Assembly: GCA_018304145.1 (NCBI GenBank) | Contig: JAGVWU010000006.1 | Span: 1 to 58,708, forward strand | Direction of reading: 5' to 3' | DNA: 58,708 nucleotides | Source of the DNA: Candidatus Pacearchaeota archaeon | GTDB taxonomy: Archaea; Nanobdellota; Nanobdellia; Pacearchaeales; GW2011-AR1 | Part shown: in pieces, positions 1-58,708 of the stretch | Layout: the number at the start of each line of letters is the position of its first letter | Position numbering within the stretch: the stretch's first letter is position 1 | The notes under the pieces: model-generated | The model's input: only the letters and a program-made list of their open reading frames with translations | Told to the model about the DNA's origin: nothing | Database searches by the model: none | Made by a program: the position numbers and the translations under genes

Positions 1-315
1 TTTTACAACCTGATTAACACTCCACCTTATCTTTTTATTATTTAACTTTACCATTAATTCCCTAGAATTCTCTAGGCGAACTAATTTTCGGATACTACAT
101 GTAAAAAAGATAACCAATAATTTTAAAAACCCTGTTTCAATAGTAATAATATAATGAAAGCTAAAATTTGGGGGTTTCCCCATCACGCGAATTAAGAACA
201 ATAATTCTAGCTTGGCTTTTAATTCTGGAACATTAATTAACAACAAGTTTTTTAACCCTTCAAATTTAAATAAACAGCAGAATTTATCAAATAAATTCTG
301 TGGCTTAGAAATTCT

Positions 316-323
316 TTTTAAAA
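316..323 (+). promoter_or_regulatory. TATA-like box (TTTTAAAA) upstream of tRNA-His
   Basis: Box centre is about 27 nt upstream of tRNA position 347. It lies in the loop of a perfect 12-bp inverted repeat (ttagaaattctt 305-316 / aagaatttctaa 325-336). Confidence 0.4.
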
Positions 324-346
324 GAAGAATTTCTAAATTAAAGTAT

Positions 347-418
347 GGCGGATGTAGCTCAGTGGTAGAGTACCCGACTGTGGCTCGGGTTACCTGGGTT
401 CGATTCCCAGCTTCCGCT
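347..418 (+). tRNA. tRNA-His (anticodon GUG) with encoded G-1
   Basis: Cloverleaf folded by hand. Acceptor GCGGATG/CTTCCGC (one U-U), D stem GCTC/GAGT, anticodon stem CCCGA/TCGGG. Loop CTGTGGC gives anticodon GTG. T arm CTGGG-TTCGATT-CCCAG. Extra G at 347. Confidence 0.85.
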
Positions 419-484
419 TTTAAAATGAAGTCGAATGGAAAAAATAATTCTCGGAGGGTTGTGGTAAGATGACAGACAAAAGTC

Positions 485-1366
485 TTGATTGTATTCATAA
501 TTCCAAAAAATTCAGGGTTAAAATGTAAAGCAGAAGAAATTGTTAAAGAATACAAATATGAAAAATTAGTTGAAGTAAGAGGAGAAGATGTGCCCTTAGT
601 TGTAAAGAGATTGATTGATAGAAATAAAAATGTAATCGGAATCACTGGGGAAGACTTATTTAAAGAATTTCTTTTGAACAATAAGAATTCTAATATTAAA
701 ATAATTGAAAGAATAAAATGGGATGATAATAATTATTTATTTAAAAAACCAGTTTTGTGTCTTCTTGGCCAAAAAAATAAAGAATTAGTTGATTTACCTA
801 AAGAAATAAAAATCTGCATAAACTCAAAATACAAAGAACTTGCAAAAAAATTATGTACAAATCTGCTTGAAAATAAAGGTTATATAATTGAAAAAATTTA
901 TGCTTCTGGTACTACTGAAGAATTTTTTATTAACAGCATAGTTGATTTAGTTATTGATGTTGTTTGTACTGGAAAGTCGGCAGAAAAGTATGATTTAAAA
1001 ATATACGATAAATTATTTGAATCAGATATTGTTGTTGTTGGCAATGAGAATAAGTTTGAATTAGAAGATTTATATAAGATAATATGCCAAAAAATAAAAT
1101 CTGAAGAAAAAAATTCATATACTCTAGAATTAGCTAATGATATAAATTTATTAAAACGTAAAATAATAGAAGAAACAGGAGAGGTTGTAACTGCTGACTC
1201 GAAGGAAAATTTGATATGGGAATTTTCTGATTTATTTTATTTTCTCTTAGTGTTTATGGCAATAAATAACATAACTCCAAATGAGATAAATGAAGAAAAT
1301 GAGAGAAGAAATAAAGAAACCTTAATAAATCAAGATAATTTAAATAAATTGAAAGAGAATAAATAA
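485..1366 (+). CDS. ATP phosphoribosyltransferase (short-form HisG) fused to phosphoribosyl-ATP pyrophosphohydrolase (HisE-like)
   Basis: TTG start, no in-frame ATG nearby. Residues 1-195 match short HisG by eye (IIPK, VRGEDVP, GITGEDL, DLVIDVVCTGKS). Residues about 200-290 carry HisE/MazG-like signatures (NSYTLEL, KIIEETGEV, EFSDLFYFLLV). The stop is 1 nt before the next ATG. Confidence 0.7.
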   Translation: MIVFIIPKNSGLKCKAEEIVKEYKYEKLVEVRGEDVPLVVKRLIDRNKNVIGITGEDLFKEFLLNNKNSNIKIIERIKWDDNNYLFKKPVLCLLGQKNKELVDLPKEIKICINSKYKELAKKLCTNLLENKGYIIEKIYASGTTEEFFINSIVDLVIDVVCTGKSAEKYDLKIYDKLFESDIVVVGNENKFELEDLYKIICQKIKSEEKNSYTLELANDINLLKRKIIEETGEVVTADSKENLIWEFSDLFYFLLVFMAINNITPNEINEENERRNKETLINQDNLNKLKENK

Positions 1367-1367
1367 T

Positions 1368-2537
1368 ATGAATATTGAAACAGTCAAGGGGTTCAAGGAT
1401 TTTACAGGAGAGGAAGCTGAAAAGCGAGAAGAAATTCGTAGAATTATTATTGAAAATTTTGAATTATATGGATTTCAGCCAGCAGAAGCTCCTATAATCG
1501 AATATAAAGAATTTGTAGAGGGTGATAATTCAAATGACAAGGCAGTGTCAAGTATTTTTAAATTACAAGATAGAGGAAAAAGAGATCTTGCCCTAAGATA
1601 CGAATTCACTTTTCAGCTAAAAAGGTTGATGAGAGACAAGAAACTCCCATATAAGCGATATCAAGCAGGGCCTGTTTTTAGAGATGAGCCCATCTCTGGA
1701 AACAGATTAAGGCAGTTTACTCAATTAGATCCCGATATAATTGGCTCAACAATAAAAGATGAAGCCGAAATATTAGCAGTTGTTAAACGAATTTTAGAGG
1801 AATTAAATATCAAGTTTACTATTTTTATTAATAACAGGAAACTTCTTAATGAAATTTTAGAGAAAAATAATATTGAAAATAATAATTGGGAAAATGTAAT
1901 AAGAGAAATTGATAAATTAGATAAATTGGATGAAAACGAAGTTAAGGAAAATCTGAAGAAATTTAATGCAGAAAATCTATTATCAGTTTTTAAAAAATCT
2001 GAATCTTATTTTGAAAAATATGAAAATTATTCGGAGGTTAAAGAATTGAAAAAATACTGCAAACTTTATAATGTTAATGTAAAATTTGTTCCTTCTCTTG
2101 CAAGAGGTTTATCATATTATAATGGAAGTGTTTTTGAAATAAAATCTGAAATAAAAGAAACTATTACAGCAGGAGGAAGTTATATGTTTAATGGGGTGCA
2201 ATGTACAGGAATATCTTTTGGACTTGAAAGGCTTTCAATATTAACAAAAATAAAATTGAAGAAGAATAAAATTTTGATAATTTCAATTAGTCAGGATAAA
2301 AAAGCAATAGAAATTTCTGAAAAGCTTAGAAAGGGAAAAATTCCATGCATTATATTTTATAATAAGATAAGCAAAGCCCTTGATTTTGCAAATTCCTATC
2401 AAATTCCTTTTGTAGTCTTTATTGGAGATGAAGAAGTTAAAAAAAAGAAATTCAAATTAAAAAATATGAATTCTGGAAAGGAGAAATTAATTGGAGAAAA
2501 GGAATTGATAAAAGAATTGGGAAAACCTGTTAATTAA
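1368..2537 (+). CDS. hisS: Histidyl-tRNA synthetase-like protein (HisRS, possibly also a HisZ-type partner of short HisG)
   Basis: VKGFKDF N-terminus, motif 2 FRDEP..NRLRQFTQLD, HisA box ARGLSYYNG, motif 3 GISFGLERL, and a C-terminal anticodon-binding-type domain. The HisB box reads AGGSYM instead of GGGRYD. Confidence 0.8.
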   Translation: MNIETVKGFKDFTGEEAEKREEIRRIIIENFELYGFQPAEAPIIEYKEFVEGDNSNDKAVSSIFKLQDRGKRDLALRYEFTFQLKRLMRDKKLPYKRYQAGPVFRDEPISGNRLRQFTQLDPDIIGSTIKDEAEILAVVKRILEELNIKFTIFINNRKLLNEILEKNNIENNNWENVIREIDKLDKLDENEVKENLKKFNAENLLSVFKKSESYFEKYENYSEVKELKKYCKLYNVNVKFVPSLARGLSYYNGSVFEIKSEIKETITAGGSYMFNGVQCTGISFGLERLSILTKIKLKKNKILIISISQDKKAIEISEKLRKGKIPCIIFYNKISKALDFANSYQIPFVVFIGDEEVKKKKFKLKNMNSGKEKLIGEKELIKELGKPVN

Positions 2538-2653
2538 CACATAAAAAATGCTCTTTGCGTACGCTATGGACTTTAGCCCATAAAAAGCAAAGGCATTTTT
2601 TGGGTGATCAAGAACCAGACACGCCATGTGGCTTTAGCCCATGGTTCTTGACA
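2534..2653 (+). repeat. Dispersed structured repeat, family A, copy 1 (two hairpin modules with CTTTAG-capped inner hairpins)
   Basis: About 94 percent identical over about 97 nt to 39503-39599, and again at its 3' end to 39656-39677. Module 1: aaaaaatgctctttgc / gcaaaggcatttttt. Module 2: tcaagaacca / tggttcttga enclosing ggctttagccc. Confidence 0.85.
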
Positions 2654-2691
2654 ACAGCAAAGCTTAAAAAACAGAGATTGTAAAGATTCTA

Positions 2692-3012
2692 ATGTCAAAA
2701 ACAATACCAACTTTAAAAGAATATTATGATAAGGTATCTTGTGATTTAAGACCCAATCAGGCACAAAGATTATTATCAAACATTGAGGAGCTTGTCAGAG
2801 GAGCTGTATTAGACCCTTCTGAAGAAATAAGAGCTGGATTGATTAAAACTTTAGGAGAAGTTTTTCCAGATATTCTTCTAGCAGGTTTTGCAGCAGATAG
2901 TCAACTATATTTGACTTTTGGATATGAAGGAAATAGGGGAGTATTTCTTATTTGCGATATGCCTAAGGAATATGCCGGAGGTAAAAGCAAACCTCATAGA
3001 TTCAACATATAG
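2692..3012 (+). CDS. Hypothetical protein (106 aa)
   Basis: Clean ORF with an ordinary amino-acid composition, less K/N/I-rich than neighbours. No recognisable motif. Confidence 0.5.
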   Translation: MSKTIPTLKEYYDKVSCDLRPNQAQRLLSNIEELVRGAVLDPSEEIRAGLIKTLGEVFPDILLAGFAADSQLYLTFGYEGNRGVFLICDMPKEYAGGKSKPHRFNI

Positions 3013-3022
3013 AAATATGGAA

Positions 3023-3715
3023 TTATTTTTTAACTTTTATAATCAGGTTCTTTTTAGAGAATCTGTCATTGTTCTCTTCTTTTTCATAAATCTCTAAAAT
3101 TTTAAAACCTGTTTTTTTCAATAAATCAATTAATTCATCTTTTGAATAAAGATAATAATATCGCATATGCTCTTTTCCATCTTTTTTCCAGCTCATATAA
3201 ATATCCCCTTTTAGTCCTTTGAATCTTTCATCTTTTGAATTCCAGACACTAATCAATGCTTCTGCATCTTTCTTTAAAACTCTGTAAAACTCCTTTAAAG
3301 AATTTTCTCTTTGTTTTTTTGTTTCTAGGCAATGTAAAGTTGCAATAAACAAACCATAATCAAACATTTCATCTTTGAAAATATTTTTATCCAATTTATC
3401 AGCTTCTGATTTAGAGAATTTTGCATTAACTCCTTTTTCTTTGGTTATTTTTTCAGCTGCTTTTAATTGTTCAGATGAAAAATCAACCCCATAATACTTA
3501 AGACTATTATTTTTAATCATATTTCTTCCGCATCCACAACCAAAATCAATGACAAGCCCTTTTTTCCCTTCCAAAAACTCCTTAACTTTGAAAAAAGGCT
3601 CTTTTTTGTAATTAACCCATAGTTCACTTATAGAATCCCAAATTTCTTCTTGATTTGGCTGTTCATTATTTTTCAGGTATTCTGATTTTGATATGATTTT
3701 TATAGGTGTTGTCAT
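3023..3715 (-). CDS. Class I SAM-dependent methyltransferase
   Basis: Motif I VIDFGCGCGRN followed by YYGVDFS (motif II-like). Typical Methyltransf_11/25 layout. TATA box 26 nt upstream of the ATG. Confidence 0.8.
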   Translation of the reverse strand: MTTPIKIISKSEYLKNNEQPNQEEIWDSISELWVNYKKEPFFKVKEFLEGKKGLVIDFGCGCGRNMIKNNSLKYYGVDFSSEQLKAAEKITKEKGVNAKFSKSEADKLDKNIFKDEMFDYGLFIATLHCLETKKQRENSLKEFYRVLKKDAEALISVWNSKDERFKGLKGDIYMSWKKDGKEHMRYYYLYSKDELIDLLKKTGFKILEIYEKEENNDRFSKKNLIIKVKK

Positions 3716-3737
3716 GTTTGTTTAAAGAATATAAATA

Positions 3738-3745
3738 TTTATAAA
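3738..3745. promoter_or_regulatory. Shared palindromic TATA box (TTTATAAA) for divergent genes starting at 3715 (-) and 3767 (+)
   Basis: Box centre is 26.5 nt from the minus-strand ATG and 25.5 nt from the plus-strand ATG. Only 51 nt separate the two start codons. Confidence 0.55.
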
Positions 3746-3766
3746 CCTTTAAGATAAAAAATAATT

Positions 3767-3979
3767 ATGCCACTTTATGATATGCATTGTCCAAAATGTC
3801 TAGAAAATAAGGGAGAAGAATTATTTAGAACTTTCGCTGAATATGATGATGTAACAAGAAGACCTTCATGTGAAGAATGCGGAGATCATTTACAAAGAAA
3901 ATCTGTCCAAGGATCTCATAAAAAAGGAGTTGTACAACCCTTTGTATCACAGTTTTATATTTTAGGAAGAGGACAATAA
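3767..3979 (+). CDS. Small zinc-ribbon protein (CPKC...CEEC)
   Basis: Two CxxC pairs (CPKC, CEECG). ATG is 25.5 nt from the TATA centre. Confidence 0.55.
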   Translation: MPLYDMHCPKCLENKGEELFRTFAEYDDVTRRPSCEECGDHLQRKSVQGSHKKGVVQPFVSQFYILGRGQ

Positions 3980-4183
3980 TCTTCTGGTAATGTTCTATTA
4001 TTAATGCAATAATTGAGAAGTTATGTTGTAAGATGAACATTTAAGATAAAATGTCTTTCCCACTCACTTTTACCAACCCATATATTATATCATTTAATTA
4101 TTAATAAAACAATTATAAGTAAGGAGAGTATGATTATAGAAGCAATCGTTAAAATAAACCAGGACCACTCTAATTTTTAAGAA

Positions 4184-4786
4184 TTAAAAATTAGGCCTTC
4201 TTTTATAAACAGAATAAGTTAAAACTCCCAAGTCCTGCCTGTGAGAATATCCATCTTTGATTATATTCAAACCTACTTTACATTGTTTCATAGTATCATT
4301 CTTTTTTGTAAAATCGTAAAAAGACAAGCCTATTTTTCCATTTTGAGTTTCTATTGGATTAAATCCTGGAAGAGAAAGCAAATTTTTTACCATTACACTT
4401 CTTTTAGATGAATTTAATAACAATATAAGAAGATTTCTTATATCAGGATGATTAATTGATCTTAAAACATCTGCTGTTAAATCAACATAGCTGTCAAAGT
4501 AAACTTCTGCTGTATAAGCATCAATACCTTTTTTATAAACAACATCTTCAACAGAAAGAACATCTTCTGAAGATTCTCTTAAAGTTTTAATAACTTCTTC
4601 TGATAGTTCAGGGTTATCAATTAATTTTTTAAATAGAAATTTTCTTACTGAAATTTTTTCAGGATGCCTTTTTATAAAATTTCCTAATATTATTTTAGGA
4701 AGATGAATTTTTTCAAAGCTTTGTATATATATTAGATTGTAGTTGTTCATTTCTCCCCTTCTTTCGTTTTGATTCTTAATTTTCAT
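4184..4786 (-). CDS. Hypothetical protein (200 aa)
   Basis: Long ORF. TTTATAAA lies 26.5 nt upstream of ATG 4786. Confidence 0.55.
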   Translation of the reverse strand: MKIKNQNERRGEMNNYNLIYIQSFEKIHLPKIILGNFIKRHPEKISVRKFLFKKLIDNPELSEEVIKTLRESSEDVLSVEDVVYKKGIDAYTAEVYFDSYVDLTADVLRSINHPDIRNLLILLLNSSKRSVMVKNLLSLPGFNPIETQNGKIGLSFYDFTKKNDTMKQCKVGLNIIKDGYSHRQDLGVLTYSVYKRRPNF

Positions 4787-4808
4787 TGCAAACTAACAAT
4801 TAAAAGTA

Positions 4809-4816
4809 TTTATAAA
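4809..4816 (-). promoter_or_regulatory. TATA box (TTTATAAA) for ORF 4184..4786
   Basis: Box centre is 26.5 nt from the ATG. Confidence 0.5.
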
Positions 4817-4962
4817 TATGATTATTGAGTAGAATATATTATATAATGAATTAATTAGATTAAATAATGCTCAAAAAATGAAACTTCCCCTTAAAAACGA
4901 AATAAGAAAACAACGAAAATTTGATAAAATTTTCGAGCTTTCTAACTTTTATACTATTAAAA

Positions 4963-6429
4963 ATGAAAATACCAAACAAAGACGAAGTTAGAAAACCAAG
5001 CAAGACTCTTGCAGGAGTCACTCCTATTGCAGTCATGGCTAAGCCAAAAAAATGCAGACATGGTGTTTGCCTCTATTGTCCATCTTTAAATGTTCCGCAA
5101 TCTTATACTCCAAAATCACCTCCTGTGCTTCGTGCTGAAAGATTAAAATATAATCCTTATGAACAAATAAATTCAAGATTAAAAGCCTTTAAGTTAATGA
5201 ATCATCCGACTGATAAAATAGAGCTTATTGTTATGGGTGGAAACTTCCTGGAATATCCTTTGAATTACCAGTATAATTTTATTAAAAGATGCTATGATGC
5301 ATTGAATCAAAAAAAATCCAAAAATTTAAGCGAAGCTAAAAAACTAAATGAAACAACTAAACACAGATGTGTTGCATTGTGCATTGAAACAAGGCCAGAT
5401 ACAATAAATGACACTAAAAATTTTTCAAAGAAAAATTTTGGTGCCCCCGAAAATAAAATTTTCGAAGGAAAAGAAATACAAAAAATATTGAATTTTGGAT
5501 GCACGAGGGTTGAATTAGGAGTTCAATGCCTTGATGATAAAATTTATAAAAAAATTAACAGGGGGCATGGAGTCAAAGAAGTAATTAAAGCAACAAAAAC
5601 ATTAAAAAATTATGGATTTAAAGTGGGTTATCATATTATGCTGGGATTGCCCTATTCTAATCCTATCAAAGATTTAAAAATGTTCAAAGAACTTTTTAAA
5701 AACCCTAATTTCAAGCCTGATCAGTTGAAAATTTATCCATGCCAGGTTATTAAGGGAGCTGAATTGGAAAAATTATACAGAAAAGGAAAATACAAGCCTT
5801 ATTCCAAAGAGCAGGTAGAGGATTTGATAATAAAAATGATGAAGATAATTCCAAATTACTGCAGAGTAATGAGAATAATGAGAGAAATTCCTCCAGATTA
5901 TCTTACAGCGGGAATTTTAAGAATTGATTTAAGAAAAGACATAGATGAAAAATTAAAATTTTCAAAAACAAAAATAAAGGAAATAAGATTCAGGGAGATT
6001 GGATTTGAATTAAGAGATAACACAAACTCTTTTGGAAAAATGCTTTATCCAAAAACTAAAAAAATAAATAGTGAGTTAAAATTAAAAATAACAAAATATA
6101 AAGCGAGCCAAGGAGATGAATATTTCCTGGAAATGGTGAATAAGAATAATATCTTGTTTGGATTATGCAGACTAAGAATTTTTGATAATAAATCTTTTCT
6201 CAGGGAACTTCATGTTTATGGGCCTTCTTTGTCATTAAAACAAAAATCAAAGAATGCTTTTCAGCATAGAGGACTTGGGAAACAGCTTATGAAAAAAGCT
6301 GAAGAAATAGTTATAGAGAATAAAATTCCTGAACTAAAAGTTATTTCAGGAGTTGGAGTAAGAAAATACTATGAAAAATTAGGATATAAATTGGATAAGA
6401 ATAATGTGTATATGGTTAAGAGGTTATAA
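4963..6429 (+). CDS. elp3: Elp3-type radical SAM / GNAT tRNA uridine-34 modification enzyme
   Basis: KKCRHGVCLYCP radical-SAM cluster, ETRPD...GCTRVELGVQ, and a C-terminal GNAT (HRGLGKQLM). The first ATG is at 4963; the ORF track begins at a TTG at 4921. Confidence 0.85.
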   Translation: MKIPNKDEVRKPSKTLAGVTPIAVMAKPKKCRHGVCLYCPSLNVPQSYTPKSPPVLRAERLKYNPYEQINSRLKAFKLMNHPTDKIELIVMGGNFLEYPLNYQYNFIKRCYDALNQKKSKNLSEAKKLNETTKHRCVALCIETRPDTINDTKNFSKKNFGAPENKIFEGKEIQKILNFGCTRVELGVQCLDDKIYKKINRGHGVKEVIKATKTLKNYGFKVGYHIMLGLPYSNPIKDLKMFKELFKNPNFKPDQLKIYPCQVIKGAELEKLYRKGKYKPYSKEQVEDLIIKMMKIIPNYCRVMRIMREIPPDYLTAGILRIDLRKDIDEKLKFSKTKIKEIRFREIGFELRDNTNSFGKMLYPKTKKINSELKLKITKYKASQGDEYFLEMVNKNNILFGLCRLRIFDNKSFLRELHVYGPSLSLKQKSKNAFQHRGLGKQLMKKAEEIVIENKIPELKVISGVGVRKYYEKLGYKLDKNNVYMVKRL

Positions 6430-6570
6430 TAAAATTAGGTTAATTTCCGTAGTAAAAATTAGAAACATAATTATTATTTAAGTGATAATTTCACCAGTGA
6501 TTTTTTTATCATAATTTTTCCCTTATTTATAACTCTTTGTATTAAAAAAAATAAAAATAAAAAATTAAAT

Positions 6571-6996
6571 TTAAATTGCTTCTGTTGTGATTAATTTTTC
6601 AGGCCCTAAATCACATTGTGTTCCACTAATAATTGGAGCTAATTGAAGTTTGTCTCCAGCGTTCCAGGTTACCACATCATTATAGAAAGTTGTTGTATTA
6701 AGTTCTCCCCCAATTAAAACTTTTTTCCCAGTATCTGCACTATTGACAAAAACTCTTGCTGTAAAACTAGCAACATCAGGAACTCCTGTATTTCTTCTTA
6801 TTTGTATTGCTCCGGTTGTATTTGCTTTTAATATAACATAATTCATACCAATACAGCTTGTTTGGCCTTTTGCTTGTTCTCCTCCTCTGCTGACTGAACT
6901 CTGGACAACCTGCCAGACAATAACAATTGCGGCAAGAACCAATAGGATAATCAGGACTGTTGTTATAATTTCACCTTGTGCTTTTTTTAAACTCAT
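6571..6996 (-). CDS. Type IV pilin-like / archaellin-like protein with class III signal peptide
   Basis: MSLKKAQGEIITTVLIILLVLAAIVIV N-terminus. AGGAGG Shine-Dalgarno 7 nt upstream of ATG 6996; the upstream ATG at 7014 overlaps the SD. Confidence 0.6.
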   Translation of the reverse strand: MSLKKAQGEIITTVLIILLVLAAIVIVWQVVQSSVSRGGEQAKGQTSCIGMNYVILKANTTGAIQIRRNTGVPDVASFTARVFVNSADTGKKVLIGGELNTTTFYNDVVTWNAGDKLQLAPIISGTQCDLGPEKLITTEAI

Positions 6997-7060
6997 TTTA
7001 TAACCTCCTTTCATCCTTCTTTTTAAACATCAAAAATCTTTTATGGATTCTTGTGGTCAA

Positions 7061-7113
7061 AAAATTTCCTTTAGGAAATTTTAAATCATTTATTAAAATA
7101 CCGAAGGTATTTT
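7061..7113. repeat. Twin hairpin module (CC-TTTA-GG hairpin 7061-7082 plus CC-GAA-GG hairpin 7095-7113)
   Basis: aaaatttcc ttta ggaaatttt and aaaatacc gaa ggtatttt. A third hairpin atttcc tct ggaaat lies at 7125-7139. The same pair architecture recurs at 12963-12998. Confidence 0.7.
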
Positions 7114-7166
7114 GGTTTATAAAGATTTCCTCTGGAAATATTTATCCTTAAATTTTAACTGAACTT

Positions 7167-8375
7167 TTATCCTTTGTTAAACCTGTTAAGAGCTTCAAAA
7201 AAATCTTTTTCAGAAATGACCTTGTCAACTTCAGATATTCCTCTTTCTCTGACAAAGTCTACAAAAACTTCTCTTTTATATCCTCTTTTTCTCAAAGAGG
7301 CGATAGAAGGAATTCTTTCATCTTCTTCTCCTTTAAAAACTCCCTTATCTATGAGTTCATTTATTTTTCTTTTTGATAAAATCAAATCAGTAAACTTTAT
7401 TCTTCCTATAAAATGAGTTTTTGGAAATTTTTTATTAAAAATATCAAATATCATTTTTTGCCTTTTTGCATTGTCCATATGGTCTTTTCCCCTTATTATA
7501 TGGGTCATTTTAAGTTCAATGTCATCAATTGCCACAGATAAATTCATAAGAGGCCATACTTTATATTTGCTTTTTTTCAAAGGATGTTTATGAAGATTAA
7601 TCCTTGCCAATGGAAAATCTCTCATCGCAGGGTTTGGATCATCTATATCAGATTTAAATCTCAAAACAGCTTCGCCTTCTTTGTAGCCTTTCTTATCAAG
7701 CATTTTTTTCCATCTTTTTAAATTTTCTTTTTTATCTAACAATCTGCATGGACATGGCAGATTATTATTAATAAGTTCTTTAAATTTTTCATTATCGCAA
7801 ACACAGATATAAGCACTGTTTTTATCAATAAGTTTTTTACAGTATTTGTAATAAATTGGGATTCTATCAGAGGCATTAAGATATTTATATACATTTCCAA
7901 AAATCCAATCACAATCTCTTTTTATGTTTTTGTAGGCATTTTTCAAGCAAGTCTTAGGGTCTGTGTCATCGATTATTACATAAAATTTTCCACCATATTT
8001 TTCAACATAAAGAGAGTTAGGAAGATTTGAAATTATATGCCCTATATGAAGAGGACCTGAAGGTCCTGGCCTGTATCTCATTATCACCCCTGTTTTTTCA
8101 TTAACTTCTTCTAATTCAGGAAGCTCATCCCCTCTTTCAGGCCTGTGACCAATCAAATTTTTCCATAAAATAAATTCTTTTTTCTGTTCAGCCAAAGAAA
8201 TTGCATTAACTTCCCTCAGTATTGCATTAACCAGAGGCATGATATCTTTTATTCCATCTTTTGCCAGGCCATGATTGAACAATCCTGAAATAACACTTCC
8301 TGCAACTGCTTTGCCTTCATGTTCAATTGCATTTTTCAATGCATAAGCTTTTATTATTTTTTTGTCAATTGTCAT
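7167..8375 (-). CDS. gltX: Glutamyl-tRNA synthetase, archaeal/eukaryal type: catalytic core only, no anticodon-binding domain
   Basis: HIGH (GPLHIGH) and KMSKS-equivalent (ILSKRK) motifs, plus an N-terminal helical domain. The ORF stops about 65 aa after KMSKS (402 aa, versus about 550 expected from memory). Confidence 0.75.
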   Translation of the reverse strand: MTIDKKIIKAYALKNAIEHEGKAVAGSVISGLFNHGLAKDGIKDIMPLVNAILREVNAISLAEQKKEFILWKNLIGHRPERGDELPELEEVNEKTGVIMRYRPGPSGPLHIGHIISNLPNSLYVEKYGGKFYVIIDDTDPKTCLKNAYKNIKRDCDWIFGNVYKYLNASDRIPIYYKYCKKLIDKNSAYICVCDNEKFKELINNNLPCPCRLLDKKENLKRWKKMLDKKGYKEGEAVLRFKSDIDDPNPAMRDFPLARINLHKHPLKKSKYKVWPLMNLSVAIDDIELKMTHIIRGKDHMDNAKRQKMIFDIFNKKFPKTHFIGRIKFTDLILSKRKINELIDKGVFKGEEDERIPSIASLRKRGYKREVFVDFVRERGISEVDKVISEKDFFEALNRFNKG

Positions 8376-8396
8376 GTTAATTATAATATAATCTGT

Positions 8397-8404
8397 TTTA
8401 TAAA
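8397..8404 (-). promoter_or_regulatory. TATA box (TTTATAAA) for the GluRS gene
   Basis: Box centre is 25.5 nt from ATG 8375. Confidence 0.5.
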
Positions 8405-8574
8405 TATTTAGAATAAGAGGGTAGGTAAGCTGCCAGTTATATTCTATATATCATCATATAAACATCTGATTTTCATTAACTAATAACTATTAATAATAAA
8501 ATTTTATAACTGCTATTATAAAATAACTGTTCAAAATGAATAATATATAAAAACAATTCATAAATATAAAAGGA

Positions 8575-9198
8575 ATGGTTAAAGCAAAAATTTTAAGAGA
8601 TTTAATGACTCAAAGACCTATAGATTATGTTTTGCCAGCAAGGATTGGTCAAAAGATAGGAAGATCTGAAAATTGTCAGATACGAATTCTTGAAGATTCT
8701 TTAAAAATAAATTATGGCAAAAAAATATTATATTATGCAAATGCAGTATCAAAAAATGCTGGAACAATAATACAGGGTGCAGACAGAAGTGTTATGTTGC
8801 ATAGGGAAATCGGGATTAGAATGCCCAAAAGAGAAATTAGAGAAAGTTCGAAAATTTATATAATACCTCCTGAAGATGTTGATAGTGTAAAACTTAGATT
8901 AGCCAGCTTGGATCAAGCAGTAGAAGACCTTCTTGAAAAAATAGATAAAAATGAAGACACCGGTGAGTCTGAAAAAGAGATTAATGGAATAAGAAGGACT
9001 TTTTTGGATTATTTGCTATATCCTGATCAAACAGAATATGTAGCTGACGGAAGCTTGGTTATATTTGGAATTAATTATAAATTTATGCTTTTGCAAGGAG
9101 ATTCTGCAGATATAAATGCCAGGGCAAGTTCAGAAAAAAGACTAAGGTCACGAGACACTCAAATAATAAAGCCATCAGATACTTCTCTAAAGATTTAA
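8575..9198 (+). CDS. Hypothetical protein (207 aa), weak FHA-like stretch
   Basis: IGRSENCQIRILEDS...VSKNAGTI resembles an FHA core only loosely. Confidence 0.45.
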   Translation: MVKAKILRDLMTQRPIDYVLPARIGQKIGRSENCQIRILEDSLKINYGKKILYYANAVSKNAGTIIQGADRSVMLHREIGIRMPKREIRESSKIYIIPPEDVDSVKLRLASLDQAVEDLLEKIDKNEDTGESEKEINGIRRTFLDYLLYPDQTEYVADGSLVIFGINYKFMLLQGDSADINARASSEKRLRSRDTQIIKPSDTSLKI

Positions 9199-10169
9199 AA
9201 TTCCTCATTCTTAAATCCAGTTATTTTTTCTATTTTTTCCTCATTTTCTTCAAGATTTTCTGCCTGCTCAAATTCCAATTCTTCTTTCATGTCTTCTATA
9301 TCCCTTTCAAGCTCTTCCAGAAATTTATCCCTGTTCTTATCAAAATATTCATAAAGATATATATAAATTTCATCGAGATGCTTTTCCTGTTCCAGCCATA
9401 ATTTTTGGGTGTTGCTAAGATGCAGGAGCGGAAGAAAGCAGGAAATTTTTTCTTCTTTATCTTTCCCAATTATATTAGAATAACTTATTTTATTCATATT
9501 TTTTTCATTGTCCACAGCTTTCTTTTTAAGGAAAGTCAGAATCCTTGCATAAAAATGTTTTATCCTGTCTTTTAAGTCTATTCTTTTAAAGGTTGGAAAA
9601 TCAACTTCTGAAAGTTTCTTTGCCCTTACAACTGCTATTTCTTTTTTTATTCTTCTTGATTCTGTATTGATTGCCTTGTCCAAGGCTGTCAGTAGTTCAG
9701 GCAAGGTTACTTTTCTTAATCTCGATAAAGGGGTTTTGGGAATCAGAAAAGGAAGCTCATCTTCATTTATTTCAATTTTCTCAACAACATATTTGTTTTC
9801 TTCTTTTTTTCCGAAAAGAATTTCATCAATGCTTTTTATATGCCTGTTAAGAAGAAATTCTGACTTGATTCTTAGAAGAAGGGCAGCTGCCAGTAAAATT
9901 TTGCTTGAAATATAGAAATCTGCTTCCTGCATTTCTTCTATTTTTTCAAAGTATTTTTTAGTGAGTATGATAATATCAATATCCCAGGGATTTAATTGCT
10001 TAGAATTTATCAACTCAAAAATAATTACCTGCCAGTCAGGATTTCTTCCCGAAATAACATCATAGAACTGATTAGGGCTTATTTTTTCAACAATTTTTAA
10101 ATTCTCATCAGATTCCTCTAAGGAGCTTGCTATCTCCTTATTTTTAGGTAAAAACTCTTTAAAATCCAT
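9195..10169 (-). CDS. scpA: Segregation and condensation protein A (kleisin)
   Basis: NPWDIDIIILTKKYFEKI...ISSKILLAAALLLRIKSEFLL is the typical ScpA N-terminus. Acidic C-terminus. Confidence 0.7.
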   Translation of the reverse strand: MDFKEFLPKNKEIASSLEESDENLKIVEKISPNQFYDVISGRNPDWQVIIFELINSKQLNPWDIDIIILTKKYFEKIEEMQEADFYISSKILLAAALLLRIKSEFLLNRHIKSIDEILFGKKEENKYVVEKIEINEDELPFLIPKTPLSRLRKVTLPELLTALDKAINTESRRIKKEIAVVRAKKLSEVDFPTFKRIDLKDRIKHFYARILTFLKKKAVDNEKNMNKISYSNIIGKDKEEKISCFLPLLHLSNTQKLWLEQEKHLDEIYIYLYEYFDKNRDKFLEELERDIEDMKEELEFEQAENLEENEEKIEKITGFKNEEF

Positions 10170-10190
10170 ATTTTAAAATAACTTAACTTG

Positions 10191-10198
10191 CTTATAAA
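10191..10198 (-). promoter_or_regulatory. TATA box (TTTATAAG on minus strand) for scpA
   Basis: Box centre is 25.5 nt from ATG 10169. Confidence 0.5.
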
Positions 10199-10389
10199 TG
10201 TTTCAAAAATCATTATTTTTACTACTATTTATGACAAAGACTAATAGATAAGATTAAATAGAGTTTTTACAATAAATAATTGCACTTAAAAAATGCTTGA
10301 AAAGGGCATAAAAAAAGGCTATTTTAGTTGTGTCATTTATCAGTTACGACAAACCGAAAGATTTAAATATATAGGAATTCTATACATAT

Positions 10390-10590
10390 TATCACCTCTT
10401 TTTCCCCAGAAGAGTCAGGACGTATAATTTTTATATGACACCGATTCTTCTAGGGTTTATATTCAACAAACAAGATTTGATTCTTCAGGGAAAATAGGAT
10501 AAAAAGGAGGGGTGATAGAGGCGACTCATATTCTTATCTTCAATCCGCAAGGATTGAATGAGACAGAAAATAATGCATTATTTTCTGTAT
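10390..10590 (+). ncRNA. Candidate structured non-coding RNA of unknown class
   Basis: Lies in a region of about 590 nt with no ORF of 60 aa or more. TTTAAATA box at 10362-10369 is about 25 nt upstream of 10390. A 14-bp closing helix pairs 10390-10403 with 10504-10517. A nested helix pairs 10405-10416 with 10443-10455, with an alternative partner at 10479-10490. There is a GCAA-capped hairpin at 10525-10562 and a 26-nt perfect palindrome at 10563-10588. Confidence 0.35.
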
Positions 10591-10763
10591 ATAAGAAATC
10601 AAAGAGTTAGATAACAGCAATCAGGTCTAAAATCCTGCACTACTTTATTATAACTTCTTTGAAAATTATAATACAAAGATTGGGTCTAAAAACTTAATTT
10701 CAGTATAGTATCTAAATTATATTTTAAATACTGGGATTAAGTTGCGTCCAGCACGGTTTGATA

Positions 10764-10883
10764 TTATAGACTCTTACTTTTTTCTATATCAAGGACAATT
10801 CTCTTATTATTTTGCACAGATACTAAAATATCTTCTCCTGATTTTAAATTAAGGCAGTCAATTACATCTTTATTAAAATACAT
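10764..10883 (-). CDS. Possible small AbrB/SpoVT-like ORF (39 aa, not in ORF track)
   Basis: Hand translation gives MYFNKDVIDCLNLKSGEDILVSVQNNKRIVLDIEKSKSL, which resembles the C-terminal half of a SpoVT/AbrB swapped hairpin. It lies just downstream of a zinc-ribbon ORF. Confidence 0.25.
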   Translation of the reverse strand: MYFNKDVIDCLNLKSGEDILVSVQNNKRIVLDIEKSKSL

Positions 10884-10927
10884 TCCAAGTCTATCTTGAG
10901 AAAGTTTGATTATTTTTTGTTTTATTT

Positions 10928-11122
10928 TTAATGAAGTTCTTTTTGTTTAATTTCATCTATGATTTTCATTATGCTTTCATGTTCAAAATTATAATAGTCA
11001 CAATTTTTGCATTGATAACTAATTGCAGGAGTTTTTGCATCTTCAATTTCAACTCTTTTTAATTCTGATTTACACTTTGGACAAATCATTTTAATAGTTA
11101 ATTTTATATCTTTTATAATCAT
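10928..11122 (-). CDS. Small zinc-ribbon protein (64 aa)
   Basis: CPKC...CKNC motif pair. Confidence 0.5.
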   Translation of the reverse strand: MIIKDIKLTIKMICPKCKSELKRVEIEDAKTPAISYQCKNCDYYNFEHESIMKIIDEIKQKELH

Positions 11123-11128
11123 TCTTTA

Positions 11129-11533
11129 TTATCTTTTCTTCTTGTAATTCAAATACCATAGAAAAGCTATAATAAAAGAAGGACATGCTATTTGAAGGCT
11201 CCAAACCAAGTAATACCATTCAAACCCATTATTAATAGAATTAATCATTATCATAGTAATATATGCCAGTCCCCCTAATGTAAAGGTTATTGTTCCTATT
11301 AGTTCTCTTTTCCAGGATATCCATAGAAGTATTGCTAAAATCAGTACAGGAATATTATGCATGAATAATCCAATTAAACATTCTAAAAAACTATTGCAAC
11401 TTTCAAAAATATCCAAAGAAAATATAGCCAGAAACAGCAAGAATAGAATTGATAAAATTCTTGGACTCCAATAAAGAACCCAGCCTATTTTAGGTTTTTT
11501 AATTTTTTTATCAGTCTCTTTTTTTAATTTCAT
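11129..11533 (-). CDS. Integral membrane protein (about 4 TM)
   Basis: Four hydrophobic segments and a basic N-terminus. Confidence 0.55.
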   Translation of the reverse strand: MKLKKETDKKIKKPKIGWVLYWSPRILSILFLLFLAIFSLDIFESCNSFLECLIGLFMHNIPVLILAILLWISWKRELIGTITFTLGGLAYITMIMINSINNGFEWYYLVWSLQIACPSFIIAFLWYLNYKKKR

Positions 11534-11641
11534 TATAAATTAAAGAAATTATTATTTATATAAGTTTGGTAAAAGTTTGTTATTTTATTATAGAATAAGA
11601 ATGGATAATGTTTAATCCTTTCATTTATATTAAATACAAAT

Positions 11642-11842
11642 TTATCTTTTTAAGAATTCAGTATAATGACATTTCCCGCAATATAACCTGTTATCAGCTT
11701 TCATTAAGAAAACTCCTGCTCCGCATCTTGGACAGCTTCTTTCTCTTTTTATTGTATCTCCATCAATTTTATACATTTTGTACTTTTTTGAAGTAGGCTT
11801 GTTCTTATGCGGTTTTTTTCCTTTCTTTTCTCCCTTTGCCAT
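11642..11842 (-). CDS. rps27ae: 30S ribosomal protein S27ae
   Basis: [25 protein letters not shown] zinc ribbon, basic N-terminus. Adjacent to S24e as in many archaea. Confidence 0.85.
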
Positions 11843-11898
11843 GAATAAATATCAAAAACTTAGTTTTTAAAGATTGCTGTTAATTTTAAAATCAATTT

Positions 11899-12723
11899 TT
11901 ACAGCATTTGAATACAGTTTCCATTTACACATTTATAATTTTCATTAACCAATGTACCTTTTAAATAACCGTTTGAACATCCAGGAGAAGCATACCCTCC
12001 ATTATTCGGATCTCCGTGTCCTGAATCATCTTTTCCATCTTTTATTTTTGTGCATGTGCCAATTCCACTATCAAGATTTACAATACATGATTCGCAAAGG
12101 CCACACCCTGTGCTATCTATACATGAATCTGCACATGAAGTTTTCGTATCTGATGGCACTAATTGGACACATTTTCGGTCATTTTTGTATTTTGTGTAAG
12201 GTATTGGTAATTCATATAAACAATTATTATCACACTTTTTTTTATCTGTACCAGTTTTATAATCACATACTTTAAATCTATAAGTTCTATAAGGATAATT
12301 ATACGTTACTATTTTTGTACAATCTAGACAGGTTGCACAGGGATATTTTATAGTTATCGGAGGACTAGTACCTTCACAAATTTGATCTTTTTGTACCCAA
12401 CCTTTTTGACAGGTTTCTGATGAAAAGTAATTATAAGGATTATAGCTTGCTAACCCATTATCTGATATTTCAAAATTTTTGTTTGTTTTAACTAAATTAA
12501 TAAAATTAGCAATCCTTGAATCATTTTGAGCTAAGGGTTCTAATTCTGTTATTATTTTATCAATATTATAATTAATACTAATTTTTTTATTATTCCAGTC
12601 AGGTGCAACAGAAAAAGCAAGAGCAAATAATAATAATAAAATTATTATCGCAATAATTGGCCAAATTTTCCAAATTTTATTATAATCTAATTTAGAGGTT
12701 TTGTTATTCTTCCTCTTTTTCAT
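11899..12723 (-). CDS. Cysteine-rich secreted or membrane-anchored protein
   Basis: N-terminal TM anchor (IWPIIAIIILLLLFALAF) followed by a Cys-rich ectodomain with about 30 Cys. Confidence 0.55.
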   Translation of the reverse strand: MKKRKNNKTSKLDYNKIWKIWPIIAIIILLLLFALAFSVAPDWNNKKISINYNIDKIITELEPLAQNDSRIANFINLVKTNKNFEISDNGLASYNPYNYFSSETCQKGWVQKDQICEGTSPPITIKYPCATCLDCTKIVTYNYPYRTYRFKVCDYKTGTDKKKCDNNCLYELPIPYTKYKNDRKCVQLVPSDTKTSCADSCIDSTGCGLCESCIVNLDSGIGTCTKIKDGKDDSGHGDPNNGGYASPGCSNGYLKGTLVNENYKCVNGNCIQML

Positions 12724-12744
12724 TGGAAGATTAGGTTTAATGAG

Positions 12745-12752
12745 TTTATAAA
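12745..12752 (-). promoter_or_regulatory. TATA box (TTTATAAA) for ORF 11899..12723
   Basis: Box centre is 25.5 nt from ATG 12723. Confidence 0.5.
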
Positions 12753-12962
12753 TCTTTTTGAGAAATCTATTTTTTTGTTAATTTGTTGTATGATAAAAAA
12801 TAGTAAAACAGATTGGATTTTGGAAAATCTTTTAAACAAAGAGAAATTTCCTAATTTAGCATGGTTGGCAGAAATTTTTCAAGCATCATAAAACCAAACA
12901 GATAATTTGAAATTGTTATTATTTTTATTTAAGATACTCAATTGAAATTGTTTGTACAAACT

Positions 12963-12998
12963 TATGCCTTTAGGCATAGGCTAAAAACCGAAGGTTTT
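12963..12998. repeat. Twin hairpin module (CC-TTTA-GG hairpin 12963-12978 plus CC-GAA-GG hairpin 12984-12998)
   Basis: tatgcc ttta ggcata and aaaacc gaa ggtttt, just downstream of the S24e stop. Same architecture as 7061-7113. Confidence 0.7.
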
Positions 12999-13013
12999 GG
13001 TGATATCTTAATT

Positions 13014-13385
13014 TTATTCTTTTTTTGTTTCTTTTTTCTTTTCACTTTCAGCTTTCTTAGCATCTTCTTCAGCTTTTTTTGCTTCAGCAGATGCCTTTGC
13101 TTTTTCTTCTTCTGCTTTCTTTTCAGAGTCTTTTTGCTTTTTTGTTTTTTGAATTGCTTTTTCCAAATCATGCTTTGAATCATAAAGGTAAGCTTTAATC
13201 AGAAAGGTTTTTCTTCCAAATTTTCCTTTTATATTATAGACATCAATGGAATCTTCTGGTTTGGAAAATTTTTCTGAAAGCATTTTTCTAATTTCAGGGA
13301 AACTTGGATTTTTATCAGATTCTAAAATAAAAGAAATTTCCTGTCTTTTGAATAATTCATTTTTTGATTCTTTTTGTAGTTGCAT
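13014..13385 (-). CDS. rps24e: 30S ribosomal protein S24e with Lys/Glu/Ala-rich C-terminal tail
   Basis: NELFKRQEISFIL...PSFPEIRKMLSEKF...VYNIKGKFG matches S24e. Start taken at the internal ATG 13385 (MQLQKESKNE). Confidence 0.8.
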   Translation of the reverse strand: MQLQKESKNELFKRQEISFILESDKNPSFPEIRKMLSEKFSKPEDSIDVYNIKGKFGRKTFLIKAYLYDSKHDLEKAIQKTKKQKDSEKKAEEEKAKASAEAKKAEEDAKKAESEKKKETKKE

Positions 13386-13570
13386 AAAAAATATTAAGAT
13401 TGAGGGTTTAAAAATCCTTGCCTTAAAACTTTTATATTCCAATAAATTTTATTAATTCATAAACCAAAAATACTGGCCAGATAAGTGCTTTTAAAAATCC
13501 TAAAACAACCATCCAGAAACTGTACGCAGTTAAAATATATAATTATTGCTTCAATAAAATTTATATTCTT

Positions 13571-13756
13571 TTATAATTTAATAGAATAAATTCCTTTTTT
13601 AGAAATTTTTAACTTTTGGGCAAGCTCTGATTTTTCAGGATTTATAATTTCAATTTTTCCTTTAAAGCTATCAGAACTTTCCTTTTTTCCACAATTAGGA
13701 CAGCTTTCTCCTTCATATATTAATTTGCAAGTTTTGCATGCTTTTTCTTTTGCCAT
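13571..13756 (-). CDS. spt4: Transcription elongation factor Spt4 (RpoE'')
   Basis: 61 aa, CKTC...CPNCG zinc ribbon. Located next to rpo7, as is typical in archaea. Confidence 0.8.
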   Translation of the reverse strand: MAKEKACKTCKLIYEGESCPNCGKKESSDSFKGKIEIINPEKSELAQKLKISKKGIYSIKL

Positions 13757-13982
13757 GTTTATTTAATAATTTTATAAATTTAATTCAAGTCCAGCAGTTG
13801 ATGATTCTATAATTTTTAATTCTCTTAAATCAGGAATTTTTTGCAATAAAATTTTTTCAGCTTCCTCTAAACTTCTGGCAGGTAAACCTCCTATTTAAAT
13901 CCCCCTCTTAACTTTCCATGATAATTATAATAATTAGACCTATTTATTTCTCTATTCATGCCAGGTTTTGGTGTATGAATTG

Positions 13983-14585
13983 TCATTTTGCTTTCTTCAC
14001 CTTCCTTTCTGCTTTTTCAGCTTTTGTGGCTTTTTTTGCATTAGCCATTGTTTTTTTCTTTTCTTCTTTTATCCATTCTAATTTTCCTAGTCCTGGCTGT
14101 CTCATTGTCAAGCCTACTTTAGGATTATCGCCTTTGTATGATATAGCGACTATTCTTGCCAAACATTCATCTTTTTTCTTTAAAATTCTTTTTGAATCTT
14201 TTCCTAAGAGAGTGTTGGTTGTTGAAAAACTTACATAGTCATCCATTGTCTGGCTTATATGAATCATTCCTTTCATCACACTAAGATTTATAAATGCTCC
14301 AAAATCAGTAATCTCGTCGATTAGTCCATAGACTAATTCATTCATTTCAGGTTTCCAAGCCAATAATTTGAATTTAGAATCATAGTAAGCAGCTCCATCA
14401 CAGGGAATTATAACTCCATTCCCAACCTCTAAAATAGATATTATTCCAATTACTTCCCCTATTTCTTTGTCGTGGTAATGTGCATAAATTTCCTGCAATT
14501 GTTTGGCAACAGCATCGCTAGTTTTAAGGCCAAATAATTTCGGCTCTACTCTTACATAATCTTGAACTTCAACTATATAGAACAT
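13983..14585 (-). CDS. rpo7: DNA-directed RNA polymerase subunit Rpo7 (E') with Lys/Ala-rich C-terminal tail
   Basis: MFYIVEVQDYVRVEPKLFG N-terminus, then an S1-like domain (GLIDEITDFGAFINL...GMIHISQ). Confidence 0.85.
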   Translation of the reverse strand: MFYIVEVQDYVRVEPKLFGLKTSDAVAKQLQEIYAHYHDKEIGEVIGIISILEVGNGVIIPCDGAAYYDSKFKLLAWKPEMNELVYGLIDEITDFGAFINLSVMKGMIHISQTMDDYVSFSTTNTLLGKDSKRILKKKDECLARIVAISYKGDNPKVGLTMRQPGLGKLEWIKEEKKKTMANAKKATKAEKAERKVKKAK

Positions 14586-14609
14586 GTTGATTTTAATAAA
14601 AAAAGTAGA

Positions 14610-14617
14610 TTTATAAA
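14610..14617. promoter_or_regulatory. Shared palindromic TATA box (TTTATAAA) between rpo7 and the sigma-70-like gene
   Basis: Box centre is 28.5 nt from the rpo7 ATG (14585) and 25.5 nt from the internal ATG 14639 of the sigma ORF. Confidence 0.5.
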
Positions 14618-14638
14618 GGTTTCTTTATGACTTTTATT

Positions 14639-15748
14639 ATGGCTGAATTAAATTGTTATTTAGGTCTTGCAGATTATTTGACTGATATAGGTAATCTACC
14701 TTTTGCATCATGCCCTTTAAATGAAGATTCTATAAGCTTTGCTAAGGAAAGAGAGAGAAGAAATATAAAGCTTGGAACTATTGTGCAAAGGTATCTTTTA
14801 ACTGAAAGAAGGTTATCAAATAAAGTTGAAGGTTTGGAAAAAGAATTTTTAGGAAAATTGGGATTAGCTGAACCTGTTTTATATGGAAATTTTGGAAAAA
14901 TAATGCAATGGACAAATGAATATAGAGAAAAAATTAAATCAACAAGAAAAAAATTAGAGGATTATAGGAGAGACAATTCTCCTGCTTATATTCAGGCAAA
15001 GCAAGTAATTTCTGAATCTTGCCTTTTTCTTGTTGTTTATTGGGCAAAAAAATATGCTGAAAAATTTAACTTAAATGTTAATGATTTGATTGGATATGGA
15101 AACAGAGGGCTGATGCATGCTGTTGAGAAATTTAATCCTAAAAGAAAGTGTCTATTCTCAACTTATGCAACTTTTTGGATTAGGCAGTCTATATCAAGAG
15201 GGATAGCTGATGAAGAATGCAAAGGAAATTTTTCACTCTCTTATCCAATGTATAAAAAGAGAGGTAAAATATTAAAGATAGAAGAGTTATTATTTTCAGA
15301 GTTGGGCAGGAATCCTAATGAAGAAGAAACAGCCAGAAAATATAATGAGGTTTATTGCTTAAAGGATTCCCGTAGCAGAATAAAACTTGAAGATGTAAAA
15401 GTTTTAAGGGCATTAAGACGAGTTTCAAGATTATCCTTGTTAGGCTGCGATAAAGATAGAGAATTTGATGTTGAAGATATTCGTTCAGAAGCCTCTTTTG
15501 AAATAGCAGCAAGAAACGATGGAGTTAGAGAAGTTTTGGATTATTTAGATAATTCTGGAAGATTTACTTCTGATGAGATAGAAGTTATAAAATATCGTTT
15601 TGGAATTGAAAGGGATCCAAGAACTTTGAAAGAAACAGGAACTATATTAAAATTGACAAGAGAAAGAATAAGGCAAATTGAAGCAAAAGCACTTCAAAAA
15701 TTAAAAAACCGTTTTGATCCTATGTACAGGCAGAGTCTTGTAGGATAA
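14639..15748 (+). CDS. Bacterial-type sigma-70 family RNA polymerase sigma factor homologue
   Basis: Region 2: LVVYWAKKYAEKF..DLIGYGNRGLMHAVEKFNPKRKCLFSTYATFWIRQSISRGIADE. Region 4: IEVIKYRFGIERDPRTLKETGTILKLTRERIRQIEAKALQKLK. The ORF track starts at 14627, but TATA spacing favours ATG 14639. Confidence 0.85.
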   Translation: MAELNCYLGLADYLTDIGNLPFASCPLNEDSISFAKERERRNIKLGTIVQRYLLTERRLSNKVEGLEKEFLGKLGLAEPVLYGNFGKIMQWTNEYREKIKSTRKKLEDYRRDNSPAYIQAKQVISESCLFLVVYWAKKYAEKFNLNVNDLIGYGNRGLMHAVEKFNPKRKCLFSTYATFWIRQSISRGIADEECKGNFSLSYPMYKKRGKILKIEELLFSELGRNPNEEETARKYNEVYCLKDSRSRIKLEDVKVLRALRRVSRLSLLGCDKDREFDVEDIRSEASFEIAARNDGVREVLDYLDNSGRFTSDEIEVIKYRFGIERDPRTLKETGTILKLTRERIRQIEAKALQKLKNRFDPMYRQSLVG

Positions 15749-15783
15749 AAAACTAAAAAAGAAAAATAAATAATTTTTATAGA

Positions 15784-16212
15784 TTATTTTGTCAGCATCA
15801 ATCTTTTAAATCTATTAATTAAAATTACCCTTCCAAGAGCAGACCTCATTTCCCTGTCTAAAGTGCAGACAATATTTTTTTTGTCCTGATTTGCTAAATT
15901 AATAATAGCATCATCTACATTTTTGCCCTGTGTTTGTATAATTTTAATTTTATTGAATTCAAGCAGCTGCAAAGCCAAATTTGCAGCGTCCTTGTCTCTT
16001 CCAGTTGTTTTCTTGAATTTGGGATTTCTTGCTTTTAGAAGCCATGAATTTTTTTCCTTAGTTTTTTTGATGATTTTTACAAGCTCATCAACAACCTGTT
16101 CAGGAACAACTAATTCAAATCCTTCTTTTATTAAATTTCCAATCTCTTCTTTGTAATCTAATTTGTTTTTTGCACAATAAACAAGGAAATTAGTGTCTAA
16201 TATTATTTTCAT
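15784..16212 (-). CDS. PIN-domain endonuclease (Fcf1/Utp24-like)
   Basis: MKIILDTNFLVY..., VVPEQVVDEL, DDAIINLA...IVCTLDREMRSAL: acidic PIN residues in Fcf1-like spacing. Confidence 0.6.
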   Translation of the reverse strand: MKIILDTNFLVYCAKNKLDYKEEIGNLIKEGFELVVPEQVVDELVKIIKKTKEKNSWLLKARNPKFKKTTGRDKDAANLALQLLEFNKIKIIQTQGKNVDDAIINLANQDKKNIVCTLDREMRSALGRVILINRFKRLMLTK

Positions 16213-16233
16213 GAATTTTTTAAAACAATATTA

Positions 16234-16241
16234 TTTATATA
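16234..16241. promoter_or_regulatory. Shared TATA box (TTTATATA) for divergent genes starting at 16212 (-) and 16263 (+)
   Basis: Box centre is exactly 25.5 nt from both ATGs. 50 nt separate the start codons. Confidence 0.55.
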
Positions 16242-16262
16242 GTTACTTATTAAAAATAATTT

Positions 16263-16658
16263 ATGATTTACAGAGGGTATGCAATTTTTAGAAGAATGGG
16301 AGGAAGAATTCTAGAAGTTCCTGATAGTAATCCTCATTATCATGGAAGCATTGAAAGAATTGGAGAAAGAAATTTTATTTCATTAGCCTTGCAAGATCAT
16401 ATTGATAATCAGATAGAAACACTTGTGCATGAATTGTTGCATCTTGGCTATGAATATAGAACTCCTCAATATAAAATTATTCCTGGATTACCAATTCCTA
16501 AAGAACTTGGAATTACAATAGAAGAAGCAAAAAAATATATAGGGGATATGGAAAAATTAATTGAAGCAGAAACTGAAAAAGTATCGCAAACTCAACCTCT
16601 TTTGGTTAGTCATTTAAGAGAATTAATAATTAATAGCAATAAACATACCAAACTTTAA
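16263..16658 (+). CDS. Hypothetical protein with HExxH motif (possible small metallopeptidase)
   Basis: LVHELLHLGYEY. Confidence 0.45.
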   Translation: MIYRGYAIFRRMGGRILEVPDSNPHYHGSIERIGERNFISLALQDHIDNQIETLVHELLHLGYEYRTPQYKIIPGLPIPKELGITIEEAKKYIGDMEKLIEAETEKVSQTQPLLVSHLRELIINSNKHTKL

Positions 16659-16701
16659 ATAACTTCCAATCTTTAATTTATTATAAAAAGAGGCAATAAA
16701 A

Positions 16702-17262
16702 ATGGAAGAACAATCCCATATTCTTAAAATCCTGAAAGAAGTTTATTCAGCATTGAAAAAGAAAAATTATATTGTAATCAAAGAATTAAGCAATCAGCTT
16801 GTTCATACTTCTTCAATGGAGCAGGACCCCGATGTTGTTTCTGTTGCTGTTATAATCTACGCACTAAGCAAAATTATTGAAAGGGAGAAATATCAGTTCT
16901 ATAAAAATTATCCTAATTTTTACAAAAATTATATTCAGTGCCTGAATAATATGATTTTTGCATTGGAAAAAAATGACATCCATAAATTTAGATTTGAAAT
17001 AGAGCACATAAGAAATTTAATAAAAAATCTTTCAGGACATTTAAAAAATTATATCAGCGAGGTTTTTAGAAAGGCAAAAATAAACAAAGCATCAAGGATT
17101 TATGAGCATGGAATATCTATGGAAAAAACAGCTAAAATTCTTGGAATTTCAGTATGGGAGTTGGCTGAATATTCAGGACAGACGGGGATTTCAGATGTTG
17201 ATTTATCAATAACAATGCCAATCAAAAACAGGATTAAAATTGTTGAGGATATTTTCAGATGA
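16702..17262 (+). CDS. Hypothetical protein with C-terminal helix-turn-helix
   Basis: ISMEKTAKILGISVWELAEYSG is HTH-like. It is the first gene of a tightly packed string of four. Confidence 0.5.
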   Translation: MEEQSHILKILKEVYSALKKKNYIVIKELSNQLVHTSSMEQDPDVVSVAVIIYALSKIIEREKYQFYKNYPNFYKNYIQCLNNMIFALEKNDIHKFRFEIEHIRNLIKNLSGHLKNYISEVFRKAKINKASRIYEHGISMEKTAKILGISVWELAEYSGQTGISDVDLSITMPIKNRIKIVEDIFR

Positions 17263-17302
17263 AACAAAACTTTTTTAGAAAAAGTTTTATCAAAAAATTA
17301 AA

Positions 17303-17596
17303 ATGATATCTTTAAGAGAAATTGAATTTGAATTAAACAAAATTAAGCAGAGAAATAAAAATGTAGAATTAGATAAAACCTGGGAGACAAGCTATACGAG
17401 AAGATTGATATTAACTTTATTTACATATTTGGCAATAGGAGTTTATCTTTGGGTAATTAAAATACCAATGCCATGGCTAAATGCAATTGTTCCTGCACTT
17501 GCTTTCATGTTTTCAACATTAACTTTGCCTATTTTTAAAAGAATATGGGTTAAACAAACCATTTTAAAAGAAGATTTTACCAAAAAACTAAAATGA
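17303..17596 (+). CDS. Small membrane protein (2 TM)
   Basis: Two hydrophobic helices. Overlaps the next ORF by 4 nt. Confidence 0.5.
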   Translation: MISLREIEFELNKIKQRNKNVELDKTWETSYTRRLILTLFTYLAIGVYLWVIKIPMPWLNAIVPALAFMFSTLTLPIFKRIWVKQTILKEDFTKKLK

Positions 17597-17802
17597 AAAT
17601 AACAAATTATGAAAAAAAGAATTATGTGTTAAAAGATAAAAAGAATTTAAAAATATTGCTGATAATAAAGAGATTAGAAAAAAATGATTTAGATAAAAAA
17701 GATAAAGAAATATTAAATCTTGCAAGAACTCAATTAAAAAAAGATTGGCAAACTCCTCTTATAACTTATCTTAATAAATTAATAAAGAAATACAAAAAAT
17801 GA
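17593..17802 (+). CDS. Small basic hypothetical protein (69 aa)
   Basis: 4-nt overlaps with both neighbours suggest translational coupling. Confidence 0.4.
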   Translation: MKITNYEKKNYVLKDKKNLKILLIIKRLEKNDLDKKDKEILNLARTQLKKDWQTPLITYLNKLIKKYKK

Positions 17803-18488
17803 CAGCTTCAAAATACCTTATTTTTGATTCAGGGCCTATAATAAATTTTGCATTGAATGGCATGCTTCCTATGCTAGAAAAACTCCGTAAGGAATTCAGG
17901 GGAGAATTTCTCATAACTAAGGAAGTGAAAAATGAAATAATTGATTATCCATTGACAATCAGAAAATATGAATTAGAAGCAATGCAAATTAAAGATTTAT
18001 TTGACAGGAATATAATCAAGCATGCCGATATAACTCCTGAACAGGTTGATTTGCTAAGGGAAAAAAGAGAAGAAATAATGAGTGTTGCAAATTCTATTTT
18101 TCGTTCTAAAAATGACAATATTCATTTGTTGGATAAAGGAGAATGCGCTACTCTTGCTTTATGCTCTATTTTAAAAGAACCTTCTCTGGTTGTTGTTGAT
18201 GAAAGAACTACAAGAATGTTATGTGAAAATCCAGAAAATTTAAGAAAATTAATGGAAAAAAAGCTTCATGTTTCTATAAAAGCAAGAAGAGAGGATTATG
18301 AATTTTTTAAAAAATTCAAGATAATCCGTTCAGCGGAGTTAGCTTTAATTGCATGCAAGAGAGATTTGTTTGATATAAAAAATCCCAGGATTCTTGAAGC
18401 GGTTTTATATGGATTAAAATACAAAGGATGCTCTATTTCTGAACAGGAAATCAATGAAATTAAGAAATGCAAGAAATTGCAGAGGTAA
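17799..18488 (+). CDS. PIN-like predicted nucleic-acid-binding protein
   Basis: LIFDSGPIINFALNGMLPMLEKL...ITKEVKNEI resembles the COG2405/DUF3368 type of PIN-like domain. Confidence 0.45.
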   Translation: MTASKYLIFDSGPIINFALNGMLPMLEKLRKEFRGEFLITKEVKNEIIDYPLTIRKYELEAMQIKDLFDRNIIKHADITPEQVDLLREKREEIMSVANSIFRSKNDNIHLLDKGECATLALCSILKEPSLVVVDERTTRMLCENPENLRKLMEKKLHVSIKARREDYEFFKKFKIIRSAELALIACKRDLFDIKNPRILEAVLYGLKYKGCSISEQEINEIKKCKKLQR

Positions 18489-18542
18489 TTAGTTCTTAAA
18501 AAGGATAGATTTTTAATAGGATGACATATTGTACTATTGGTC

Positions 18543-18613
18543 GGGTGTATAGTTCAATGGTAGAACACGAGCCTCCAGAGCTTGAGATGGGGATTCGATT
18601 TCCCCTGCGCCCA
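18543..18613 (+). tRNA. tRNA-Trp (anticodon CCA), no intron
   Basis: Acceptor GGGTGTA/TGCGCCC (two G-U), D stem GTTC/GAAC, anticodon stem CGAGC/GCTTG, loop CTCCAGA, T arm GGGGA-TTCGATT-TCCCC. TTTTAATA box is about 28 nt upstream. Confidence 0.85.
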
Positions 18614-18616
18614 TTT

Positions 18617-19621
18617 TCAAACTTCTTCTCCAATTACAAACTGATTATTAATCCTGAATAAATCAGCTTCTTTTTTCATATTTTTATTCAGCTGGTTTTC
18701 AATCATATTTCTCTCTTTCCAGTAATTTTTTGGTTCAATTGAATATTTAAGAATAACTTTTCCAAATCCTTTTAATTTTAAAATCCTGATAATATCATTT
18801 AAATTATTGCAAATTCTTATAACTTTATAGGGTTTGCATAAACTCAGTAAATCATCTTCTTCGAAATAATCAGAAGTTAAAAATACTTTATTTTTATCCT
18901 TATTTTCCAAGATTAGAGCATTAATTTTTCCTGCGAATTCATTAATCAAGTCAGCTTTTACAATTGCCTCGCTTATTTCAAAAATATATTTTAAAGGAGC
19001 TTTAACAGACTTTGTTTTAATAAGTTTCTTGGACTTTTCAATCCTTGCTTCTGAAAAAACATCAACAACACTTATTTCAGATTTTTTTAATTCTCCAAAA
19101 TAAATATCCAGTCTGTTTAACTTGTTATTTATTGATAGATATTCTTTTTCACAGTTAAAGTCTTTTAATTTTTCCAAATCCATCCTTGGAGGCATTTCAA
19201 TGCAGATATTTTTAGTTATTTTAGAATAAGCATCAATCAATTTCTTTAAATCCGGTTTTATAGAAAAAAGGTTTCTTTCTTTTTCTTCTGCTAATCTTTC
19301 TGGATCGCAAAATATTATATTTGGAGAAAAATCCTTAATTTTTTCAATAACTTTTTCATCCAAGACATCTCCTTTGATAAATTTTAAATTTTCATCAGGA
19401 AAGTTCTTTTTTGCATTATCAACTTTTCTTTCGTCAATTTCAATCCCCAAAACCTGTTCGCAGGTTTTGGCAAATGCTCCTGTCTGCACACCAATTCCGC
19501 AACATAAATCAACAATTCTGCTGCATTTTAATCTATTTGCCCGGTATTCAGCAACCTCTTTTGGAGTTGCAAATCTTACGTCCTCTTCATTAAAATGTTT
19601 TATTTTGCCTATATTTTTCAT
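18617..19621 (-). CDS. SAM-dependent methyltransferase (RNA methyltransferase-like)
   Basis: VDLCCGIGVQTGAFA, GIEIDERKV, FCDPER. ATG 19621 forms an ATGA overlap with the uppP stop; the track start at 19636 is less likely. Confidence 0.65.
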   Translation of the reverse strand: MKNIGKIKHFNEEDVRFATPKEVAEYRANRLKCSRIVDLCCGIGVQTGAFAKTCEQVLGIEIDERKVDNAKKNFPDENLKFIKGDVLDEKVIEKIKDFSPNIIFCDPERLAEEKERNLFSIKPDLKKLIDAYSKITKNICIEMPPRMDLEKLKDFNCEKEYLSINNKLNRLDIYFGELKKSEISVVDVFSEARIEKSKKLIKTKSVKAPLKYIFEISEAIVKADLINEFAGKINALILENKDKNKVFLTSDYFEEDDLLSLCKPYKVIRICNNLNDIIRILKLKGFGKVILKYSIEPKNYWKERNMIENQLNKNMKKEADLFRINNQFVIGEEV

Positions 19622-20385
19622 TTTACAAAACTCCATAGCAATACCAGAACACCAATTACAAAATTATAAATTCCAAACAAATAAAACTTATCACTTTTTA
19701 CAATTTTTAAAAGAAGTTTTATTGTAAAAATTGAAACTATTAAGGTTATTGTGAATGATAAAATCAACATTTGGTAGCTGATATCTGAAAAAGCCAAGTC
19801 TTTTAGTTCCAATAGAGAAGCTCCTAATATTACTGGGATAGCAAGCAGAAATGAAAATTTAACAGCTTCTTCTCTTTTCAAGCCTCGAAATATTCCCGAG
19901 CTGATTGTTGCTCCGCTTCTTGAAATTCCTGGTAGAATTGCAATTGCTTGGAATATTCCTATGAATAGAGAATCAACAAAATTTATTTCTTTTTCTCTTG
20001 TTTTTGAAAACTTTGTTGAGTAGACTAACATTCCACTTATAATAAAAAATATCCCCAAATAATATAGGTTTGAAAAAAAACTTTCTATTTGGGTTTTAAA
20101 AAAAAGTCCAATTATTCCTGCTGGAATTGTTCCTAATATTATTAAAAACAGGTATTTTAGATTTTTCCTGTCTTTTATATTTAAAATATTAATTATCTCT
20201 TTTTTAAGCACAAAAACAACAGCAATTATGCTTGCCAAATGCAAAAAAATATCAAAAGATAAACTTTGAAAACCGAAGAAATTCTGAAAAATAGCCAAAT
20301 GTCCTGAACTGCTGACAGGAAACCATTCTGTTATTCCCTGTAGGATGCTTAGAGTTATTAATTGAAGCCATGAGACCATATTCAT
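19618..20385 (-). CDS. uppP: Undecaprenyl-diphosphatase
   Basis: GITEWFPVSSSGHL and PGISRSGATI signatures, multi-TM. ATG at 20385 or 20379. Confidence 0.9.
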   Translation of the reverse strand: MNMVSWLQLITLSILQGITEWFPVSSSGHLAIFQNFFGFQSLSFDIFLHLASIIAVVFVLKKEIINILNIKDRKNLKYLFLIILGTIPAGIIGLFFKTQIESFFSNLYYLGIFFIISGMLVYSTKFSKTREKEINFVDSLFIGIFQAIAILPGISRSGATISSGIFRGLKREEAVKFSFLLAIPVILGASLLELKDLAFSDISYQMLILSFTITLIVSIFTIKLLLKIVKSDKFYLFGIYNFVIGVLVLLWSFVK

Positions 20386-20401
20386 CAAAACAATACTAAT
20401 G

Positions 20402-20409
20402 TTTATAAA
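20402..20409. promoter_or_regulatory. Shared palindromic TATA box (TTTATAAA) between uppP and ORF 20431
   Basis: 25.5 nt to ATG 20431, and 20.5 or 26.5 nt to the uppP ATGs at 20385 or 20379. Confidence 0.5.
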
Positions 20410-20430
20410 TTATTCTTTCTTTCTTAATTT

Positions 20431-20841
20431 ATGGTTAAAAAAGATGGTTCAATAAATAAAAAATTCAACGATGAGGATTTACAGAAAGCTCTGATTGAAA
20501 ATTTTATCAGCCTACAAAAGGTTTTAACTAATCTTTCTGTTAAATTTGATGAATTATCTTCAAATATATCCAAACTTCTCCAGTTATTTGAAATTTCAGC
20601 AAAGAGTTTTACAGAAAAATATTCTTCAGGAGATTTTGGGAAACAATCCCAGGCAGACCAGGAATTCTTGAAAAAATTAGATTCTCTTTTGGATCAGAAT
20701 AAAACCATTTCAAAAGCTATACTTTTAATGGAAGAAAAAATAAGAAATAGAAATAATCCTCAATCAATACAGCCTGCCACAAGAGAAGAGCCAAACCAGC
20801 TTCAAGGAATGATAAGGTCTAAACCATTTCCTAAATATTAG
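20431..20841 (+). CDS. Hypothetical coiled-coil protein
   Basis: ORF with a TATA box at the canonical distance. No recognisable motif. Confidence 0.5.
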   Translation: MVKKDGSINKKFNDEDLQKALIENFISLQKVLTNLSVKFDELSSNISKLLQLFEISAKSFTEKYSSGDFGKQSQADQEFLKKLDSLLDQNKTISKAILLMEEKIRNRNNPQSIQPATREEPNQLQGMIRSKPFPKY

Positions 20842-20952
20842 GAATCATCTAGAGATTTTCAAATGTTTTTGATATTAGGTTTAGTTTTTGAAAATCTTAG
20901 TATATAAAAAACCGAAATAAGTAAAAGGAGTTGTTACATAATTTTTGATAAA

Positions 20953-21702
20953 ATGGAATTGAAACAGCCTAATGCAGAGTCTAGGATTATTTTTTTAAAG
21001 AAATTTACAGAGGAACTTATCATAAGTTTTTTAGAAGAAGAGCAAATTAAAAAAGAAATTAAAATAGAAAAATTAAGAAAAGAATTTATAGAACCTAATA
21101 TTTCCCCTGAGCAGGCATTTAGAAAAATAATAAGAACTCCGGTTGTTCCAGCCCATATTTCTGAAAAAAAAGAAATTAAACAAGCTATTTTTAAAAATGT
21201 TTTGCCAAAAAAAACTGAAAAAAAATTATATGCTAATCCTTTGATTCAAAGAATGGTTATTAATAAATATCCTAATAAATTATCTTTAAATAAAGAAAAA
21301 TCCATATTAATGTATCAGCCTTTTTCAATATATCCCAAAGAACCCTCTCCACTGCAAACTTTTGAGCTAGAATCACAACAAAGGCCTGAAGGATTCAATC
21401 TTGGCAAGGTGGATTTGCTTCTTAAGGATCCATTGATTAAGATAATTGAATGTGAAGGGCCTGATAAGGAATTAATAATTAAAAAAAATGGAAGGATGTA
21501 TACAACCAAAATAATAATGAATCCGGCAGAAATAAAAGAAGTTTTAGATTCTTTTTCAAAAGAAGCCAGGATTCCTGTAATAATTGGAGTTTTTAAGGCA
21601 GTTGTAGGAGATTTAATGATTTCTGCCTTGGTTTCAGATGTTGTTGGCTCAAAATTTATAATAACCAAGATGTCTCAGTATTCTTTATTGAAACAGAAGT
21701 GA
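20953..21702 (+). CDS. Hypothetical protein; C-terminal part resembles the N-domain of secretion/archaellum ATPases
   Basis: IKIIECEGPDKELIIKKNGRMYTTKIIMNPAEIKEVLDSFSKEARIPV resembles the N-terminal domain of FlaI/VirB11-type ATPases. No Walker motifs are present. Confidence 0.45.
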   Translation: MELKQPNAESRIIFLKKFTEELIISFLEEEQIKKEIKIEKLRKEFIEPNISPEQAFRKIIRTPVVPAHISEKKEIKQAIFKNVLPKKTEKKLYANPLIQRMVINKYPNKLSLNKEKSILMYQPFSIYPKEPSPLQTFELESQQRPEGFNLGKVDLLLKDPLIKIIECEGPDKELIIKKNGRMYTTKIIMNPAEIKEVLDSFSKEARIPVIIGVFKAVVGDLMISALVSDVVGSKFIITKMSQYSLLKQK

Positions 21703-22044
21703 ATTAATTGTTATATAATTTATTAAGGTTATGAAATATAAGTGTTTCTTAGGTTTTCTCAATCTTGCTTGAACAACAAAACCGAATAATATATTAATTA
21801 CTTATAGAATTTTTCTTTTCAAAAACTTCTCAAAAAAGGAAGGGGAGAAGAAAAATTCCTCTCCCAATTCCTCTTTTTGGTTCTTTTACAAATAGTTTTG
21901 CTTTTTAAATGATTTAGGTAATTGAAAGAGTATTTGTTAAAAAGAATATCCAAAACCTTTCTTTGTAATTTGACTTTTTAAGATTATATTTTACAAACCG
22001 CCATTTAGAAAATATATTTAAACTTAGTTCTGTTGATAAGTATT

Positions 22045-22329
22045 ATGAGAACTGATGATAAAATAAAAATATCAAAGATAGAAAAATATTATAATTTGAC
22101 ATCCAAAGCTTTAGCAATTGTTAAAAAGTCAATTGTGAAAGGAAAAGAAATTCAAGCGCATGAAATAATCCAAATGGTTGAATGCTATTTATATGATGCA
22201 AAACATTTTGAAAAAAAAGGTAATTATGTTAATAGTTTTGCTTGCCTTAATTATGCCCATGGCTGGCTGGATGCTGGTGCAAGGTTGAAAATATTTGATG
22301 TAAAAGATAACCAACTGTTTACTGTTTAA
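22045..22329 (+). CDS. DUF357-family protein
   Basis: CYLYDAKHFEKKGNYVNSFACLNYAHGWLDAGARL matches the DUF357 signature from memory. First ATG is at 22045. Confidence 0.55.
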   Translation: MRTDDKIKISKIEKYYNLTSKALAIVKKSIVKGKEIQAHEIIQMVECYLYDAKHFEKKGNYVNSFACLNYAHGWLDAGARLKIFDVKDNQLFTV

Positions 22330-22349
22330 ATGTTATAAGATACTATAAT

Positions 22350-22388
22350 GAAAGACATAAGTTTTTCTCATTTTATTATGTTTTTCCC
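22350..22388 (+). repeat. Dispersed hairpin repeat, family C, copy 1
   Basis: gaaagacataa gtttttctcattttat tatgtttttccc. Both stem and loop are similar to 44009-44050. Confidence 0.65.
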
Positions 22389-22601
22389 TAATAAATCAAG
22401 GAAATAAAAAGCATTTATGTATCTAAATAAATATTCGTTAAATGTTTTTTATTGGCGCACGAACTTGGGAATACCAGCGTCTTTGATTATAACCTAAAAT
22501 TAGAGAGCTAGGTTGTGAAATGATTTGTATATTCAAAGCCATAACTTTTATTCGTCAAATTAATATAGATTATACTATTTATTCATTCTGAATCTTTGCC
22601 A

Positions 22602-23111
22602 TTATTTTAAAATACCTGTTGCTAATCCTATTGGAGTTCTCATTAGATAATTCCAGATGTCTCCAATCAGGCAATCAGCATCTTTAGGATTCTTTTGAGG
22701 GTTAAGATTACACAGGTTTTGCTTTGCTGTGCAATGAACAGAATAATAAGTTTTTGCTTTTTCAGAGTCCATTATAACTTCCCTATGGGGTCTTGATAAA
22801 TATTTTGAAACTTCTTCAATCTTTTTAGCAGAAGGGCTTTCTTCCTGTATTCTTTTTGCTAATCCTTCTTTTTTTGGACTCTCCAATTCCATTGTAAAAA
22901 AAAGCTTTCCTCCACTATCATAAAAACCAAGCAAACATTCAACTCCTTTATATACAAAATCAATTACTTTTCTTTCTGTTAATTTGGAATGTGTCTCTCT
23001 TAATACTATATCAAATCCACTGAATTTCTTTCCTAATTCAGTTTTTAATTTTTCATGATATTGTTTTGGAATATTCATAAAATTCTTAAAAAAAACCTGC
23101 TTAAAAATCAT
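22602..23111 (-). CDS. Hypothetical protein (169 aa)
   Basis: Long ORF, no recognisable motif. Confidence 0.5.
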   Translation of the reverse strand: MIFKQVFFKNFMNIPKQYHEKLKTELGKKFSGFDIVLRETHSKLTERKVIDFVYKGVECLLGFYDSGGKLFFTMELESPKKEGLAKRIQEESPSAKKIEEVSKYLSRPHREVIMDSEKAKTYYSVHCTAKQNLCNLNPQKNPKDADCLIGDIWNYLMRTPIGLATGILK

Positions 23112-23312
23112 TATTATACTCTATTATCACTATTAAAAAGCAATGTTTAAATAAACTCATTCATTAGTTATCTTAAATAGTAGTAAAAAAGATGGTGTAT
23201 AATAAATTGAAATAGTAAATGAGAGAAATAGAATGAGTTGTGAATAATAAAGTTATGCTTTTCCATAATCTCACTTGCTTGACATTCTCCATCCTGCAAT
23301 AAATTAATAAAA

Positions 23313-24008
23313 ATGGTAAAACAGATAATTGTGATGAGTCTTGGAGGCAGTTTAATTGTTCCTGATAAAATTAATGCACATTTATTGAAAGATTTTAAGA
23401 AAGTTCTTTTTAAAAATACTGGAAAATATAAATTTGTTGTTGTTTGCGGAGGCGGGCAAACTGCAAGAACTTATATAAAAGGATTGAATTATGAAGATAT
23501 TAAGAATAAAGAATATTTGCAGGGGCTTTTGGGCATTGCATCAACAAGATTAAATGCAAGATTTATGACTTATTTTTTTGGCAGAGAAGCAAATCAAGGA
23601 ATGCCTCATGATATGGTGGATGTTGAAAATCTTTTAAAAATTCATGATGTTGTTTTTTGCGGGGCATTAAGGTATGCTTTAAATGAAACTTCTGACGCAA
23701 CTTCTGTGAAATTAGCAAGGTATTTTAATACTTCTTTTATTAATTTGACTAATGTTTCAGGGCTTCATGATAAAAATCCTTTAATATATAAAACTGCAAA
23801 GTTCATTCCTGAAATCACTCATAAAGAATTCTACAAAATGGTTTCTAAAATAAAATTCAAGCCAGGACAGCATTTTATATTGGACCAGAAAGCAGCCAAG
23901 ATAATAAAGAAATATAAAATTCCAACTTATATTTTAGGGCCTGACATGAAGAATTTGGATAATTTATTAAATAACCGGCATTTTGTTGGAAGCGTGATTT
24001 TTAGCTGA
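23313..24008 (+). CDS. pyrH: Uridylate kinase, archaeal type (amino-acid kinase fold)
   Basis: VMSLGGSLIVP, VVVCGGGQTAR, ATSVKLA, and a length of about 230 aa, as in archaeal UMP kinases. Confidence 0.75.
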   Translation: MVKQIIVMSLGGSLIVPDKINAHLLKDFKKVLFKNTGKYKFVVVCGGGQTARTYIKGLNYEDIKNKEYLQGLLGIASTRLNARFMTYFFGREANQGMPHDMVDVENLLKIHDVVFCGALRYALNETSDATSVKLARYFNTSFINLTNVSGLHDKNPLIYKTAKFIPEITHKEFYKMVSKIKFKPGQHFILDQKAAKIIKKYKIPTYILGPDMKNLDNLLNNRHFVGSVIFS

Positions 24009-24161
24009 TTTCTGAAATTTAATCTGCTTTCAGCAAGACTTAAATTTCTGATTGTAACCCTAATAAAAATTCTTTAGAAAAAATAATCTTAACGAAGTTT
24101 GATTAATTTTTTATAAATAATTCTAGAAAACTATTTAATATAAGTATTCATTTAATTATAC

Positions 24162-24608
24162 ATGATAATCAATACCACAAACCTCAACGAAGTCCGCAAG
24201 CAGATTCAGAAGTTTAAGAAAGAAAATTCAAATGAAGCAATTATAGTCAAAGCTTTTGATGAAGAATTCAATAAGAAAGTTCTTGAGATTCCTGGAGTTA
24301 AGGTTTTGCTCGCTCCTGAAATCCATAATAGAAAAGAGCCATTAAAGCAAAGGGATTCTGGATTAAACGAGCATTTATGCAGATTTGCTAAAGAAAAAAA
24401 TATCAAGATTGCAATTGACATTGGTTCATTGCAGAAACTTGATAAAAAAGAAAAAGCTATGGTTCTTTCAAGAATCATGCAGAACATCCAGTTATGCAAA
24501 AGAACAAAAACACCTATTGTTCTCTGGCCCGAAGATAGATATTCTAAATTGGATGCAATTTCTTTTATTACAAGTTTGAAAGGAAGTACTGAGATGATGA
24601 ATAAATAA
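24162..24608 (+). CDS. Possible RNase P protein component 3 (Rpp30-like), shortened
   Basis: By-eye alignment to Pyrococcus Rpp30: GVKVLLAPE..DSGLNEHLCRFAKEKNIKIAIDIGSL...MQNIQLCKRTKTPIV. Confidence 0.4.
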   Translation: MIINTTNLNEVRKQIQKFKKENSNEAIIVKAFDEEFNKKVLEIPGVKVLLAPEIHNRKEPLKQRDSGLNEHLCRFAKEKNIKIAIDIGSLQKLDKKEKAMVLSRIMQNIQLCKRTKTPIVLWPEDRYSKLDAISFITSLKGSTEMMNK

Positions 24609-24610
24609 TT

Positions 24611-24877
24611 TTAACGTTCTTCCAAAGCTTTTCTAGCATTACTTAACCCACCATTACAATCTTCATCAATATCATTTAATGAAGAGGCATCATTTCCAGC
24701 AAAATGAAGAATTTTTCCAAAATGAATATCTAATCTGATATCTAAAGCATCAGCAGTCCTACACCCGTTAACAATTTCTACTGCTTGAAGAAACAAATGA
24801 TCAGGAATATCTTGTTCATAAGAATTCCAGACTCTTCTAGCCTTCAATGGATTATCATAATTATCAAAATTTACCAT
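24611..24877 (-). CDS. Hypothetical protein (88 aa)
   Basis: Clean ORF with an acidic, non-low-complexity composition. Confidence 0.45.
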   Translation of the reverse strand: MVNFDNYDNPLKARRVWNSYEQDIPDHLFLQAVEIVNGCRTADALDIRLDIHFGKILHFAGNDASSLNDIDEDCNGGLSNARKALEER

Positions 24878-24930
24878 TTCAATTAATCCTAAAAATAGTT
24901 TAAAAATCTTTCTATTAAAATTAGATTAAC

Positions 24931-24938
24931 TTTATAAA
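24931..24938 (+). promoter_or_regulatory. TATA box (TTTATAAA) for pheS
   Basis: Box centre is 25.5 nt from ATG 24960. Confidence 0.5.
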
Positions 24939-24959
24939 ACTCTTATTCTATAAATTATA

Positions 24960-26492
24960 ATGAATGAGAATAATGAGACTGAAAAAATACTTGAATCTTT
25001 AAGCCATAATGAAATCAAAATAATTCCATTTTTAAAAGAGCATGATTTAGCAAAAATAACTGAAAAATCAGGGCTTGATAATACTTCTGCATTAAGGGCT
25101 TTAGAATTTCTTTCTAATAAAAAAATTGTTGAATTAAAAACAAAAGAAGAAAAAGTTATTGAACTTGGATTAAATGGGATACTTTATATTAAGCATGGTT
25201 TGCCTGAAAGAAGATTAGCTAATCTTGTTTGCGAAAGAAATTCTATTTCATTAAGAGATGCACAAAAACAATCAGGGTTGATTGATAATGAGTTCAAGGC
25301 AGCTATAGGCGTTTTAAAAAAAAAAGCCATGATTAATGTAATAAATGGAAATCTTGTCATTGCTGCAAATAAAGAGGAAATAACATCAAAAACTCTTGAA
25401 GAAAAATTCTTAGAAACTATTCCTAAAAAACTTGGGGATTTAAAGCCAGAAGAAAAATATGCCTTGGATAATCTTAAATCAAGAAAAGAAATAATAGAAA
25501 TAAATGATAAAAAAACAATTGAAATTCAGCTGACAAAATTAGGCGAGCAATTAATAAAACATGATTTCTCTTATTTAAAGGGAATGGTTGAAGCAATAAT
25601 TCCTTCTTTAATACAATCTGGAAACTGGAAAGGAAAAAAATTTAGGAGATATGATATAAAAAGCCCTGTTCCAAGAATTTTTGGAGGAAAGAGACATTTT
25701 GTAAATCAGGCAACTGATTATGCAAAAAAAATTTGGCTGGAAATGGGATTCAAGGAAATGACCGGTAATATGGTTGTTTCAGGGTTCTGGAATTTTGATG
25801 CTCTTTTTACTGCACAGGACCATCCTGTAAGAGAAATGCAGGATACATTTTTTATCAAGGATAAAACAGCAAAACTTCCTGATAAAAAATTAGTTGATGA
25901 AGTAAAAAAAGCACATGAAGGAAAAATAAAAGGAAGCAAGGGCTGGAATTATGAATGGAGAGAAGAAGATGCAAAAAAAGTTCTTCTAAGAACTCATACA
26001 ACCTGTATTTCAGCTAAAACTTTAAAAAAAATAGCAGAAACCAAGGAATTTCCTGCAAAATATTTTGCATTGGGAAAATGTTTCAGGAATGAGACTGTAG
26101 ATGCAACCCATGGTTTTGAATTTAATCAAACAGAAGGGATTGTTATTGATGAAAATGCTAATTTCAGGCAATTGTTAGGATATTTAAAAGAATTTTTCAA
26201 GAAAATGGGCTATGATAAAATAAGAATGAGACCATCTTATTTTCCATATACTGAACCTAGCTTGGAAATAGATATTTTTCACCCTATTTTTAAAAAATGG
26301 GTTGAATTAGGAGGGGCTGGAATGTTTAGACCTGAAGTCACGATTCCATTTTTTGGAAAACATATTCCTATATTGGCCTGGGGGCCTGGTTTTGATAGAA
26401 TAATAATGGAGTTCTATGATATAAATGATTTAAGGGAAATGTATAAAAATGATTTAAATAAATCAAGGGAAATAAAGATGTGGGATAAGTAA
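24960..26492 (+). CDS. pheS: Phenylalanyl-tRNA synthetase alpha subunit (archaeal type)
   Basis: N-terminal winged-helix repeats. Class II core: FDALFTAQDHPVREMQDTFF, LLRTHTT, CFRNE, GFEFNQTEG, GAGMFRPEV, AWGPGFDRI. Confidence 0.9.
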   Translation: MNENNETEKILESLSHNEIKIIPFLKEHDLAKITEKSGLDNTSALRALEFLSNKKIVELKTKEEKVIELGLNGILYIKHGLPERRLANLVCERNSISLRDAQKQSGLIDNEFKAAIGVLKKKAMINVINGNLVIAANKEEITSKTLEEKFLETIPKKLGDLKPEEKYALDNLKSRKEIIEINDKKTIEIQLTKLGEQLIKHDFSYLKGMVEAIIPSLIQSGNWKGKKFRRYDIKSPVPRIFGGKRHFVNQATDYAKKIWLEMGFKEMTGNMVVSGFWNFDALFTAQDHPVREMQDTFFIKDKTAKLPDKKLVDEVKKAHEGKIKGSKGWNYEWREEDAKKVLLRTHTTCISAKTLKKIAETKEFPAKYFALGKCFRNETVDATHGFEFNQTEGIVIDENANFRQLLGYLKEFFKKMGYDKIRMRPSYFPYTEPSLEIDIFHPIFKKWVELGGAGMFRPEVTIPFFGKHIPILAWGPGFDRIIMEFYDINDLREMYKNDLNKSREIKMWDK

Positions 26493-26939
26493 ATGGAAAA
26501 TTGCATATTTTGTAAAATAATAAAAGAAGAAATACCTTCGGTTAAAATTTGGGAAGATAAAAATTTTATAGCAATATTAGATAAGTTTCCAAATACCCAA
26601 GGAATGACTTTAGTGATTCCAAAGAAACATTTTGATTCCTATGTTTTTGATATGAATGATAATGATTATAAAGAATTAATGATAGCTGCAAAAAAAGTAG
26701 CAAAATTGTTAGATAAAAAATTAAAAGTTAAAAGAACAGCTCTTGTTATGGAAGGTTTAGGAGTAAATCATGCACATATTAAATTATACCCTATTTATAG
26801 GCTTGATGAAAAATTTAAAGAAACTTGGCCAAAAGATAAAATATTTTTTGAAAAATATGAGGGTTATATTTCAACACAATTAGGGCCTGAAATGTCAATA
26901 GAACAATTAAATAAAATAGCTGAGGAGATAAGAGAATAA
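26493..26939 (+). CDS. HIT-family nucleotide hydrolase (triad reads HAHIK)
   Basis: CIFCKII...IPKKHF...NHAHIKLYP. The third His of HxHxH is Lys. The gene starts immediately after the pheS stop. Confidence 0.7.
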   Translation: MENCIFCKIIKEEIPSVKIWEDKNFIAILDKFPNTQGMTLVIPKKHFDSYVFDMNDNDYKELMIAAKKVAKLLDKKLKVKRTALVMEGLGVNHAHIKLYPIYRLDEKFKETWPKDKIFFEKYEGYISTQLGPEMSIEQLNKIAEEIRE

Positions 26940-26940
26940 A

Positions 26941-27045
26941 ATGAAAAATAAAGCAAAAATAAGCATAGGGAATATATTATTCTGGTTGTTAATAATAATT
27001 TTGTTAATATTATCGGTTTATGCATTATTCAGGAGTCAAATATGA
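26941..27045 (+). CDS. Possible small TM protein (34 aa, not in ORF track)
   Basis: Hand translation gives MKNKAKISIGNILFWLLIIILLILSVYALFRSQI. ATGA overlap with the next ORF. Confidence 0.3.
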   Translation: MKNKAKISIGNILFWLLIIILLILSVYALFRSQI

Positions 27046-27353
27046 TAAAAATAACAATTGAAGATATTGTATTTTGGATATTTATATTGATTATAATTGG
27101 AACTGCTTTATGGCTTCTCCATGGTTCTCCTCCTGAAATGGATGCTATAATTGCAATAGGAATTGCTGTTGCAGGTTCTGAATTATTAATATGGAAAACT
27201 ATATTTAATAATCACAAAAAAACTTCTTTAAAATTATCTGAGATGGATAAAAAAACAGCATTAAGTTTCCTTAAAATTAAAAATGAAATGAATAATAGAT
27301 TTGATAAAATTGAAGAAAAATTAAATTTAATAAATAATAAACTAAAAAGATAG
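27042..27353 (+). CDS. Small membrane protein with coiled-coil tail
   Basis: Two TM helices followed by a charged helix. Confidence 0.5.
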   Translation: MIKITIEDIVFWIFILIIIGTALWLLHGSPPEMDAIIAIGIAVAGSELLIWKTIFNNHKKTSLKLSEMDKKTALSFLKIKNEMNNRFDKIEEKLNLINNKLKR

Positions 27354-27354
27354 T

Positions 27355-27615
27355 ATGGAAATTCATAAAAAAACATGGCCGGAATATTTTAAGATGATAT
27401 TAGATGGAAAAAAGAATTTTGAATTAAGATTAGCTGATTTTGATATAAATGAAGGAGATGATTTAATATTAGAAGAATATGATTTAAAAACAAAGAAATA
27501 TACTGGAAGGAAAATAAAGAAAAAAGCATGGAATATAATCAAAGTAAATCCAACTCAAATGAATGATATAGATGATATTAAAAAATTTGGGTTTTATATT
27601 ATTGAGATAAAATAA
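27355..27615 (+). CDS. ASCH/PUA-like DUF3850-type protein
   Basis: HKKTWPEYFKMILDGKKNFELRLADFDINEGDDLILEEY...YTGRKI matches the DUF3850 pattern from memory. Confidence 0.55.
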   Translation: MEIHKKTWPEYFKMILDGKKNFELRLADFDINEGDDLILEEYDLKTKKYTGRKIKKKAWNIIKVNPTQMNDIDDIKKFGFYIIEIK

Positions 27616-27654
27616 TATGGTGGATAATAAATTAAAATTAAGGTGGAATTTAAA

Positions 27655-29385
27655 ATGACTATTTTAACATTAAACCGCAAAGAACTTGAAGAAAAAATAG
27701 GCAAGATAACTCCAAAGATGGAGGAAAAACTGAATATGCTTGGAATGCCCATTGAAAGTCTTACTGATGAGGAATTTTCAGTTGATATTACTGCAAATCG
27801 TCCGGATTTATTATCCTTGCAGGGTTATTCCAGAGCAGTTCTTGCTTTTTTGGATAAAAAAACAGGATTGAAAGAATACAAAGTTGAAAAACCTGAAAAA
27901 GATTATTCTGTTATTATAGACAAGTCTGTAAAAAAAGTGCGTCCTTTTACTGTTTGTGCAATTATTAAAAATCTTAAATTTAGTGATGAAAAAATAAGAG
28001 AAATAATTGATATTCAGGAAAAACTTCATTTAGGTTATGGAAGAAACAGAAAGAAACTTGCAATTGGAGTTTATCCTTTGGAGCAGATTAAATTACCTAT
28101 TAGATATCTTGCGAAAAAACCAGAGGACATTAAATTCCAGCCATTGGAATTTCCAAGAGAAATTAATGGAAGGCAGATACTTTCTCAGCATCCTACTGGG
28201 AGAGAATATGGAAAATTATTGCAGGATGAAGAAGTCTTTCCAATTTTTATTGATGCAAATGATGAAATTCTTTCAATGCCTCCTATAATTAATTCTCATA
28301 AAACTGGAAAAATTAATTTAGACACTAAAGAGGTTTTTATTGAATGTTCTGGATTTAATTTAGATTATTTAAAGAAAACATTGAATATGATTGTTTGTGC
28401 TTTGGCTGATATGGGTGGAAAGGTTTATGCAATGGAAATTCATGATTCAGATAAGAAAGAACTTTCTCCAAATTTAGAACCTGAAAAAATGCATTTTTCA
28501 ATTGAAAATGTTAGCAAATTAATTGGAATTGATTTAAATGAAAAAGAAATCAAGGATTACTTGAAGAAAATGGGTTTAGGTTATCAAAAAAACGATGCCA
28601 AAGTATCTCGTTTTTTGGATGCTCGAGAATCACAACACTCTAAAGAGTGTGGTTTTCAAGATTCTCGACATGAAAAAAATACTGCATTTATTCCTTGTTA
28701 TAGAACAGATATGCTTCATGAAGTTGATATTGCAGAGGATATTGCAATTGCCTATGGATATGAAAATCTTGTTCCAGAACTTCCTGAGATTTCAACAATA
28801 GGAGAAGAAGATAATATGGCTGTTAAAAAAAGAAAAATTGCAGAAATTTTAATTGGCTTGGGGTTATTGGAAGTTTCAACCTATCATCTTTCAACAAAAG
28901 AAAAACAATTCAAGAATATTGGAATCAAGGAATTCAGGGATGAGATGATTGAAGTTATTGATTCAAAAACAGAAAATAATATTCTAAGAAATTCTTTACT
29001 TGCTAATTCAATAGCAGTTTTAAACGATAATCTTGATTCTGCATATCCTCAAAAAATCTTTGAATTAGGAAGAATCTTTTACCATGATAAAGATTCTGAA
29101 ACTGAAATCGGAGAAAAGGAAAAACTTTGCATTTCTCTTTGCCATGAAAAGGCTAATTTCACTGAAATAAAGCAAGTCTTGGATTATTTAATCAAAATGC
29201 TTAATTTGAAATATGAAATAAAAGAATTTTCTCACCCTTCTTTTATTGAAGGACGGTGCGGTGAGATAATTGTTAAAAACAAGTCTCTGGGATTTATTGG
29301 AGAAATTCATCCATGCATATTAAAGAACAATAAGATAATGATGCCTGTCTCCAGTCTAGAAATTGATATTGAAAAACTGTTTTAG
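27655..29385 (+). CDS. pheT: Phenylalanyl-tRNA synthetase beta subunit (archaeal type) with an internal palindromic insertion
   Basis: MTILTLNRKELEE, ITANRPDLLS, B3/4 and B5 domains, YRTDMLHEVDIAEDIAIAYGYENL. AAGGTGG Shine-Dalgarno upstream of ATG 27655. Confidence 0.9.
   Translation: MTILTLNRKELEEKIGKITPKMEEKLNMLGMPIESLTDEEFSVDITANRPDLLSLQGYSRAVLAFLDKKTGLKEYKVEKPEKDYSVIIDKSVKKVRPFTVCAIIKNLKFSDEKIREIIDIQEKLHLGYGRNRKKLAIGVYPLEQIKLPIRYLAKKPEDIKFQPLEFPREINGRQILSQHPTGREYGKLLQDEEVFPIFIDANDEILSMPPIINSHKTGKINLDTKEVFIECSGFNLDYLKKTLNMIVCALADMGGKVYAMEIHDSDKKELSPNLEPEKMHFSIENVSKLIGIDLNEKEIKDYLKKMGLGYQKNDAKVSRFLDARESQHSKECGFQDSRHEKNTAFIPCYRTDMLHEVDIAEDIAIAYGYENLVPELPEISTIGEEDNMAVKKRKIAEILIGLGLLEVSTYHLSTKEKQFKNIGIKEFRDEMIEVIDSKTENNILRNSLLANSIAVLNDNLDSAYPQKIFELGRIFYHDKDSETEIGEKEKLCISLCHEKANFTEIKQVLDYLIKMLNLKYEIKEFSHPSFIEGRCGEIIVKNKSLGFIGEIHPCILKNNKIMMPVSSLEIDIEKLF
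28611..28679. repeat. 69-nt imperfect palindrome inside the pheT reading frame
   Basis: Apical stem acaacactc / gagtgtggt with taaa loop. Middle stem tcgagaatc / gattctcga (9 bp). Basal stem atg / cat, with the T-run 28611-28616 opposite the A-run 28673-28679. It encodes about 23 extra residues (SRFLDARESQHSKECGFQDSRHE) where archaeal PheT normally runs straight into the PxYR motif. Confidence 0.7.
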
Positions 29386-29409
29386 TAAGAAAAATAAATT
29401 CTATTGTTT

Positions 29410-29697
29410 TTAATGACTACTAGTTTTATAACCTTCATTAAAGTGTATTAATTGCTGTAATCTTCTTTCTTCAGCATTTTTTTCTGCTAAATAAAAATAA
29501 TCAATAGAAGGCTTTCTTTTATCAAATTCTTTTTCAGCTTTTCCATATAACAAATAAGTAGGACCTGATGGATTTAATATTGGAATCCTTGGAAGAACAG
29601 GAATAGCTTGTTGTGGATGAAAAGATTCCCACCCGCCTTGAATATCAGGAACTTTTTCCAAATATTTATCAATTGTTTTTCTAGTAACAAATCTCAT
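29410..29697 (-). CDS. Hypothetical protein (95 aa)
   Basis: ORF with TTTATAAA 25.5 nt upstream. Confidence 0.5.
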   Translation of the reverse strand: MRFVTRKTIDKYLEKVPDIQGGWESFHPQQAIPVLPRIPILNPSGPTYLLYGKAEKEFDKRKPSIDYFYLAEKNAEERRLQQLIHFNEGYKTSSH

Positions 29698-29718
29698 GCT
29701 AAATAGATATTAATAGAA

Positions 29719-29726
29719 TTTATAAA
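29719..29726 (-). promoter_or_regulatory. TATA box (TTTATAAA) for ORF 29410..29697
   Basis: Box centre is 25.5 nt from ATG 29697. Confidence 0.5.
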
Positions 29727-29755
29727 TTTTTATATACAAAATATTTAAGTTATTT

Positions 29756-30325
29756 TTATCCAAAATAACTTCCATTGTTCTCTTTTCTTCTATCATTATC
29801 ACCATTTTCTAATTTTTTGATGATTTTTAAAAAATCTCCTTTGATTTCATCATTAAAAATGTCATAAATTTTTTTAATAAATTCTGCTTCTTTTTCTTCT
29901 GAATAATCCAATTCAAGAGCTATTATTTCAATTTCGAAATTTCCAAGAATATCATATACTTTTGTTAGAAATTCTTTATCTTCACTTTCCAATTTTTTTA
30001 CAAGCTTAAAAAAAAAGATAGGAGCATTGCTCGGATTTAAAAGAGTTTCAATAAATCTTAAATAACCAGATGTTTTTTCAGATATTGTTCTTCTTATTTT
30101 TCTTAAAAGATAATCTGTTTCTTCATCAATTTCTTCTATATCAAATAATTTGTTCAGTTCAGAAAATTCAGGAAGGTTATATTTATGCTTGAAAGTTTCA
30201 TATTCTTTTTTTAATTTTTTAATATCAAATTCTTCTTTTTCCATTTTATTGTTTATAACCTCTTGATTGAAAAAAAGACCCTTTATAAACTTAATTAGAG
30301 GTGAATAATTCCTATTGAAAAACAT
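29756..30325 (-). CDS. Hypothetical acidic coiled-coil protein
   Basis: Long ORF. The start may be the internal ATG at 30244 (MEKEEFD). Confidence 0.5.
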   Translation of the reverse strand: MFFNRNYSPLIKFIKGLFFNQEVINNKMEKEEFDIKKLKKEYETFKHKYNLPEFSELNKLFDIEEIDEETDYLLRKIRRTISEKTSGYLRFIETLLNPSNAPIFFFKLVKKLESEDKEFLTKVYDILGNFEIEIIALELDYSEEKEAEFIKKIYDIFNDEIKGDFLKIIKKLENGDNDRRKENNGSYFG

Positions 30326-30390
30326 TTAAAAAGCAAATTCTTCTCTAATTTTTAGAGTTAGATTAGATAACTATTTACTAACTTTAAAAA

Positions 30391-30463
30391 GCCCCTGTAG
30401 TGTAGAGGTCAAGCATAGAGCCCTTTCAAGGCTTTGACCCGGGTTCGAATCCCGGCAGGGGCA
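30391..30463 (+). tRNA. tRNA-Glu (anticodon UUC)
   Basis: Acceptor GCCCCTG/CAGGGGC, anticodon stem GAGCC/GGCTT, loop CTTTCAA, T arm CCGGG-TTCGAAT-CCCGG. Confidence 0.85.
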
Positions 30464-30537
30464 TTTATGCGTAAAATGTGATATGCCTCTATTGGAGGCT
30501 ATCTATTTGTTATAAACCTGCAAATTATAATTAAAAC

Positions 30538-30762
30538 ATGGTTACAGAGGTGTTTAATAAAATAGGTGAAGCAGAGTTGCATTCAGAGAGTTCTAATTTT
30601 TATAGACAACAGAGAGAAGATGATTTTGAGCCTGTTAATAAAGTTGAATCCGCATCCAAGCCGCTTGCTGATGCAAAGAAAGAATTTTTTGAACATCTTG
30701 AAGATGATTCATTAACAATTGATACTTGTGAGAATGTAAATCGCGATTGGAAAAGAAAATAA
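30538..30762 (+). CDS. Hypothetical acidic protein (74 aa)
   Basis: ORF only. Confidence 0.4.
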   Translation: MVTEVFNKIGEAELHSESSNFYRQQREDDFEPVNKVESASKPLADAKKEFFEHLEDDSLTIDTCENVNRDWKRK

Positions 30763-30764
30763 GA

Positions 30765-31139
30765 TTATAAATTTATTTTTTCAGCCCAATATCTGATAAT
30801 AGGTATGGTTTTTTCTTTTCCTGAAAGGGCATATATCCAGCTCAAGAACCAGGCAATAAATATTAATATGAACAGTGCCCCATAAATTATTGTTCCAATT
30901 ATTGGCAGGAATTTAATTGCATTTCCTAGAATTCCTGCTATTGCACCGATTACAAAAATAACCAAACTTTGTTTTGCATAGAATATAACATATTTATCGT
31001 CTTTTTTAAGGATTAATGCTATAAGAAAACCAATTATGCTTAAGAAAGCTGCTAAAAAAGCAAATATTATTTTATCATCAGAATTATTATTTTTTTGAAC
31101 TTTTTTTTCAGTTTCTTTCTTCCTCTTTTTTTGTGCCAT
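30765..31139 (-). CDS. Small integral membrane protein (3 TM)
   Basis: Basic N-terminus followed by three hydrophobic helices. Confidence 0.55.
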   Translation of the reverse strand: MAQKKRKKETEKKVQKNNNSDDKIIFAFLAAFLSIIGFLIALILKKDDKYVIFYAKQSLVIFVIGAIAGILGNAIKFLPIIGTIIYGALFILIFIAWFLSWIYALSGKEKTIPIIRYWAEKINL

Positions 31140-31162
31140 ATATTATAATATATACTTTAGAG

Positions 31163-31170
31163 TTTATAAA
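31163..31170 (-). promoter_or_regulatory. TATA box (TTTATAAA) for ORF 30765..31139
   Basis: Box centre is 27.5 nt from ATG 31139. Confidence 0.45.
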
Positions 31171-31224
31171 TGTTATTTGTTGAGTACTAGAAAAATTTAA
31201 AAAATGTTTATTTGAAGTTATTGA

Positions 31225-31728
31225 ATGATGAACCAGACTTATAGAGATTTATCAAGAATTTTTTATAGAAATGTTTGTGAAGAAATTTCTAGTAGGGAGT
31301 ATATAAATTTAAGAGGACCTAATAGCAAGGAAAGAGTTAAGGAAAGTTTTCTTGAGAGTAAATTTAAAATATCTTTATTTGCAAGGCCTCCTTTAGCATT
31401 GGGCATGGGTTCCAGTAGTATTTTGCCTGGACGAACTCAGGTTTTATTCTATGCGCATGGAGAAATGAGAGACCCTCAAACCTATGAAGAAGGCTTTAAA
31501 TTAGCTGATAAAGATTTTTTTAGGGCAGTTGTTCGCGACCCTATTTCAAATATGTTTCCTTTTCATATTGCTTTAATTGAGAAATTAAAAATATGCAGTT
31601 TTTTAAGAGAATCTTTATTAGATGGAAATTATGAAGAATTTGTGAGAGATTTTTTAGTCGTATCTGATTCATTTATTGGCAGATTCAGGGCTACTTATGA
31701 AAGAAGGTTTGGAAGAATTCAAAAATGA
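31225..31728 (+). CDS. Hypothetical protein (167 aa)
   Basis: Clean ORF, Arg/Phe-rich, not low-complexity. Its stop lies 5 nt before the duplicated tRNA 3' fragment. Confidence 0.5.
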   Translation: MMNQTYRDLSRIFYRNVCEEISSREYINLRGPNSKERVKESFLESKFKISLFARPPLALGMGSSSILPGRTQVLFYAHGEMRDPQTYEEGFKLADKDFFRAVVRDPISNMFPFHIALIEKLKICSFLRESLLDGNYEEFVRDFLVVSDSFIGRFRATYERRFGRIQK

Positions 31729-31732
31729 ATTG

Positions 31733-31747
31733 CATGAGCCCACCAAG
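31733..31747 (-). repeat. 15-nt direct duplicate of the 3' end of tRNA-Ile (CTTGGTGGGCTCATG on minus strand)
   Basis: Identical to 31860-31874, which covers the T-stem 3' strand, acceptor 3' strand, discriminator and 2 more nt of the tRNA gene. Confidence 0.8.
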
Positions 31748-31861
31748 CGCTCAACAATTTCTTACGAAATTCTTGGCGACTTTAACTCTCTTCTATCAAG
31801 TTAAAGTATTTGAAAATCTTGGTGATAATAAAAATAATATTGCTTTTGGCAATATCATCCA

Positions 31862-32036
31862 TGAGCCCACCAAGATTTGAACTTGGGACCCCCGCCTTTC
31901 TTAGCTATTTTGCTTAGAAAATAAATTTCTAGCGAAACCTTCAAATCGTGAGATTTGAATGGTCCAGAGAAAATCAAATTTTCTCTGAATCTATTCTTAT
32001 AAGAGCGGTGCTCTAACCGGGCTGAGCTATGGGCTC
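31862..32036 (-). tRNA. tRNA-Ile (anticodon UAU) with a 100-nt intron at the canonical 37/38 position
   Basis: Exon 1 is 32036-31998: GAGCCCA TA GCTC AGCCCGGTTA GAGC A CCGCT CTTATA. Exon 2 is 31897-31862: A GGCGG GGGTC CCAAG TTCAAAT CTTGG TGGGCTC A. The intron is 31997-31898. A central 4-bp helix CUUA/UAAG is flanked by 3-nt bulges UAA and AAA, consistent with a (relaxed) BHB. Confidence 0.75.
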
Positions 32037-32199
32037 ACTTCTCAATAAAAATTAGAATAAGAAGGTTTTAAAACTTTCTAAATCTGGTTTTTAAAGGGTA
32101 AAGAATTTTATAAAATTCTTTAGATTTGTTGGTTTTGGGTTTATCATATAAATATTTTTAAATCAGGATTATTATTTTAAGTTTAAAAAGAGTGTTAAA

Positions 32200-33312
32200 A
32201 TGATAATCGGACTAACAGGAAGGATTGCAGCTGGAAAAGAAACATTGACTCAATTTCTAAGAGATAAAGGATTTGTTTATCTTGAAAGTTCAAAACCCCT
32301 TAAAGATGAACTTGTTAAAAGAGACAAAGAAATAACAAGGGCAAATATGCAGGATTTAGGAGATGAGCTAAGAAGAAAATATGGAGCAGGAGCAATCATG
32401 AAATTGCTTCTTGAAATTGCTGATAAAGATAAAACTAAGAACTATATTTTTGACAGCTTAAGAAATGCAGGAGAGGCTGATTTTTTAAGAAAAAATGTCA
32501 AGGATTTCTTTTTAATTGGAGTGGATGCCCCTCAAAGATTAAGGTTTGAAAGGATAGTATCAAGAGGGAAACCAAGCGATCCAAAAATCTTGGAGGAATT
32601 CCTGGAAGTTGATAACAGGGATTTTTTTGATGAAAAAAATCCGCTTGGACAGCAGGTTGGAAAAGTGATGGAAAAAGCTGATTTTATAATTATGAATGAT
32701 GGTGATTTAGAGAAATCTATGAAGAGGATTAAAGAGATTTGGAGAGAAATAGAGAAGAAGATGAATAAAATAGAAAGAGTTTCAATTTTTGTTGATGGGA
32801 GGAATTTTTATCATAGTACAAAAAAGTTTAAGAAACAAAATTTTGATATAAAATTTCAAGATATTGTTCAGGATTTGGTAGGAAATAGACAATTGATTCA
32901 TGTTTATTATTATAATGCTTTGTTAGATAAAGAGCAAAATTCAGAGACTTATAGAATCCATAATGAATTTCTTGATATTCTAAAAAAGATTCCAAAATTT
33001 AAAATTATTCTATGTGATGTCAGAAAAACAAAAAAAGAAAATGGAGATTTTTCATATGAAGTAAAAGGAGATGATATATATTTAGCCCATGATCTTTTGA
33101 TAGGAGCTTTTGATAATCTATACGATATTGCAATTATCATAAGTGGTGATGCTGATTTTATCCCAGTGATAAATACTTTAAGAAAAAGATTTAAGAAGCT
33201 AGTTGGAAATGGTTTCTTTAGAAGAACTTCTTCATATAAATTAAGACAATCTTGTGATTTTTCAATAAATCTTAGTAAAATAATTAAAAAATTAAACAAG
33301 AAAAATCAATAA
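32200..33312 (+). CDS. Fusion protein: P-loop nucleotide kinase (CoaE/UPF0200-like) plus NYN/LabA-type ribonuclease domain
   Basis: N-terminus IIGLTGRIAAGKET (Walker A) with a kinase-like lid. C-terminus VSIFVDGRNFYH...IIISGDADFIPVINTLRK is typical of NYN (DUF88/LabA). Confidence 0.65.
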   Translation: MIIGLTGRIAAGKETLTQFLRDKGFVYLESSKPLKDELVKRDKEITRANMQDLGDELRRKYGAGAIMKLLLEIADKDKTKNYIFDSLRNAGEADFLRKNVKDFFLIGVDAPQRLRFERIVSRGKPSDPKILEEFLEVDNRDFFDEKNPLGQQVGKVMEKADFIIMNDGDLEKSMKRIKEIWREIEKKMNKIERVSIFVDGRNFYHSTKKFKKQNFDIKFQDIVQDLVGNRQLIHVYYYNALLDKEQNSETYRIHNEFLDILKKIPKFKIILCDVRKTKKENGDFSYEVKGDDIYLAHDLLIGAFDNLYDIAIIISGDADFIPVINTLRKRFKKLVGNGFFRRTSSYKLRQSCDFSINLSKIIKKLNKKNQ

Positions 33313-33447
33313 AAAGCGTCAGTGCCATCCTAAGATGGCACCTCGCAAGTATTATAGATTATAATCTTTTAGAATTTATAAATCTTTCTTTGATATTTGA
33401 AAATTGTAAAAGCATATATTTTTAAAGTTTTAATTAATTACGTAATT

Positions 33448-33669
33448 ATGGACTTCAAAGGAGTTATTATTGAAGAAAGTTTGGATGATAAAAGCATTTT
33501 AAGAGATAAAAACATTAAAATTGTTTCTACTGAAATTGAAAAAGTTATTGAAAAGCATAAAACTCCTTGGATAAAACAATGGACTTTGCATAATGTTGAG
33601 ATTGATGAAAAAAATGTTGAAGAAATTGCTGAAAAAATTGCAAAAGCCTTGGATAAAGAACATGAATAA
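33448..33669 (+). CDS. Hypothetical protein (73 aa from ATG 33448)
   Basis: The ORF track begins at a TTG at 33397; the first ATG is at 33448. Confidence 0.4.
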   Translation: MDFKGVIIEESLDDKSILRDKNIKIVSTEIEKVIEKHKTPWIKQWTLHNVEIDEKNVEEIAEKIAKALDKEHE

Positions 33670-33869
33670 AGTATTTAAAATCGATATCTATAACAAGGAA
33701 CAATATGATAAAGCTAAGGAATATGGAATAAGCTTGGGAATTCCAAAGTATCAGGTTGATTTTCACCCCCAAATTAAGAAGCGGGAGAGATAGCAATAAT
33801 TTATTCAAGTTTTTGTTCATTATTTTGTTTTATAATAATATTTAAATATCATATTGTGTTTATTAAAAA

Positions 33870-34238
33870 ATGAGTCATGTAGCTTATAATCCTAGGATTG
33901 AGTTTTTTCCTTTTCCAAATGGTTGCGGATATATTAAACTTTGGATAGGATTACCCAAAGATATAGAATTTCAATCTGCTGAATCAAGAGGCGGAAAACC
34001 TTCTTTAAGATATGAAAATAATGGTAATTATATTTGGGTGAATCACAATGCTTTAGAAGCTGTTGCAACTGATTCTGACGCTCTGCTTGTTGCTCATGGA
34101 AGGGAAAAAGGAAGTAAATTACATATTATTTCTGTGGAATCTGCCAGCAAATTAGAGCTTTTTAAAGGTAGTTTAGGTGAAGCAATAGAAAGTGCAAGAA
34201 GATTAACTAGAGAATGGTTTGAAGCATCCAAAAAATAA
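33870..34238 (+). CDS. Hypothetical protein (122 aa)
   Basis: Clean ORF with an ordinary composition. Confidence 0.5.
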   Translation: MSHVAYNPRIEFFPFPNGCGYIKLWIGLPKDIEFQSAESRGGKPSLRYENNGNYIWVNHNALEAVATDSDALLVAHGREKGSKLHIISVESASKLELFKGSLGEAIESARRLTREWFEASKK

Positions 34239-34323
34239 GATTATCCTAAAAAATAATTTTCACCAAATAAATCTGTTAATCAATTACAGGAATTTATTTA
34301 AACTTTAATTTCTCAATTAAATT

Positions 34324-35613
34324 ATGTTAATAGGACTTGTAGGTAAACCTTCGGCAGGTAAAAGCACTTTTTTCAAAGCTTGCACATTGGCAGATGTGCT
34401 TATAGCATCATATCCCTTTGCAACAATAAAACCCAATCATGGGATTGGCTATGTTAAGATTGACTGCATTGATAAAGAGTTTGGTGTTAAATGCAATCCT
34501 CACAAAGGATATTGTGTCAATGGAAAAAGATTTGTTCCAATTGATTTGCTTGATGTTGCTGGATTAGTTGAAGGTGCTTCTGAAGGAAAAGGACTTGGAA
34601 ATGAATTTTTAAGTGATTTGACATCTGCCGATGCATTAATTCACATTGTTGATATAAGTGGAGAAACAGATGCAGGAGGAAAAGAAATCAAGGGTTATAA
34701 TCCTGTCAATGATGTCAAAATGCTGGAAAATGAATTAGATTTGTGGTATCTTGGTATATTAAACAAGGTTTGGAAAGGTTTTGCTAGACTTGTCCAGAAT
34801 ACAAAACAAGAATTGCATAAAGCAATCACTAACCAATTTTCAGGATTAAAAGTAAAAGAAGAGGATGTTAAAAGAATTCTTATAAAAGGAAATTACAATA
34901 TTGAAAAGCCTTCTGAATGGAGCGATAAGGATTTAAAAAATTTTAGCCATGAATTAAGACATCTGACAAAACCTATGATTATAGCTGCAAACAAATGCGA
35001 CAGGCCTGATGCTGCTGAAAATTTAAAGAAACTTAAAAAAGCTTATCCTGAACTAATGATTGTTCCTTGTTCTGCTGATTCTGAATTATCTTTAAGATTG
35101 GCTAACAATGCGGGTTTGATTGAATATATTCCTGGAGAAAATCATTTTAAAATGTCAAGAACCCTCGGACTAAAGTCTAGAGCGTGTTCTCGGGTTCTTG
35201 AGCACCATCAAGATTTGAATTTGACCAACTATGATAAAACAAATGCAAATCTTGAGGTTTTAAAAGAACTTTCTGAAAAACAGAAAATCGCCCTTAATTT
35301 AATAAATGAAAATGTTCTTGAAGTTTATGATTCAACAGGAATACAGGAAGTTTTAAACAAAGTTATTTTTGATTTATTGAAATACATTGCAATTTTTCCA
35401 GCTGGTGCTCACAAGCTTGCTGATTCAAAAGGAAATATCCTTCCTGATTGTTTTTTATTGCCTGATGGCTCAACTGCCCTTGATTTTGCATTTGCAATCC
35501 ATACTGATTTGGGAAAGAATTTCATAAGGGCAATTAATGCCAAGACAAAAATGGTTGTTGGAAAAGAGTATAAACTGAAGCATAGGGATGGGCTGGAAAT
35601 TATAACTAGATGA
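34324..35613 (+). CDS. YchF/Obg-family GTPase with C-terminal TGS domain, carrying an internal palindromic insertion
   Basis: G1 GKPSAGKST, G3 DVAGLV, G4 NKCD, TGS-like C-terminus (GSTALDFAFAIHTDLGKNF). About 35 aa longer than the Methanocaldococcus homologue recalled from memory. Confidence 0.85.
   Translation: MLIGLVGKPSAGKSTFFKACTLADVLIASYPFATIKPNHGIGYVKIDCIDKEFGVKCNPHKGYCVNGKRFVPIDLLDVAGLVEGASEGKGLGNEFLSDLTSADALIHIVDISGETDAGGKEIKGYNPVNDVKMLENELDLWYLGILNKVWKGFARLVQNTKQELHKAITNQFSGLKVKEEDVKRILIKGNYNIEKPSEWSDKDLKNFSHELRHLTKPMIIAANKCDRPDAAENLKKLKKAYPELMIVPCSADSELSLRLANNAGLIEYIPGENHFKMSRTLGLKSRACSRVLEHHQDLNLTNYDKTNANLEVLKELSEKQKIALNLINENVLEVYDSTGIQEVLNKVIFDLLKYIAIFPAGAHKLADSKGNILPDCFLLPDGSTALDFAFAIHTDLGKNFIRAINAKTKMVVGKEYKLKHRDGLEIITR
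35155..35255. repeat. About 100-nt double-hairpin element inside the GTPase reading frame
   Basis: Module 1: tcaagaaccc (35155-35164) / gggttcttga (35192-35201), enclosing ggac taaa gtc. Module 2: tcaagatttg (35208-35217) / caaatcttga (35246-35255). The outer stem sequence is shared with intergenic repeat family A. Confidence 0.7.
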
Positions 35614-35858
35614 AATTGAAGTATATTTTTGATGAAACTTTATTAGTAATGTTTATGCAGGTTTTGTTGTGTAAAGAGAAATATAGAAATTGAAAAACAA
35701 TTATTTAAACAATGCTTCTTAAGGCATAACTTATATTTTAAAAATCTATTTAATGTTTAATTATAGTATTCATCAATTATGTTTTAAAACATATTTTTAT
35801 ATTCAAGTATGTTTATAAATTAATTCCTTGATTTTTATGTATTTATAAAAAAATTAAG

Positions 35859-36104
35859 ATGACTGAAAGATTAAAATTAACTGCTGAACAAAGAACAAAA
35901 TTAATAAATAAGATTAATTCTGATAATTCAGGTCTTATTTTTGTTGGAAAATATGTGATGGATAAATATTGTGTTAACAGACTATTTGCACCAGGAATAT
36001 TATTTGAGGATGAAGTTGTTTTTTATCATGCTGAATACAGTAAAGAATTAAATGAGCCTGCCCATAATAAAATTAGGCAACTATACAGAGAGGTTACAGG
36101 ATAG
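35859..36104 (+). CDS. Hypothetical protein (81 aa)
   Basis: ORF directly upstream of ppdK. Confidence 0.45.
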   Translation: MTERLKLTAEQRTKLINKINSDNSGLIFVGKYVMDKYCVNRLFAPGILFEDEVVFYHAEYSKELNEPAHNKIRQLYREVTG

Positions 36105-36116
36105 TGATAATAAAAC

Positions 36117-38906
36117 ATGGCTGAAAAATTTGTTTATTCATTTAAAGAAGGAAATAAAGAAATGAAGGAATTGCTCGGAGGAAAAGGAGCAAATCTTGCT
36201 GAAATGACTTCTATTGGATTGCCAGTTCCTCTTGGATTCACAATTACTACAAGAGTGTGTGATTTTTATTATAAAAATAATAAAAAGTTGTCTGCTGAAA
36301 TACAGGAACAGATTTTTACAAAATTAAAGGAACTTGAGATAGAAATGGGGAAAAGACTTGGAGATAAAAATGACCCTTTGCTGGTTTCTGTGAGAAGCGG
36401 TGCTGCTTCATCAATGCCTGGAATGATGGACACTATCTTGAATTTGGGGTTAAACGATGAAACTGTTGAAGGCTTGGCTATTAAAACAGGAAATCCGAGA
36501 TTTGTCTATGATTCTTACAGAAGATTCATACAGATGTTTGGAGATGTTGTAATGGGAGTTGAGCATAAATTCTTTGAAGAAATTATTCATAGAATCAAAA
36601 GCCAGAAGATGATAAAATTTGACAATGAACTGAATGTTGATGATTTAAAGAGATTGATTGAAATGTACAAACAATTAATTAAAATGAAAACTAATAAGAT
36701 GTTTCCTTCTGATGTTCATGAGCAATTGAGCATGGCTATAGATGCTGTTTTTAATTCGTGGAATAATGACCGGGCAATAACTTATAGAAGGTTGAATAAC
36801 ATTTATGGTTTAATTGGAACTGCTGTCAATATACAGTCAATGGTTTTTGGAAACATGGGAGAAGATTCTGGGACAGGAGTTTGTTTTACAAGAAATCCTT
36901 CAACAGGAGAAAACAAATTTTATGGAGAGTTTTTAATGAATGCACAGGGAGAGGATGTTGTTGCTGGAATAAGAACTCCCAGAAAGATTGAAGAACTGGA
37001 AAGCATAATGTCTGCAAATTATTCTCAATTGGTTAATGTCAGAAAAATTCTTGAAGCTCATTACCGAGATATGCAGGATATTGAATTTACAATTGAAAAG
37101 GGAAAATTATATATTTTGCAGACAAGAAATGGAAAAAGAACAAGTCAGGCTGCTGTAAGGATTGCAGTTGAAATGGTGGAAAATGGAATGATAAGCAAGG
37201 AAACTGCTTTGATGAGAGTAGAACCAAGTTCTTTAAATCAATTATTGCATAAACAATTGGACAATAATTCAAAGAAAAATATGAAAGTATTAGCAAAAGG
37301 TTTGCCTGCTTCTCCTGGCGCTGCTGTTGGAAGGGTTGTTTTTAATGCAGAAGATGCCTATGAATGGGCTGTAAAAGGGGAAAAAGTTGTTTTAGTAAGA
37401 TTAGAAACAAGTCCTGAAGATATTGAAGGAATGCACTCTTCGCAGGGAATTTTAACTGGCAGAGGTGGAATGACTTCACATGCAGCTGTTGTTGCCAGAG
37501 GAATGGGGAAATGCTGTGTTGCAGGATGTTCAGATTTGATTATAAATGAAATTGAGAAAATAATTGAAATAAATGGAGCAAGAATAAGAGAAGGGGAATT
37601 TATAACTTTAGATGGAAGTTCTGGAGAAATATTCTTAGGAAAATTAGAATTAGTTGAGCCAATTTTATCTGGAAATTTTGGAAAAATAATGCAATGGGCA
37701 GATGAATACAGGAAAATAGGTGTAAGGACAAATGCTGACACTCCTAAAGATGCCTCGACTGCCATAAAATTTGGAGCAGAAGGAATTGGATTATGCAGAA
37801 CAGAACATATGTTTTTTGAAGAATCCAGAATAAAAGTAATGAGAGAAATGATTTTATCAAATACAAAGCAAGAAAGAGAAAGGGCTTTGTTAAAGCTTCT
37901 TCCAATGCAAAGAGGAGATTTTTATTCTTTATTTCAAATAATGAATGGATTGCCTGTTACAATCAGGTTTTTAGATCCTCCTTTGCATGAGTTTTTGCCA
38001 AAGGAAGAGGATAAAATTCAGGAATTAGCAAGGGAAATGGGTGTTAGTGTAGAAGTGTTAAAAGATAAAACAGCTGAACTGCATGAATTTAATCCAATGT
38101 TAGGGCACAGAGGATGCAGATTAGGGATTACTTTTCCTGAGATTACTGAAATGCAGTCAAGGGCTGTTTTTGAAGCAGCTTCTGAGATAATAAAGGAAGG
38201 AAAATCTATTGTTCCTGAAATAATGATTCCGATTGTTGGAAATATAAAAGAATTTGAGCATCAGAAGAAAATAGTTGATGAAACAGCTAGAAAAGTTATG
38301 AGAGAAAATAATGTCCTTATTGAGTATAAAACTGGAACAATGATTGAGGTTCCAAGGGCTGCTGTGACTGCTGATGAGTTAGCTGAAAAAGCTGAATTTT
38401 TTTCTTTTGGCACAAATGATTTGACTCAAATGGGATGCGGTTTTTCAAGAGATGATTCTGCAAAGTTTCTAAAAGAATATGTTGAATTAGGAATCTATAA
38501 AAGAGATCCTTTTGAAACAATTGATCAGGAGGGAGTTGGTGAATTGATGAAAATTGCAGTTCAAAAAGCAAAGCCTGTTAGAGAGAATATAAAGTTAGGA
38601 ATCTGCGGTGAGCATGGAGGAGATCCTGAAACAATAGAATTTTGTCATAAAATAGGATTAAGTTATGTTTCATGTTCACCTTTTAGAGTTCCTATTGCAC
38701 GATTAGCCGGAGCGCAGTCTTCAATAAAAGAAAAAAAGAAAATTGAAGAAAATGCTTATAAGAAAATGATTAAAGAATCAATTATTGAAATTAGAAATAA
38801 ATTTGGTGAGAGAATTTCTATTGATGAATTGGAAAATGAACTTTATAAAAAGATAAATCCTAAGGCTGTGGAAAACCTATTCACACAGGAAATCTTACAA
38901 AATTAA
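36117..38906 (+). CDS. ppdK: Pyruvate, phosphate dikinase
   Basis: Full-length match by eye: GGKGANLAEM, SVRSGAASSMPGMMDT, TGRGGMTSHAAVVARGMG (phospho-His), NADTP, GLCRTEHMF, GTNDLTQ. About 55 aa C-terminal extension. Confidence 0.95.
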   Translation: MAEKFVYSFKEGNKEMKELLGGKGANLAEMTSIGLPVPLGFTITTRVCDFYYKNNKKLSAEIQEQIFTKLKELEIEMGKRLGDKNDPLLVSVRSGAASSMPGMMDTILNLGLNDETVEGLAIKTGNPRFVYDSYRRFIQMFGDVVMGVEHKFFEEIIHRIKSQKMIKFDNELNVDDLKRLIEMYKQLIKMKTNKMFPSDVHEQLSMAIDAVFNSWNNDRAITYRRLNNIYGLIGTAVNIQSMVFGNMGEDSGTGVCFTRNPSTGENKFYGEFLMNAQGEDVVAGIRTPRKIEELESIMSANYSQLVNVRKILEAHYRDMQDIEFTIEKGKLYILQTRNGKRTSQAAVRIAVEMVENGMISKETALMRVEPSSLNQLLHKQLDNNSKKNMKVLAKGLPASPGAAVGRVVFNAEDAYEWAVKGEKVVLVRLETSPEDIEGMHSSQGILTGRGGMTSHAAVVARGMGKCCVAGCSDLIINEIEKIIEINGARIREGEFITLDGSSGEIFLGKLELVEPILSGNFGKIMQWADEYRKIGVRTNADTPKDASTAIKFGAEGIGLCRTEHMFFEESRIKVMREMILSNTKQERERALLKLLPMQRGDFYSLFQIMNGLPVTIRFLDPPLHEFLPKEEDKIQELAREMGVSVEVLKDKTAELHEFNPMLGHRGCRLGITFPEITEMQSRAVFEAASEIIKEGKSIVPEIMIPIVGNIKEFEHQKKIVDETARKVMRENNVLIEYKTGTMIEVPRAAVTADELAEKAEFFSFGTNDLTQMGCGFSRDDSAKFLKEYVELGIYKRDPFETIDQEGVGELMKIAVQKAKPVRENIKLGICGEHGGDPETIEFCHKIGLSYVSCSPFRVPIARLAGAQSSIKEKKKIEENAYKKMIKESIIEIRNKFGERISIDELENELYKKINPKAVENLFTQEILQN

Positions 38907-39017
38907 TTTCTAAGAAATTAAAAATTAGAATATGTCTATGTGAATAGGTTTTAAAGAGTGCTTGATGAATTGTTAAATTAAAATGCTGGATAAATTATTA
39001 AGAAAAAAAGAGTGAAA

Positions 39018-39299
39018 ATGGAATTAATAAGACTGAGTTATGATAGAAAAAAAAATTCTTTTAGAGTTTATGGAAGTGAATTTGGACTTTCTAGTGTTGT
39101 ACGTTTAACTCCTGTTTTTAGTGCAAATGATTCTAGTGATGTTGAAAGAGAAGCAAGAGATTTACAATCTACTTATCCTGTTAATGCTTATTTGCTAGAT
39201 AGCAAAGGGTGCAGAGCAAGATTGTATTTTTTGTCAAAAGAGGAATATGTTCAATCAATTGAAGTTAGAAAACTTGTTGAAGACGAACGATTGAGATGA
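39018..39299 (+). CDS. Hypothetical protein (93 aa)
   Basis: The ORF track starts at GTG 39012; ATG is at 39018. Confidence 0.45.
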   Translation: MELIRLSYDRKKNSFRVYGSEFGLSSVVRLTPVFSANDSSDVEREARDLQSTYPVNAYLLDSKGCRARLYFLSKEEYVQSIEVRKLVEDERLR

Positions 39300-39502
39300 G
39301 ATATAAGCAGGATTGATAAAAGATTAATTATTGGATTAAGAGTAGGAGTTGAAAGATAAGACAATCGGTTTCAGATTCTGTTTTATTTGGAGAATTAACT
39401 GATATAAATCTTAAATAATTATCAAATTATGTTTTAGTTAATCATTATGATGAAAGAGCGTATAGATTTTTAGAATACAGAGGCGGGATATATGACTAGA
39501 TT

Positions 39503-39677
39503 TTAACACATAAAAAATGCTCTTTGCGTACGCTATGGGCTTTAGTCCATAAAAAGCAAAGGCATTTTTGGGGTAATCAAGAACCAAACACGCCATATGA
39601 AACAAAAAAAATATTTTTACTAATTATTATAAGATTGGAAAATGCTTTTTGTTTGCTTTAGCCCATGATTCTTGACA
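39503..39677 (+). repeat. Dispersed structured repeat, family A, copy 2 (with about 55-nt internal insertion)
   Basis: Matches 2534-2653 with 6 mismatches over the first about 97 nt, then again over the last about 22 nt. There are extra AT-rich nucleotides at about 39598-39655. Confidence 0.85.
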
Positions 39678-39783
39678 GCTTGCTGAAAAAGAGATGCTCA
39701 AGAAAGAATAGAAAGGACATTTATATTAATTCTAAATTATAAGTAGGAAAAAGTTTAAATAGTAGTTCTTACTATAAATTTGT

Positions 39784-40035
39784 ATGATAATTAGACGGGA
39801 AATTGGAGAAAAGGGACAGGTAGTAATACCAAAAGATATTCGCGAACATTTAGGATTAAATATAGGAGTAAATATAATCTTTGAGGTTAGAGATAATGAA
39901 GTTGTTTTAAAAAAAGAAGATGATGCTTCAAAAATTGTAGAAGATTTTTTTAATACACCTAAAATTAAAAGAAAGATAGATGTCAAAGAATTAAAAAAGA
40001 TATATAAAGAGCAATATGAAGAAGAAGTACATTGA
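39784..40035 (+). CDS. vapB: AbrB/SpoVT-family antitoxin (VapB-like)
   Basis: RREIGEKGQVVIPKDIREHLGLNIGVNIIFEVRDNEVVL. Overlaps the PIN gene by 20 nt. Confidence 0.7.
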   Translation: MIIRREIGEKGQVVIPKDIREHLGLNIGVNIIFEVRDNEVVLKKEDDASKIVEDFFNTPKIKRKIDVKELKKIYKEQYEEEVH

Positions 40036-40420
40036 TGCTAATATATTTATACAAGGAATTTTAAGAAATGATAATAATTCTAAAAATGTGATATTAAAAA
40101 TTGCAAATAAAGAATTTATAGGAGTAACATCAGTTTTAAGTTGGGATGAAATAACCTTCATCGTTAAAAAATTTTTAGGTAAAGGACTTGCAGAGATTGA
40201 GGGAAAGAAATTTTTTAGTTTACCTAATTTTATATTTGTTGATGCAAAAAAAGATATAATTATCAAAGCTCAAAAATTATTTGAAGAATATAATCTGATG
40301 CCTAGAGATGCAATTCATGCTGCTACAGCTATTTATTTAAATATTGATGAAATGATTTCTGAAGATATTGATTTTGATAAGATTAAAGAATTAAAGAGAA
40401 TAAATCCAGTTAATGTTTGA
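40016..40420 (+). CDS. vapC: PIN-domain toxin (VapC-like)
   Basis: YIDANIFIQ..., PRDAIHAATAI, and an acidic C-terminal residue pattern. Confidence 0.7.
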   Translation: MKKKYIDANIFIQGILRNDNNSKNVILKIANKEFIGVTSVLSWDEITFIVKKFLGKGLAEIEGKKFFSLPNFIFVDAKKDIIIKAQKLFEEYNLMPRDAIHAATAIYLNIDEMISEDIDFDKIKELKRINPVNV

Positions 40421-40565
40421 TGGTTTGTAGCAAGGAAGTTTTAATTAATGTTATGCAGGATGGGTTGTTGGTTTTGAAAAACAATTAATTCTAAATATTA
40501 TAAATTGCGTCTAGAAAATTATAGGGAATAACATTAATTTTCGTATATTTATTATGTTATTCCCC

Positions 40566-40633
40566 AATACAAGAAAATTCATTCAGAGGAATTTTCTGTA
40601 CAGAAAATCTTCCTGAAAAGATTTTCTTGTATT
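40566..40633 (+). repeat. Dispersed hairpin-cluster repeat, family B, copy 1
   Basis: 13-bp outer stem aatacaagaaaat / attttcttgtatt. Overlapping inner hairpins attttctg ta cagaaaat and aaaatctt cctgaa aagatttt. Similar to 43911-43979. Confidence 0.7.
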
Positions 40634-40673
40634 GAAGTTATTTGCTATAATAATATACTTATTTGATAGAATA

Positions 40674-41288
40674 TTATTTCAAGGAATTCAAGATGTCTTT
40701 AGTTATCTTATCAATATTTTGCTCACCATTGATTTTTATTAGAATATCTTGATATTCTTTTAAAATCGGCTCTGTTTCGTTATGGTAAATTTCAAGCCTC
40801 TTTTTTATTGCCCGCTCATTATCATCTGTTCTTCTGACTAATTTTCCTCCGCATAAATCACAATGAAGCGGGTTCTTTGGCTTTGGTTCTGTAAAAATAT
40901 TATAACTTTCATTGCATTTTTCACAGCTCACTCTTCCTGATAATCTTTTTATTGCTTCTTGGTCTGACAAAGTTATTTCAATAACTTTGTCAATGTCTGT
41001 TATTGTTTTAAATAAACTGGCTTGATTTAGATTTCTTGGAAAACCATCTAAGATAAAACCTCTTTTGCAGTCAGGCTGAAAAATTCTTTTTTTTAATATC
41101 TTTAAGGTTAGTTCATCTGGAACTAATTTACCCTGTTCCATGTATTCATCTAATTCTTCTTTTAATTCCTCTTCTGCATTTCTGAATAAATCTCCTATTG
41201 AAATGTGAGGGATATTCAATTGTTTAGACATTATTGCTGCCTGAGTTCCTTTGCCTGAACCTTGGGGGCCGATAAATAAGAGTTTCAT
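40674..41288 (-). CDS. adk: Adenylate kinase (long type with zinc lid)
   Basis: GPQGSGKGTQ, ILDGFPRN, lid CEKC...CDLCGG. Confidence 0.9.
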   Translation of the reverse strand: MKLLFIGPQGSGKGTQAAIMSKQLNIPHISIGDLFRNAEEELKEELDEYMEQGKLVPDELTLKILKKRIFQPDCKRGFILDGFPRNLNQASLFKTITDIDKVIEITLSDQEAIKRLSGRVSCEKCNESYNIFTEPKPKNPLHCDLCGGKLVRRTDDNERAIKKRLEIYHNETEPILKEYQDILIKINGEQNIDKITKDILNSLK

Positions 41289-41958
41289 GTATTTGAAAAT
41301 AAAATCTAGTTTTTAAATTATATTATAAAGGTTAATAATGTTTATGAGTTATTGATTGATATCTGTATTGTAAGGGGGCAGTTTAGTGCGGAATTCTACT
41401 AATTCCCATTGATTATTCTTGATTTAAGCATGTTTGTGGATTTATATATTTCTAATTTGCAGGCAAATCATTTAGGAAGTCTTAGACATATGTATGAAGG
41501 AGTGATTGGAAGTTATTTATCTCATAATCTGACTTTTAGAGACAAGATACAAGAGATGTTCTTTATAGAAAAGGAGAAGTTTATTATGTTATAAAAGAAG
41601 TTTAAGTTTTGACAATAACCGAACTTGGTAATGGACAAGAAAGAGTAAGGATTATTGTTCATAGAAAAAGAAAACAGGAAAGCTTTATCATGAAATGGGC
41701 TAAGGAGATTTCAAAAGAAACCAAAATTCCTGTTTCAGCTGGACATGAAAAGCCTGAAAAATTTATTATTCTGGATTCTTCCAATACTCCCTCTTGAAAA
41801 TTGGCAAGAGCACCCTTTTCTCTTCATATAAAAGATTGGAATACTTTAGATAGTGTTTTTATGTTCCTCTTGCTGTTAATGAATTTGGGGATAAGGATTT
41901 GATTAAAAAACTTAGTCCTGATAGGGTTTTGAAGGATTTGGAAAGGTATGAGAAGTTG

Positions 41959-42351
41959 TTATAGAGATTGAAGCTTTAATTCAGGAATTCTTTTAAAATG
42001 ATTAATATTATTTGTTAAGAGAGGTTCATCATTGGTTATGGCTATGGAAGCAATCATTATATCTGCTAAATCTAATAATTCTCCTTTTGATTTTAGGTTT
42101 TCTAAAATTTCTGCTGCTTTTTTTGATGATGAAAGATTAAAATTGTAAATTTTTAAACTTGAAAATAAAACATTAAGGGGTTTAATTGAATCTATATTTT
42201 CAGATTTTATAACACCCCTAAATAATTCAAAAGAATTTACAGAAGTTGTTGCCAAAAAATTATTAATATCTTTTAATTCTTTTATCTTTTTTACAGCATA
42301 TTCTTTTTGTTTTAAGAAATCTATTAATATATCTGTATCTATGCAGACCAT
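41959..42351 (-). CDS. vapC: PIN-domain toxin (VapC-like)
   Basis: MVCIDTDILIDFL..., ELLDLADIMIASIAI. 1-nt overlap with the upstream antitoxin ORF. Confidence 0.7.
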   Translation of the reverse strand: MVCIDTDILIDFLKQKEYAVKKIKELKDINNFLATTSVNSFELFRGVIKSENIDSIKPLNVLFSSLKIYNFNLSSSKKAAEILENLKSKGELLDLADIMIASIAITNDEPLLTNNINHFKRIPELKLQSL

Positions 42352-42566
42352 TATTTGAATCTCCTTGAACTGATTTTTCTTTCTTTGTATATTTCTCCTT
42401 TAATTTTATCAGTATCTATATTTTTCCATGCGCCAGCCAAGTCCATTATAGATTTTTTCTTTTTTTCTTTTGTTAGCTCTATAATTATTTCTGTAAAAGA
42501 AGAGCCATCTTTTATCCTGCTTAATTCTTCGTATGCTTCATCTGATATAGAAATTACTTTTGTCAT
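42351..42566 (-). CDS. Small antitoxin-like protein (VapB-type partner)
   Basis: MTKVISISDEAYEELSRIKDGSSFTEIIIEL. ATG 42566 is preferred over the track start 42590. Confidence 0.5.
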   Translation of the reverse strand: MTKVISISDEAYEELSRIKDGSSFTEIIIELTKEKKKKSIMDLAGAWKNIDTDKIKGEIYKERKISSRRFK

Positions 42567-42591
42567 ATATGTATACATACATACATACATG

Positions 42592-42599
42592 TATATAAA
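42592..42599 (-). promoter_or_regulatory. TATA box (TTTATATA on minus strand) for the second vapBC-like operon
   Basis: Box centre is about 29 nt upstream of ATG 42566. Adjacent to an (ATAC)n palindromic microsatellite. Confidence 0.4.
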
Positions 42600-42733
42600 T
42601 GCTTCGATTTTACCTTGAAAGTAAATTAACAGTCGAGGATTTAAAGATAAGGATTTTTGCAGTTGATTATTATAGGAATTTAAGAAGGAAAAGAAAGTAA
42701 AAATTTAAAACTCTCTTTTTCTTTTATTTTTTA

Positions 42734-42946
42734 ATGATACTCCATATTAAAATTCATCCTAATTCTGGAAGAGAAGAAATTATTAAATTATCTGAAGATT
42801 CATACAAAGTGTATTTAAAAAAACAAGCAACAGGCAATAAAGCGAATATTGAGCTCTTAAAATTCCTTAAGAAATATTTTTCAAAGGACATAAAGATTAT
42901 TAAAGGCCTGAAAAGTAGAAATAAAGTTATAAAAATAGGGGAGTAA
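42734..42946 (+). CDS. DUF167 (YggU-like) protein
   Basis: IHPNSGREEI...YKVYLKKQATGNKANIELLKFLKKYF...IKIIKGLKSRNKVIKI. Confidence 0.65.
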   Translation: MILHIKIHPNSGREEIIKLSEDSYKVYLKKQATGNKANIELLKFLKKYFSKDIKIIKGLKSRNKVIKIGE

Positions 42947-42949
42947 AAA

Positions 42950-43402
42950 ATGGAAATTTATTATGGTTCAAATGAAAAAGGAGCAGTGGTTATTTATGCT
43001 TCATATTATTTTGCTGGAATGTCTTTGAATGGAATAAGTTTTAGATTTAGGTTTGATTTTCCATTTTTAGACAGACTAGCTAAAAGCAGATTAAATTTCG
43101 AGGATTTAGCTAAAAAAGGATGGGATATTCAAAAAGTTGATGTTGGTTATCACTATTTAGATTTTTTATTAAATTCAATATATTCTAAATCAGAAGAAAG
43201 AATTAATAATGATCTTGATGGAATTGTTGAACTTGCAGATGGTTTTTGTAGGCAGAATATAAGGAATTTAGAATATGATGATGGATATTCTGAAATGGAT
43301 ACAGAAGAAGAATGCAGGGAAGACAAATGGTGGGATTTTGGGTTGCCACCTCCTTTTTTAAGCGAAAATATTAATTGGACTCAAGAGGATTATGAGGATT
43401 AA
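42950..43402 (+). CDS. Hypothetical acidic protein (150 aa)
   Basis: ORF; its stop abuts the next ATG. Confidence 0.5.
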   Translation: MEIYYGSNEKGAVVIYASYYFAGMSLNGISFRFRFDFPFLDRLAKSRLNFEDLAKKGWDIQKVDVGYHYLDFLLNSIYSKSEERINNDLDGIVELADGFCRQNIRNLEYDDGYSEMDTEEECREDKWWDFGLPPPFLSENINWTQEDYED

Positions 43403-43882
43403 ATGGGAATAAAATATGAATTAGCAGAAGATTTGCAGGAACAGGTAAATGATATAGCAAAATTATTGTTTCCTCATGTTAAACTGGATTCTGTGGTATG
43501 TTTGAGAAGTTATGGAAGTTCTTCAAGAGGAACAATTGCTCGTTGCCATGCTCTTGGAAAAGCAATGCAATTAGCTTTGGGAAGAAAAGGATTTTATGCA
43601 ATAGAAGTTATATCAAGGAGATTTGATAAAATGTCTGAAGTTGATAAAGTAAAAACCCTGATTCACGAATTAATGCATATCCCTAAAACTTTTGGAGGAG
43701 GGTTTATCCATCATGATGTTGTTCATGAAAGAAATGTTGAGATGATGTTTCAAAGATATATTAATCTTAGGAAAAAAGAGAGGTTTGTCAATTCAATAAT
43801 AAAAGGTGAGGGTGCTGAAAAGGCAAGAGAGGAGTCTAAAAGGATTGAGATTGACACATTAAAAAAGAAGTGGTGGTTTTAA
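43403..43882 (+). CDS. Predicted zinc metallopeptidase (HExxH)
   Basis: KTLIHELMHIPKTFGGGFIHHD. Confidence 0.5.
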   Translation: MGIKYELAEDLQEQVNDIAKLLFPHVKLDSVVCLRSYGSSSRGTIARCHALGKAMQLALGRKGFYAIEVISRRFDKMSEVDKVKTLIHELMHIPKTFGGGFIHHDVVHERNVEMMFQRYINLRKKERFVNSIIKGEGAEKAREESKRIEIDTLKKKWWF

Positions 43883-43910
43883 CCTAAAAATATTTTATTA
43901 ATGTTATAGT

Positions 43911-43979
43911 CAAGAACACATGAAAATCTGCAGGATTTTCTGTGCAGAAAATTCTTTTGAAAGAATTTTCTTGCATTGA
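43911..43979 (+). repeat. Dispersed hairpin-cluster repeat, family B, copy 2
   Basis: attttctg tg cagaaaat and gaaaattctt ttga aagaattttc followed by ttgcattgaa. Collinear with 40566-40636. Confidence 0.7.
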
Positions 43980-44008
43980 ATATTGAGCCGTTATGCCTTG
44001 ACTATCAA

Positions 44009-44050
44009 GGGAAAAACATAAGTTTTTACTCAATTATTTATGTTTTTCAC
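44009..44050 (+). repeat. Dispersed hairpin repeat, family C, copy 2
   Basis: gggaaaaacataa gtttttactcaattat ttatgtttttc. Collinear with 22350-22388. Confidence 0.65.
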
Positions 44051-44353
44051 TATAATTATGAAAAGGTATTCTAGAGCCTGTGTTGTTAATGTTAAAATTT
44101 ATATTGAGACTCATACATTCGTCTCTTTTAAGTTGTTTATATTCTGAAGGATAGCAAGTTCATTATTTTTAAAATAATCAAGAGATAGCAAGAGTTTTGA
44201 ATAACTAATATTTCACTTTATGAACTGATTGTTTCTTAACTTTAACTTTGCACATTAATTAAACTATAAGATATTTTGATTAGACTTTGTCTTTCAAAAT
44301 TTATTTAGTTGATAGTATTAACTTTATATATTCTTTATTATTATTAATAAAAA

Positions 44354-44683
44354 ATGGAATTTAATTTTAAATACAAAGAGAAGCATTTTAGTATTGATGT
44401 TGAAAAATGTGAAAATTATTTTTCAAGGGCAATTGGGCTTATGTTTAGAAAAAAATCAAAATCGCTTTTGTTTGTATTTAGAAAGCAAACAAAACAACCA
44501 ATACATTCCTTTTTTTGCAAACCTTTTATTGCAATTTGGTTTTATGATAGAAAAATTATTGATATTAAATTTGTAAAACCTTGGCAAATTTCAGTTTTTC
44601 CTCTAGGAAAATTTGACAGATTATTGGAAATTCCTGTTAATAACAATGATTTTGATTCTGTTAAATTCTTAATTCAAAAGTAA
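44354..44683 (+). CDS. DUF192-family protein
   Basis: FSRAIGLMFRKKS...LLFVF...PIHSFFCKPFIAIWFYD matches the DUF192 pattern from memory. A perfect 22-nt palindrome (44688-44709) follows the stop. Confidence 0.55.
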   Translation: MEFNFKYKEKHFSIDVEKCENYFSRAIGLMFRKKSKSLLFVFRKQTKQPIHSFFCKPFIAIWFYDRKIIDIKFVKPWQISVFPLGKFDRLLEIPVNNNDFDSVKFLIQK

Positions 44684-44850
44684 CACTCGACGACAAAATT
44701 TTGTCGTCGGAAAGTAGAAAGGTTTAAATACTATATTATATATTTTAATATAATCATATTCGACAAAAGGAGGTAACCTCAAAAATCTTTCAGAAGATTT
44801 TTGATGGCTATCAAAATTTTATTAAATGAAAGGAGGAAAATTTTGAAGAA

Positions 44851-44973
44851 ATGGGATCTGTTATTGCAAAGAATGTTGTTAAGAGAAAACCTGGGTATCT
44901 TTACTATGTTGATGGTAAAGGAAATGTTTGCGAGGCAAAAATGGCTAGAGGCGGAAAAAGAAAGAAGAGATAA
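44851..44973 (+). CDS. Possible small basic protein (40 aa, not in ORF track)
   Basis: Hand translation gives MGSVIAKNVVKRKPGYLYYVDGKGNVCEAKMARGGKRKKR. AGGAGG lies 14 nt upstream. It competes with the low-quality 68-aa track ORF 44801..45007 in another frame. Confidence 0.35.
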   Translation: MGSVIAKNVVKRKPGYLYYVDGKGNVCEAKMARGGKRKKR

Positions 44974-45094
44974 TAATATTCATATCTTCTGGGGAAAAGA
45001 GAGGTGATATTTTCTATTTTTTTTCTTTTTGGTGATTTTTTATATTTTTTTTTGGTAATATTTTTGCTTTTATTTTATTGATAATTTTTTTATA

Positions 45095-45631
45095 TTAAAA
45101 TCCATAAGGTTTATGCAGATTTAGTCTCGTGAATCTTAAAAATCCCTGGTATTTACTTGGACATTTAAAAGGATTTCTTTTGAAGAATAATCCTCCTGTG
45201 ATTCTATTTGGGATGCTTGAATCAACATAAGAATATTGTATACAATCTTCTGTTCTTATTCCATGAACATGCAATCCATATTTTAATTTAATAATTGTTA
45301 ATGGATCGGTATTTTGATGTGCGTCTGAAAAGAATTCTGTTTCTGAATTTAGTTGAAAATTTTTTATGCCTCCAGATTTTGGATAAACTAATATTCCCAA
45401 ACACGTTGGAGAATCCTCTTTGAATTGTTTTATTCTTTCTTGTGTTGCAAGAAAAGCCTCTAAATGAATGTCTTCAAGATCTCTGACAGGTGTAATTTCT
45501 GATAAAACTAATTTTATAAATTTTTGAATTTTTTCTGGATTAAAATGTTCAAAAAATCTTATTGTTCTTCTGGTTTTTAAATAAACCTGATTTAAATCAG
45601 GACGGTAAGTTACAGACCCTATATTTTCCAT
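45095..45631 (-). CDS. Hypothetical protein (178 aa)
   Basis: Clean ORF with a TATA-like box 24.5 nt upstream. Confidence 0.5.
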   Translation of the reverse strand: MENIGSVTYRPDLNQVYLKTRRTIRFFEHFNPEKIQKFIKLVLSEITPVRDLEDIHLEAFLATQERIKQFKEDSPTCLGILVYPKSGGIKNFQLNSETEFFSDAHQNTDPLTIIKLKYGLHVHGIRTEDCIQYSYVDSSIPNRITGGLFFKRNPFKCPSKYQGFLRFTRLNLHKPYGF

Positions 45632-45651
45632 AAATTTGCTTGGAAATTTTG

Positions 45652-45669
45652 TTTATAATAATTTATATA
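45652..45669. promoter_or_regulatory. Back-to-back TATA boxes (TTTATAAT 45652-45659 and TTTATATA 45662-45669) for divergent genes
   Basis: The first box is 24.5 nt from ATG 45631 (-). The second is 26.5 nt from ATG 45692 (+). Confidence 0.45.
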
Positions 45670-45691
45670 CTATTGGATTATTTAGAAATTT

Positions 45692-46429
45692 ATGAAAGCA
45701 ATTATTTTAGCTGCAGGCTATGCAACAAGACTCTATCCTCTTACTTTGGATAAGCCAAAAGCTCTGCTTTTGATTAAGGATAAAGCAGTAGTTGAATATA
45801 CTCTTAGAAAGATTGGGGATATAAAAGAGATTGACGAGGTTTTTATTGTTACTAATGACAAATTTTATGATATTGTTAATAGATGGGTTAAAAATAACAA
45901 TGAAAAATTTAAATTTAGCCTAAAAGTTATTAATGATTTGACTAATTCAAATGAAGAAAGACTTGGGGGAATTGGAGATTTATGGTTTTGTGTTGAAAAG
46001 TCTAATATAAATGAGGATATTTTGATTTTAAACAGCGATAATCTTTTTGATTTTTCTTTAAAAGATGCTTTTGATTTTTTCCAGAGAAAAAAAGGCATTG
46101 TAAACGGTATTTATCTAGTTGAGAACAAAGAAGAAACAAAAAAACATGGAGTAGTTGAACTATTGAATGATAAAATTATTTCATTTGAGGAAAAACCTAT
46201 TGAACCTAAAACCAATTTTACAAGCATAGGGGTTTATTTTTTTCCTGAAATTATTCTGCCTAAAATTAAAGAGTATCTTGAACAGGGAAATAATAAGGAT
46301 GCTCCTGGAAATTTGATAAAATATTTTTTAGAGAGATTCAATGTTTATGGTTATTTGTTCAAAGGCAAGTTGTTTGATATTGGAAATATAGAGAGTTATA
46401 ATGATGCAAACAAGGTTTGGAAGGGGTAA
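45692..46429 (+). CDS. Sugar-1-phosphate nucleotidylyltransferase
   Basis: MKAIILAAGYATRLYPLTLDKPKALL is the canonical N-terminal signature. Confidence 0.85.
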   Translation: MKAIILAAGYATRLYPLTLDKPKALLLIKDKAVVEYTLRKIGDIKEIDEVFIVTNDKFYDIVNRWVKNNNEKFKFSLKVINDLTNSNEERLGGIGDLWFCVEKSNINEDILILNSDNLFDFSLKDAFDFFQRKKGIVNGIYLVENKEETKKHGVVELLNDKIISFEEKPIEPKTNFTSIGVYFFPEIILPKIKEYLEQGNNKDAPGNLIKYFLERFNVYGYLFKGKLFDIGNIESYNDANKVWKG

Positions 46430-46485
46430 ATAAACTAATAATTAAAGATAATAATTCTTTTAAATTAGTTAATAATGTTCGATAG

Positions 46486-46833
46486 ATGGATTTAGAACAT
46501 TTGGCTGGAGATGTTGTAGAGTTTCAATGGACTCAGAGAGGGTATAACAGATTTTGGCTTTTGCAATATGGGAGAGGTTTTGACTATAATAAACAGAGAT
46601 ATGTCGGTATTGGAAGATTTTTGTATGTTGATGAAGTTTTTAATTATGAATGGGATATAGTCTCATTGAGTTTTTCTAGTTTACATGTACAAAATGTTAT
46701 TGAAGTTAACGAGAAGTATATAATCTGTGGAGAATTACGTGATAGAAATTCTTCAGGTAAGGGTCCTGCTATGTTTTTAGTTAATGAGGAACCTCTTGAA
46801 GAAATGAGAGAATGGTGGGAAGATGATTGGTGA
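46486..46833 (+). CDS. Hypothetical Trp/acid-rich protein (115 aa)
   Basis: ORF only. Confidence 0.45.
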   Translation: MDLEHLAGDVVEFQWTQRGYNRFWLLQYGRGFDYNKQRYVGIGRFLYVDEVFNYEWDIVSLSFSSLHVQNVIEVNEKYIICGELRDRNSSGKGPAMFLVNEEPLEEMREWWEDDW

Positions 46834-46870
46834 TGAAAACATTAATAAAACTATTTTTGATTACTAATTT

Positions 46871-47851
46871 ATGATACTTGGAATTGAATCAACAGCACAT
46901 ACGTTTGGAATAGGGATAGTTGAGAAAGGCAAAATTCTTTCTAATGTCAAGGATGCTTATACAACTGAAAAAGGAGGCATTATTCCAATGGAAAGTGCAA
47001 AGCATCATGCAAGAGTTGCTGAAGAGATTTATAGAAAAGCTTTGAATGATGCAGAAATTTCTGAGAAAGAAATTTCTGCGATTGCAATATCCCAGGCACC
47101 TGGATTAGCACCATGTTTGCTTGAAGGAATGAAATTTGCAAAGAAAAAAGCTGTTGAATTAAATGTTTCTATAATTCCTGTAAATCATTGTGTCGCACAT
47201 CTTGAAATAGGAAGACTTACTGGAGCAAAAGATCCTGTTTTGCTTTATGCTTCAGGCGCAAATACACAGATAATTGCTTATGCAGCTGGAAAGTACAGAG
47301 TTTTTGGAGAAACCCTTGATATTGGAATCGGAAATTTTATTGATATTTTTGCAAGGCATATTGGGTTAGGTTTTCCAGGAGGGCCTAAAATAATGGAACT
47401 TGCTAAGTCAGGAAAGTATGTTGAAATTCCTTATTCAATAAAAGGAATGGATGTTGCTTTTTCAGGTTTATTAACTAATTTAAAACAGAAGTTTGATTCA
47501 AAAAAATATAAAATTGAAGATTTATGCTATTCCTTGCAGGAAACTGCATTTGCAATGTTAATAGAAGCAAGTGAAAGAGCATTGGCTCATACTGGAAAAA
47601 AAGAACTGCTTATTGGAGGAGGTGTTGCATGCAATACTCGTTTGCAGGAAATGTGCAGAATAATGTGTGAAGAAAGAGGATGCAAACTCTTTTGTCCAGC
47701 AAATCAATTTTTAACGGACAATGGAGCCATGATAGCATATTTAGGGGAGATAATGTTTAACAAAGGAACCAAAATTGATATTAAAGATTTTGATAAGCTG
47801 GATATTAATTCAAGAGAAAGAACAGATATGGTTGAAGTGAAGTGGAGATGA
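46871..47851 (+). CDS. kae1: tRNA N6-adenosine threonylcarbamoyltransferase Kae1 (no Bud32 fusion)
   Basis: ILGIESTAHTFGIGIV, NHCVAHLEIG, GGGVACN, DNGAMIA. Confidence 0.9.
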   Translation: MILGIESTAHTFGIGIVEKGKILSNVKDAYTTEKGGIIPMESAKHHARVAEEIYRKALNDAEISEKEISAIAISQAPGLAPCLLEGMKFAKKKAVELNVSIIPVNHCVAHLEIGRLTGAKDPVLLYASGANTQIIAYAAGKYRVFGETLDIGIGNFIDIFARHIGLGFPGGPKIMELAKSGKYVEIPYSIKGMDVAFSGLLTNLKQKFDSKKYKIEDLCYSLQETAFAMLIEASERALAHTGKKELLIGGGVACNTRLQEMCRIMCEERGCKLFCPANQFLTDNGAMIAYLGEIMFNKGTKIDIKDFDKLDINSRERTDMVEVKWR

Positions 47852-47897
47852 ATTCTGTTATACAAAATTATTTAAATTGTTATTTATATTTTGAATT

Positions 47898-48737
47898 ATG
47901 AATTTTGCAATGACTGGACATAAAGGGCTGATTGGAAGCTTTTTGCTGAAAAAACTAATTGAAAGAGGAGACAAGCCGGTTTTGCTAGTTGATACAAGAG
48001 AAGGGAAAAATATTCTGGATATTGGCAATTATAATCTAAAAGATAAAATTGATGTTTTTATTCATCTGGCTTCTTTTTGCAAAATAAATAAAATTATAGA
48101 AAATCCCTTGCTTACTTTTGAAAACAATTCAAAAGGGATGGAAAGGATTATGGAATTTTGCAGAAAAAATGAAATCCCAAAAATGGTTTTTACTTCTTCG
48201 TCAAGGATATTGAGTAAAGAAAAAAATCCCTATACTGCAAGCAAAATTTATGGAGAAGAGCTTGTTAAAGGATATTTTCAATGTTATGGAATTGATTATG
48301 TTATAATAAGACCTTCAACTGTCTACGGCCCTTTTAATGATAAAACAAAACGATTAATTGATATATGGATTTTAAATGCCCTAAAAGGAGAAGAATTAAA
48401 GATTTATGGAAATGAAAACAAGACTCTTGATTTTACTTATATAGATGATTTTATTGAGGGATTTTTAATAGCAATGAATGAAAAAAATGAAGAATTTGAT
48501 ATTTCTTCTAGTGCTTCAGCTAAATTAAGTTATGTTGCTGATTTTATTATAAAACTTGCAGGACAGGGAAAAAAGGGTTTTTATGAACCTGAAATAGCCC
48601 AGCCGCAGGAAGTTGAACTTGATATTTATAAAATAAAAAATTTAGATTTTTATCCAAAATTTAGCATAGAAGAAGGAATCAAGAGGACTTTTGAGTGGTA
48701 TAAAGAGAATTTTGAAGAGATTAAAAGAAGCAGATGA
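47898..48737 (+). CDS. NAD-dependent sugar epimerase/dehydratase (extended SDR)
   Basis: TGHKGLIGSFL Rossmann motif and YTASKIYGE catalytic YxxxK. Confidence 0.8.
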   Translation: MNFAMTGHKGLIGSFLLKKLIERGDKPVLLVDTREGKNILDIGNYNLKDKIDVFIHLASFCKINKIIENPLLTFENNSKGMERIMEFCRKNEIPKMVFTSSSRILSKEKNPYTASKIYGEELVKGYFQCYGIDYVIIRPSTVYGPFNDKTKRLIDIWILNALKGEELKIYGNENKTLDFTYIDDFIEGFLIAMNEKNEEFDISSSASAKLSYVADFIIKLAGQGKKGFYEPEIAQPQEVELDIYKIKNLDFYPKFSIEEGIKRTFEWYKENFEEIKRSR

Positions 48738-48749
48738 TTATTTTGCTTT

Positions 48750-49112
48750 TTAAACAGGGCTGATTGTTTGATGAAGAATTATTCCATATACAGGATGTTT
48801 GAAAAAATTGGTATAATAATCTCTTGCATCTTGTTCATTCACAAAACTAAATCTTGTAATACTTTCAGATAACCTAGGATGCAAAGGAACATTTGCTCCT
48901 GTTGCAAAATAACTTTTTGGGGTATTATCATAGACCAAAACCTTTTTTTCATGTAGATATTTAAGAATATTATCCATTAGTGAATTAAAAGATCTGTTGC
49001 TCATTATTCTTGAATCTCTTTCAGCTATTGCAAGAGCTTTCCAATCAACTCGAATTTGTCCATCCTCTTCATTTACATATTGTTTTGCTCTTTCTTCTAA
49101 GCTTACTAGCAT
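48750..49112 (-). CDS. Hypothetical protein (120 aa)
   Basis: Clean ORF. Confidence 0.5.
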   Translation of the reverse strand: MLVSLEERAKQYVNEEDGQIRVDWKALAIAERDSRIMSNRSFNSLMDNILKYLHEKKVLVYDNTPKSYFATGANVPLHPRLSESITRFSFVNEQDARDYYTNFFKHPVYGIILHQTISPV

Positions 49113-49346
49113 AATTAATAATAATCTTTAAGGTTTAAAAGAATAATTATAATAGATTATACTATGTAAAAAATTCATATGTAACGTAAACTTCAAATCT
49201 TACATTTCTTTCGCCTCACTTAAATTCGGCTCAATTTATTCTTGCTCAACAATCTCGCTATTATATTATTAATAAAAAAGTATTAACTCTACATCGAAGA
49301 TGGAGAGCAAATGTTAAGATGACATTAACATAAATTTATAGGAAGT

Positions 49347-49354
49347 TTTATAAA
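49347..49354 (+). promoter_or_regulatory. TATA box (TTTATAAA) about 110 nt upstream of the L7Ae ATG
   Basis: This is the only consensus box upstream of rpl7ae. The predicted start near 49376 implies an unusually long leader for this genome. Confidence 0.4.
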
Positions 49355-49374
49355 CCCTTTTTTAATCGTGTATT

Positions 49375-49400
49375 TATCAATGACCTAAATTAGGGAGATA
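49375..49400 (+). promoter_or_regulatory. Consensus K-turn motif in the rpl7ae leader (candidate L7Ae autoregulatory site)
   Basis: C stem tatc (49375-78) / gata (49397-400). 3-nt bulge aat. Tandem sheared G-A pairs: GA 49382-83 and GA 49395-96. NC stem cct (49384-86) / agg (49392-94). Confidence 0.5.
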
Positions 49401-49460
49401 CATAAGATTTCTCTAATTATATTTTGGGTTTGAATAAAATAAATAAAAATAAAAACTAAA

Positions 49461-49775
49461 ATGGCTTCAGTATATGACATAATTGAAAAGGCAAGAAAGA
49501 CTGGAAAAATTGAAAAAGGAACAAACGAAGTTACAAAGGCAATTGAGAGAGGGACTGCTAAATTAGTTGCCTATGCTGCTGATGTTGATCCTAAAGAAAT
49601 TGTCCAGCATATTGCTATACTCTGCAAGGAAAAAAATATACCTTGCTTTGAAGCAGATAAAAAAGAAAAACTTGGCATTGCAGTTGGGATTGGAGTTCCT
49701 TGTGCTTCTGTATGCATTATTAATGCAGGAGATGCTGAAAAAGATCTTGAAAGTTTTGTAAGGAGCAAGAAGTAA
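49461..49775 (+). CDS. rpl7ae: 50S ribosomal protein L7Ae
   Basis: KGTNEVTKAIERGTAKLVAYAADVDPKEIV...PC...LG. Confidence 0.9.
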   Translation: MASVYDIIEKARKTGKIEKGTNEVTKAIERGTAKLVAYAADVDPKEIVQHIAILCKEKNIPCFEADKKEKLGIAVGIGVPCASVCIINAGDAEKDLESFVRSKK

Positions 49776-49837
49776 TAGTTTAACATGGAAGAAATGTCTA
49801 CACATTTCTAATATGATTAAATTTTAACAAATTTAAC

Positions 49838-50134
49838 ATGGGAGGATCTGGAAAGCAAAAAAAACAAGTGCAACAACAGTCAGCTGCGAAAGGTGCTGAA
49901 TCTATTTTATCTGAAACAGCTGTGCCAGGAGTTGTTGAAGGAATTCTTGGAAGAACCGGAGCGAGAGGAGAAGTAACTCAGGTTAAATGCAGGGTTTTAC
50001 AAGGTTATGACAAAGGAAAAACCATGAGAAGAAATGTCAAAGGTGCTGTGAGAAAAAAAGACATTCTAATGCTAAGAGAAACTCAGATTGAGGCAAGGAG
50101 ATTAAAAACTAAACTTACTAAGGGAGCTTATTAA
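49838..50134 (+). CDS. rps28e: 30S ribosomal protein S28e (with N-terminal extension)
   Basis: [17 protein letters not shown]...[30 protein letters not shown]. Confidence 0.9.
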
Positions 50135-50135
50135 T

Positions 50136-50300
50136 ATGGAATATTATACTAACGATACAATAATAGCAAGGATGACAGCTGGATATAATACGGGAGGACA
50201 TTATGAGCAGAGTTGCAATAATAAAACTATTAACCCTGTTCAACTTAAATTTACCTGTTTAGATGCTTTATTAATTAAATTATTAGAATTAAGGAGATAA
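50136..50300 (+). CDS. Possible small ORF between rps28e and rpl24e (54 aa, not in ORF track)
   Basis: Hand translation gives MEYYTNDTIIARMTAGYNTGGHYEQSCNNKTINPVQLKFTCLDALLIKLLELRR. It fills the gap exactly, and its end overlaps the SD of rpl24e. Confidence 0.25.
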   Translation: MEYYTNDTIIARMTAGYNTGGHYEQSCNNKTINPVQLKFTCLDALLIKLLELRR

Positions 50301-50302
50301 TC

Positions 50303-50545
50303 ATGCCAGCATGTTCATTTTGCAAAAAAATGTTTAAAGAGCCAAGAGGATTAACTATGTTCACTTTTGACGGCAGAGCTGTAAATTACTGCTCAAGCAA
50401 GTGCAGAAAAAATTCAGCATTAAACAGAGACCCTAGAAAAGTTAAATGGATTAAAAAAGACAAAGAGAGTGCAAATGTTCTGGAAGGGTCTTCTAATAGT
50501 CATAGCAATAGTAATTTAGAAAGTGTGAATAAAAAGAGTGATTAA
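50303..50545 (+). CDS. rpl24e: 50S ribosomal protein L24e
   Basis: CSFCKKMFKEPRGLTMFTFDGRAVNYCSSKCRKN. AAGGAGA Shine-Dalgarno upstream. Confidence 0.9.
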   Translation: MPACSFCKKMFKEPRGLTMFTFDGRAVNYCSSKCRKNSALNRDPRKVKWIKKDKESANVLEGSSNSHSNSNLESVNKKSD

Positions 50546-50781
50546 TTTTATAGCTAAATAATAATTAAAAGATAATATTAAATAATAAGAAATAAAAATT
50601 TATTAGTAAGATAAAAAATTGAGAGATACGCGAGATAATTATTTAATCTATAGTTCTATAATTGGTTCTAAGATATCTACTGCCTTTAGGTGTGTGGATG
50701 TCATAAAGGAGTTATAAATAGTTTTTGAAAGAACCCTCTAAAAGTTTATATATTTTCATTTTTTGTGATATTCATTAAAAG

Positions 50782-51564
50782 ATGAGCACTAATTATTATC
50801 TTAATAGATTAAAAAGTATATTGGGTTTAAGTTTATCATTGGCAAAAGCTGATTTTAAATTAAGGAATGAAGGCAGTTATTTAGGGATTTTTTGGTATTT
50901 GTTAGACCCTCTCACTCTTTTTATTATAATTCTTGCGATAAGCAATTCTTTTGTAAACCTGTCAAATAATTTGAACGCAAACTATCCAATTTATCTTCTT
51001 ATTGGCTTGATAATGTTTAATTTTTTCAGGCAGGCAACTGTCCTTTCCGTCAATGTTATATCTTCAAATTCTTTTTTTATAAAATCAATTAAAGTAACTC
51101 AAGAATCTTTGGTTATCTCTTCTATTTTGCAGGCATTATTCAGCCATTTTTTTGAAATAATTTTATTAATAATATTTATGATTATTTTCAAGGTTTCTTT
51201 AATAGGATTAATTTATTATCCTTTTCTTTTATTTTTTCTTTTATTGTTCATTATAGGAATTTCTTTTATTTTAGCAACTATTGGAGTTTATATTATTGAT
51301 ATGGAAAATGTCTGGAATGTGCTTACCAGACTGCTCTGGTTTTTAACTCCTATATTTTATATTACAAATCCTGGAACTAAGCTATATCTGATAAATTTGT
51401 TTAATCCAATGTTTTATTTTATTGAAATCACAAGAGGATTTATTTTAAAAAGCAACATTGAATTTTTGATGATGGCTCTTTTGATAATTGGAAGCATTTT
51501 AATTTTTATCATAGGAATTTTAATTTTTAATAAATACAAGGATTATTTTGCAGAAATGGTGTAA
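50782..51564 (+). CDS. ABC-2 type polysaccharide/teichoic-acid exporter permease (Wzm/TagG-like)
   Basis: DFKLRNEGSYLGIFWYLLDPL N-terminal signature and six TM helices. Confidence 0.75.
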   Translation: MSTNYYLNRLKSILGLSLSLAKADFKLRNEGSYLGIFWYLLDPLTLFIIILAISNSFVNLSNNLNANYPIYLLIGLIMFNFFRQATVLSVNVISSNSFFIKSIKVTQESLVISSILQALFSHFFEIILLIIFMIIFKVSLIGLIYYPFLLFFLLLFIIGISFILATIGVYIIDMENVWNVLTRLLWFLTPIFYITNPGTKLYLINLFNPMFYFIEITRGFILKSNIEFLMMALLIIGSILIFIIGILIFNKYKDYFAEMV

Positions 51565-51608
51565 AATAATAAAAACGCTAAAAAAATGGAACTGATAAAA
51601 ACTAACAG

Positions 51609-51956
51609 TCAACAAAGAGAATTTATTTCAAATTTATCTTCATATAAAATTATTAATTTGCCTTTAAATTCTTCAGGCTTAATTTTATCAAGCAACTCAG
51701 AAAATTTATTTAATAGTATTTCTGGTTTATCTTGCGGAATTCTTAACCAAACAACCGAGAATATTTTTTCTTTTGAAAATTTTGGAGAATTAGTAAAATG
51801 CCGGTCATTTGATATTAGCACTCTTTGTTCTAATTTAGAGAATTCTGCTAGCGTTCCATTAGAAAGCTCTTTGGGTTTAAATACAACATCAAATCCTTTT
51901 TGTTTGAGAAACTTTAATAATTCCTTTTTTACATTTTCATCTAATAAAAATTTCAT
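51609..51956 (-). CDS. DUF5615-type (PIN-like) toxin
   Basis: MKFLLDENVKKELLKFLKQKGFDV...VLISNDRHF. Confidence 0.6.
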   Translation of the reverse strand: MKFLLDENVKKELLKFLKQKGFDVVFKPKELSNGTLAEFSKLEQRVLISNDRHFTNSPKFSKEKIFSVVWLRIPQDKPEILLNKFSELLDKIKPEEFKGKLIILYEDKFEINSLC

Positions 51957-51963
51957 TTTAGAT

Positions 51964-52200
51964 TTATATTTGAATCAATCTAAATTCTTTTTCAGCAAGT
52001 TGAGCAGCGAATTGCAAAGCTGCTTTAACATGTTCTTTTTTAAGAGGGACAAGGAAATAGTTCAGAATTTCTTCAATTGGAATTCCAGCTTCAAGCAATT
52101 CAAGGACTTGCCAGACCATAATTCTTGTATCTTTAAAAGTGGGAGTTCCTCCACAAATTTCACTGTCTGCAACAATATAAGGGTTAATTTCAATTCTCAT
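51964..52200 (-). CDS. DUF433-type antitoxin
   Basis: IVADSEICGGTPTFKDTRIMVWQVLELLEAGIPIEEIL. Start moved to ATG 52200, which has a TATA-like box 26.5 nt upstream. Confidence 0.65.
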   Translation of the reverse strand: MRIEINPYIVADSEICGGTPTFKDTRIMVWQVLELLEAGIPIEEILNYFLVPLKKEHVKAALQFAAQLAEKEFRLIQI

Positions 52201-52628
52201 TGTAAAAGTATTAAAAATAAGGATTATAAAAAACTTTCGGTGGATATTAGTAATGTTATGAGGGATGGAGCGAATGGAGTAAGTGGGAGCAATGATGAGC
52301 AACAATTAACTACTAATCCTCAATCCTCTCTTGCTTATGATGTCCAGACTGATAATACCCCTACCAAAGCTGACAATGAATTAATTAATAAAAAATAACT
52401 GAGCAAAGCTCAGCTGAAAGTATGGTTAATATTATGCAAGATAATGATGAAGTGGCAAGTAATATGGGGGCAGGTAAGGCAAGTATAGAAGAGATAGCAA
52501 ATAATAAAAAAATAGATTTGTCTAAATTCTCTCTTTATAAACTCGCCTGCTCACTTATTTCAAAGTTATTTATTATTAATATTATTAATAATCAATATAA
52601 AAATAAAAAAAGGAGTTAATAAATAAAA

Positions 52629-53384
52629 ATGGAAGAAGATAAATTTAGGATTATTGCAGAAAACATAAGCAAGAAATTTAAAAGAGATTTTAAGAAAAGA
52701 GACGGCATATTAGGAAAACTTTTAGGTTTTTTAGATAAAGGGCCTTATGCTTGTTTTTATGCTTTGAATGATGTTTCTTTTAATGGAAAAGCAGGAGAGG
52801 TTATTGGAATTATTGGAAGAAATGCTTCTGGAAAAAGCACTTTACTCAGAATTCTTGCAGGAATCTACAAGCCAAATAATGGAAATGTAAAAATCAATGG
52901 AAGAACAGTTTATCTTGGAAGTTTTAATCCCGGATTAAAAACCAAATTAACAATGAGAGAGAATATTTATTTAACTGGCTCTATAATGGGTTTAAGTCAG
53001 TCAGATATAAAAAGAAAATTTGATGAGATAGTAGATTTTTCAGGATTAAAAGATTATGTTGATGCAAGACTTTACCAGTTTTCAACTGGAATGATTACAA
53101 GATTGAATTTTTCAATAATGCTTTTCTGCGTCAAGCATCAGAATCCAGATATTCTGCTTTTGGATGAAATATTTTCAGCAGGAGGTGATGCTGAATTTAG
53201 GGAAAAAGCAATTAAAAAAATGGAGGAACTTATTAAAGGAGGGGCAACTGTTGTTTTAGTCAGCCATGACCTTGCTATTTTGGAGAAATATTGCGATAGA
53301 TTGATATTATTAGATAATGGAAAGGTTATAAGGGAAGGAAAGCCGAGAGAGGTAATTGAGGAGTATATGGATAGTATTAAATAA
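52629..53384 (+). CDS. ABC exporter ATP-binding protein (Wzt/TagH-like)
   Basis: Walker A GRNASGKST, signature FSTGM, Walker B ILLLDE, H-loop SHD. Confidence 0.9.
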   Translation: MEEDKFRIIAENISKKFKRDFKKRDGILGKLLGFLDKGPYACFYALNDVSFNGKAGEVIGIIGRNASGKSTLLRILAGIYKPNNGNVKINGRTVYLGSFNPGLKTKLTMRENIYLTGSIMGLSQSDIKRKFDEIVDFSGLKDYVDARLYQFSTGMITRLNFSIMLFCVKHQNPDILLLDEIFSAGGDAEFREKAIKKMEELIKGGATVVLVSHDLAILEKYCDRLILLDNGKVIREGKPREVIEEYMDSIK

Positions 53385-53398
53385 AAAGGTTTTATTAT

Positions 53399-55969
53399 AT
53401 GAAAACAGCTATAATCACTTACATAGACGATAATGTATCAGAAAATTTTGAAAAAGATTTTTTATATACTTTGAGGGATATTGCAAAATATAATGGCAAA
53501 GTTTATGTTATATACTATGGAAAAAATAAAAGATTCATAGAAAAGATAAAAAGAAAATACCGAGTAAATGTTATTCCTGCAATTAAAAGGTTAAAAGTTT
53601 CTAATCAAAGAAATATGGAAATTGTGAATGTTATTGATAATCTGCCAAAGGACATAAGCAATATCATGTGCATTGATGGCGGGGATGTTTGGTTTCAAAA
53701 TCCAATAGATGGTATTTTTGAACTTACTGAAAATAGTTATGGATTTGTTGAAGAAAATGAAAATGAAAATGCTGATGATAGATTTAATTTATTTTGCATT
53801 AATCAGATTAAAGACAAAAAACTGAGAAATTTTTTTTTTAAAAAAGCAAAAGGATTTAAGCTTGTAAACAGCGGGATGATAGTCGGAAGAAAAGATAGGG
53901 TAAGAAACATCCTTAAAAATATTGCAGAACTGACTCAAAAAATAAATCAAAACTTTTTTGCACTAGATCAGGTAATTTTCAATTATTTTGTTAGAGAAGA
54001 TGGTAGAGGAATCATTATCCCTCGAAAATATAATTATTCTTTGATAACCAATACGAATCAGTTTATCATTAAGAATAGCCTATTTTATGATGAAAACAAT
54101 GAATTGATTGTCATTGTCCATAATTCAGGCTCAGTTTCAAGATTGTTTCCAAACGGCAGGAGAGATATAAAATCTGTTCCAAAGTTTGAAAAAAAGCTTC
54201 CCGGAACTTTTTGGGGTATTACAACCTTTTTTAATCCTGCTAGATACAAAAATAAAATAAAAAATTATAAGAGATTTAGAGAACATACTAAGATGCAGGG
54301 ATTAAATCTTTTAACAGTTGAATTAGCGTTTGGCGATAGGCCGTTTGAACTGAATAAAAATGACGCAGATATTTTAATCCAATTAAGAACAAATAGCATT
54401 TTATGGCAAAAAGAAAGAATGCTTAATATAGGATTAAAAAATTTACCAGATAATTGTGATAAGTTTGCCTGGCTTGATGCAGATATAAGATTTTGCAATG
54501 ATAACTGGATTAAAGATACCTGCAGAATTTTAGAATCTTATGTCATTGTTCAGCCATTTGAATCTGTCATCAGATTACCAAGAGGAATTTATTATATGAA
54601 TCCAAAAAAAATTTCTTTTAGTTTGGACATTGAAAAAGAAGGCTATAAATCTTATGGAATGGCATACAGAATTTCCCAGCTTGGAAAAAGGGCATTAAAA
54701 AATATGTCTCTATACGGGCTTTCTGGTCTTGCTTGGGCAGCTAGAAGAGATGTTTTTGAAAAAAATGGGCTTTTTGACAAATCAATTTTTCCATTTAGCG
54801 ATTTGTTCATGGCACATTCATTCTACAATACAGATGATTTTAGCGCAGATGTTGAATATTTTATTAATAATGATTTGGTAAAAGCTTGTCTTTTGGATTG
54901 GGCAGGAAAAATAAGGAAAATTGTAAAAGACAGTGTTTATTTTACAGAAGGTTCCTTGTTACATTTCTGGCACGGTTATTTAAAAAATAAAAATTATCCT
55001 GAATGCAAAAGAATTTTAAATAAATATAACTTTAATCCAGATAAAGATATTAAAATAGATTCCAATGGTTGCTGGGTTTGGGGTTCTGAAAAGCCAAAAC
55101 TTCATAAAGAGCTTGAAAGATATTTTTTTTTGAGGAATGAAGAAGAATCTATTTTCAATGAATTTTCAAATATTTTTATCAAATTCAAAACAGATTTTTA
55201 TTATAAGTTCGATAGGTGCAAGGGGTTGCTTGGGATTTTTCTTTTAAGGAATTATCCAGATATTTTTTTTAAATTAAAGAAAGTCGAAGATTTTATTACA
55301 CCTTTAAATGAAGATTGTATTAGAAAAATATTGAAAGACAAATGGATTGATTATAAATCAGATAATTATCCCAAAGATAGAAGGATGGAAATACTCAAGG
55401 AAAATGACATTGAATGTATGAGCACAGAAAACATTTGTTTTTTGATTAATGACCTGGTCAGAATGTTTGCAAAAAATGGTACTTATCTTGAAGTTGGTAC
55501 TTACAAAGGAGGTAGTTTGTTAAGTGCAGCCCTATTTAATCAATCTATAAGGTGTATTGGAATTGATAATTTTTCACAATTTAATGAGGATTTAAATACT
55601 GAAAATACATTTAGAAAAAATTTAGCCAATTTTAAAAATCCGAAAAATATTGAATTTTATAATGGCAATTATAAAACGGTGATTAAAGAAATTTTTTTAA
55701 AGGAACCGAATTTAAAAATTAATGTTTATTTTTATGATGGAGATCATTCTTATAAAAATCAGATTACCGGTTTAAATTTAATGTTGCCTTATTTTGCAGA
55801 AAAATGCCTTATTTTTGTTGATGATATTAATTGGAAAAGAGTTGAAAAAGCAAATAAAGATTTTATCAGACAAAATCCTGATTTTAAGTCTGTTTTTAAG
55901 ATAAAAACCAAGGGAAATTGTTCTAAAAACTGGTGGAATGGTATAGAAATTTTAGCCAGAGGATTATAG
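53399..55969 (+). CDS. Large multidomain glycan-biosynthesis protein (two glycosyltransferase-like regions plus C-terminal class I methyltransferase)
   Basis: Central WLDADIRF (DxD-type). C-terminus LEVGTYKGGSLLSAA...FYDGDHSY...FVDDI resembles Methyltransf_24. Confidence 0.6.
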   Translation: MKTAIITYIDDNVSENFEKDFLYTLRDIAKYNGKVYVIYYGKNKRFIEKIKRKYRVNVIPAIKRLKVSNQRNMEIVNVIDNLPKDISNIMCIDGGDVWFQNPIDGIFELTENSYGFVEENENENADDRFNLFCINQIKDKKLRNFFFKKAKGFKLVNSGMIVGRKDRVRNILKNIAELTQKINQNFFALDQVIFNYFVREDGRGIIIPRKYNYSLITNTNQFIIKNSLFYDENNELIVIVHNSGSVSRLFPNGRRDIKSVPKFEKKLPGTFWGITTFFNPARYKNKIKNYKRFREHTKMQGLNLLTVELAFGDRPFELNKNDADILIQLRTNSILWQKERMLNIGLKNLPDNCDKFAWLDADIRFCNDNWIKDTCRILESYVIVQPFESVIRLPRGIYYMNPKKISFSLDIEKEGYKSYGMAYRISQLGKRALKNMSLYGLSGLAWAARRDVFEKNGLFDKSIFPFSDLFMAHSFYNTDDFSADVEYFINNDLVKACLLDWAGKIRKIVKDSVYFTEGSLLHFWHGYLKNKNYPECKRILNKYNFNPDKDIKIDSNGCWVWGSEKPKLHKELERYFFLRNEEESIFNEFSNIFIKFKTDFYYKFDRCKGLLGIFLLRNYPDIFFKLKKVEDFITPLNEDCIRKILKDKWIDYKSDNYPKDRRMEILKENDIECMSTENICFLINDLVRMFAKNGTYLEVGTYKGGSLLSAALFNQSIRCIGIDNFSQFNEDLNTENTFRKNLANFKNPKNIEFYNGNYKTVIKEIFLKEPNLKINVYFYDGDHSYKNQITGLNLMLPYFAEKCLIFVDDINWKRVEKANKDFIRQNPDFKSVFKIKTKGNCSKNWWNGIEILARGL

Positions 55970-56021
55970 TTATAAACTCAAAAGAAAAATTCTTAAATTT
56001 TAATGTGTAGTATAAACCTCA

Positions 56022-56897
56022 TCATGAATTTGGTGATTTAATAACCCCCCAAATAAGTCCTAATTTCCATGAAATTGCAGAAATTACTAGAAAAAGCTTA
56101 TGATTATCATTTTTGGTTGTGAATATTTTAATGAGCAGTAAAATAGTACCTAGATTATTTTTTATACTAAAATCTTTCATCATTATTTCATCCTTAAAAT
56201 TTATGTTTTTCTTATGTTTTTTATATATCTGGGCATTCCAGTAAGCTCGATTAAATTGTAATTTAGCCCATTTAAAAAAAGAATTCTTATGCAAATGCTT
56301 TACTTTAATTTCTATTAAAAATTTTACTTTAACATATTCTCTCATTCTTAAAGCTAAATCATAATCTTCAAGGTTTCCCAAATTTTCATCAAACATTAAT
56401 TCTTTCATTAGTTTAGATTCTATTGCGAAATTCTTGCTATCAAGACTGGCTGTATAACCCTTTTTTAGATGGTTTTGAATAAAATTTAAGTTAGCATTTT
56501 GTATGTTTTTTGTCCAGTAATTTCCTATAAAATCTTCTTCAAATCCCATAACTGCTTTTTCCTTTCCATCCCTTATCTTTTGCGTTATCTTTTTTATCCA
56601 GTCTTGTGAAGCTATACAGTCGCTGTCTATCATAGCAATAATTTTTCCTTTTGCCTTTCTTATTCCAGTATTTCTTGCAGACCCTCTTCCTTTTTTTTCT
56701 TCAAATAAGTACCTTATTCTTTTGTTCTTATTTTGAAATTCATCGATTATTTTTTTTGTTCCATCTGTTGAATTGTTATCTATTACAATAATTTCATAAT
56801 TCTTATAATTTTGATTAAGGACAGAATTTAGGCAATTGTTCAGGGTCTTTTCACTGTTAAATACAGGTATAATAATTGAAATTAAAGGATTTTTCAT
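56022..56897 (-). CDS. Family 2 glycosyltransferase
   Basis: ISIIIPVFNSEKTL...YEIIVIDNNSTDGT...MIDSD. Confidence 0.9.
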   Translation of the reverse strand: MKNPLISIIIPVFNSEKTLNNCLNSVLNQNYKNYEIIVIDNNSTDGTKKIIDEFQNKNKRIRYLFEEKKGRGSARNTGIRKAKGKIIAMIDSDCIASQDWIKKITQKIRDGKEKAVMGFEEDFIGNYWTKNIQNANLNFIQNHLKKGYTASLDSKNFAIESKLMKELMFDENLGNLEDYDLALRMREYVKVKFLIEIKVKHLHKNSFFKWAKLQFNRAYWNAQIYKKHKKNINFKDEIMMKDFSIKNNLGTILLLIKIFTTKNDNHKLFLVISAISWKLGLIWGVIKSPNS

Positions 56898-58000
56898 TTT
56901 TTTATCATACCTTTTATTTTTTCAATAAATACTCTTGTATCAAATTTCTTGGCTTGTTTTTGACAGTCTTTTTTAAATTTCATAGGATTTTTTTCAATCT
57001 CTTTTCCTAATTGTTTTATTGTTTCTATTAGTTTATATTCATTCATATTGTCTATTAATATGCCTGTTTTATGGTTTATTATGGTTTCTTTGTACCCTCC
57101 CTCATTAGGAGCAATAACGGGTTTTCCAGAAGCCATTGCCTCAACAGGAGTCATTCCAAAATCTTCATCTTTTGATGTTGTGATAACTCCCTTGCAATTA
57201 GCATATAATTCTGTTAATTCTTTTTGGTTTATCCAGCTTTTAATTTCTACATTTTCTGGCTTTATTTTTCTGCAATATTCTGCGTATTTTAAAAAATGTT
57301 TTGCTTTTTCATAACTTCCTATAATGATTAATTTCTCATTTGATAGTTTTGAAAAAGCTTTCAGTTGAAGGTCTATTTTTTTGTTTGCCAATAAACGATT
57401 TACAGACAGCCAGTAACCCCTGGATTTTTTATAATGATATTTTGAGGTTTCTGTTGGAGGATAAATTATTATTGAATCTCTTTCAAGATATTTTTTTATT
57501 CTTTTTTGAACATTTTCTGATATGCTAATTATCTTGTTAATATATTTTACATCGTGTTTATTAATAATTCTCCTAAAAAAAACCCATATGTCAAAAAAAG
57601 GCCTTTTCCAAAAGTCAACAATATTATTTCTTGTATATTCATACAAATCCCATATTTCCCGTGTTGGAGAATAAACATACCATAAATTTGGCTTATTATG
57701 TATTGCTCCTGACATTGCCCAATCGCCAGCTATAATGTAAAAATCATAATGTTTTTTGAATTGTTTTTCTATGCCTAAAAATCTGAATTTCCAGTATGCA
57801 AATTCCTGTTTAAAAGGAGGGTTAATTGGGATTTTTCCAATTGAATAGATGTTATTTGTATTAAAACCCATTTTTTCAATTTTTTCTTTGTCTATATTTG
57901 TTGTATAAATATCTGCGTTTAATTCTCTTGCAAGAACTAAATCCACATATTCTGCTCCTCCTATGTTGTCCATATAATTATGGAAAATTGCTATTTTCAT
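56894..58000 (-). CDS. Family 4 (GT-B) glycosyltransferase
   Basis: EDFGMTPVEAMASGKPVIAPNEGGYKETI is an E(x7)E-type C-terminal motif. 4-nt overlap with the GT2 gene. Confidence 0.9.
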   Translation of the reverse strand: MKIAIFHNYMDNIGGAEYVDLVLARELNADIYTTNIDKEKIEKMGFNTNNIYSIGKIPINPPFKQEFAYWKFRFLGIEKQFKKHYDFYIIAGDWAMSGAIHNKPNLWYVYSPTREIWDLYEYTRNNIVDFWKRPFFDIWVFFRRIINKHDVKYINKIISISENVQKRIKKYLERDSIIIYPPTETSKYHYKKSRGYWLSVNRLLANKKIDLQLKAFSKLSNEKLIIIGSYEKAKHFLKYAEYCRKIKPENVEIKSWINQKELTELYANCKGVITTSKDEDFGMTPVEAMASGKPVIAPNEGGYKETIINHKTGILIDNMNEYKLIETIKQLGKEIEKNPMKFKKDCQKQAKKFDTRVFIEKIKGMIKK

Positions 58001-58001
58001 A

Positions 58002-58625
58002 CTATAAATTTTTAAGTTTATTGTAAATTCTTGGAGAAACTTTTTTTATCAAAATTCCAAGAATTCCTATAATCTTGTCTAGGTTTATATAGATTTTTTG
58101 AGAAATATGATGTTTATTATCCTCTAAATTCATTTGAGATAAGTCGGATTTATCTTTTAAGTTTTCAATTATAAGTTTATTTTTAATTTTTTTTGCAAAG
58201 GTTATAGAATCAACAAAACTTATAATTTTGAAACGATTAGAATTATTAATTTTTTCAGAAACAACTCTTTTTACCCCCTCTAATTCTATACCTGTATCTT
58301 TTAGAACTGGAAAAATATTTTTTGAAGTTTTGGAATCATGAAATGCAATCAACCCTCCAATAACAAGATAAGGTTCCCAGAATATAAAATCTTTTTTAAC
58401 ATCTTTATATTCATGACTTCCATCAATCCATAGAAAATTTATAGGCATTTTCCAATGTTTTACTGCATCTTCTGATTTTTTAATAATATGAATAATTTTT
58501 TCTTCAACATTTGAATTTTTAATATTTTTATTAAACTCTATTGAAGAATCTTCAAAAGACTTATGAGAATAGACTCTTCCATTTTTATATTTGATATGAG
58601 GATCAATTGCTGTGTTATCCCATAA
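58002..58625 (-). pseudogene. Methyltransf_24-like methyltransferase lacking the SAM-binding N-terminal part (truncated or frameshifted)
   Basis: The frame is open from 58625. AIDPH...FLWIDGSHEYKDVKKDF..GGLIAFHD matches the middle and C-terminal part of the fold. No in-frame ATG occurs before 58448. An upstream ATG (MKKHNKINLSLGNNYG) is in another frame. Confidence 0.4.
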
Positions 58626-58708
58626 TTATTTCCTAACGACAAATTAATCTTATTATGTTTTTTCATATTAAATACAATCTCCCTTGCTTTTTCTTTCTTG
58701 CATATGCT

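Follow-up and report, generated by a model that had tools for sequence, protein, structure and literature searches.

An in-frame patch of ppdK linker sequence in the sigma-70-like gene of a Pacearchaeota-type archaeon, probably copied from within the same genome

How does a gene for a sigma-70-like protein come to carry, in frame, a stretch of about 80 nucleotides that is nearly identical to an internal piece of the gene for pyruvate, phosphate dikinase (PPDK)? The question is raised by a 58.7-kb stretch of DNA, here called the window and analysed over its whole length, which has a GC content of 28.7% and is archaeal in character: besides many housekeeping genes of archaeal type, it contains rpo7, spt4, an intron-containing tRNA and the gene for ribosomal protein S24e. 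The host is a tiny, Pacearchaeota-type DPANN archaeon from groundwater. Among named organisms, its PPDK and Rpo7 proteins are most closely related to those of Pacearchaeota and "Nanoarchaeia" MAGs, with the isolate STB_103 nearest.

When the window is aligned to itself, positions 14845-14924 of the sigma-like gene pair with positions 37631-37710 of ppdK without a single gap, and 69 of the 80 nucleotides are identical. The longest perfect run spans 28 nt (14884-14911 = 37670-37697, TGGAAATTTTGGAAAAATAATGCAATGG). Both tracts lie on the + strand, 22.8 kb apart, and have the same reading frame: 21 of 27 amino acids agree between sigma residues 74-100 (FLGKLGLAEPVLYGNFGKIMQWTNEYR) and PPDK residues 506-532 (FLGKLELVEPILSGNFGKIMQWADEYR), and BLASTP of the protein pair returns E=4e-11. 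Self-blastn of the window finds the same pair over a slightly longer interval (14828-14931 against 37615-37716) with E=1.6e-22. For comparison, when ungapped 80-mers of the sigma gene are set against the remainder of the window, both strands included, they reach at most 47/80 on all other diagonals, the best 80-mer per diagonal averaging 33.4 identities (sd 2.6), and the 60-nt blocks flanking the tract match ppdK at only 13-23 positions. The similarity is real and sharply bounded, with background-level identity on either side. These values rule out a chance match in AT-rich DNA, and convergence cannot account for identity at synonymous sites. A first-pass annotation of the locus had reported the ungapped match, the perfect run and the shared frame, all of which the self-alignment bears out. 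The perfect run could be taken as a hint of constraint, but its length is not unusual: given 11 differences, it has P=0.07, so that the clustering of differences outside the core is not significant. Since 27 nt of the same core are also identical between the ppdK genes of the window and STB_103, the unbroken core can be ascribed to strong AT codon bias. The tract is present in two copies within the window.

The recipient gene occupies positions 14627..15748 of the + strand and encodes a protein of 373 aa that Pfam, NCBIfam and Foldseek assign to the sigma-70 family (RpoD-like). It scores 38.0 bits against Sigma70_r2 (PF04542, cut-off 24), 46.5 against Sigma70_r4 (PF04545, cut-off 24.1) and 69.8 against TIGR02937 (cut-off 42.9), and Foldseek matches its AF2 model to Thermus sigmaA with E=5e-10. 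The NCBIfam model RpoD_Cterm covers residues 124-362 (E=4e-43) at a score under its equivalog cut-off; because the RpoD equivalog cut-offs are not reached, the protein is not considered a bona fide RpoD. A subfamily-specific helical-hairpin domain occupies its N-terminal region (residues ~1-123) and is followed by sigma regions 2-4. The gene is divergent from its neighbors on the - strand, rpo7 (13983..14585), which encodes the archaeal RNA polymerase subunit Rpo7 (RpoE') as judged by the Pfam domains SHS2_Rpb7-N and S1, and spt4 (13571-13756), another gene of the window. The position upstream of rpo7 is kept in relatives, being found also at loci L003, L103 (STB_103), L091, L092 and L108. Sequence conservation is another matter. 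Between the window and STB_103, amino acid identity is 92% for Rpo7 and 89% for PPDK versus 38% for the sigma-like protein; dN of the sigma gene ranges from 0.30 to 0.47 (0.30 against L002, where dS is 0.68), versus 0.06 for rpo7 and ppdK. Judged by these rates, the sigma-like protein evolves unusually fast. Sigma-70 genes in bona fide DPANN contigs have already been reported, without anti-sigma factors and with their role unexplained (Castelle et al. 2021, PMC8204110), and the present gene belongs among them. The PPDK-derived patch is absent from that paper, as are, from its passage on these genes, the rpo7-adjacent synteny and the extreme evolutionary rate of the gene.

The other copy lies within ppdK (36117..38906, + strand). 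Its 929-aa product is a full-length, bona fide pyruvate, phosphate dikinase, scoring 1412.7 bits against TIGR01828 (cut-off 843.45) and containing the Pfam domains PPDK_N, PEP-utilizers and PEP-utilizers_C. Its syntenic counterpart, the ortholog of Nanoarchaeia archaeon STB_103, shares 82.7% of nucleotides and 89% of amino acids with it. In alignments to solved PPDK structures, the segment in question (codons F506-R532, positions 37632..37712, + strand) pairs with residues 505-532 of 1KBL/2DIK, the enzyme of Clostridium symbiosum, and with the equivalent residues of 2X0S. This stretch is linker 2, which connects the PEP/pyruvate TIM barrel with the phospho-histidine domain, the swivelling part of the enzyme, and which stops shortly ahead of the conserved VRTNADTP motif. 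Across 118 PPDK homologs the linker pattern F.G..L.EP.LSG.F...M.WAD..R is near-invariant. Structure alignment and homologs alike thus agree with the original description of the segment as the conserved PPDK linker leading into the NADTP motif.

No such linker is seen in the other known members of the sigma subfamily. Only four further proteins with this N-terminal domain, P0002, P0003, P0121 and P0122, emerged when 5.8e9 clusters were searched by word index and 1.84e9 representatives exhaustively by HMM, and a PPDK-like stretch was found in none of the four; an unrelated, shorter sequence occupies the site. For instance, the window reads LEKE FLGKLGLAEPVLYGNFGKIMQWTNEYR EKIKSTRKK at this position, P0002 reads LEEK TEPGASLKIPKGHTCGEIVRGYK RQLRSARKK and P0003 reads LEQR AKQEIGSVIPEGYTPVRLIKGYE EKIESARRR, while P0122 is 13 aa shorter. 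This last protein is encoded next to rpo7 in STB_103 (L103), so that by position it is the ortholog in the named genome that is closest; the STB_103 gene was located only via its rpo7 neighbor. Searches for related loci with the subfamily alignment gave no confirmed relative in genome contigs and were dominated by bacterial sigma factors in metagenome contigs, and the SCL.LVV motif, searched as a degenerate DNA pattern, gave no matches. A profile of the four patch-free members shows no similarity to PPDK (hhalign probability 0.6%), a value on which prior homology between the sigma N-terminus and PPDK, as a driver of ordinary gene conversion, was rejected. Because the linker is kept in 118 of 118 PPDKs and is absent from all four other subfamily members, the syntenic ortholog of STB_103 included, the donor is ppdK and the tract was received by the sigma-like gene of this lineage alone, in the direction that had been proposed at first sight.

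The borders of the transferred tract can be approximated by comparing codons among the window, L002, L003 and ppdK. The best estimate places the captured patch at 14846..14926 (+ strand), corresponding to codons F74-R100 and about 81 nt. Native sequence extends through GAA AAA GAA (L-E-K-E) on the left and resumes from GAA AAA ATT (E-K-I) on the right, and the 27 codons between them stand in place of about 23 native ones, a net gain of 12 nt that leaves the frame intact. The notion of a segment capture therefore holds in the form of a replacement of ~23 codons by 27, not as a pure insertion. The upstream extension of the BLAST alignment (14828-14844), which requires a 2-nt gap, was set aside as a chance purine-rich likeness; it is native sequence, near-identical to the L002 sigma ortholog. 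Candidate microhomologies of 3-5 nt at the junctions (GAA on the 5' side, AAAAT on the 3' side) are A-rich and uninformative at this GC content. As a side observation, MAFFT tentatively places the beginning of bacterial region 1.2 (IPEGI..DPVRMY) opposite the native residues that were lost in the replacement (IPEGY-TPVRLIKGY).

Which ppdK served as the source, and how long ago? Among 118 PPDKs the patch is nearest to the resident protein (21/28 aa), followed by that of STB_103 (20/28), with the rest at 18 or fewer. Over 84 nt, the patch is identical to the resident ppdK at 71 positions and to the STB_103 gene at 70, and the two ppdK genes are identical to each other at 71. The patch also carries the resident-lineage states L75, K77, N88, G90, K91, I92, Q94 and Y99, as well as a derived xTT codon 84. 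Such sequence affinities support an earlier version of the resident ppdK as the putative source and hence an intragenomic origin, in keeping with the first-pass annotation.

The 13 differences between the patch and the resident gene were polarised with the ppdK genes of STB_103 and of a Woesearchaeota lineage that is more distant (L005). The sigma branch accounts for seven changes (six non-synonymous, one synonymous) and the resident ppdK branch for three (GAG, ATT, AGG), and three are ambiguous. The sigma-branch ratio of 6:1, over ~68 versus ~15-16 sites, is not significantly off neutrality, and relaxed and positive selection are indistinguishable at this size. Nei-Gojobori proportions for patch versus ppdK are pS 0.28-0.38 and pN 0.10; the corresponding values for ppdK of the window versus STB_103 are 0.61 and 0.064. 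Four substitutions, V81A, S86Y, A96T and D97N, hit positions that are near-invariant in PPDK (S86 is present in 109, A96 in 113 and D97 in all of 118 homologs), and so the patch is no longer under PPDK-type constraint. The 11 transitions and two transversions, which are spread over all four donor bases, amount to ordinary divergence. By the distribution of patch-free orthologs, the capture postdates the split from their lineages (STB_103, L002/L003), and it is not very recent. The initial description of the event as recent therefore stands insofar as it is lineage-specific, but the copies have already diverged, at 13 of 84 nt and the pS given above.

The predicted structure offers a context in which such a replacement could persist. 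The AF2 model of the sigma-like protein has a mean pLDDT of 78 and derives from a 43-sequence alignment in which three sequences only cover the N-terminal region. It contains a helix at residues 35-80, a turn at 81-85 and a second helix at 86-131, with block pLDDT of ~89-96 on either side of the patch and 68 at the turn. In the model the patch runs from the final turns of helix 1 through the AEPVL turn into helix 2, of which it makes up the initial 15 residues, and it is thereby predicted to form the tip of an antiparallel helical hairpin that precedes sigma region 2. The hairpin tip is the most length-variable part of the subfamily, and similarity to bacterial sigma profiles begins at about residues 93-124, at or past the patch. 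A foreign turn and helix at this modelled tip would likely be tolerable, given the length variability of the site and the very fast evolution of the protein.

The most probable account, in our view, is that the segment is a tolerated repair patch, ectopically templated by the resident ppdK, that shares no function with PPDK. On the branch that led to this archaeon, a tract of about 81 nt would have been copied from the resident gene into the sigma gene 22.8 kb away. A break or a stalled fork in the sigma gene may have been repaired by synthesis on the ectopic template, as reconstructed from the product only, through template switching, templated insertion or short-tract non-allelic conversion. 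The copying would have had no flanking homology to draw on and little microhomology, no more than a few A-rich bases. The new allele would have survived because it was in frame and located at the hairpin tip of a fast-evolving protein; the PPDK piece, which comprises a strand end, a Pro-containing turn and an amphipathic helix, would simply have happened to provide a turn and the start of a helix. Afterwards the patch may have drifted free of PPDK constraints, and it would now be a plain part of the sigma-like protein.

Other origins have to be weighed against this account. An artefact of assembly or of chimeric reads has next to no probability, as has a similarity due to chance or convergence; nothing was found in favor of any of these. 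At least 23 contigs, spread over 41 index blocks, carry the exact 373-aa protein, and five fetched loci are nucleotide-identical to the window across the whole sigma gene (JGI 3300025121; ENA ERZ909574, from SRR2177952, groundwater; ENA ERZ5996431; Logan SRR2177950; Logan SRR3989342); the contig from JGI 3300009031 is identical to the window over 3270 nt. Recovery from independent samples and assemblers thus disposes of the caveat of mis-assembly that accompanied the first description. In addition, the patch differs by 14-15% from every known ppdK, is in frame and has two clean junctions, whereas near-identity with the source would be expected of a chimera; chance and convergence founder on the excess over background and the synonymous-site identity described above. 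A foreign donor is a more serious proposition, if still an unlikely one: the patch would then descend from ppdK DNA, or an mRNA-derived copy, of a related strain or species, through a tiny horizontal transfer. The near-equidistance of the patch from the resident and STB_103 genes (71/84 and 70/84) is what such a transfer might leave behind, and at five sites the patch agrees with STB_103 and not with the resident gene. These five sites, however, are synonymous or ancestral and the same states recur in the outgroup L005, as expected from an earlier version of the resident gene, while the derived xTT codon 84 and Y99 are common to the patch and the resident lineage. The best 120 of the 8000 scored PPDK hits contain nothing closer.

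A different set of alternatives concerns function. The patch could have been selected, as a surface mimicking the PPDK linker or simply as a better hairpin tip, giving the protein a new partner or more stability. It is fixed and nucleotide-identical in all sampled populations, non-synonymous changes prevail on the sigma branch by six to one, and the core GNFGKIMQW is unchanged. Yet the ratio over ~68 versus 16 sites is not significantly non-neutral, the unchanged core is explained by codon bias (it is likewise identical between ppdK orthologs), sigma orthologs are hypervariable at the site in both length and sequence, and S86, A96 and D97, near-invariant in PPDK, have been replaced in the patch. 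On balance, selection for function appears improbable, and a protein-level role of the patch has nothing positive in its favor. A stronger form of the idea, in which the patch is a co-opted module that docks the exposed sigma hairpin tip onto the contact surface of the PPDK linker, is very unlikely; the candidate docking sites under it would be the nucleotide-binding or PEP/pyruvate domains of PPDK or a PPDK partner. The earlier suggestion of a shared recognition element at the protein level is not supported, in view of V81A, S86Y, A96T and D97N. Its nucleic-acid counterpart, an element common to both copies such as a structured RNA, a DNA site bound by a protein or the target of a common sRNA or antisense RNA, draws on the perfect 28-nt run and its identical synonymous positions. 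Against it, fold z-scores relative to shuffles for both strands of both copies are -0.67, +0.18, +0.60 and +0.95, Rfam gave no match, just two copies exist in 58.7 kb, and the run, unremarkable in length at P=0.07, is equally kept between orthologous ppdK genes. The RNA-level suggestion is accordingly not upheld by the folding and Rfam results, and a shared nucleic-acid element of any of these kinds is exceedingly improbable.

If the segment is a tolerated repair patch, it arose by a mutational event of a kind already known, and the gene that hosts it is unusual. The locus points to no new biological system. Its value lies in being a clean natural case in which a prokaryotic protein gained a short in-frame piece of an unrelated protein of its own genome without a mobile element, with donor, recipient, approximate borders, relative age and structural context all readable from the sequence. 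To our knowledge, such captures have seldom been documented beyond experimental eukaryotic break-repair systems. Short intragenomic capture is, in this light, one route to mosaic proteins. The patch also marks the N-terminal hairpin tip of the DPANN sigma-like proteins as a permissive, hypervariable site, which is useful for studying the role of a bacterial-type sigma factor beside archaeal rpo7. Were the co-opted-module reading true, a sigma-like regulator would be coupled to the central PEP/pyruvate node, and the locus would exemplify a natural sub-domain, 'exon-shuffling-like' innovation in an archaeon.

Several known systems invite comparison. Diversity-generating retroelements are reported from DPANN archaea and likewise involve a pair of ~80-100-nt repeats, one in a coding region and the other a master copy, with scattered substitutions between them; here, in contrast, the donor is a functional housekeeping coding sequence. 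A template/variable repeat (TR/VR) pair of this type was also rejected on other grounds: the 13 differences comprise 11 transitions and two transversions, the donor base is A at only five of them (G at four, C at three and T at one), and a reverse transcriptase domain was not found among window ORFs of at least 120 aa. An insertion of the mobile element, MITE or intein type was rejected as well, there being two copies only, no repeats at the patch borders and no transposase or integrase found in the window. Ectopic gene conversion between paralogs resembles the present case as a one-way, short-tract copy within a genome in the same orientation. It requires homologous flanks, however, whereas the two genes here are unrelated (hhalign 0.6%) and identity outside the tract is at background level, so that the gene conversion once proposed for this locus is unlikely in its classical form. 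The closest likeness is to templated insertions and MMBIR/FoSTeS-type template switching, known mainly from yeast and human cells (for example PMC11724301, PMC8421209). Such events take tens to ~100 nt from a distant, non-homologous locus, have sharp borders, lack flanking homology and leave the donor intact, all as seen here; the patch differs from them in being an old, fixed, in-frame replacement in an archaeal coding gene instead of a fresh somatic or experimental event.

A second repeat within the window is non-coding and pairs positions 2534-2630 with 39503-39599 over 97 nt at 94% identity, with one copy beginning at the stop codon of hisS and its partner about 600 nt downstream of ppdK, the pyruvate, phosphate dikinase (PPDK) gene. 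On folding, the repeat forms a pair of strong hairpins (MFE -42.5 kcal/mol, z = -4.8), and its core motif GCTTTAGCCCATG occurs six times when up to 2 mismatches are allowed, compared with 0.87 occurrences expected. Related hairpin motifs are located at 2570, 2631, 33079, 39539, 39655 and 50837 (minus strand). No Rfam family reaches its gathering score for this repeat, which might encode a small structured RNA or represent a miniature repeat element.

Other features are scattered along the same stretch. Intergenic DNA close to PIN-domain and adenylate kinase genes contains a pair of related, imperfect palindromes (40565-40634 and 43915-43978), each roughly 70 nt long and 80-81% identical both to the other and to its own reverse complement. 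A 159-aa ORF at 43403-43882 matches the Pfam family 'Putative phage metallopeptidase' (PF18894, E=8e-19) and is surrounded by otherwise housekeeping genes; an orthologous region with 81% nucleotide identity is also present in the closest named genome, STB_103 (L004, 964-1445). On the minus strand, the tRNA gene at 31862-32036 covers 175 nt and gives a 49-bit match to the full Rfam tRNA model, so it probably harbors a long intron; ARAGORN makes no call for this gene.

The JGI contig Ga0103682_10022787 (L001) is 100% identical to window positions 13269-16538. Beyond ~16538 it continues (L001 3271-3788) into unrelated sequence with a ribosomal protein L20 gene, and the breakpoint falls inside a 131-aa ORF (16263-16658). 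This discontinuity reflects either a rearrangement at the strain level or a break in the assembly.

Compared with its counterparts in STB_103 (locus L103) and at L002 and L003, the sigma-like gene (14627-15748) has evolved extremely fast relative to its neighbors. Between the window and STB_103, amino acid identity is just 38% for the sigma-like protein versus 92% for Rpo7 and 89% for PPDK, and dN for the sigma-like gene is 0.30-0.47, whereas rpo7 and ppdK have values of about 0.06. The sigma subfamily sharing its N-terminal domain has only 5 known members among 1.84 × 10^9 representative proteins. In the window (13983-15748), this sigma-70-like gene is divergent from and upstream of rpo7, with spt4 situated behind rpo7. 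The sigma-like/rpo7 arrangement recurs in several Pacearchaeota and Woesearchaeota genomes (L003, L103, L091, L092 and L108), where the sigma-like proteins exhibit amino acid identities of only 27-38%. It is intriguing that a bacterial-type sigma gene is found in conserved linkage with the gene for an archaeal RNA polymerase stalk subunit.

Follow-up and report, generated by a model that had tools for sequence, protein, structure and literature searches.

The window (the whole stretch of DNA that was analysed, 58,708 nucleotides of a contig from Candidatus Pacearchaeota archaeon) carries at 34324–35613, on the plus strand, a gene for a YchF/YGR210-like Obg-family GTPase whose open reading frame is intact over its full length of 429 aa, with Pfam matches to MMR_HSR1, YGR210-like_G4 and TGS and with all conserved motifs present. 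The nearest solved structure in the PDB is that from Pyrococcus horikoshii (1wxq, E 7e-109), and the best database matches come from MAGs of DPANN archaea with the labels Pacearchaeota, Nanoarchaeia or Nanoarchaeota. These matches, a G+C content of 28.7% and a tRNA with a long intron show that the window does not come from a methanogen, and the Methanocaldococcus homologue to which an earlier note on this DNA had turned was not needed as a reference. Homologues are mostly shorter: almost all of the best 120 have lengths of 392–395 aa and are without a stretch of 105 nt (35 codons) that is present here. The earlier note had described about 33 extra residues, encoded by an element of about 100 nt at 35155–35255; both the residues and the element are real, but the net count is 35 and the element measures 105 nt, at about 35153–35257, with the minus strand as its sense strand. 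The insert was delimited by a gap in the closest insert-free orthologue and by alignment with copies of the same element in another genome, and its boundaries are uncertain by 1–2 nt because the flanks are A/T runs.

The closest insert-free orthologue (P0002, on contig L001) is 94% identical outside the gap and shorter by exactly 35 residues, which fall between ...GENHFK and LKELSEKQK in the protein alignment. In the DNA alignment this appears as a clean 105-nt gap between CATTTTAAA(A) and TTTTAAAAGAA, and the insertion point lies at the centre of an A/T palindrome in the GTPase gene, TTTTAAAA followed directly by TTTTAAAA. Since these flanking TTTTAAAA motifs are already found in the empty site, no target duplication was created. 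The G+C content of the insert, 41%, exceeds that of the remaining gene (33%) and of the window as a whole (28.7%). Gene order around the GTPase is syntenic with that of relatives, and contig L002 from the Logan assembly SRR2090152, an independent data set, has the same insert with identical sequence, which excludes an assembly artefact. The insert was found in the window and in one contig 99% identical to it and is absent at 94% protein identity; the insertion is thus present in this lineage, and its relatives are without it.

Structure of the insert and its repeat family

The two hairpins that the earlier note had proposed were found at 35155–35201 and 35208–35255, each with a perfect 10-bp stem. 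The outer stem of the first, TCAAGAACCC/GGGTTCTTGA, encloses GGAC-TAAA-GTC. This hairpin corresponds to module 2 of the element, the part that is conserved throughout the family, and its minus-strand sequence is TCAAGAACCC-GAGAACACGC-TCTAGAC-TTTA-GTCCGA-GGGTTCTTGA. The second hairpin, likewise on the minus strand, is module 1, with its outer stem TCAAGATTTG/CAAATCTTGA intact. Between them, at 35202–35207, lies the spacer TGGTGC (GCACCA on the plus strand), which carries the tetranucleotide G(T/C)GC, nearly invariant 5' of module 2 across aligned copies. Read on the minus strand, the insert is therefore one two-module element, CC-TCAAGATTTG..CAAATCTTGA-TGGTGC-TCAAGAACC..ACACGC..TTTAG..GGTTCTTGA-CA. 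Relatedness to intergenic repeats of the window had been traced through the first outer stem only; that link is real, but it extends to the entire insert, in which hairpin 2 is a degenerate module 1.

Folding of the hairpin region gave -39.6 kcal/mol on the plus strand (z -3.7) and -44.5 kcal/mol on the minus strand (z -4.3), with none of 200 shuffles as good in either case, and the insert folded alone reached -34.0 kcal/mol (z -4.6). The minimum-energy structure consists of two independent, self-contained hairpins closed by the A/U flanks. The pattern TCAAGAACC-N10-40-GGTTCTTGA occurs twice in the window, at 2608–2651 and 35155–35201, compared with 0.00 expected from 100 shuffles. A covariance model of module 2 scored hairpin 1 at 67.5 bits on the minus strand and 19.5 on the plus strand, with this copy being part of the training set. 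Rfam found four tRNAs in the window and nothing else, and no Rfam 15 family matched the insert at gathering or permissive thresholds, which returned only sub-threshold generic hairpins.

Two intergenic copies of a related repeat, family A, lie on the plus strand of the window. The first, at 2534–2653, is 120 nt long (TTAACACAT...GGTTCTTGACA) and contains within its first bases the stop codon of HisRS, and the second, at 39503–39677, is split by a nested 55-nt insert at 39600–39654. A blastn search within the window aligned 2588–2653 with 35223–35153 on opposite strands (74% over 72 nt, E 4e-5), in agreement with the inverted relationship to family A that had been proposed from the sequence. 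Family A and the GTPase insert share a right end and a layout of module 1, a short spacer ending in G(T/C)G(C/A), module 2 and CA. In metagenomes, family A was found at 14 loci with at least 10 distinct flanks, as copies 96–99% identical with sharp ends, TTAACACAT...GGTTCTTGACA. The nearest relatives of the GTPase insert belong instead to a sister subfamily, TTGAAACC-TCAAGATTTG...CAAATCTTGA-TGGTGC-TCAAGAACC...TTGACA, which is present in at least 25 copies in one Nanoarchaeota MAG, H32-bin099_1 (four of whose contigs are L025, L065, L096 and L111), and in a few copies in three other MAGs. The insert can be aligned base for base with those copies in H32-bin099_1 that have both modules, and the match extends to the spacer TGGTGC and the right end TTCTTGACA; the interior of hairpin 2 is shorter and diverged relative to the full-length copies, with both outer stems kept.

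Many further genomic copies of the stem were found when they were looked for. A scan for the module 2 stem across GTDB representative genomes yielded ~30 DPANN loci, from many MAGs, among chance bacterial matches, with the consensus G(T/C)GC-TCAAGAACC-N-(A/G)ACACGCC-stem-TTTA/TTCA-stem'-GGTTCTTGA-CA. Because the search pattern prescribed the outer stem, the invariance of that stem is uninformative; the inner stem was left free, and in a set of 17 copies both sides change at all five pairs. Pairing is kept in 95.5% of inner-stem cells, a value that none of 500 shuffles reached, and controls with the stem slid out of register gave 32–50%. A covariance model built from these 17 copies also detected a copy outside the training set, at 28615–28671 of the window (30.8 bits, E 1.6e-5). 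Most copies of the family are intergenic and occur in either orientation, and counts over the four arrangements relative to flanking genes (10, 10, 6 and 4) are even, for which reason a strand-specific RNA role, such as that of a terminator, was rejected. Together with the gap in orthologues, the further copies support the proposal that the coding insertion derives from a dispersed non-coding hairpin repeat, and the insert belongs to this family, for which we use the working name "DPANN palindromic element".

The ends of the element are conserved but asymmetric. Neither TTGAAACC.../...TTCTTGACA (24 copies) nor the family A ends TTAACACAT.../...TTGACA are inverted repeats of each other, and inverted repetition is confined to the feet of the internal hairpins (TCAAGA/TCTTGA). 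No target-site duplication was seen in the two comparisons of filled and empty sites (GTPase and, below, PheRS), and across the flanks of 24 copies any 3-nt match occurred in at most four. Having neither terminal inverted repeats nor target-site duplications, the element was rejected as a classical MITE. Immediately 5' of the first hairpin, all 24 copies read TTGAAA(CC) and the GTPase copy reads TTAAAA(CC), a stretch that may belong to the target or to the element.

Searches for an associated enzyme covered the window (Pfam, 10 ORFs), where no transposase was found; the ORFs between paired matches on contigs L108 and L035, which were housekeeping or toxin-antitoxin-like and included no transposase; and 140 kb around 25 copies of H32-bin099_1, with no repeated ORF and no transposase. 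Neither a parent IS with matching ends nor a cognate Y1 HUH transposase was seen in this sequence. Mobility is accordingly judged from the distribution of copies, and what is seen across the family is consistent with a DNA repeat that is non-autonomous and mobile, or that spreads itself in some other way. Its anatomy, with subterminal hairpins and neither target-site duplications nor terminal inverted repeats, resembles that of HUH-moved IS200/IS605 or REP-RAYT elements more closely than that of classical MITEs.

The closest syntenic contigs of relatives (L001, L123) have zero copies of the element, and a source copy of the GTPase-type subfamily was not found in ~160 kb of same-population DNA, made up of the window and of 100 kb of related metagenome loci (contigs L125–L138). 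A virus-borne element was considered and rejected, as IMG/VR returned eight pattern matches and a single weak model match of 25.9 bits. The sequence ...TTCAAATCTTGATGGTGCTCA resembles the 3' end of the tRNA at 31862–31885, which was also set aside, because an 11-mer match is at chance level for the size and composition of the window (E 0.037). The family A peptide was found only within spurious ORFs of 40–64 aa. Literature searches returned no account of such repeats in DPANN, and the family is apparently undescribed.

Reading frames and in-frame copies in other genes

Stop codons occur in five of the six frames of the 105-nt insert, and the one open frame is that of the host gene. Among 25 full-length copies of the subfamily, none has an open frame among the three antisense ones, and two of the sense frames are usually open, one in 21 copies and the other in 16. 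As antisense copies thus typically contain stops, the GTPase copy either was already an unusual variant or was altered after insertion. One stop is bypassed by frame-shifting extra bases in the interior of module 2, and the other has been removed through the replaced interior of module 1. Persistence in an essential gene is possible only for such an open-frame variant. Judged solely by its length of 3n and its lack of stops, the insert is most likely translated as part of the GTPase.

An AlphaFold2 model of the GTPase (pTM 0.82, from a 46-sequence alignment) is confident outside the loop and assigns residues 279–312 pLDDT values below 50 (~29) with no secondary structure, between a strand at 275–277 and a helix at 318–335. 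The insert is thus predicted to be a disordered surface loop compatible with the GTPase fold. PDB 1wxq has no insert at the corresponding loop. Unrelated inserts occur in the same loop in two other lineages (P0100 and P0096), that of P0100 also being a DNA hairpin, which marks the loop as a permissive site. Conservation of the peptide was looked for among orthologues, where it is absent, and among 1.84 billion representative proteins, scanned in full with HMMER, where the sole match was a chance one to WD40; with nothing beyond this chance repeat, a conserved protein insertion domain was rejected. One tryptic peptide expected from a translated insert is VLEHHQDLNLTNYDK.

A second in-frame insert derived from the element lies within the window in the gene for the PheRS beta subunit (27643–29385), in sense orientation on the plus strand at 28591–28671 (81 nt, 27 codons), so that the two inserts have opposed orientations relative to their host genes. 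Its parts are a truncated module 1, the spacer GGATGC, the module 2 hairpin TCGAGAATC...GATTCTCGA at 28623–28668 and the canonical end GACAT. Nine orthologues are without it, including one that is 83% identical and located on a syntenic contig. The hairpin keeps a perfect 9-bp stem despite two compensated differences from the consensus. In-frame insertions therefore recur in other, unrelated genes.

Further instances were found outside the window. A TehB-like methyltransferase is split by a 120-nt copy, and with the 40 residues removed, its Pfam match, otherwise broken into two stretches (63 bits), becomes continuous (73 bits). An ATPase has a 78-nt copy in the linker between AAA_14 and DUF4143, and a hicA gene has a family A copy, probably in frame, between the HicA domain and the C-terminal tail. 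Because the search that yielded these three cases selected for an open frame spanning the element, they give no measure of frequency. Two other candidates for coding inserts, a hairpin in Kae1 (47051–47079) and a model match in GluRS (8044–8091), proved to be native sequence.

Origin and persistence of the insert

The explanation we prefer, with a probability of roughly 0.8, is that the insert represents selfish DNA, one copy of a non-autonomous palindromic repeat that the protein tolerates in a surface loop, much like the Rickettsia palindromic elements (RPEs) discussed below. In this explanation, a copy of a dispersed DPANN (Nanoarchaeia-type) repeat would have integrated in antisense at the centre of the A/T palindrome in the ychF-like gene, at the codons for the loop that joins a beta-strand (...HFK) to the next helix (LSEKQK...). 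The gene stayed open because the copy was 3n long and had one stop-free frame. The element would then be transcribed and translated as a 35-residue disordered loop that may be neutral or mildly deleterious. The shallow distribution, taken together with the predicted disorder, argues for an insertion that is recent and tolerated. Retention of the insert in mRNA and protein, its neutrality and the way in which it moves are points that we infer.

The same data can be read in other ways. If the loop or its DNA or RNA hairpins had since acquired a function (as a loop that binds a partner of this ribosome-associated GTPase, a translational pause or a recombination signal), the insert would be under selection, as might be suggested by the two perfect 10-bp outer stems in the GTPase, by the PheRS stem maintained through two compensated differences, and by the independent gain of inserts in the same GTPase loop in at least two other lineages. 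The perfect outer stems and the compensated changes make selection for the hairpin possible, as opposed to pure neutrality. Perfect stems are, however, predicted equally by a recent insertion, the insert is limited to one shallow lineage, and its peptide is without homologues and predicted to be disordered, so we regard an acquired function as unlikely. Removal at the RNA level, whether through the tRNA splicing endonuclease acting on a bulge-helix-bulge (BHB) intron or through excision of some other structured RNA, would leave a protein of 394 aa. It gains some plausibility from the exon flanks UUUUAAAA/UUUUAAAA, which are able to pair and close a three-way junction around both hairpins, from the abundance of unusual introns in DPANN archaea, and from one tRNA in the window with a ~104-nt intron built of hairpins. 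Against it, a relaxed BHB scan gave 7 loose matches in the GTPase and 11 in PheRS, none of them at the junctions, compared with 15.2 per random box; both inserts in the window have a length of 3n and no stop in the host frame, neither of which splicing would call for; the element runs against the direction of the GTPase gene and along that of the PheRS gene; and the majority of copies are intergenic, in either orientation. Splicing or excision of the insert is, on this balance, very improbable.

An artefact of assembly, in the form of a chimera formed at a repeat, or a dying gene or pseudogene covered by another copy, is scarcely credible. Metagenome misassembly at repeats does occur, and one PheRS contig (L124) with a divergent N-terminal 160 aa may be chimeric; set against this are the identity of insert and flanks in an assembly of other data, the gene order shared with relatives and, for a dying gene, the full-length ORF with its conserved motifs and a model that is confident outside the loop. 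Going beyond the preferred explanation of a tolerated selfish repeat, one could envisage a structure-specific mobile element system common to Nanoarchaeia-type DPANN archaea, moved by a candidate hairpin-recognising enzyme (HUH-type or new), that repeatedly seeds loops in essential proteins of reduced genomes and whose hairpins are selected even within genes. This idea draws on the conservation of the stem TCAAGAACC/GGTTCTTGA and of the ACACGC bulge, on covariation in the inner stem, on the arrangement in modular arrays and on the missing target duplication, and we consider it speculative and rather doubtful.

Read as a tolerated selfish repeat, the insert extends "selfish DNA inside protein-coding genes", classically a feature of Rickettsia, to DPANN archaea. 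It supports the view that in DPANN, another host-dependent lineage with reduced genomes, weak selection lets palindromic repeats enter essential genes such as ychF and pheT. The family makes lineage-specific indels in marker proteins, which affects DPANN alignments, phylogenies and structure predictions, and it yields spurious small ORFs in MAG annotations. The covarying hairpin with its invariant bulge offers a starting point in the search for a protein that binds or moves the element.

Comparison with known hairpin elements

The palindromic repeat-associated REP/BIME-RAYT systems and IS200/IS605-derived palindrome-associated elements consist of short imperfect hairpins, often in modular arrays, that are mostly extragenic and have neither terminal inverted repeats nor target-site duplications. 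REPs have a conserved tetranucleotide, GTAG, 5' of the stem, and the present element likewise has one 5' of the module 2 hairpin, although it is GTGC and differs from GTAG. Unlike in REP-RAYT systems, no Y1/HUH transposase was found near any copy. We know of no in-frame coding insertions of REPs.

Hairpin inserts within coding sequence are also found in the byp elements of Magnusiomyces mitochondria and in bypassing of T4 gene 60, where they are unspliced, interrupt the frame and are passed over during translation by the ribosome. The GTPase insert resembles these as a putatively mobile hairpin insert within coding sequence that is most likely not spliced out. Unlike in those cases, the frame is open here and bypass is not needed. 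For archaea, Suyama et al., in 2005, as cited in PMC2229807, reportedly described palindromic repeats of Methanocaldococcus jannaschii that have coding potential. Those elements belong to Euryarchaeota and the present family to DPANN; they are an archaeal precedent.

The fusion of RPEs and of archaeal repeats into protein genes is described in PMC10969869 and PMC2229807. In the passages that these articles devote to them, RPEs (Ogata et al. 2000) are dispersed hairpin repeats located both in intergenic DNA and in frame in housekeeping genes, with terminal inverted repeats of ~12 bp and nearly half of their copies in genes, and an RPE insert in gmk has experimental evidence of translation and tolerance (PMC10969869, PMC2229807). 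The two groups differ in that the DPANN elements occur in another domain of life, with no sequence relationship expected, and have asymmetric ends (TTGAAACC.../...TTGACA), interchangeable hairpin modules, no terminal inverted repeats and no target duplication. The genic share is also far lower, with 2 of ~30 copies in the subfamily scan convincingly located in genes. Like RPEs, the DPANN palindromic elements are nonetheless hairpin repeats of ~100–150 bp that lie both in intergenic regions and in conserved housekeeping genes of an organism that depends on a host and has a reduced genome, and that are inserted at sites predicted to be compatible with the fold of the host protein.

In-frame insertions derived from the element

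A second in-frame insert derived from the hairpin element lies within the gene for the PheRS beta subunit (ORF 27643-29385), where 81 nt at 28591-28671 include a hairpin at 28623-28668. Orthologues of PheRS-beta are without this segment, and the covariance model of the element recovered it independently. Further in-frame copies were found in four genes on comparison contigs, located in a TehB-like methyltransferase (L146, 1754-1879), in the linker of an AAA_14/DUF4143 ATPase (L152, 2670-2783), in the C-terminal tail of hicA (L130, 3699-3821) and in a 231-aa membrane ORF, close to its N-terminus (L135, 9837-9958).

The loop of the YchF/YGR210-type GTPase that carries the insert at 35153-35257 is occupied in two other DPANN lineages as well; each has an unrelated insert, 18-19 residues long, in precisely the same place (L139, protein P0100; L167, protein P0096). 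The DNA of the L139 insert contains a 9-bp hairpin, TGAGAATTC-AAA-GAATTCTCA (z -3.35), and the L167 insert is only weakly palindromic.

The PheRS-beta protein of a different lineage (P0215, contig L140) contains two extra segments, one of them at the same site as the insert in the window. Palindromes in these segments are weak and degenerate, for example TCAAAGAAACC...GGTGTCTTAGA, and the covariance model did not detect the segments; they could be old, decayed copies of the element. Separately, PheRS-beta on an ENA contig (P0121; L124, 1145-1630) equals that of the window from about residue 165 onward, insert included, and its N-terminal ~160 aa are strongly divergent, indicating that the allele is recombinant or else that the contig is chimeric.

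A tRNA with a long intron

The minus strand at 31862-32036 encodes a tRNA (Rfam, 49 bits) that ARAGORN missed, with an intron of ~104 nt in the anticodon loop that is made up of three small hairpins.

Family A copies and a second type of hairpin module

Copy 1 of intergenic family A abuts or supplies the end of the HisRS gene (1368-2537), whose TAA stop at 2534-2537 falls inside the conserved left terminus of the copy, TTAACACAT. Module 2 of copy 2 is interrupted by a 55-nt AT-rich insert (39600-39654), possibly a nested mini-element, whose terminal inverted repeats are 9 nt long (AAACAAAAA / TTTTTGTTT). Hypothetical proteins of 40-64 aa from a Candidatus Pacearchaeota MAG (P0241-P0246, locus tags J4429_*) correspond to family A copies and are spurious ORF calls, since the sense frame of family A is open.

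Adenylate kinase directly follows PPDK in the close relative (L001, 11203-11322), and the window holds ~1.7 kb more between these genes (38906-40674). Copy 2 of family A lies in this extra DNA, together with a 95-aa ORF, a PIN-domain gene and hairpin modules. Another type of hairpin module, ACAAGAAAATTC.../ACAGAAAATC..., occurs at 40565-40634 and 43927-43978, in the form of 52-nt copies that lie 3.3 kb from each other in inverted orientation, with adenylate kinase, a gene for a PIN protein and one for a metallopeptidase between them. On contig L136, module 1 of family A is fused to this second module type, suggesting that the two belong to one modular repeat superfamily.
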